DNA from: an uncultured Pseudomonadota bacterium
Lineage (GTDB): Bacteria > Pseudomonadota > Alphaproteobacteria > RF32 > CAG-239
DNA length: 64,000 bases
Direction: 5' to 3'
Assembly (NCBI GenBank): GCA_902495305.1
Contig: CABUWG010000002.1
Span: forward strand, 11,783-75,782
Shown here piece after piece: positions 1-64,000 of the stretch (positions within the stretch are counted from its first letter, which is position 1; each line of letters opens with the position of its first letter). A model generated the notes under the pieces. It was not told the origin of the DNA and searched no databases. It saw only the letters and a program-made list of their open reading frames with translations. Both the position numbers and the translations under genes were made by a program.

Positions 1-685
1 TACCGGACAGATAAATGTCATCGGCAGGCATATAATAAATTTCATCACGAGAAAACGGCAGATATCCCTGCCCGTACAACGGCCTTTCTTTAGAAATGGA
101 CGGCACGGTAATGGTCGTAAAGCCATGAGCCGCCAGCTTGTCCAAAACCATCATATGAATAGCCAGCTCCAGCTTTGCCAGCTCGTTTTTAATGGCATAG
201 GTACGCGCGCCCGAAACCTTGGCGATTCGTTCCATCTCGCTCCAGTCGTTAAGCTCCATCAATTCAACATGGTCACGCGGCTTAAACTCAAACTTGCGCG
301 GCTCGCCGACCTTGCGTCTGACCACATTGGCGGAATCATCGGGGCCAACCGGACTTTGCGGACTGGGCATATTCGGCATTCTGAGCATAATCTCGTCAAA
401 TTTGGCCTTAACGGCATCAAGCTCTTCCAGCTCTTTTTTCAGCTCTTCGCCGATTTCCTTACTCTTGGCAATAATTGCCGGACGTTCTTCGGCAGAAGCG
501 GATTTAATGGCATTACTGAGCTTATTTTTCTCTTCTGATTTTGCCTGTGATGAGGTCTTAAGCTTGTTCATCTCAAGATACAGGTTTTCCAGTTCATCCA
601 GACTGATAACCTTGCCGTAGCCTTTTTTATCCAGTCCTTCCTGAATAAGCGGCTTATTCTCAATAATGTATTTTATATCCAACAT
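1..685 (-). CDS. serS: seryl-tRNA synthetase, N-terminal part (3' end runs off window)
   Basis: Manual minus-strand translation from ATG at 683-685 gives MLDIKYIIENKPLIQEGLDKKGYGK...PRKFEFKPRDHVELMEL...GQGYLPF. This matches the SerRS N-terminal coiled-coil arm and the start of the class II core. It is absent from the ORF track because it has no stop inside the window. Confidence 0.7.
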   Translation of the reverse strand, partial: MLDIKYIIENKPLIQEGLDKKGYGKVISLDELENLYLEMNKLKTSSQAKSEEKNKLSNAIKSASAEERPAIIAKSKEIGEELKKELEELDAVKAKFDEIMLRMPNMPSPQSPVGPDDSANVVRRKVGEPRKFEFKPRDHVELMELNDWSEMERIAKVSGARTYAIKNELAKLELAIHMMVLDKLAAHGFTTITVPSISKERPLYGQGYLPFSRDEIYYMPADDIYLSG

Positions 686-883
686 CTTATAACTGTCCTA
701 AAATTTTAATTAATTCTATCGGACTGTTAGAGTAGCAATTTTACAAATAAATACAACACAAAAATGCAGTCTGTATACGAAAATATGCAAGAAGAAAGCG
801 ATTCGCATTTCATTCAGTGTTACAAACGCCGTCCTCACGGCATTTTATTCTTCGGCTTTTTCCCGAACCGGCATCAGCCATAC

Positions 884-918
884 AAAAAGGGAGAAAACGC
901 ATTCCCTCCCCCTTTCTG
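884..918 (-). terminator. rho-independent terminator downstream of the 920..1741 gene (minus strand)
   Basis: On the minus strand GGGAG-ggaatgcgtttt-CTCCC is followed by TTTTTGT. Confidence 0.45.
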
Positions 919-919
919 T

Positions 920-1741
920 CTAGTTTCCGATGTTAAGGTTAACTTTGTTCCAGCCGCCGGTTTTCTTTTCCTCCTGCGGCTTTCCGTCTTCCCAGCCGCG
1001 AACAGGCTGTTTTCGTTTGTTAATCAGCGCTTTTTGTTCTTCCGTCTGAGCCACGCCCACCGGCAAAAGCTGATTTAGCAAAGCCGGCGACACAAAATCC
1101 TGCCGTTTTTTCAGCAGCGGATCAACAATACTGTCAACCTTGTCGGCAGACGGCTTCAAGTTAAAAGTTTTTACAGAACCGCCGTAAAAAACCGAAAGAG
1201 AATGACAAGGCGAAGACAACAAAACATCGGTATTATCCACCCCACGCACAAACCGCAGCATGATTCGCGGATTGATAATGCAATTTTCTGTTTTTTCAAA
1301 ATCCACATTCCCCGGCGTCTTCAAAAAGCTGCTAACCACGTCCTCCCGCTGTTCTTTGCTCAAAACGCCGCAAAAACCTTTTAAGGCCATGCCGTCCATG
1401 TTATATCCGGAATAAGTATTGCTGCGGCTGGCTACTTCATAACAAAAAACCTGTTCGGCATCTGTAATATTTTCCAGCGCCGGCCGGCCGATACTGTCAA
1501 TAATCGGTTGCAACACTTCGTCTTTGGCTGTTTTTTGCACACGGGGTTCGGCAGCCTGCGCCTCCTTGTCGCCTTCCCTGCGCCAGCCGTCCTTATCTCC
1601 CTGAAAAGACTGCACGCCCTCGGCCTCTATTCCCAGCCCCGACAATTCATCAGCCACGCCGCCGGAAAAATCATCAGCGGCCCGAACCTCTGAAAGCACA
1701 CAAAATATTCCTGCAACTGTCAGCACAAACAATCTGTTCAT
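920..1741 (-). CDS. hypothetical secreted protein, last gene of the prepilin-like operon
   Basis: The ORF continues on the minus strand. The probable start is the internal ATG at 1741 (MNRLFVLTVAGIFCVLSEVRA, signal-peptide-like) preceded by GAGGGAG. No recognisable domain. Confidence 0.5.
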   Translation of the reverse strand: MNRLFVLTVAGIFCVLSEVRAADDFSGGVADELSGLGIEAEGVQSFQGDKDGWRREGDKEAQAAEPRVQKTAKDEVLQPIIDSIGRPALENITDAEQVFCYEVASRSNTYSGYNMDGMALKGFCGVLSKEQREDVVSSFLKTPGNVDFEKTENCIINPRIMLRFVRGVDNTDVLLSSPCHSLSVFYGGSVKTFNLKPSADKVDSIVDPLLKKRQDFVSPALLNQLLPVGVAQTEEQKALINKRKQPVRGWEDGKPQEEKKTGGWNKVNLNIGN

Positions 1742-1875
1742 CTTTTCTCCCTCATGCTGTCTTTTTTCTGATATAACATAATCATTATAAAACAAAATTC
1801 CATCCAAAATCTTAACATACCAAAAAATCCCCAAGAAAAAACCTCCGCATAACAACGGAGGCCTTTCCCTGATGA

Positions 1876-4737
1876 TTAGAACGGATCATTGTATTTAAGC
1901 GTCGGGTCGTTCAAACGTTCAACATACCCGCTGTCTTTGCTGGTATAACCGACCCTTACTTTCGTTAACTGGTCATAGCGGTCAACCAAAGTATCATTCT
2001 GAAAATCATTTTTTTCTTTACGACGGTTAAAGTAGCAATAAACATTGGAAATACCGACAATCTGCTTGTTCCAAACCTCAAACAGGTTCCAGATAACGTC
2101 ATCGTCAGCCCAGCTTGATCCCAGACCAATCTGGTTGGCATAAGTCTGATAGTCCTTCGCCGGATACAGGAAACCGATCGCCGCATTCCAGCCGTAGCTG
2201 GTACCGCCGCTGTCTTTGACCGACACAAAAGACGTATTCAGCCAGGTACTCTTCTGGAAAGTCAATGCCTTTTTGTAGCCCTCGTAAGTATCCCAGCTGT
2301 CAGATTCCGGCCACAGCAGCGCATTCGGATCGCGGTTGATTTGCAACTCGATTTCATTTCTAGCACCGCTGCTTTTTTCCACCGGGTGACCGGCCTGAGC
2401 CATAGCCCAGCTGATCGGGCTCAGCGTCGCAACCTTCAAATACCCCGGCGGACAAGTCGGCGCCGGCACAAAACCGAGCCACGGGCTGGTTTCGCATTTA
2501 AAGGTCGACGAAGCGCAACTTTTAACATAGCTCTTCATCGTAATCGTCCCCGAACCAAACAGCGCCGAGGTATCCAGCGGAAACGAACCGGAATCGTCCG
2601 GCGTGCCGTTTCCGGACATCAGCCAGTTCAAAGACCCGCCGCCGGCAGTGCAGTTTTTGGTCGCGCAATATGTGCCGTCCAGAACATAAATACCTTTATT
2701 GATAAAGTCCGGCAGAATATCACTCAGTCGGGCGCCGCCGCGCGTTATCAGCTTAATATCGTGCATAACCGAAGTATACGCCGGATTGACCTGATATTCG
2801 TCATAAAGCGTCTTGCCGGAACTGGAAGCATAACCTGATTGATACGCATTATCCGGCACCTTAATATGGCTCACCAGACGGTCCGCCAGAATATAGCCGT
2901 TCGGATCACTTTTGTCTGAAGTCGCATCATTGTTGCGTGCAATTTCAATCACGCCTTTGCGTACATAAACGCTGGCATCCGGCTTGGTACCGTCGGTATA
3001 ATTGGTATCAATGGCAAAAATCTTGTCACCGGCCGCCGATGAGGCAATAAAGTTGGCGTCATTCATAACCTTAACTTCTTTGTCTGCCGGATTCACTTCA
3101 AAAATCGTCGTATCCAAATCATTCTGAACCGTCAGCACACCGTTATTAATAGCCATATTGCCATCATTAACATTCATATCAGCATTATTAACATCAACCG
3201 TGGGCAAAAGACCATCCAGTCCACTGTCAACGACCAAAGTACCGGTTCCGTCACCGACCGCAAAATGCGGCGTATCGGCATAAACCTCATTCGCCTTCAT
3301 TTTAATCAACTCGTCTGCAACTGAAAATCCGCCCGTCCCGTCTGGATTCCCAACCATAAAATTGTTAACCAGAATCCTCACGCTGTCAGAATCAGTCACA
3401 AGATTAAAATTATCGGTACAATTCCCCTGAGCATCCGGTTTGCAGCCTACCCGCAACTGATTTTTAACATCAAGGTCTATCATATCAACCGGTTTGTCAA
3501 ACTTAACCTCGTCCCGAAAACGCGCCGGACCGTTCACATCCAAAATATAATGAGGATCATAGTCATTAGGCATATTTCCAACAACCACACGCTTCAAATT
3601 AGATGTTCCCTCAACGGTCAAATTTGCATTAATTGTTGTATTACCTCCGGCATCCACCTGAAACTTACCGCCGCCGGCAGAAAGGCTTCCGGTAATCTCG
3701 GCGCTGCCGGCTTTCAGCAGTTCTTTAATCGTGGCCGTCAGAGCCTCCAAATGGCCTCCTACGGTAGCATCTCCTCCCACATCAAGCTTTCCGTCAATAT
3801 TACCGTTTCCGCCCACGTCAATATTTCCGCCGATATTCGCATTACCGGTACCTTCAATGGTCAAACCGCTGCCGTTTTGCAGCAAAATCGCCTGATCTTT
3901 CTCTCCCAAACCATTACCGGTCACAATCATCTGCTTCACGTTTTCAATGTTATGATGAGCTTTGTCATCACCCATATAAAGCGTGGTTTCCATCGTATTC
4001 AGCCACGGTTCTTCTTCCATTCTCACACGGTGCAAAACGTTCTCGCCGCTGTTGTTGCCGCCGGAAATCGCCCGAATGGACGTCGCCATAATGGTGTTTT
4101 CTTTTAATTTTGCTGTCTGCAATTTAAAATCGGCCGGATCAATCGTCCAAACGCCTTGCACACCCTGAATAACCTTTTTCTTATCCGCTCCTGTCCGGAA
4201 AATACCGGCATTTGTACCAATCATCGAGGCAATGCGCGAGGCTCTGAGGATTGGCATTTCCTGCGTTTCTGCCGGCGTAGTCACCAGCAAAGCCGTCAAA
4301 TCATGACGTTCGTCATTGTCAAAATCACGTTTTTTAACAATAACTTCCATGTCTTTAAAAGTTTTGGAACTGGCATTAAAGCCATAAGGCAGATATTCGC
4401 AAAAATGCTCAAGCGGCACACTTTCAACACCGCCGGAAAAATTATAAGTTTGACTTGTCGCGCCTTTGCAGTTTGACGTAACTTTTTTAGAACCGTCTCC
4501 CAAACCAACAATCGTGTTGTAGTTGTCAGACAGATAAGTATCAATCCCTTCCATCACAATACGGATTTGTCCGGCGGCATTAATATCCTGCAGCTCGGTT
4601 GTTCTTTCCGCCGCTTTTTTATAAAGCATCGGAGTAACCATGGCAATCAGGCCCAGCATGGCCATTGCCTCAATCAACAGGCTTCCTGCCTGCGATTTCT
4701 TTTCATCAAAAACCCGAACCATTGTTTTTCTCCTCAT
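1876..4737 (-). CDS. 953-aa prepilin-type N-terminal domain protein (TadG/pseudopilin-like giant minor pilin) with glycine-rich beta-helix-like repeats
   Basis: N-terminus ...KKSQAG|SLLIEAMAMLGLIAMVTPML fits a class-III prepilin cleavage motif (G, Glu at +5, hydrophobic helix). The central segment has repeated GGN(I/L)DVGG / TVGG units. Confidence 0.6.
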   Translation of the reverse strand: MRRKTMVRVFDEKKSQAGSLLIEAMAMLGLIAMVTPMLYKKAAERTTELQDINAAGQIRIVMEGIDTYLSDNYNTIVGLGDGSKKVTSNCKGATSQTYNFSGGVESVPLEHFCEYLPYGFNASSKTFKDMEVIVKKRDFDNDERHDLTALLVTTPAETQEMPILRASRIASMIGTNAGIFRTGADKKKVIQGVQGVWTIDPADFKLQTAKLKENTIMATSIRAISGGNNSGENVLHRVRMEEEPWLNTMETTLYMGDDKAHHNIENVKQMIVTGNGLGEKDQAILLQNGSGLTIEGTGNANIGGNIDVGGNGNIDGKLDVGGDATVGGHLEALTATIKELLKAGSAEITGSLSAGGGKFQVDAGGNTTINANLTVEGTSNLKRVVVGNMPNDYDPHYILDVNGPARFRDEVKFDKPVDMIDLDVKNQLRVGCKPDAQGNCTDNFNLVTDSDSVRILVNNFMVGNPDGTGGFSVADELIKMKANEVYADTPHFAVGDGTGTLVVDSGLDGLLPTVDVNNADMNVNDGNMAINNGVLTVQNDLDTTIFEVNPADKEVKVMNDANFIASSAAGDKIFAIDTNYTDGTKPDASVYVRKGVIEIARNNDATSDKSDPNGYILADRLVSHIKVPDNAYQSGYASSSGKTLYDEYQVNPAYTSVMHDIKLITRGGARLSDILPDFINKGIYVLDGTYCATKNCTAGGGSLNWLMSGNGTPDDSGSFPLDTSALFGSGTITMKSYVKSCASSTFKCETSPWLGFVPAPTCPPGYLKVATLSPISWAMAQAGHPVEKSSGARNEIELQINRDPNALLWPESDSWDTYEGYKKALTFQKSTWLNTSFVSVKDSGGTSYGWNAAIGFLYPAKDYQTYANQIGLGSSWADDDVIWNLFEVWNKQIVGISNVYCYFNRRKEKNDFQNDTLVDRYDQLTKVRVGYTSKDSGYVERLNDPTLKYNDPF

Positions 4738-4739
4738 CC

Positions 4740-5405
4740 TTACTCAAACGGCGTTACATAAACCAGACAGCGGTTACAGTTTGCACAGGCGCAGGCTGTG
4801 CTGAAATTTCCGTTGTCAACCACATAATTGGGAATATATACCATCGTATCCTCACGTCCTTTAACCGCCATTTTATAATTCTTATCGCCGCTGTGCCCGC
4901 CTGAAGCCTTGTCTGAAGGATCCAAATGGACAGCATAACCGAAGCTGGTATCCGTTCCCAGAATATTTTGCGCGGCTTTCAATAAATCGTTCGTCGGCGT
5001 ATTCGAACTCAGATTAAGCCACTTTGGCGGAATATACCCGTATGTTATCAGATACCTCATGGCATCGGGAGACGTGCAGTCGGCAATTCCCTGATCCCAG
5101 TTGTCTTTTCTCAGGCAATAGAGCTCTGTGGTAAAACTCCCGTCACAATTATACCCGTAGGGCAAAAAGTCTTTCAGGATCGTATCGCAAGTCAGCTCTT
5201 CTTCCAGATAAGACATGCCGGTTTTGTTCAGCGGCGATGCCAGCCACCGGACATATTCCTGCCCCGCACGCTGCTGGATGACCAGTTGCGAAACCACAAC
5301 CTCGGCCTGCGGCTCAATCTTAACCTCCCGCATATCGCCGCGGACAGAAAGGTTATATGAATACAACAGCACCATAAAGGTTGCCAAAATCATCCAGATA
5401 TACAT
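4740..5405 (-). CDS. hypothetical membrane-anchored protein, first gene of the prepilin-like operon
   Basis: 221-aa ORF with an N-terminal TM helix (MYIWMILATFMVLLYSY). It lies 3 bp upstream of the 953-aa gene on the same strand. Confidence 0.5.
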   Translation of the reverse strand: MYIWMILATFMVLLYSYNLSVRGDMREVKIEPQAEVVVSQLVIQQRAGQEYVRWLASPLNKTGMSYLEEELTCDTILKDFLPYGYNCDGSFTTELYCLRKDNWDQGIADCTSPDAMRYLITYGYIPPKWLNLSSNTPTNDLLKAAQNILGTDTSFGYAVHLDPSDKASGGHSGDKNYKMAVKGREDTMVYIPNYVVDNGNFSTACACANCNRCLVYVTPFE

Positions 5406-5678
5406 TGCCTAAAGTTCCTAAAAAAAACCGCTTTTTATTATTTATAATAGCACCAAATGCCAAAAATTCATAACAAAAAACAGCCGGCTTGCTCAGAATT
5501 CACAAAACTGTAACAACAAATTATCGTCAACTTTATCAGAAAAAACATAATTAAAGGTTAAAATCGCCGTTTTCCGCCGTTTTTTTTGAAGTTTAATTTG
5601 ATAAGTGCGTTTTTTGCATTTATTTCTGAAAAAAATGTTCTAAAATAAGTCAAATTGCAAAAACTACGGAGTATTCTG

Positions 5679-6200
5679 ATGGCCGGCTTAAATGATTTTG
5701 ATGATGACCTCAAAGACAATCCTTATACCCAGAAAGACAACAAAAAAATTCTGTTGTTTCTGGTGCCGGCGTTGATTGTCATCGGCATAATCGTCGGACT
5801 GTATTTTTTGTTTATTCCCAAATCGGACGATTCCGAAAGCCTTGGCTACAGCATTGTTGAAAAAGAAGAAAACGACACCAAAACGATTACCGTTTTTTAT
5901 GACTTGCCGGAAATTTCCGTTCAGCTCCAAAGCGCGGATTCGCAAAACGCCGTGGTTAAAATCAAAATTAATATTGAACTTTCCAAAATGGAGGATATAA
6001 AAACAATAGAAAGCCTTATGCCACAAATCACCGATGCCGCCGTCACTCATGTTTCGGAACTCTCCCAAAATGAGATTAGCGGCGCCGAAGGTCTGTATTG
6101 GCTTAAGGAAGAGCTCCTGTACCGGCTGTCGCTGATTGCCGCGCCGGTAAAAATTTCAAACCTGAACTTCAAACGGTTTGAAATCCAGAAAACTAACTAA
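5679..6200 (+). CDS. fliL: flagellar basal body-associated protein FliL
   Basis: MAGLNDFDDDLKDNPYTQKDNKKILLFLVPALIVIGIIVGLYF... has FliL architecture: a short cytoplasmic N-terminus, one TM helix and a periplasmic domain. GGAG lies 9 nt upstream of ATG 5679 (the track ORF starts earlier at 5655). Confidence 0.7.
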   Translation: MAGLNDFDDDLKDNPYTQKDNKKILLFLVPALIVIGIIVGLYFLFIPKSDDSESLGYSIVEKEENDTKTITVFYDLPEISVQLQSADSQNAVVKIKINIELSKMEDIKTIESLMPQITDAAVTHVSELSQNEISGAEGLYWLKEELLYRLSLIAAPVKISNLNFKRFEIQKTN

Positions 6201-6218
6201 AAGCTGAGGGGAAAGCTT

Positions 6219-7301
6219 GTGGCTGAAGAACAGGAAAAGAAAGAAGGGCAACAACCCGACAACAAAAACTGGGCAGATATGATCGAGATCAACGAAAACA
6301 TCTCGGCAAATCCAGACGACACGGCAGACAGCGCAGATTCCCGCATACTCAATCAGGAAGAAATCGACAGCCTGCTGGGCTATTCCTCCGGCGAAGACGA
6401 TGACCGGCGCAATCTAAAAACCGGCGTGCAGGCCATTTTAAATTCGGCAATGGTTTCTTATGAACGCCTGCCGATGCTTGAAATCGTTTTTGACCGCCTG
6501 ATTCGCCTGATGGCAACCTCTTTGAGAAATTTTACGCAGGATAACGTTGAGGTTTCGCTTGAAAGTATTGAATCCATGCGTTTCGGCGAATATCTCGATT
6601 CGCTCACCATTCCGACTTTGCTCGGCGTGTTCAAAGCCGAAGAATGGGACAATTATGCACTGGTTTCGCTCGACAGCGGCATTGTCTACTCAATCGTCGA
6701 CGTTTTGCTCGGCGGCCGCCGCGGCACTGCCGCCATGCGCATTGAAGGCCGTCCGTATACCACCATCGAACTCAATATCGTCAAAGACATGATACAAATC
6801 ATCTTATCGGATTTGTCCACCGCTTTTGACCCGATAACCTCCGTCAACTTCACCTATGACCGTCTGGAAACCAATCCGCGTTTTGCCACCATTTCGCGCT
6901 TGTCCAATGCCGTTATCGTTGCCCGTCTCCGCATTGACATGGAAGACCGCGGCGGCAAAGTTGACCTCATGATTCCCTATGCCACGCTTGAACCGGTTCG
7001 CGAACTTTTGCTGCAAATGTTCATGGGCGAGCGCTTCGGACGTGATGCCATCTGGGAAAACCACCTCACGGAACAGCTTTGGGATACGGAAGTCCAGATT
7101 AATGCCGTGTTAAAAGAATGTATGATAAAGCTCGGAGACATTGCCACTTGGGAAAAAGGCTCTTTTCTGGATCTGGATATGCTGCCGACCGATAACGTGG
7201 CACTGGTTTGCGGCGATGTTCCGCTGTTGACCGGTTCAATGGGACGCAAAAACGAACATGTCGTCATAAAAGTAAACGGAAAGGCTGAAAAAAATGGATA
7301 G
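6219..7301 (+). CDS. fliM: flagellar motor switch protein FliM (GTG start)
   Basis: N-terminal LNQEEIDSLLG motif (CheY-P binding type) plus a FliM middle domain. GAGGGGA RBS before GTG 6219. Confidence 0.8.
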   Translation: MAEEQEKKEGQQPDNKNWADMIEINENISANPDDTADSADSRILNQEEIDSLLGYSSGEDDDRRNLKTGVQAILNSAMVSYERLPMLEIVFDRLIRLMATSLRNFTQDNVEVSLESIESMRFGEYLDSLTIPTLLGVFKAEEWDNYALVSLDSGIVYSIVDVLLGGRRGTAAMRIEGRPYTTIELNIVKDMIQIILSDLSTAFDPITSVNFTYDRLETNPRFATISRLSNAVIVARLRIDMEDRGGKVDLMIPYATLEPVRELLLQMFMGERFGRDAIWENHLTEQLWDTEVQINAVLKECMIKLGDIATWEKGSFLDLDMLPTDNVALVCGDVPLLTGSMGRKNEHVVIKVNGKAEKNG

Positions 7302-7791
7302 TTTTGAAATAATCATAAATGTCGCCATCATTGCCCTGCTGATACCGACGATTATTTTTGCTTACCGGCTGAACCGCAGCCTGACGGCTCTCAGAGAAAA
7401 CCAAAACTCTCTGGCAAAACTGATCGGCGCGCTAAATGACGCAACCAACAAAGCCGAAAACAGCATTCCGAAACTCAAATCTGCCACCGAACATTCGTCC
7501 GAAGACCTGAAAGAAGTCGTTGACAATGCCAAAACCATAAAAGACGATTTGTTGTTTATCAACCAGCGCGCCGACAGTCTGGCCGACCGTCTGGAACAGG
7601 TTATCCATAACAGCCGCGGCAATGTAAAAGACGAGAAAAAGAATAAAACCTCGGCTCAGATACTGAATATTGATAAAGCAACAAACACAAATTCCGGCGG
7701 TCAGGACGAACCGGATGATGTTTTTTCCGTTGAAGATTCCCGTTCCGAGGCCGAGTTGGAACTGCTAAAAGCCCTGAGATCAATAAAATAA
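7294..7791 (+). CDS. flagellar-operon membrane-anchored coiled-coil protein of unknown function
   Basis: Overlaps the fliM stop by 8 bp. It has an N-terminal TM helix followed by coiled-coil. Confidence 0.5.
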   Translation: MDSFEIIINVAIIALLIPTIIFAYRLNRSLTALRENQNSLAKLIGALNDATNKAENSIPKLKSATEHSSEDLKEVVDNAKTIKDDLLFINQRADSLADRLEQVIHNSRGNVKDEKKNKTSAQILNIDKATNTNSGGQDEPDDVFSVEDSRSEAELELLKALRSIK

Positions 7792-7800
7792 GGTCAGACA

Positions 7801-8445
7801 ATGATAAACAAAATAGCCAGCCGCATCCGCATTTTACCGATTTTTATATTTTTTGCCGTCTTAACGCTTTCCGTTCGCGTCAACACGGTTTTTGATCTTT
7901 TAAAACAAAAAGAAACCAAAACCATCAGCATTTCCCAACAAGCCGCACAAGCGCAGGAAGAAATGAAAAAAGAAAACAACGACCTGAGCAAAGCCCTGAA
8001 CAGCAATACGTCGGCCGCCGGCTCGTCATCTGCCCCCAATAACAGCTTTTCGCAATCAGAAATCCTGATTCTGCAAGAACTCGCCGAACGACGCGAAGCC
8101 TTGGACCTGCGCAGCAAAGAAATTGATAAAAAAGCCATCCAGCTCAAAGTCGCGGAAGAAGAAATTGATAAAAAACTTGCACAATTGAAGGAATATGAAG
8201 CCAAGCTGCAAAAGCTCGTCCGCGAATATAACGACAAGGAAAAAGAAAAAATATCATCACTGACCCGTTTGTATTCGACCATGAAACCCAAAGATGCTGC
8301 CCGTATTTTCAATACGTTGGAACTGCATATTCTGATTCCGTTGTTAAAAGAAATGAAACCTTCGGTTTCTTCCGCCATCATCTCGCAAATGGACGCCGCC
8401 AAAGCCAAGGCCGTTACAACCGAACTGATCGGCAACAATTTCTAA
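7801..8445 (+). CDS. MotE-like flagellar motility protein (MgtE_N-type helical repeats)
   Basis: Signal/TM N-terminus, Q/E/K-rich coiled-coil, and a C-terminal MKPKDAARIFNTLELHILIPLLKEMKPSVSSAIISQMDAAKA repeat typical of MgtE_N/MotE. Confidence 0.55.
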   Translation: MINKIASRIRILPIFIFFAVLTLSVRVNTVFDLLKQKETKTISISQQAAQAQEEMKKENNDLSKALNSNTSAAGSSSAPNNSFSQSEILILQELAERREALDLRSKEIDKKAIQLKVAEEEIDKKLAQLKEYEAKLQKLVREYNDKEKEKISSLTRLYSTMKPKDAARIFNTLELHILIPLLKEMKPSVSSAIISQMDAAKAKAVTTELIGNNF

Positions 8446-8460
8446 CCAAAGGCAAAAGCA

Positions 8461-37924: not shown

Positions 37925-38293
37925 ATGCCTGCTTTTCATTCTTCTCATGATGACGCTTTTGACTTTTCGGAAAACGCCTACACTTCTCCGCTGGATCTGA
38001 ACCGCCATTTGGTCGCTCATCCGGCCGCCACCTATTTTTTGCGGCTGGAAAGCGATTCTCTCAGACAAGACGGCATTCTCCGCGGCGATACGCTGGTTGT
38101 TGACCGGACGCTGCCGCCGGTCTCCGGCAGTCTGGTTGTGGCAGAACTCAACGGCGAACTGCTTGCCCGCCGCCTCCGGCTGTCTTCCGGCCGGACAACC
38201 CTGTTATGTTCTGACGGCGCCGCCCGTACGGTTTCCGCCTCTGACACTTTTTCGGTCTGGGGCATTATAACCGCAAGTTTCAGAAAGTACTGA
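37925..38293 (+). CDS. umuD: UmuD'-like S24 LexA-family protein lacking the N-terminal cleavage arm and with Arg in place of the catalytic Lys
   Basis: Start taken at the internal Met MPAFHSS... (the track ORF begins at 37862). LDLNRHLVAHPAATYFLRLESDSL...VAELNGELLARRLRL aligns with E. coli UmuD [24 protein letters not shown]...AAVDGEFTVKKLQL. The nucleophile Ser is retained, K97 aligns to R, and there is no Cys-Gly/Ala-Gly cleavage site. Confidence 0.65.
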   Translation: MPAFHSSHDDAFDFSENAYTSPLDLNRHLVAHPAATYFLRLESDSLRQDGILRGDTLVVDRTLPPVSGSLVVAELNGELLARRLRLSSGRTTLLCSDGAARTVSASDTFSVWGIITASFRKY

Positions 38294-38294
38294 C

Positions 38295-39548
38295 ATGTTT
38301 TTCCTGTTTGACTGCGACAACTTTTTTGTTTCCTGTGAAAGAATATTCCGTCCGGATTTGAAAAAACGTCCGGTTGTCGTCCTGTCCAGCAACGACGGCT
38401 GCGTGGTTTCCCGTTCTTATGAAGCCAAAGCCCTGCCGATAGCCATGGGAACGCCTTACTTCAAAATCGAAAAAATGCTCCGTGCCGCCGGCGGTGTTGC
38501 ACTGTCTTCAAACTTTGAGCTCTATTCGGACATCTCCCGCCGCGTTATGAGTCTGATACGCCAAAGCTGCGGCACCATACAGGTCTATTCTGTCGACGAA
38601 GCCTTTGCCCGTCTTCCCGATACCGGCATAAACCATTTTCAGCTGGCCGTAAACATCAGGCGCCGGATTTTAAAAGAAATCGGCATTCCCGTTTCCATCG
38701 GCATTGCCCCGACCAAAACCCTTTGCAAAGTCGCGTCTTCTCTGGCCAAAAGCAAAGCCTTTGACAAAGTGGAAATTTTGACTGACCCGCAAAGGATTCG
38801 CCAGACATTAAAAAATTTTGAGGTCAAAAACATCTGGGGTATTGGCCGCCGCCTGACGCCGAAACTCAATTTTCTGGGCATATTCACTGCACTAGAACTC
38901 CAAACTTCACCGCTGAAAATGATTCGCCGGAACTTTGGCATTCCGCTGGAAAAAACCGTTATGGAACTGAACGGCCGCCCCTGTCTGGACATCGAGCGGG
39001 AAGAAACGGCGCAAAGCATAACCGTTTCCCGCAGCTTTGAACACGAACTCTCAAATTTTGAGCAGCTCGAAGCCATCATTACCGGTTTTACCGACACCGC
39101 CTGCCGCCGGCTGCGCGCCCAAAACGCCGCTGCCAAAGAAATTGCCGTTTTCTTGAAAACCAACCGCTTCAGGAATCAAAGCGGAAGCAGCGGCGGCTCT
39201 TACCTTGTCTCGCTCGGCGGTCCCTGTATCCACACCGGACGTTTTATTGCCGCCATGAAATACGGGCTAAAGCAAATATTCTCGCCGCAGGAAGCCTACA
39301 AATCAGCAGGCATAACCCTGTTGGCAATAGAAAACACCGACGCTCTCCAAACCTCTTTGTTTGAAAAATCCGCCCTGCCGCCGGAAGAACAAAAACTCAT
39401 GCAGGCATTCGACAGCCTAAACGCCAAACTCGGGGCTCATACGGTTTTCTTTGCAGCTCAGACATTGGCGCCGCAAAAATTTGTCCGCAGCAATTTCCAT
39501 TCTCCGGCTTACACAACCTCATGGCAGACACTGGCCGGCGTCCGCTGA
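38295..39548 (+). CDS. umuC: Y-family translesion DNA polymerase UmuC
   Basis: MFFLFDCDNFFVSCERIFRPDLKKRPVVVLSSNDGCVV is near-identical to the UmuC N-terminal motif. Confidence 0.8.
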   Translation: MFFLFDCDNFFVSCERIFRPDLKKRPVVVLSSNDGCVVSRSYEAKALPIAMGTPYFKIEKMLRAAGGVALSSNFELYSDISRRVMSLIRQSCGTIQVYSVDEAFARLPDTGINHFQLAVNIRRRILKEIGIPVSIGIAPTKTLCKVASSLAKSKAFDKVEILTDPQRIRQTLKNFEVKNIWGIGRRLTPKLNFLGIFTALELQTSPLKMIRRNFGIPLEKTVMELNGRPCLDIEREETAQSITVSRSFEHELSNFEQLEAIITGFTDTACRRLRAQNAAAKEIAVFLKTNRFRNQSGSSGGSYLVSLGGPCIHTGRFIAAMKYGLKQIFSPQEAYKSAGITLLAIENTDALQTSLFEKSALPPEEQKLMQAFDSLNAKLGAHTVFFAAQTLAPQKFVRSNFHSPAYTTSWQTLAGVR

Positions 39549-39550
39549 AA

Positions 39551-40261
39551 TTATCGGCCGTAGATTTTCTTTTCTATCTTCTTTTCATCCAAATCCTGCA
39601 AACAAAAGAACCAGTCTTCGCAGACGGCGCCTTCCGGCAGCTTTTCGTCACGACGTTTCAAATCTTCCATATTAGACGGTGCCGACAACACAACCTTGTC
39701 ACCGGGCTGCCAGTCCGCCGGCGTCGCCACGCCAAAAGCGTCGCTGACCTGCATTGCCGTTAAAATCCGCTTAATCTCCTGAAAATTCCGTCCGTTTGAC
39801 AAGGGATAATAAATAATCGCCCGAATTTTTCCCTGCGGATCAATGAAAAAAACTGAACGGACGGTTTTGGTATCACTGGCTCCCGGCTGAATCATACCGT
39901 AACGTTTAGCCACATCCATGCTGACATCGGCCACGACCGGAAAATCCATCTTCGGAGACTTGATACCGTTAAACTCAATCTTGTCTTCCATGGTCTTCAG
40001 CCACGCCAGATGAGAACTGATACTGTCAACCGAAACGCCGACAAGCTCGGCATTCAAAGCCTCAAATTCTTCCGCCATGGCAGCAAAAGACATCAGTTCG
40101 CTGGTGCAAACCGGCGTAAAATCAGCCGGATGAGAAAACAAAATCACCCATTTTCCGCTGTAATCATCCGGAAAGTTAATCTCACCCCGCGTTGTTGCCG
40201 CCGTAAAAGAAGGCGCTTCATCACCGATAAGCGGCATTTTTGCATGTTCTGTATTTTCCAT
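39551..40261 (-). CDS. 1-Cys peroxiredoxin (Prx6-like)
   Basis: DFTPVCTSEL peroxidatic Cys motif; 236 aa. Convergent with umuC with a 2-bp gap. Confidence 0.8.
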   Translation of the reverse strand: MENTEHAKMPLIGDEAPSFTAATTRGEINFPDDYSGKWVILFSHPADFTPVCTSELMSFAAMAEEFEALNAELVGVSVDSISSHLAWLKTMEDKIEFNGIKSPKMDFPVVADVSMDVAKRYGMIQPGASDTKTVRSVFFIDPQGKIRAIIYYPLSNGRNFQEIKRILTAMQVSDAFGVATPADWQPGDKVVLSAPSNMEDLKRRDEKLPEGAVCEDWFFCLQDLDEKKIEKKIYGR

Positions 40262-40386
40262 GACATTTCCCTCTGAAAAATTGTCTCACTCCGGCTTATA
40301 TAAAGCCCGTAAAACACTTTTCAAGTTTTACCAAATATAAAGGATTAAATGCTACATTTCAGAGAATTGGTTTAAGGAGAAAAAAC

Positions 40387-41718
40387 ATGAATTTGGACAT
40401 TTTGCTGGCGATTGCCGGACTGCTGTTGATGCTTTGCGTTTTTGCCAACAAAATTTCCGACAAATACGGCATTCCCGCTCTTTTGATTTTTCTGGGGCTC
40501 GGCATGCTTGCAGGCTCGGACGGCGTCGGCCGTATCGAATTCCACAATGCCCGCCTGACCAACGTCATCGGCACCATCGCCTTGGCCTTCATTCTGTTTT
40601 CCGGCGGCTTGGACACCAACTGGCAAAACGTCAAAGGCATTGCCAAACGCGGCAGTGTCTTGTCCACTGTCGGCGTTTTGCTGACCGCCATCTTCCTCTT
40701 TTTGTTCAGCCACGACATCTTGGGACTGTCGGTTGAAATCTCCATGCTGCTCAGCGTCATCGTGTCATCAACCGACGCGCCGGCCGTTTTCTCCATTCTG
40801 CGGTCACATAATTTAAACGTCCAGCCCCGATTAAAAGCCCTGCTGGAATTTGAATCCGGCAGTAACGATCCGATGGCCGTGTTCCTGTCAATGAGCGCCA
40901 TCGCTTTCATCTCACAAGCCGATTTTGACCTCCTCAGTCTGCTCCGGAGTTTCTTCCTGCAAATGTCTCTCGGCATTATTTTGGGACTGAGTTTCGGCTT
41001 CGGCGCCTGCCGCCTTCTGTCACAGTTCAGCCTGCCGTATAAAGGCCTGTACCCTGTTTACGGCGTCGGCGTGGTGCTGCTGAGCTACAGCTTAACCCAG
41101 CTTGCCGGCGGCAACGGCTTCTTGGCCGTCTATCTGTCAGGCATTGTCATGGGCAATACCAGCTACCAATACCGCCGCCACATCATTCGCTTTCAGGATT
41201 CTCTGGCTTGGATTATGCAGATCAGCATGTTCCTGATTCTGGGCCTGTTAGTCAACCCCAATGAGCTCTTTCAGGTTATGCCCGTCAGCTTTGCCTGCAC
41301 TATTTTCTTAATTTTTATCGCCCGTCCGCTGGCCGTATGGCTCTGCCTGCTGCGCAGTGACTTTAGCTTAAAAGAACAGATATTTATCGGCTGGGCCGGC
41401 TTTAAAGGCGCCGTCCCGATTATTCTGGCAACCTATCCGCTCATCCGCGGCTTTCCTAATTCTCAATTTCTGTTCAACCTGATTTTCTTTATGGTCATCA
41501 TCTCCGTGTTGTTTCAGGGCAAAACCCTCGCTCCGCTGGCTCGTCTGCTCCGTTTAAGTACAGAAAAGCCTTTAAATCCGGATAATCCTGATTATGTTAG
41601 TGAAAATGAAGACGACGACGACGATGACGATGATGAAAAAGAAGAAAGCTTCTCCCGTTTATCGTTCCGCAAACTGTTCAGAAAACTGCTGCATAAAGAA
41701 CCCAAAGAAGAAGAATGA
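40387..41718 (+). CDS. CPA1-family monovalent cation/H+ antiporter (NhaP-type) with an acidic poly-Asp C-terminal tail
   Basis: 12-13 TM helices with a CPA1 fold. The tail is SENEDDDDDDDDEKEE. Confidence 0.75.
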   Translation: MNLDILLAIAGLLLMLCVFANKISDKYGIPALLIFLGLGMLAGSDGVGRIEFHNARLTNVIGTIALAFILFSGGLDTNWQNVKGIAKRGSVLSTVGVLLTAIFLFLFSHDILGLSVEISMLLSVIVSSTDAPAVFSILRSHNLNVQPRLKALLEFESGSNDPMAVFLSMSAIAFISQADFDLLSLLRSFFLQMSLGIILGLSFGFGACRLLSQFSLPYKGLYPVYGVGVVLLSYSLTQLAGGNGFLAVYLSGIVMGNTSYQYRRHIIRFQDSLAWIMQISMFLILGLLVNPNELFQVMPVSFACTIFLIFIARPLAVWLCLLRSDFSLKEQIFIGWAGFKGAVPIILATYPLIRGFPNSQFLFNLIFFMVIISVLFQGKTLAPLARLLRLSTEKPLNPDNPDYVSENEDDDDDDDDEKEESFSRLSFRKLFRKLLHKEPKEEE

Positions 41719-42449
41719 AAAAATACGCTGCTTCAAATTTTCTCAAAATGCTGATTCAAAATTTCAATTTCAGCATTTTCATCAGCCTGTTTTTGTTGTC
41801 AGTCTTTCCGTTACATGAATATTTTCACGGCAATCCGGCCCAGACATTCTCCGCGCTGCTCATTCCTCTCGCCAATGCCGTTATAACCGGACTGGCCATT
41901 CTGACGCTCAACAGCTTTCTGGCCCGCCGGAACTATATTTTTTCTTACCATCCTCAGGATAAGCTCAAACTGTTTTGCATCGCATTCGGAGCCGGACTTC
42001 TGGGATACTATATCACGTCATCCTCCCTTGCCACTTACCTGATCAGCCTGATGATAACTTATACGGCAGTAATGAACGTCCGCCGCTTTGCCGGAAAACT
42101 TTCCGCCCTCTTACGGCAGGATACATTGGCAACACGCAAAGACATCGGCGAATTTGCCAACTTTTTCATCAATTTGATTATTTCTTTTTCGGTCATAAAC
42201 CTGAGTCTTAACACGCTTCACAACGACCTTAGCTGGAAACCTGCTTTTAATTTCGGAAAAGGCTTTGCCGCAGTTATAGACTCTTTTTACTTCAGCGTCA
42301 TCACCATAACAACCGTCGGCTATGGCAATATCGTTCCTCAGACACTGCTGTCCAGATTTGTTGTTGCTCTGGAATGCCTGACCGGTTATATCATTCTGGG
42401 AATAATGATCGGCATCATCACCCGCGGCATCACCGCCCAAAGAAGATAG
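41715..42449 (+). CDS. potassium channel (TVGYG selectivity filter), translationally coupled to the antiporter
   Basis: ATGA overlap with the upstream gene. Pore helix plus TTVGYGNIVP. Confidence 0.65.
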   Translation: MKKYAASNFLKMLIQNFNFSIFISLFLLSVFPLHEYFHGNPAQTFSALLIPLANAVITGLAILTLNSFLARRNYIFSYHPQDKLKLFCIAFGAGLLGYYITSSSLATYLISLMITYTAVMNVRRFAGKLSALLRQDTLATRKDIGEFANFFINLIISFSVINLSLNTLHNDLSWKPAFNFGKGFAAVIDSFYFSVITITTVGYGNIVPQTLLSRFVVALECLTGYIILGIMIGIITRGITAQRR

Positions 42450-42710
42450 CGCCTTTCCGCTCAACAAAACCCGCTTCTTCACAACTCCGAACGCACCTTT
42501 CTCTCGCCTCAGCAGCCCTCATTCCTTCCGGCTTCCCAACAGTCTGTTCTACACTTCAACCACATGCGTGCCTTTTCCAACTCCAGACTTCCCCCTCATC
42601 TGTCTCTTACCGCAGAACCAGCCGATTTTTTCTCAAATCTAACCGCTTCGGCAGACATGATATTCAATAAATCTCTCTGACCGGCACCCAGCACCCCAGT
42701 CTCCAATAAC

Positions 42711-42959
42711 TTAATACAAAATCTTAATATTGCCGGCCGCAATCCTGCCCTTATCATCATATAAGTCAAAGCTAACCTTTTGACCTTCTTTCAAATATTT
42801 AAATCCAATCTTTTCCAATTGCGAGATATGCAGAAAAAATTCCTGCTTGCTTTCATCATGAACAATAAAACCATAACCTTTTGAAACATCAAACCATTTA
42901 ATTTTTCCAATCATAATATCCCCCCTAACATCGCTAAAAGAAGTAAAATCATCTGACAA
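42711..42959 (-). CDS. cspA: cold-shock protein CspA family (probable true start at the internal Met near 42914)
   Basis: MIGKIKWFDVSKGYGFIV RNP1 motif and a long AT-rich 5' leader. Confidence 0.75.
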   Translation of the reverse strand: MSDDFTSFSDVRGDIMIGKIKWFDVSKGYGFIVHDESKQEFFLHISQLEKIGFKYLKEGQKVSFDLYDDKGRIAAGNIKILY

Positions 42960-43206
42960 TCAAAATTAGATAAAATTATAACTTGTCAACTTTAAAAAAT
43001 AAACTTACATTTATTTACAGTAACAAAAGACAACGAATAATTACAATTTTCGTTCATTATTGACACAAAAACCTAAGAAACCCTTAACATATATAGGATT
43101 TAACACAATTTTATAAAACTTTTGTTTATAACCCTACAAATACGCGATTTTAATATAAAAATATACCTTTGGATTGGAAAAAATAATTTTTCAGAAATTT
43201 AAAAAA

Positions 43207-43238
43207 CAAAAAAAGGCGATTCGCATCGCCTTTTTTTA
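43207..43238 (-). terminator. terminator after rplQ (end of the ribosomal superoperon)
   Basis: AGGCGA-ttcgca-TCGCCT perfect hairpin flanked by an A-run and T7. Confidence 0.7.
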
Positions 43239-43252
43239 CTCAAAAGAACAAA

Positions 43253-43693
43253 CTAGTTAGCTTCTTTGGCAGCGGCTTCAGCAGCAGCTTTTTCTTCGGC
43301 AACACGAGCCAGATCTTTTGCACCTTTGGCGTTAACATCTCTGTCAACGAGTTCAATAACAGCCATCGGAGCACAGTCACCATAACGGAAACCGGCTTTC
43401 AAAACTCTGGTATAACCGCCGTTGCGTTCTTTATAACGCTCGGCCAAAGTGGAGAAAAGCTTGGAAACAACTTCGTTGTCACGAAGAAAAGCCAAAGCCT
43501 GTCTGCGGTTGCTCAAATCACCTTTTTTACCCAGAGTGATCATGTTATCAACAAAAGTTCTCAATTCTTTAGCTCTCGGGAGCGTAACGCTAATCTGCTC
43601 ATGTGTTAAAACAGCATTGGTCAGGTTAGCAAACAAAGCTCTTCTCTGGCTTCTTGTCATATTAAGTTTTCTGTGTTTCATTCCATGTCTCAT
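43253..43693 (-). CDS. rplQ: 50S ribosomal protein L17
   Basis: [24 protein letters not shown]... Confidence 0.9.
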
Positions 43694-43806
43694 GACATAT
43701 TTCCTTTCTTTTTCTCTGTGTCCTGCAGGGCAGAACGGATAAAACTCCGGCCTTTACCACGGATTCTCAACAAGCTCATGCATAAAGGCACTTCAATCGA
43801 GGCTGT

Positions 43807-43843
43807 TTGTAACACACAAAAAACTGAATTGCAAGCAAAAAAA
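43807..43843 (-). promoter_or_regulatory. promoter-like motif copy 1 (TTTTTTTGCTTGCAATT...TGTGTTACAAA) upstream of rplQ
   Basis: About 30/38 identical to the motif upstream of rpsJ at 59945..59982. Confidence 0.45.
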
Positions 43844-43886
43844 GACAGCAACCAAAGCTAAAAGCCCCAATCACTGTCTTTTTTCT
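43836..43886 (-). terminator. possible terminator of orphan gene 43886..44518
   Basis: AAGACAG ... CTGTCTT stem with a large 25-nt loop, then T7 on the minus strand. Confidence 0.3.
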
Positions 43887-44518
43887 CACAATTTTCCCAA
43901 CAAAACCGAAAAATCATCATGCTCAATATAATAATGACGATTTGTCCTTTCCAAATCATAACATTCATAAGGATCTCCGGCTTGTCCCTTTTTCAACGCT
44001 AACATCCAAAAGCAAACTTTCTCCAAACTGGGCACCTCTGCTTCCCTCATTTGCGCAATCAAAGCAGGCCGATATTTCTCCACGAGACGGGAATCTGCTC
44101 TGCTTAAAAGGCTGACTCCCAGTCGCTCAACCGTTTCTAACAGATAGTGAGGGAAAACCGCAATCGGCGTCACGCCGGCAATAATCAAATCCGCCGACAA
44201 GGCAAATCCGCGTAATCTTCCGCTTTTTTCCACCACATACCACGGAGAAGACTTTTCAGCGTAACAGTTCCGAACTTTGCTCTTGACCTGTTCAGCAGCC
44301 GCATTATCATCAACCCAAATAATCAAAGGCTTATTCTTAGTCAAAAACCATTCCGGCAGCACGGGGTACTCAAAACAAAAAAGCCGTTCGCACAAAAGCT
44401 CATGAATCGCTCTGTCATGCTCCCAATACGGAACATCCGCTCTTGGCACAAAGTGACAATAAACCGCGTAGATCAACGTCCAATCTTCTTGCTGAACAAA
44501 CCGTCGCCAAACGTCCAC
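43886..44518 (-). CDS. orphan hypothetical protein inserted between rpoA and rplQ (GTG start)
   Basis: 210-aa ORF with normal amino-acid complexity and no domain recognised. Confidence 0.45.
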   Translation of the reverse strand: MDVWRRFVQQEDWTLIYAVYCHFVPRADVPYWEHDRAIHELLCERLFCFEYPVLPEWFLTKNKPLIIWVDDNAAAEQVKSKVRNCYAEKSSPWYVVEKSGRLRGFALSADLIIAGVTPIAVFPHYLLETVERLGVSLLSRADSRLVEKYRPALIAQMREAEVPSLEKVCFWMLALKKGQAGDPYECYDLERTNRHYYIEHDDFSVLLGKL

Positions 44519-45018
44519 ATTATCATCCCGACTGGGAACAGGGAAACTTCGCCGCTCAGGACTAACCTTTATGGGTTAGAAACTTTAACTTTCTTTTCGA
44601 ACCCCAATTTACAAAATAATTCTTTTAACATAAGTGTAGTATTTAAAATTAATAATTATCTATAACTCTGAAAAAATAACATATCAAACTCAAAAAGCAA
44701 GAAAATTATTCCGGCAAAAACCACGCCCGCACCTTATCTTCATCACGACCTCAGATCCTGCCCTTCTTTCGCCCCTACTTCAGCCTCACCTCACCCTTTC
44801 ATCCCTGCTTTGGCCTCTTCGCACACCCTCTCCCAACCCCACTTTTCCTCCCACACCATACACCAATTATTTCCACACACCACGCTTACATACAATCCCC
44901 CCTTTCACTCTTTTCTGCCTCTCACAACCGCCACAACATTGCGACACGACCAATCAACATCTGTCCGCCCTTTTTTTTCCTCCTTCCTCCATCAAAGAAA
45001 ACGACAACAAGCTTTAAA

Positions 45019-45056
45019 ATACAAAAAAGGAAGCCGTATCAAGCTTCCTTTTTCTT
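45019..45056 (-). terminator. terminator immediately after rpoA
   Basis: AAGGAAGC-cgtatca-GCTTCCTT hairpin followed on the minus strand by TTTTTTGT. Confidence 0.6.
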
Positions 45057-45070
45057 TATATTTTCAACAC

Positions 45071-46071
45071 TTAAAAGTGTTCGTCAACACGACGGATCAG
45101 TTCCTCAATATTTTCAGGCGGCCAACCCGGCGTATCCATACCAAGATGAATACCCATCTTTGCCAGAACTTCTTTGATTTCATTCAAAGATTTTCTGCCA
45201 AAGTTCGGCGTTCTGAGCATTTCGGCTTCAGTCTTCTGAACCAAATCACCAATATAGACAATGTTGTCATTTTTGAGGCAGTTGGCAGAACGAACAGACA
45301 ATTCAAGTTCTTCAACCTTTTTAAGCAGGTTTTTGTTGAACGGCAGCTCTTCTTTTTCAACTTCAACTTCGCTTTCCGGTTCATCAAAGTTAATAAACGG
45401 TTTCAGCTGATCTTGCAAGATTCTTGCTGCCAAAGCAACCGCATCTTCCGGAGAAACAACACTGTTGGTTTCAACAACCAGAGTCAGTTTGTCATAGTCG
45501 GTAACCTGACCGACGCGGGTATTCTCAACTTTGTAAGAAACCTTCTTAACCGGAGAATAAATCGCATCTACGGCAATCACGCCGATCGGAGCATCTGCGG
45601 CTTTGTTCTGGAACGCCGGCACATAGCCTTTACCGGTATTAACCGTCAATTCCATATTGATTTTAGCACCGGCATCCAGATTGCAGATAACGTGGTCAGG
45701 ATTCTTAATCTCAACGTCATGACCTGTATCAATCATCTGTGCGGTAACCTCACAAGGACCTTCAGCCTTCAAAGTCATCGTCTTCGGGCCTTCGCCGTGA
45801 ACAGCCACAGCCAAACCTTTAATGTTCAGGACGATATCTGTAACATCTTCTCTGACCCCCGGAATAACGGAAAACTCATGAAGCACACCGTTAATCTTAA
45901 TAGCGGTTACGGCACCGCCTTGCAGAGAAGACAGCAAAACGCGTCTCAGCGCGTTACCCAAAGTTAATCCGAAACCCCGCTCCAGAGGTTCAACCACGAT
46001 TTTAGCCTTGCTGCCGCCCTCACTGGGAACAACTTCTAAGTTCGTAGGTTTAATAAGTTCTTGCCAATTCT
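45071..46071 (-). CDS. rpoA: DNA-directed RNA polymerase alpha subunit (probable GTG start giving [12 protein letters not shown])
   Basis: Canonical RpoA N-terminus and alpha-CTD. AGAGGA RBS before GTG 46071 (the track ORF extends to 46099 via TTG). Confidence 0.9.
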
Positions 46072-46185
46072 TTTGAATCACTGGTATGTCCTCTTTCAAT
46101 TAGTGCATATGCATATTTTACAAAACTCAAGAGAAAGCGAGGCACTAAAGCAGCCTCGATCTCTTTACATAACAAAGATAAAAGA

Positions 46186-46578
46186 CTAAACGCGGCGTCT
46201 TTTTCTCAAGCGGCAGCCATTGTGAGGAATAGGAGTAACATCACGAATAGAAGTGATGGTAAAACCTATAACCTGCAATGCTCTGATCGCAGATTCTCTA
46301 CCAGAACCGGGACCTTTAACTTCAACTTCCAGAGTTTTCATGCCGTGTTCCTGAGCTTTTTTACCGGCATCTTCTGCAGCTACCTGAGCAGCATAAGGGG
46401 TAGACTTTCTGGAACCTTTAAAACCCTGAGCACCCGATGTTGACCAGGCAACGGTATTGCCCTGAGCATCGGTAATTGTAATTCTTGTATTATTGAAAGT
46501 AGAATTTACATGAGCCACGCCCGCTGTAATATTCTTCTTTTCTTTTTTCTTCACACGTTGTGATACTGCTTTTGCCAT
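46186..46578 (-). CDS. rpsK: 30S ribosomal protein S11
   Basis: S11 sequence ending ...[14 protein letters not shown]. Confidence 0.9.
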
Positions 46579-46597
46579 TTAACAACTACCCTTCAAA

Positions 46598-46966
46598 CTA
46601 TTTTTTCTTGTTAGCGACAGTTTTACGTTTACCTTTGCGGGTTCTGGCATTTTGTTTAGTGCTCTGTCCGCGAACCGGCAAACCTTTACGATGTCTCAGG
46701 CCTCTGTAGCAGCCAAGATCCATCAGTCTTTTAATATTAACACCGACTTCGCGGCGCAATTCGCCTTCAACGAGGCAGTTTGAATCAATTTCTTCACGGA
46801 TTTTGGCAATCTCGTCTTCGCTCAGATCCTGAACGCGACGATCGCCGGAAACTCCGGTTTTTGCACAAATGTCTTGAGCAGTTTTTCTTCCAATACCGAA
46901 AATATAAGTCAATGCGACTTCAATTTTCTTGGCAGTTGGGATATTTACACCAGCTATACGAGCCAA
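46598..46966 (-). CDS. rpsM: 30S ribosomal protein S13
   Basis: [26 protein letters not shown]... Confidence 0.9.
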
Positions 46967-47035
46967 ATTAACTCTCCATTTTTAAAAAAATTTACCACAT
47001 TCAAAAAGTTGATCACCACTCTTCAAAATTAAGGC

Positions 47036-47067
47036 GGATTATATGCCAAAAATTTTTAGTGTCAACC
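47036..47067 (-). promoter_or_regulatory. consensus sigma70-type promoter of the alpha operon (rpsM-rpsK-rpoA)
   Basis: On the minus strand TTGACA-N16-TATAAT. The -35 is at 47060..47065 and the -10 at 47038..47043, about 70 nt upstream of rpsM. Confidence 0.55.
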
Positions 47068-47118
47068 ACCCTTTTTACAAAATTCTTGAAAAAAACGCAT
47101 TTTTTTCAAAAAAAGTCA

Positions 47119-64000: not shown

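Follow-up and report, generated by a model that had tools for sequence, protein, structure and literature searches.

Three open reading frames on the minus strand occupy positions 920 to 5405 of the window, the whole 64-kb stretch of DNA analysed here, and lie where the first-pass annotation had placed them (4740-5405, 1876-4737 and 920-1741, referred to below as genes A, B and C, respectively). Gene A (4740-5405) encodes a 221-aa membrane protein, predicted to be a pilin-like partner of the gene B product, while gene B (1876-4722) is predicted to encode a giant, PilV-like type IV pilin of 948 aa. Gene C (920-1741; 273 aa from its ATG) codes for a predicted Sec-exported protein with four conserved cysteine residues, of which the Sec-type signal is MNRLFVLTVAGIFCVLSEVRA, with ADD following the predicted cleavage site. 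The hydrophobic helix found in A and the signal found in C agree with the earlier description of a TM-anchored and a signal-peptide protein flanking the large product. The three genes had also been described as a single operon, a grouping which we reduce to A and B, since an intrinsic terminator (1831-1872, minus strand), consisting of an 18-pair stem and a subsequent U run, directly follows the B stop codon, C has a predicted promoter of its own with a TATAAT box (1784-1789, minus strand) read from the sequence ~43 nt upstream of the gene, and C is located at a distance in other genomes. The B terminator region has a folding energy of -42.4 kcal/mol (z -3.85), and equivalent hairpins are also found 3′ of B in those lineages where the A-B segment is inverted. 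Although C adjoins B in most loci, elsewhere it is located 6-8 kb away or is divergent from A. No Pfam match and no PDB sequence match was obtained for the C protein. The C gene would be transcribed on its own, and its product, periplasmic or secreted, is perhaps but not necessarily involved with A-B.

The listed open reading frame of B does exist and encodes the 953 aa previously reported, but translation almost certainly begins at the second ATG, at position 4722 and five codons inside this frame, since AGGAG precedes this codon and the homologues all start there. The resulting protein opens with a short, basic leader peptide, MVRVFDEKKSQAG (4684-4722, minus strand), which ends in an invariant Gly-1 (G13) and is followed by SLLIE, confirming the class III prepilin-like motif with Glu+5 noted at first reading. 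This is the sole motif of its kind in the six frames of the 64-kb window. The adjoining hydrophobic α1-N helix, SLLIEAMAMLGLIAMVTPMLY (4621-4683, minus strand), carries the invariant Glu+5 (E18; codon 4669-4671). Across 73 homologues with a mean identity of ~37%, neither Gly-1 nor Glu+5 varies, and the class III motif is retained in 117/123 full-length cluster representatives. Residues 13-40 constitute the second most conserved stretch measured (mean majority-residue fraction: 0.90), and conservation is also unusually high (0.75-0.90) in the segment following the helix, YKKAAERTTELQDINAA. The dN/dS of B (0.08-0.13) indicates purifying selection. Strict retention of a buried glutamate is the pattern of filament-forming pilins, which supports the reading of B as a pilin.

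A PilV-like (Shufflon_N-like) pilin domain, delimited by hhalign, BLASTP and PF04917, is located between residues ~20 and 300 of B (3823-4665, minus strand). The B family aligns with plasmid PilV in hhalign (probability: 99.3%; E-value: 1.6e-20), with B residues 55-299 matching PilV residues 42-235, while the window B protein itself matches plasmid PilV by BLASTP over residues 20-351 (E-value: 4e-12). Among the homologues, PF04917 is matched at 45 bits against a cut-off of 27.5 (residues 48-338). The gathering score is passed by four homologues, narrowly in the case of P0009, and P0035 falls just short of it (27.4 versus 27.5 bits). The PF04917 match of the window B lies below hmmscan reporting, and Pfam and NCBIfam searches gave no matches for the window A, B and C proteins; the PilV link surfaced solely through the B homologues in the profile searches. 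When a B homologue was used as tblastn query, pilV was matched in 1170 plasmids, with E-values down to 2e-16. By these sequence comparisons the first ~300 residues of B and the PilV constant region are homologous. In the AF2 model a long helix and a β-sheet are predicted, with a pLDDT of 72-88 for residues 40-220, and the N-domain comprises helices at residues 2-39 and 42-66 plus strands, with no significant Foldseek match. The full-length model is of mediocre quality (pLDDT: 60; pTM: 0.34). Searches of PDB sequences with profiles of B, its C-terminal domain, A and C returned nothing usable. Likewise, no significant match was obtained when the B models were compared with PDB and BFVD by Foldseek, and as such the matches to TcpB and to tail fibres represent leads only. 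The TcpB chains were the top matches for both B models, but at non-significant values (E-value: 0.085-0.45; TM ≤ 0.31) and from low-confidence models.

The large product had been likened to TadG and the pseudopilins, a family assignment which the profile searches replaced with an affinity to PilV/Shufflon_N. TadG/TadE/TadF proteins (PF07811) carry a class III signal as does B, and are minor subunits of the commonest filament type of the Alphaproteobacteria, in which type IV filaments are usually of the Tad kind. The motif is, however, common to all these families, including the type II secretion pseudopilins, and the globular domain of B differs from that of the Tad proteins and is specifically PilV-like. 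TadE-like (PF07811), N_methyl (PF07963) and T2SS pseudopilin profiles matched neither B nor any of 46 homologues at E ≤ 1, with the N_methyl and T2SS negatives carrying little weight, as HMMER filters may lose short-motif models. With no tad or gsp genes nearby either, it is very unlikely that B belongs to the TadG/TadE type or to the type II secretion pseudopilins. A Tad-type peptidase and machine could nevertheless serve B, even though it is not a member of the TadG/TadE family. Pfam matches to the PilY1 C-terminal propeller and to an autotransporter β-domain were also absent from B and its homologues. What stands of the initial description is a prepilin-type, minor-pilin- or adhesin-like protein lacking adjacent assembly genes, on the basis of the motif, the PilV homology and the scan of the window.

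The pilin domain is followed by a variable Gly/Asn-rich β stalk (residues ~300-584; 2971-3822, minus strand), in which AF2 predicts β strands with low confidence. B contains the glycine-rich repeats described at first reading (GNANIGGNIDVGGNGNIDGKLDVGGDATVGG). The stalk is the least conserved part of the protein (0.32 by the majority-residue measure) and varies from 300 to 468 aa in length across the homologues. Weak bactofilin-type matches were found in 15/46 homologues but not in the window B, and a single homologue (P0084) exceeds the PF04519 cut-off by a small margin (28.6 versus 27.9 bits). These matches are read as a repeat-level likeness of the stalk sequence rather than as family membership. 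The C-terminal domain (residues 585-948, ~360 aa; 1879-2970, minus strand) is conserved, and includes a near-invariant block, YQVNPAYTSVMHDIKLTTRGGARLSDILPDFINKGIYV (residues 640-682; 2677-2805, minus strand; conservation: 0.94). An exhaustive phmmer search identified this domain in 348 clusters, always at the C-terminus of proteins of 900-1470 aa. It has no Pfam match, no PDB sequence match and no similarity to the C-terminal part of PilV, and its fold was not resolved when modelled alone with AF2 (pLDDT: 46).

Gene A is the obligate neighbour of B, being located directly upstream of it in 82/89 loci. In the window the two genes are separated by a gap of 17 nt containing an SD sequence. The A protein begins at Met1 with a hydrophobic helix, MYIWMILATFMVLLY; both a leader and Glu5 are missing. 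Residues M1, Y2 and W4 and four cysteines are invariant in 50 species, and the Cys-rich domain is probably periplasmic. In hhalign A matches the B family (probability: 62%; E-value: 7e-5) over the end of α1 and the YLPYGF motif, and PilV aligns to the same stretch, suggesting that A weakly resembles the PilV-like pilin domain of B. Purifying selection is indicated by the dN/dS of A (0.08-0.14). No Pfam family matched any of the 50 members searched, and a profile search of 5.8 billion proteins yielded 74 matches, all A-like in kind and size, among which no tie to any known system was found.

Members of the A-B family are present in ~290 uncultured alphaproteobacterial species from the gut, with humans, mice, ruminants and chickens as hosts. 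Their reading frames are intact, and all 89 loci lie in a chromosomal setting among housekeeping or flagellar genes. PilV, as known from IncI1 R64, IncI2 TP114 and PAPI-1 (PilV2; PF04917), is a shufflon-encoded type IVb tip adhesin or minor pilin, with which B shares a short basic leader, Gly-1 and Glu+5 (a leader-G/xxxxE start) and the motifs DxYxxDN..IV, YLPxxF, IGxNGGY, GxQGxW and LYR..PELNxMxTxL. In both proteins a short-repeat stalk, which follows the LYR..PELN motif in PilV, leads to a terminal head. B is, however, about twice as long as PilV, is paired with the leaderless A protein, is encoded on the chromosome with no pil operon or conjugation genes nearby, and ends in an unrelated and conserved domain where the ends of PilV are variable. 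No shufflon was found in B, with no repeat system in window positions 1-6000 and no sfx-type repeats, nor was an Rci recombinase observed among the window ORFs scanned.

Genes for the assembly of a filament were sought around A-B at several levels. Among the window ORFs of ≥150 aa scanned, a set that did not include 13650-14465 (minus strand), no pil, tad, cpa or gsp genes are present, and no extension ATPase, platform protein, secretin, major pilin or A24 peptidase was found in the window ORFs scanned. Similarly, in ~78 species no pilus ATPase, platform protein, secretin, major pilin or peptidase was found in the ±10 kb around B. When ten R64-type Pil proteins were compared by tblastn with the ±10 kb flanks, PilV alone was matched, and 1.81 Mb of flanking sequence contains no T2SE Walker-A or A24 GxGDxK signatures. 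A T2SSE fragment near A-B in locus L069 was considered as pilus machinery and ruled out, as it represents a truncated, VirB11-like T4SS remnant which is located 6-9 kb from A-B and has CagX and TrbI as neighbours. A literature search on the RF32 clade yielded nothing about pili or flagella.

As pilV is otherwise carried by plasmids or ICEs, and this VirB11-like fragment lies within 6-9 kb of A-B in one lineage, A-B might be regarded as the decaying remnant of a pil operon from an integrated conjugative plasmid or ICE. This is scarcely credible given the dN/dS values of 0.08-0.14, the frames intact across ~290 species and the chromosomal setting fixed among housekeeping and flagellar genes. Furthermore, an integrase, a T4SS and a shufflon were not found in the window, and the fragment in L069 belongs to an unrelated T4SS element. 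The lack of assembly genes nearby is also what would be expected if B, whether cleaved or not, stayed anchored in the inner membrane and spanned the periplasm together with A, as a permanent structure of the envelope or surface that has nothing to do with pili or flagella. The conservation of YKKAAERTTELQDINAA, which points to a stable contact between proteins and not to the general packing of a filament, and the absence of a leader and of Glu5 from A are consistent with such a structure. Against this, the invariant Gly-1, Glu+5 and basic leader in hundreds of diverged sequences are characteristic of proteins that a peptidase processes and that dock as subunits, and we know of no well-characterised PilV-type pilin that functions in the absence of a type IV machine. 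We consider this explanation unlikely.

Upstream of A, the predicted A-B promoter includes an extended -10 element, TGCTATTAT (TGnTAnnAT; 5444-5452, minus strand), which maintains a constant position relative to A across lineages, and an upstream element, TTGTTACAGTTTTGTGAA (5499-5516, minus strand), with TGT half-sites 11 bp apart and centred ~70 nt upstream of the inferred A-B transcription start. Of 43 exact copies of TGTTACA-N4-TGTKAA in 1.8 Mb, 41 are located 98-118 nt upstream of A and on the same strand as this gene, and variants persist in lineages with an inverted A-B or with A-B no longer linked to fliL. A copy at the same distance also accompanies the 1110-aa ORF at 30169-33501. Sigma-54 and sigma-28 dependence of the A promoter was ruled out by inspection on the basis of spacing. 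The fliL gene (5655-6200) is divergent from A, and the intervening 249 bp correspond to the divergent region of 250 bp described previously. The fliL gene has its own conserved promoter block, which is different from the A-B block, and the latter moves along with A-B when the arrangement changes. Given the different promoter blocks and the inversion or loss of the adjacency in some lineages, the proposed co-regulation with flagella is not supported. With respect to CtrA boxes, the A-fliL spacer of the window contains TTAA-N3-TTAA only, the N7 form being absent; TTAA-N7-TTAA boxes upstream of fliL are observed in the inverted lineages only.

The flagellar neighbourhood itself is widespread, with fliL/fliM within 10 kb of B in 74/89 loci. 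In one subclade the A-B segment is inverted relative to fliL and still abuts it, while in another fliP/fliO directly follow B at its 3′ end, so that flagellar genes flank A-B on both sides, and in locus L083 fliK and flgD are located 7 kb downstream. Together with the lack of pilus machinery near A-B, this raises the possibility that A and B derive from pilins but no longer have a role in a pilus and serve the flagellum as accessory components, for example as a periplasmic scaffold that surrounds the motor and is anchored in the inner membrane, or as a flagellum-linked surface sensor or adhesin. A conserved C-terminal domain would suit a self-ligand better than a variable external one. Type IV pilus proteins have also been found in the flagellar motors of pilus-less bacteria, where PilM/N/O, as FcpM/N/O, form part of the flagellar cage of Helicobacter pylori and Campylobacter jejuni (PMC10823254; PMC11870540). 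These are, however, alignment-complex proteins and not pilins, and bear on the flagellar explanation only; neither PilN/PilO Pfam matches nor homology to these proteins was found for A, B or C. The region from uvrB to fliL is syntenic across the clade, and the adjacency may therefore be inherited rather than selected; an inversion would in any case leave the two neighbours together. Among the lineages with full flanks, at least four (L062, L069, L073 and L090) carry A-B with no flagellar gene in the 10 kb on either side. A-B and fliL each have a terminator of their own in addition to different promoter blocks, and a static anchor would not be expected to retain Gly-1 and Glu+5 strictly. Such a role for A and B is accordingly judged improbable, and it is a little more improbable still that the clade lacks any type IV filament machine and that A-B was taken over by the flagellar apparatus. 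If true, the takeover of a pilin by the flagellum would extend the PilMNO precedent from alignment proteins to pilins.

The explanation we favour, with a probability of about 0.45, is that the two-gene A-B operon encodes a pilin-like pair forming the tip complex of a type IV filament, the machinery of which is encoded elsewhere. B would enter the inner membrane with its N-terminus inside and lose its leader through cleavage after Gly13, the gene of the prepilin peptidase lying elsewhere in the genome. A and B would then make up the priming or tip complex of the filament, which would probably be Tad-like or type IVb-like and assembled by machinery likewise encoded elsewhere. Since A lacks Glu5 and its N-terminus is already free at the start of the helix, it could be the topmost subunit. 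The stalk would hold the C-terminal domain of B at a distance from the filament, and there this domain may bind a conserved gut ligand, whether host mucus or glycan or another cell. Type IVa minor-pilin operons are commonly located apart from the machinery genes, and the missing machinery in the neighbourhood is therefore not in itself disqualifying. Besides the missing machinery, several observations speak against a tip complex: every PilV, TcpB and CofB gene characterised belongs to a machinery operon, the C-terminal domain of B is conserved, the opposite of the variable adhesin ends of PilV, and no structure match reached significance.

Priming and capping, the mechanism proposed here for B, have been described for TcpB and CofB, the large minor pilins of the type IVb pili of Vibrio cholerae and ETEC, respectively (PMC6048534). 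The plan of these proteins, a pilin domain, a β-rich linker and a C-terminal domain (β in TcpB/CofB), is also found in B. They share no sequence similarity with B, however, and tcpB and cofB are located inside machinery operons, unlike B. The PilB and PilC proteins of Streptococcus sanguinis are modular pilins in which, as in B, the pilin domain carries a large extra module; they are type IVa pilins encoded in a pil locus, with recognisable modules (vWA, lectin), whereas the module of B belongs to no recognisable family. If a filament machine exists, B would be the largest modular pilin known to us.

PilV-type pilins are known as plasmid-borne adhesins which choose mating partners. Here the PilV pilin domain bears a new, conserved head of 360 residues, is fixed in the chromosome of a clade, and is paired with a previously undescribed, leaderless pilin-like protein, apart from assembly genes. 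Should a filament machine be encoded elsewhere in these genomes, B would probably be the main adhesin of an abundant uncultured gut lineage, while if there is no such machine, B would represent a pilin that functions without a pilus, perhaps in conjunction with the flagellum. Two families without a Pfam model are defined by these comparisons, namely protein A and the C-terminal domain of B.

Gene A (4740-5405, minus strand; ORF of 221 aa) and gene B (1876-4737 as listed, minus strand) form a well-supported, conserved two-gene module with a giant type IV pilin of the PilV family at its core. The true start of B is almost certainly the second ATG, at 4722, since an AGGAG lies 7 nt upstream and the equivalent Met starts every homologue, giving a product of 948 aa and an A-B gap of 17 nt. 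The B N-terminus reads MVRVFDEKKSQAG/SLLIEAMAMLGLIAMVTPMLY (slash: predicted cleavage point), and when the window was scanned in six frames with a regular expression, a prepilin-type motif was located in B only. Across 73 aligned homologues sharing a mean identity of ~37%, G13 (-1) and E18 (+5) never vary, and the motif is retained in 117 of the 123 full-length cluster representatives from an exhaustive search. The six exceptions are near-misses of the search pattern, N-terminally truncated calls or, in the homologue P0226, a different N-terminus. Furthermore, dN/dS values against close orthologues are 0.08-0.13 for B and 0.08-0.14 for A. At the sequence level, the prepilin signal of B proposed by the first-pass annotation is thus real, and it is selected for; a buried Glu and a Gly held at fixed positions across such divergence contradict the alternative of an ordinary signal anchor.

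Neither Pfam nor NCBIfam yields a match for the window B protein, and its link to PilV, the tip adhesin of IncI plasmid type IVb conjugative pili, was obtained through its homologues and by direct comparison. The Shufflon_N profile (PF04917) is matched by 10/46 homologues; among seven that were rescanned, four pass the gathering score of 27.5 bits and one falls just below it (27.4). The best match (45.2 bits) aligns residues 48-338 with profile positions 10-285, and as such includes the globular domain and not the helix alone. When one B homologue was compared by tblastn against 72,556 plasmids, 1170 records were matched (E down to 2e-16), with all matches listed annotated as pilV, 'shufflon system plasmid conjugative transfer pilus tip adhesin'. 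The B family profile aligns with one plasmid PilV (hhalign; probability: 99.3%; E: 1.6e-20; B 55-299 with PilV 42-235), to which window B itself is similar over residues 20-351 (BLASTP E: 4e-12). The plasmid PilV start, MKKKIHRG/MVSIE..., is of the same kind as that of B, and both proteins share the order of pilin domain, LYR..PELN motif, short Asn/Gly repeats and terminal region. TadE-like, N_methyl, PilY1 and autotransporter profiles have no match in B or its 46 homologues. On the PF04917, hhalign and BLASTP comparisons, B is a PilV-type pilin, so that the first-pass reading of a prepilin/adhesin was right in kind and wrong in family (TadG/pseudopilin); its PilY1 and autotransporter alternatives likewise fall away. 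A Tad or T2SS pseudopilin is effectively excluded, as is a decayed plasmid remnant as the origin of A-B.

Conservation along B, expressed as the majority-residue fraction, is 0.46 in the short, basic leader (residues 1-13), 0.90 in alpha1-N and the adjacent segment (13-40, containing G13 and E18), 0.75 in alpha1-C (41-70) and 0.53 in the PilV-like globular part (71-270). It is 0.32 in the stalk (271-584), which is 300-468 aa long among homologues and has weak Bactofilin-type repeat matches in 15/46 of them, and 0.56 in the C-terminal domain (585-948), with the block 640-682 at 0.94. This domain contains the near-invariant block YQVNPAYTSVMHDIKLTTRGGARLSDILPDFINKGIYV as well as several invariant Cys and Trp residues; it matches no Pfam family, lacks sequence relatives in the PDB and does not resemble the C-terminal parts of PilV. 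In an exhaustive search with phmmer, covering 1.84 billion representatives, it was recovered in 348 clusters; in the best 150 of these it is always at the C-terminus, in proteins of 900-1470 aa, fragmentary calls aside. The AlphaFold2 model of the N-domain (pLDDT 72-88; a long helix and a sheet) is usable, while the remainder of full-length B and a separate C-domain model are of poor quality. Foldseek returned no significant match for either model, the top PDB matches for both, chains of the Vibrio cholerae minor pilin TcpB (E: 0.085-0.45), and tail-fibre-like BFVD matches being below significance and leads only.

Protein A begins at Met1 straight in a hydrophobic helix (MYIWVILATF...) and lacks a leader, Gly-1 and Glu5; across 50 species there is no variation at M1, Y2, W4 or four Cys positions. 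No Pfam match was found in any of the 50 members, and of 5.8 billion proteins searched by profile only 74 were returned, of the same size and from the same kind of MAG. Profile-profile comparison aligns A 45-89 with B 59-119 (probability: 62%; E: 7e-5), a stretch comprising the end of alpha1 and the YLPYGF motif; the probability was 18% with five sequences only. The co-linear region of A also aligns weakly to PilV. Protein A is therefore probably a leaderless, very diverged pilin-like paralogue, for which the alignment is suggestive and does not establish the relationship. Conserved Cys pairs occur in A, B and C, and in the related loci L001, L005, L008 and L010 a DsbA-like thioredoxin (~240-250 aa) is repeatedly encoded a few kb or less from the unit. 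The equivalent spot after uvrB in the window (13650-14465) holds overlapping ORFs, of which the plus-strand ORF has no Pfam match.

The window ORFs scanned, a set exclusive of the minus-strand ORF 13650-14465, include neither a recombinase nor any pil, tad, cpa or gsp gene. Ten R64-type proteins (TcpQ-like, PilM, secretin PilN, PilO2, PilP, ATPase, platform, major pilin, transglycosylase and peptidase) gave no tblastn match in the window or any related locus, PilV, the eleventh query, being the sole one to match. The T2SE Walker-A (G.[TS]GSGK[ST]T) and A24 (GxGDxK) signatures are likewise absent from all ORFs of 100 aa or more across 1.81 Mb, in agreement with the earlier remark that tad, cpa and pil assembly genes are missing nearby. 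Gut metagenomes commonly contain short T2SSE (VirB11-like) fragments, 61-186 aa long (35 clusters; e.g. L069 3-332, L092 10001-10357), which adjoin CagX and TrbI genes in one 1.79-Mb contig and appear to be truncated T4SS-element remnants; the L069 fragment proved to be a truncated remnant of this kind and was rejected as pilus machinery.

We tentatively favour, at a probability of about 0.45, an explanation in which a prepilin peptidase encoded elsewhere would cut B after G13, B and A would prime and cap a type IV filament whose machinery is encoded elsewhere, and the stalk would present the conserved C-terminal domain as an adhesin. The topmost subunit is expected to lack Glu5 and to have a free N-terminus at the helix start, as in GspK-type tip pilins, and A may fit this position. 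That Gly-1 and Glu+5 are so strictly kept is consistent with a pilin that is processed and docks into a filament, and PilV, TcpB and CofB work likewise, as priming/capping tip pilins of the proposed type (PMC10654706, PMC5297154, PMC6048534). Against this explanation stand the lack of an assembly gene near B in ~78 species and a head domain that is conserved, not variable. That B is an envelope protein independent of any filament appears unlikely.

A canonical intrinsic terminator lies directly 3' of the B stop (GC-rich stem, then a U run; folding energy of the region: -42.4 kcal/mol; z: -3.85), a TATAAT box is found ~43 nt upstream of C (920-1741, minus strand; 273 aa counted from ATG), and C is located elsewhere in some loci. 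The first-pass observation is largely sustained, with the exception of its three-gene operon; it is well supported that C encodes a putative exported protein with its own predicted transcription, loosely linked to A-B. Further downstream on the same strand is serS. On the opposite strand, fliL (5655-6200) diverges from A across a 249-bp spacer and is followed by fliM (6219-7301), genes for DUF6468, MgtE_N-like and 1044-aa proteins, and uvrB. The remaining window is ordinary chromosome with housekeeping genes, among them the ribosomal protein operon, secY, adk, rpoA and genes for nucleoside phosphorylases and an AsmA-family protein.

When each GTDB species was represented by one genome in a scan, B relatives were identified in 290 species, all uncultured Alphaproteobacteria MAGs of gut origin (human, mouse, deer, rumen and chicken), including 'Candidatus Scatocola'. 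A is immediately upstream of B in 82/89 loci and fliL/fliM are within 10 kb of B in 74/89, the usual order being uvrB ... fliM, fliL on one strand and A, B, terminator, C on the other. One subclade (e.g. L037, L042, L043, L087) has an in-place inversion of the A-B segment, so that C diverges from A, and B and its terminator are followed by fliL. In another (L048, L058, L085 and others), fliP/fliO directly follow B and C is 6-8 kb away, adjoining a likely prephenate dehydratase gene, as judged by N-terminal sequence. Here fliP and a fliO-like gene (L048 12947-14027, L058, L085; minus strand) are convergent with B and followed by ATP synthase F0 genes. The far side of the unit differs between loci (trpS/serS or PHO4/PhoU), indicating some rearrangement around it. 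The main rival of real interest, takeover of the A-B pair by the flagellar apparatus, draws on the persistent proximity of fliL, fliM, fliP and fliO, and in Helicobacter and Campylobacter, which lack pili, PilM/N/O were taken over by the flagellum (PMC10823254, PMC11870540). However, the synteny is clade-wide, four lineages (L062, L069, L073, L090) have no flagellar gene within 10 kb of A-B, and the promoters of A-B and fliL are separate; such a takeover is considered improbable.

Several blocks of the A-fliL spacer are conserved even between lineages with protein identities of only 35-50%. One, TGTTACA-N4-TGTKAA, with TGT half-sites 11 bp apart and an extended -10 (TGnTAnnAT) downstream, occurs 43 times in 1.8 Mb, 41 of these on A's strand 98-118 nt upstream of A. 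Variants are kept upstream of A in inverted and fliL-unlinked lineages, and the block is therefore part of A-B. A different block, ACGTTTATTTATAAAA..TATTATAAAAT, remains with fliL after inversion and is preceded in the inverted lineages by a CtrA-type TTAA-N7-TTAA box. As each block stays with its own gene, A-B and fliL, physically divergent in the window, are predicted to be separate units with their own promoters and terminators; no shared element was found, leaving the flagellar co-regulation once suggested unsupported. A perfect TTAA-N7-TTAA is located ~100 nt upstream of fliL in L037, L042, L043, L045 and L087, while the window spacer holds TTAA-N3-TTAA only (5547-5563).

The A-B promoter element recurs with a single mismatch (ATGTTACATTACTGTTAA; 33593-33610, minus strand), followed by a promoter-like TTGACA-N17-TAAATA site, in front of a 1110-aa ORF (30169-33501, minus strand). 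Its distance from this ORF, 92 nt, is considered the same as at gene A (94 nt), and the two genes may share a regulator. The 1110-aa ORF and the adjacent 942-aa ORF (33728-36556, minus strand) have no Pfam match, are acidic, coiled-coil-like and unrelated to B, and each has a cluster of Gly/Ala-rich hydrophobic segments in its middle or C-terminal part. In L083, fliK and flgD come after a 975-aa autotransporter (8999-11926, plus strand; PF03797; E: 6.5e-53) that is located 2 kb downstream of B. The post-fliM frames in the window (7294-11595, plus strand) overlap or abut and run into uvrB; the 1044-aa product carries a signal peptide, has no Pfam match and is 859-1054 aa long among related loci. 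Nearly all related loci share the synteny of this block, whose three products may be motor accessory proteins.

Follow-up and report, generated by a model that had tools for sequence, protein, structure and literature searches.

Few gene junctions in bacteria are as conserved as that of rpoA and rplQ. In the classical alpha operon (rpsM-rpsK-rpsD-rpoA-rplQ), rplQ is co-transcribed with rpoA, and S4 represses the operon at the rpsM leader. A different arrangement is found in the fragmented str-S10-spc-alpha superoperons of some lineages, where universal junctions are broken by terminators, promoters and accessory genes. Finally, a predicted regulatory RNA is associated with stand-alone rplQ genes, the L17-Actino-Proteobacteria r-leader, in which a 7-bp hairpin encloses the invariant loop ACCUGAUACG (GGUACCUGAUACGGCC) (Rfam; Eckert & Weinberg).

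The locus described here lies in a 64-kb window (the whole stretch of DNA analysed, 64,000 nucleotides) of an uncultured gut alphaproteobacterium and comprises, all on the - strand, rpoA, a terminator, 552 nt without a listed open reading frame (ORF), a GTG-start ORF, a second terminator, a promoter and rplQ (Table 1). It resembles the alpha operon of E. coli and B. subtilis in the order rpsM, rpsK, rpoA, ... rplQ on one strand, but differs from it by the terminator after rpoA, the lack of rpsD in the cluster, and a private promoter, leader and terminator for rplQ; Alpha_RBS (RF00140) was not detected by Rfam in the 64-kb window. It shares its broken junction with the fragmented superoperons, but here the rpoA-rplQ break is clade-wide, rplQ has been relocated repeatedly, and a new leader is dedicated to it. 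The rplO-secY junction is likewise split in the same window. The reading that we consider probable is that the alpha operon has been dismantled, leaving an autonomous rplQ with an L17 leader, an old and decaying gene, hereafter gene X, and a spacer tract.

Table 1 Features of the rpoA-rplQ region and of the related rpsJ promoter
Feature	Coordinates	Strand	Details
rpoA (RNA polymerase alpha)	46099..45071	-	ORF; Pfam RNA_pol_A_bac, CTD, RNA_pol_L
rpoA intrinsic terminator	45054..45017	-	13-bp stem and T-run; fold -18.8 kcal/mol, z = -4.8
G/A-rich, C-depleted spacer, ~275 nt	44999..44725	-	Composition/skew
Gene X promoter-like site	44696..44659	-	TTGATA-N17-TATAGA after T-rich sequence
Displaced 5' end of gene X	44631..44569	-	ATG and 19 codons, then TAA; three-frame translation
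ORF210, body of gene X	44518..43886	-	GTG start, 210 aa; family residues ~40-248
Gene X intrinsic terminator	43882..43840	-	-27.1 kcal/mol, z = -6.0
rplQ promoter	43843..43806	-	Predicted sigma-70 type: T-tract, -35 TTGCAA (43834..43829), 17-nt spacer, extended -10 TGTTACAAA (43814..43806)
Structured rplQ 5' leader, ~96 nt	43789..43694	-	Covariation and covariance-model (CM) matches
Leader P1	43789-43783 paired with 43756-43750	-	
Leader P2	43736-43730 paired with 43726-43720	-	
Leader Shine-Dalgarno (SD)	43708-43702	-	P2 ends 11 nt before the SD
rplQ (ribosomal protein L17)	43693..43253	-	ORF; Pfam; predicted monocistronic
rplQ intrinsic terminator	43241..43204	-	Hairpin and T-run; -17.8 kcal/mol, z = -4.2
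rpsJ (S10 operon) promoter	59982..59945	-	T-tract/-35 and extended -10 in common with the rplQ promoter

The rpoA-rplQ junction in the gut clade

Every feature named in an earlier, sequence-only reading of this stretch was recovered, in place or displaced by a few bases. That reading had described rpoA with its own hairpin terminator, a 210-aa GTG ORF followed by another, and a separation of rpoA from rplQ with a terminator or promoter on each side, all of which the sequence bears out. Indeed, a GC-containing hairpin with a U-run follows the stop codon at 45054..45023 (rpoA), 43882..43840 (gene X) and 43241..43204 (rplQ). The hairpin downstream of rpoA (45024-45053) is bidirectional, with a T-run on the + strand too. 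With gene X and two strong predicted terminators intervening, the region departs from the layout of classical rpoA-rplQ co-transcription, and the two genes are separate predicted transcription units. Transcription of rpoA would end at its intrinsic terminator, while rplQ would form a monocistronic unit with its own strong sigma-70-type promoter, a 5' UTR of ~105 nt and its own terminator.

The rpoA-rplQ gap, which holds gene X, is 1377 nt in the window, compared with 19-199 nt at 56 other alphaproteobacterial loci. In the gut clade, where rpoA is the final gene of an rpsM-rpsK-rpoA unit, the gap ranges from 185 to 2197 nt, or else rpoA lies more than 4 kb away (at least 10 of the 24 species), and the relocated rplQ is preceded by trxA, tyrS, htpG, a galU-like gene or other genes. 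Gene calls in relatives place the rpoA start at an internal GTG, giving 336 aa. Of 15 clade loci from gut Alphaproteobacteria, 12 carry an equivalent terminator 3' of rpoA, insert-free ones included, and terminator, rplQ promoter and leader are all present without an insert in L015, L011, L016 and L019. In L015, the three elements are packed into 185 nt. The promoter and leader are also kept where rplQ adjoins unrelated genes. The split is not universal, since L008, L012 and L017 have no recognizable rpoA terminator and these three, together with L022 and L027, lack the consensus rplQ promoter, although all five retain the leader.

These comparisons bear on the proposal of the sequence-only reading that the recent insertion of an orphan gene and a tract split an intact rpoA-rplQ pair, and that rplQ was rescued by recruitment to a duplicated ribosomal-protein promoter, that of rpsJ. 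The unusual length of the gap, the mere 245 nt that separate the two genes in the close relative L008, and the 31/38 identity of two promoters that are unique within the window would all fit such an event. However, recruitment after an insertion does not account for a terminator, promoter and leader that occur without an insert in relatives and at relocated rplQ genes. Moreover, gene X homologues of only 19-40% identity hold the same position in distant clade members, and the promoter identity is confined to functional elements. Neither flanking repeats nor a recombinase ORF was found at the locus, and instead of the patchy, unrelated sites of a mobile element, gene X keeps a constant position in all contexts with enough flank. 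We regard a recent insertion as very improbable, and its framing as mostly explained away. From the comparison of loci, the split is a clade trait. The ancestral rpsM-rpsK-rpoA-rplQ operon would thus have been taken apart in this gut clade, which illustrates a route for giving up rpoA-rplQ linkage: a terminator after rpoA, a private promoter and leader for rplQ, then free movement of rplQ.

The rplQ promoter and its leader

The rplQ promoter and the rpsJ promoter, located ~165 nt 5' of rpsJ (59782..59471), are identical over the T-tract and -35 element (17/17) and the extended -10 element (9/9), but match at only 5 of 12 spacer positions. TTGCAA-N17-TACAAA occurs at just these two sites in the 64-kb window, versus 0.06 expected, and most clade loci have an aligned CTTGC(A/T)..TGnTAnAA, whatever gene lies upstream. 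A generic promoter scan missed the rplQ site because TACAAA breaks its rule of a T at position 6. The promoter is presumably active, with transcription starting near 43799. The resemblance to the rpsJ promoter noted in the sequence-only reading is real, but its paralogy does not follow: because the identity is confined to functional elements, a duplication is not demonstrated, and convergence on a strong-promoter consensus would produce just such a likeness.

Downstream of this promoter, the rplQ transcript would start with a leader whose structured portion of ~70 nt contains two covarying helices in 24 or more species (Table 1). Its conserved parts are an internal loop (UGCAUGA / CCGUGG) and the linker UUUAUCC, whereas hairpin P1a is optional. 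In the MAFFT alignment of the long variants, 92.9% of cells were paired, compared with 40-47% in slid controls; compensatory double changes were present at 14 of 18 pairs, and the observed value was reached by none of 500 shuffles. The same outcome was obtained with 27 leader sequences in a model-fitted alignment. The support is comparative and not thermodynamic, the single-sequence fold being no more stable than shuffles (z = -0.58). From the raw MAFFT alignment, where the short variants were out of register with the long ones, RNAalifold recovered only P2; a partner search then revealed P1, which was confirmed on the long-variant alignment. A MAFFT alignment of all 24 trimmed leaders shifted the short variants and was left unused.

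The covariance model matched all clade loci with enough 5' flank, with E-values from 1e-22 to 1e-6 (L018 is cut at a contig end), and L031 with E = 9e-5, while nothing under E = 0.5 was obtained in the other 55 Alphaproteobacteria. In independent loci, matches were found where rplQ is present and none where it is absent. Rfam returned no match to the leader or the tract, either at the gathering threshold over the whole window or at E <= 10 over 43150-45150. Likewise, no family reached E <= 10 for 43694-43800 in Rfam 15, a release whose inclusion of the L17 model was not separately confirmed, and the search of 17 alphaproteobacterial loci returned Alpha_RBS in L039 and nothing else. With no Rfam match and a structure unlike that of the published L17 leader, the ~96-nt leader appears to be new. 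Since loci devoid of the terminator or promoter still keep the leader, it would also work inside a longer transcript.

The position of this element in the 5' UTR, by the SD and the start codon, and its covariation-supported structure are those of a ribosomal-protein leader. We propose, by analogy, that it is probably an L17 autoregulatory operator, and as such a new kind of L17 feedback switch. Free L17 would bind the leader of rplQ and repress its own translation, as in other ribosomal-protein leaders, and this feedback would make up for the alpha-operon coupling lost by rplQ. Both the ligand and translational repression are thus predictions, L17 being chosen solely because rplQ is the only gene of the unit.

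Several features are common to this leader and the published one: both are predicted cis-regulatory RNAs directly 5' of a stand-alone rplQ, for both the ligand is deduced from rplQ as the only regulated gene, and in both a variable 5' hairpin precedes a conserved element near the start codon. They also share an AU(A/C)CGG-like string. By contrast, the conserved letters of the present leader lie in its internal loop and single-stranded linker, and its 3' hairpin has a variable loop of 4-5 nt where that of the published 3' hairpin (GGUACCUGAUACGGCC) is invariant. Furthermore, the core of the published leader (pattern GGTACCTNNNACGG) is absent from the window, its rplQ leader included, and from all 97 loci searched. 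The present leader would hence constitute a second, structurally different candidate L17 operator, with unusually clean covariation.

A role unrelated to L17 has to be weighed against this proposal. The leader could serve in RNase processing or RNA stability, could be bound by another ribosomal protein or a small RNA, or could sense a small molecule. Such readings draw on the fact that L17 was deduced as ligand from gene content and not from an assay, and on the retention of the leader in L008 and L012, perhaps inside an rpoA-rplQ co-transcript, where a processing site would fit. We nevertheless consider them unlikely: the leader strictly accompanies rplQ in over 10 distinct upstream settings, loci without rplQ lack it, and its P2 helix stops 11 nt from the SD. 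As a lead only, each of two independent L17-associated leaders is similar to a stretch at the 23S rRNA 3' end, and the two stretches are neighbours. In E. coli 23S rRNA, the motif AUGA(N0-2)CCGUG has a single site, at 2883-2892 (0.035 expected), and adjoins CCGGUAC at 2874-2880, which 23S rRNA has in common with the published L17 leader. Our literature search returned no usable direct statement on contacts of bL17 with H101 or with the 3' end of 23S rRNA. Setting the two leaders side by side could show which part of 23S rRNA is recognized by L17.

A bolder reading joins these observations to gene X: the leader would form a new structural class of L17 operator, architecturally unrelated to the published leader yet copying, as that one does, letters of the far 3' end of 23S rRNA (2874-CCGGUACUAAUGAACCGUG-2892), and would have evolved in a clade of gut Alphaproteobacteria as rplQ left the alpha operon, and gene X would encode a novel fold functionally tied to alpha or L17. 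We hold this combination as a tentative possibility, on the doubtful side. If true, X would be functionally linked to RNA polymerase alpha or L17, and not merely parked alongside.

Gene X and its family

The sequence-only reading took the 210-aa ORF for an orphan of no recognizable family. Instead, it belongs, in frameshifted form, to a family of 50 clusters, identified by profile search, with ~220-250 aa and restricted to a clade of gut and rumen Alphaproteobacteria. The remote-homology search that had been suggested thus yielded a clade family, though Pfam, NCBIfam, PADLOC, PHROGs and Foldseek connected it to no known one, and the suggested synteny comparison yielded relatives that share the arrangement with a conserved gene, though an unannotated one. 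In all examined contexts with enough flank, X lies 3' of rpoA, immediately 5' of rplQ, or both. Because its diverged homologues share this position in distant clade members, gene X is old, not new. It adjoins rplQ in just 2 of 24 species representatives, and was presumably ancestral at the site and lost many times, repeated gain being a possible alternative. Tandem paralogs occur in the family.

Compared with the intact 248-aa allele (L097/P0001), gene X carries a 1-nt deletion near 44577, at about codon 20 (TCT-AACC versus TCTGAGCC), which puts its first ~20 codons out of frame. Upstream, the promoter-like site matches the rplQ/rpsJ promoter motif at 63%, as a weak third instance of it, and would act as the promoter of the gene; the AT-rich region around it (44724..44633) is 87-96% conserved relative to L007 and L097, whereas the adjacent tract is not. 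At the other end, the T-run of the X terminator runs into the T-tract of the rplQ promoter, and L090 has a similar layout.

Does the frameshift mark a gene on its way out? Over its body, X shares 97.5% identity with the intact L097 allele, with 4, 2 and 10 differences at the three codon positions, which indicates purifying selection until recently. Variation is highest in the N-terminal region (85% nucleotide identity). In a sister species (L001-7) the gene is broken into three frames, and in L008 it is absent; the L17 protein of L007 (MAG MGBC133411) is identical to that of the window. In this lineage X is probably disappearing, or is at most made from the GTG as an N-terminally truncated protein. 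The frameshift itself could be a consensus error of the metagenome-assembled genome, and gene X might then be intact and functional in vivo; alternatively, the 210-aa GTG product might work with the ~38 N-terminal residues dispensable. The conserved body with its third-position excess, the variability of the N-terminal region, the predicted disorder of the 38 N-terminal residues (pLDDT <50-65), and a putative promoter and terminator still in place favour a functional gene. Yet the three-framed copy of the sister species and the lack of the gene in another relative make loss a trend of the lineage, the GTG has no clear SD, and M1, K3, E19, P20 and S24 are near-invariant in closer family members. 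On these grounds, a functional X is possible but rather unlikely.

The AF2 model of intact X reached a pLDDT of 91.4. Searches of Pfam, NCBIfam, PADLOC and PHROGs returned nothing usable for X, and Pfam none even at E <= 10. Foldseek searches of PDB and BFVD with a poor model (pLDDT 69) and with the good one (pLDDT 91) gave no match with E < 0.09, the latter yielding E >= 0.09 and TM <= 0.27. Against PDB sequences, the best matches of the X profile were CBS regions, those of MgtE (E = 1.1e-3) and ClC-5 (0.018), with others near E = 1; they fall at profile positions ~88-138, around the motif VVD..hKLvGFAL..LIIAGV. MgtE was also among the top Foldseek matches, and the cytosolic sensor domains of the CBS/MgtE type are, by profile and Foldseek ranks, the nearest hint for X. 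Nevertheless, X was not classified as a CBS-domain protein, as its PDB profile matches range only from 1e-3 to 1 and no Foldseek match is significant, and the C-type-lectin-like and MgtE similarities were dropped as assignments, with no Foldseek E < 0.09. X is therefore best described as a confidently predicted fold with no known match and a weak CBS-like sequence signal. For such a family of unknown function, the steady place by rpoA provides a starting point for a function search.

The C-depleted tract

The 552 nt from rpoA to the ORF (45070..44519) had been described as a pyrimidine-rich non-coding tract of 0.55 kb. The length holds, but only the ~275 nt of 44999..44725 are strongly biased; the rest is AT-rich and, with a promoter-like site and the 20 initial, displaced codons of X in it, is not entirely non-coding. 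On the - strand the tract has 46% G, 27% A, 20% T and 7% C, the + strand being thus pyrimidine-rich, and no other stretch of the 64-kb window has so strong a GC skew. We found in it no ORF, no tandem repeats, no Rfam match and no stable RNA fold (z = +0.77). It aligns, with indels, at 58% identity to L007 and at 84% to L097, compared with 87-99% for the flanks, and among the clade loci it is confined to the window, L097 and the L001-7 lineage. The idea of a CsrA sponge was discarded, as GGA motifs are as frequent as base composition predicts. The tract is probably a lineage-specific, unstructured and fast-diverging spacer, presumably without function.

The persistence of so extreme a composition through ~42% divergence could reflect selection on composition. 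C-rich, G-poor, unstructured RNA is the textbook Rho-utilisation (rut) site, and the + strand of the tract (46% C, 7% G, without structure) might act as one and stop antisense transcripts heading toward rpoA. A promoter-like site of the + strand lies inside X (44283-44310). In addition, another tract with this polarity, though a weaker one, occupies 42611..42452 and starts 3 nt past the stop codon of a K+-channel gene, encoded on the + strand and convergent with csp and rplQ, where a Rho terminator is expected. However, the main tract has no + strand gene upstream of it and is missing from all other clade members with the same rpoA terminator, and the bidirectional hairpin already serves the + strand. 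A rut site here seems improbable, and we favour the spacer. A relaxed G4-like run lies within the tract, at 44852..44826.

Linkage of rpoA and rplQ

The sequence-only reading had described a split rpoA/rplQ arrangement with a GTG-start ORF (ORF210), terminators and a promoter-like motif, all of which are present: 1377 nt separate the two genes, and every relevant gene lies on the - strand. Terminators were called by a consensus scan and RNA folding (hairpin plus T-run). Its framing as the recent insertion of an orphan gene is largely wrong, as the split is found clade-wide and occurs without an insert; it mostly gives way to linkage loss, an autonomous rplQ and a frameshifted gene beside rpoA/rplQ. 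The value of the locus, moderate overall, lies mostly in the rplQ leader and in the clade-restricted protein family X.

Features of the rpoA-rplQ region and of other parts of the window
Feature	Position	Strand	Remarks
191-aa ORF	63705..63130		cluster 5' of rpsJ
220-aa ORF	63075..62413		cluster 5' of rpsJ
492-aa ORF	62416..60938		cluster 5' of rpsJ
nadE-like gene	60933..60160		putative, by reading of translation
rpsJ motif	59982..59945		~165 nt 5' of rpsJ
rpsJ	59782..59471		
rplO	50761..50309		
rplO terminator	50282..50253		
64-aa membrane ORF	50120..49926		rplO-secY gap; own terminator 49902..49873
NUDIX-like gene	49332..49826	opposite to rplO/secY	rplO-secY gap
secY	49142..47790		beyond the NUDIX-like gene
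rpoA	46099..45071	-	Pfam RNA_pol_A_bac, RNA_pol_L, alpha CTD
Terminator 3' of rpoA	45054..45023	-	-18.8 kcal/mol, z = -4.8
Family start codon of X	44631	-	
ORF210	44518..43886	-	GTG start, 210 aa
Terminator 3' of ORF210	43882..43840	-	-27.1 kcal/mol, z = -6.0
rplQ promoter-like motif	43843..43806		
rplQ leader	43694-43789	-	two helices; upstream of rplQ in L007-L031, L087-L091, L097
Leader P1	43789-43783 with 43756-43750	-	7 bp
Leader P2	43736-43730 with 43726-43720	-	7 bp, variable 4-5-nt loop
SD of rplQ	43708-43702		GAAAGGA
rplQ	43693..43253	-	Pfam Ribosomal_L17
Terminator 3' of rplQ	43241..43204	-	z = -4.2
csp (cold-shock-domain gene)	42959..42711		
K+-channel-like gene	41715..42449	+	

A set of comparison loci (L-numbers) was fetched with the L17 protein, one genome per GTDB species, and rpoA and rplQ were mapped on each. 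The closest records are MAGs of uncultured gut, rumen and faecal Alphaproteobacteria (L007-L030, the gut clade), and the L17 of L007 (MGBC133411) is identical to the window's. The rpoA-rplQ gap is 19-199 nt in 56 other Alphaproteobacteria; within the gut clade it spans 185-258 nt in five species and 570-2197 nt in six, and no rpoA lies within 4 kb of rplQ in ten (three further loci are truncated at contig ends). Upstream neighbours of the relocated rplQ include an AddA-like helicase and thioredoxin, tyrS, htpG and a UDP-glucose pyrophosphorylase-like gene, among others. A canonical terminator immediately follows the rpoA stop in 12 of 15 clade loci, also where the gap holds no gene (L011, L015, L016 and L019); L015 displays the minimal layout, 185 nt, with rpoA, terminator, TTTTTTTTGCTTGCAATT promoter, leader and rplQ. 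We conclude that the linkage is dismantled clade-wide, irrespective of the insert, and that the locus combines known kinds of feature, operon fragmentation and r-protein leaders. L008 (3757-4000), L012 and L017 keep the leader without a recognisable rpoA terminator or consensus rplQ promoter, and in them one transcript may still cover rpoA and rplQ; a small hairpin (CCC..GGG) lies immediately 5' of the leader in both L008 and L012.

The promoter-like motif of rplQ matches that of rpsJ at 31 of 38 positions, and TTGCAA-N17-TACAAA occurs only at these two sites in 64 kb (0.06 expected). The likeness lies only in the T-tract/-35 (17 of 17) and the extended -10 (9 of 9), while the spacer agrees at 5 of 12 positions, a pattern that fits convergence of two strong promoters on one consensus; duplication is undemonstrated. 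Most clade loci have CTTGC(A/T)-N-TGnTAnAA (-35/-10) aligned 5' of rplQ, irrespective of the upstream gene. Since terminator and promoter also exist in insert-free relatives such as L015, and the rpsJ likeness is confined to functional elements, the proposed post-insertion recruitment of rplQ to a promoter is unsupported.

rpsJ itself has its own promoter and a ~165-nt 5' UTR (59783-59982). In place of tuf/fusA, a co-oriented cluster (60160-63705) precedes it, whose genes, from reading the translations, we take to resemble NAD salvage genes. The spc operon is split like rpoA-rplQ (49143-50308), and the rplO and rpoA terminators have their flanks in common (repeat D3; 40 nt at 75%).

A structured leader upstream of rplQ

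Alignment of the 235 nt 5' of rplQ from 22 genomes revealed ~100 conserved nt, independent of context. Inside helix P1 lie a conserved internal loop (UGCAUGA on its 5' side, CCGUGG on its 3' side) and an optional hairpin, P1a; eight "short" variants lack P1a and have UUYAUGAAGGURG as their loop. The linker between P1 and P2 (..UUUAUCC) is conserved, and P2 is followed by CACAGAGAAAAA, the SD and the AUG. RNAalifold found P2, in which compensatory changes affect 4 of 7 pairs, and P1 pairs in 24/24 sequences. In a MAFFT-only alignment of the 15 long variants, 92.9% of cells were paired, against 40-47% when the partner was slid by 1-3 columns; two-sided changes affected 14 of 18 leader pairs, and none of 500 shuffles of these variants reached the observed values.

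A covariance model detected the leader 5' of rplQ (E = 1e-22 to 1e-6) wherever a gut-clade locus extends far enough on the 5' side (L018, cut at a contig end, does not). L031 matched at E = 9e-5, and the remaining 55 Alphaproteobacteria had no match with E < 0.5. Among loci fetched with X, those carrying rplQ (L087-L091, L097) matched and those without it (L092-L096) did not. Rfam 15 returned no family for the leader, either at gathering thresholds or at E <= 10. The sole published L17 leader, L17-Actino-Proteobacteria, has as its defining feature a hairpin whose loop, GGUACCUGAUACGGCC, is invariant (Eckert & Weinberg 2020, PMC7247131); by contrast, neither the window leader nor any locus fetched by then contains this core. 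rplQ is an autonomous unit with a new, structured and well-supported leader of strong covariation, which we propose as a structurally distinct candidate L17 r-leader and a candidate new class. As rplQ is the sole gene of its unit and P2 ends 11 nt before the SD, L17 would, by analogy with established r-leaders, most likely act through the leader in autogenous translational repression.

The 23S rRNA of E. coli has a single AUGA(N0-2)CCGUG (2883-2892; 0.035 expected), directly adjoining the only CCGGUAC (2874-2880; 0.15 expected), the heptamer that invariably starts the published leader loop (PMC7247131). The motifs of the published and new leaders are therefore adjacent letters at the 23S 3' end (CCGGUACUAAUGAACCGUG; L099 2874-2892). 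This likeness, a lead and not proof, suggests that both may share an L17 recognition element mimicking the 23S 3' end.

Family X and its decay

A first search with ORF210 returned only two relatives, P0001 (248 aa, 96% identical, 38 extra N-terminal residues) and P0002, a 175-aa fragment. tblastn detected a full-length homologue (29% identity) directly 5' of rplQ in L010, which retrieved 15 intact proteins of ~242 aa, and a profile run against 1.84 billion representatives yielded 50 clusters, 38 at E <= 1e-10, mostly about 200-270 aa with some shorter fragments. Far from being an orphan without a family, ORF210 is a damaged member of conserved family X.

X lies on the same strand, 3' of rpoA and/or directly 5' of rplQ, in every locus with enough flank (L092, a 2.5-kb contig with one downstream gene visible, is outside this tally). 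Layouts are rpoA-X-rplQ (L090), rpoA, two ORFs, X, rplQ (L010), rpoA-Ank-SPM-NUDIX-HAD-ORF-X-rplQ (L089), rpoA-X-gyrA (L093, L094) and rpoA, four tandem X paralogues, gyrA (L095); the tandem paralogues, of 217-220 aa (L095 2014-4904; L096 2-2757), lie between rpoA and gyrA at a locus without rplQ. The rpoA-to-X accessory islands of L089 (1157-4886) and L087 (182-4306) carry ankyrin-repeat, SPM-domain, NUDIX, HAD hydrolase and small ORFs, and a Tad4-family gene follows rplQ in these members.

The X gene of the window carries a deletion of one nucleotide near 44577 (TCT-AACC, where the intact L097 allele has TCTGAGCC), which shifts the first 20 codons out of frame and introduces a TAA, ORF210 being the remainder from the first start codon past the frameshift. 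The X body is 97.5% identical to that of L097, with 4/2/10 differences at codon positions 1/2/3, suggesting purifying selection until recently. In the sister species (L001-L007), X is spread over three frames (~80% amino-acid, 89.5% nucleotide identity), a divergence that we estimate to be close to neutral. L008, whose rpoA is the closest to the window's (96.9% nt identity), has a 245-nt gap devoid of X and of the C-depleted tract, with homology only in the last ~90 nt (leader). X is therefore decaying or lost in the window's species group.

Searches of X against Pfam, NCBIfam, PADLOC and PHROG gave no match. Its AlphaFold model (45-sequence alignment; pLDDT 91.4, pTM 0.86) combines a helical and an alpha/beta domain with a C-terminal sheet and leaves the N-terminus disordered; Foldseek returned no significant match for it in PDB or BFVD. 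The best profile matches are the MgtE cytosolic domain (1.1e-3), the ClC-5 CBS domain (0.018) and other CBS proteins near E = 1; this CBS-like sequence signal is the only functional hint.

The C-depleted tract

The 0.55-kb pyrimidine-rich tract of the sequence-only reading holds for 44999..44725, to which the compositional extreme is limited (- strand G 46%, A 27%, T 20%, C 7%; the strongest skew in the window); its other ~200 nt are AT-rich, with a promoter-like site and displaced X coding sequence. The tract has no ORF, tandem repeat or RNA structure (z = +0.77) and is present only in the window, L097 and the L001-7 lineage. Conservation across the region is lowest here, with 84% identity and 25 gap columns to L097 (flanks 96-99%) and 58% identity to L007 (flanks 87-95%), yet the tract's composition is retained despite divergence. 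We read it as a probable unconstrained spacer under compositional bias. The main alternative is a Rho-utilisation site on the antisense strand, in favour of which a weaker tract of the same polarity (42452-42611) begins 3 nt past the stop of a converging + strand gene, and may be a Rho-dependent terminator region.

That weaker tract, G-rich/C-poor on the - strand and C-rich on the +, is also found in L001-L007; the converging gene, K+-channel-like, faces csp. Upstream of csp, ~240 very AT-rich nt with several promoter-like sites (42960-43200) may constitute a long csp-type 5' UTR.
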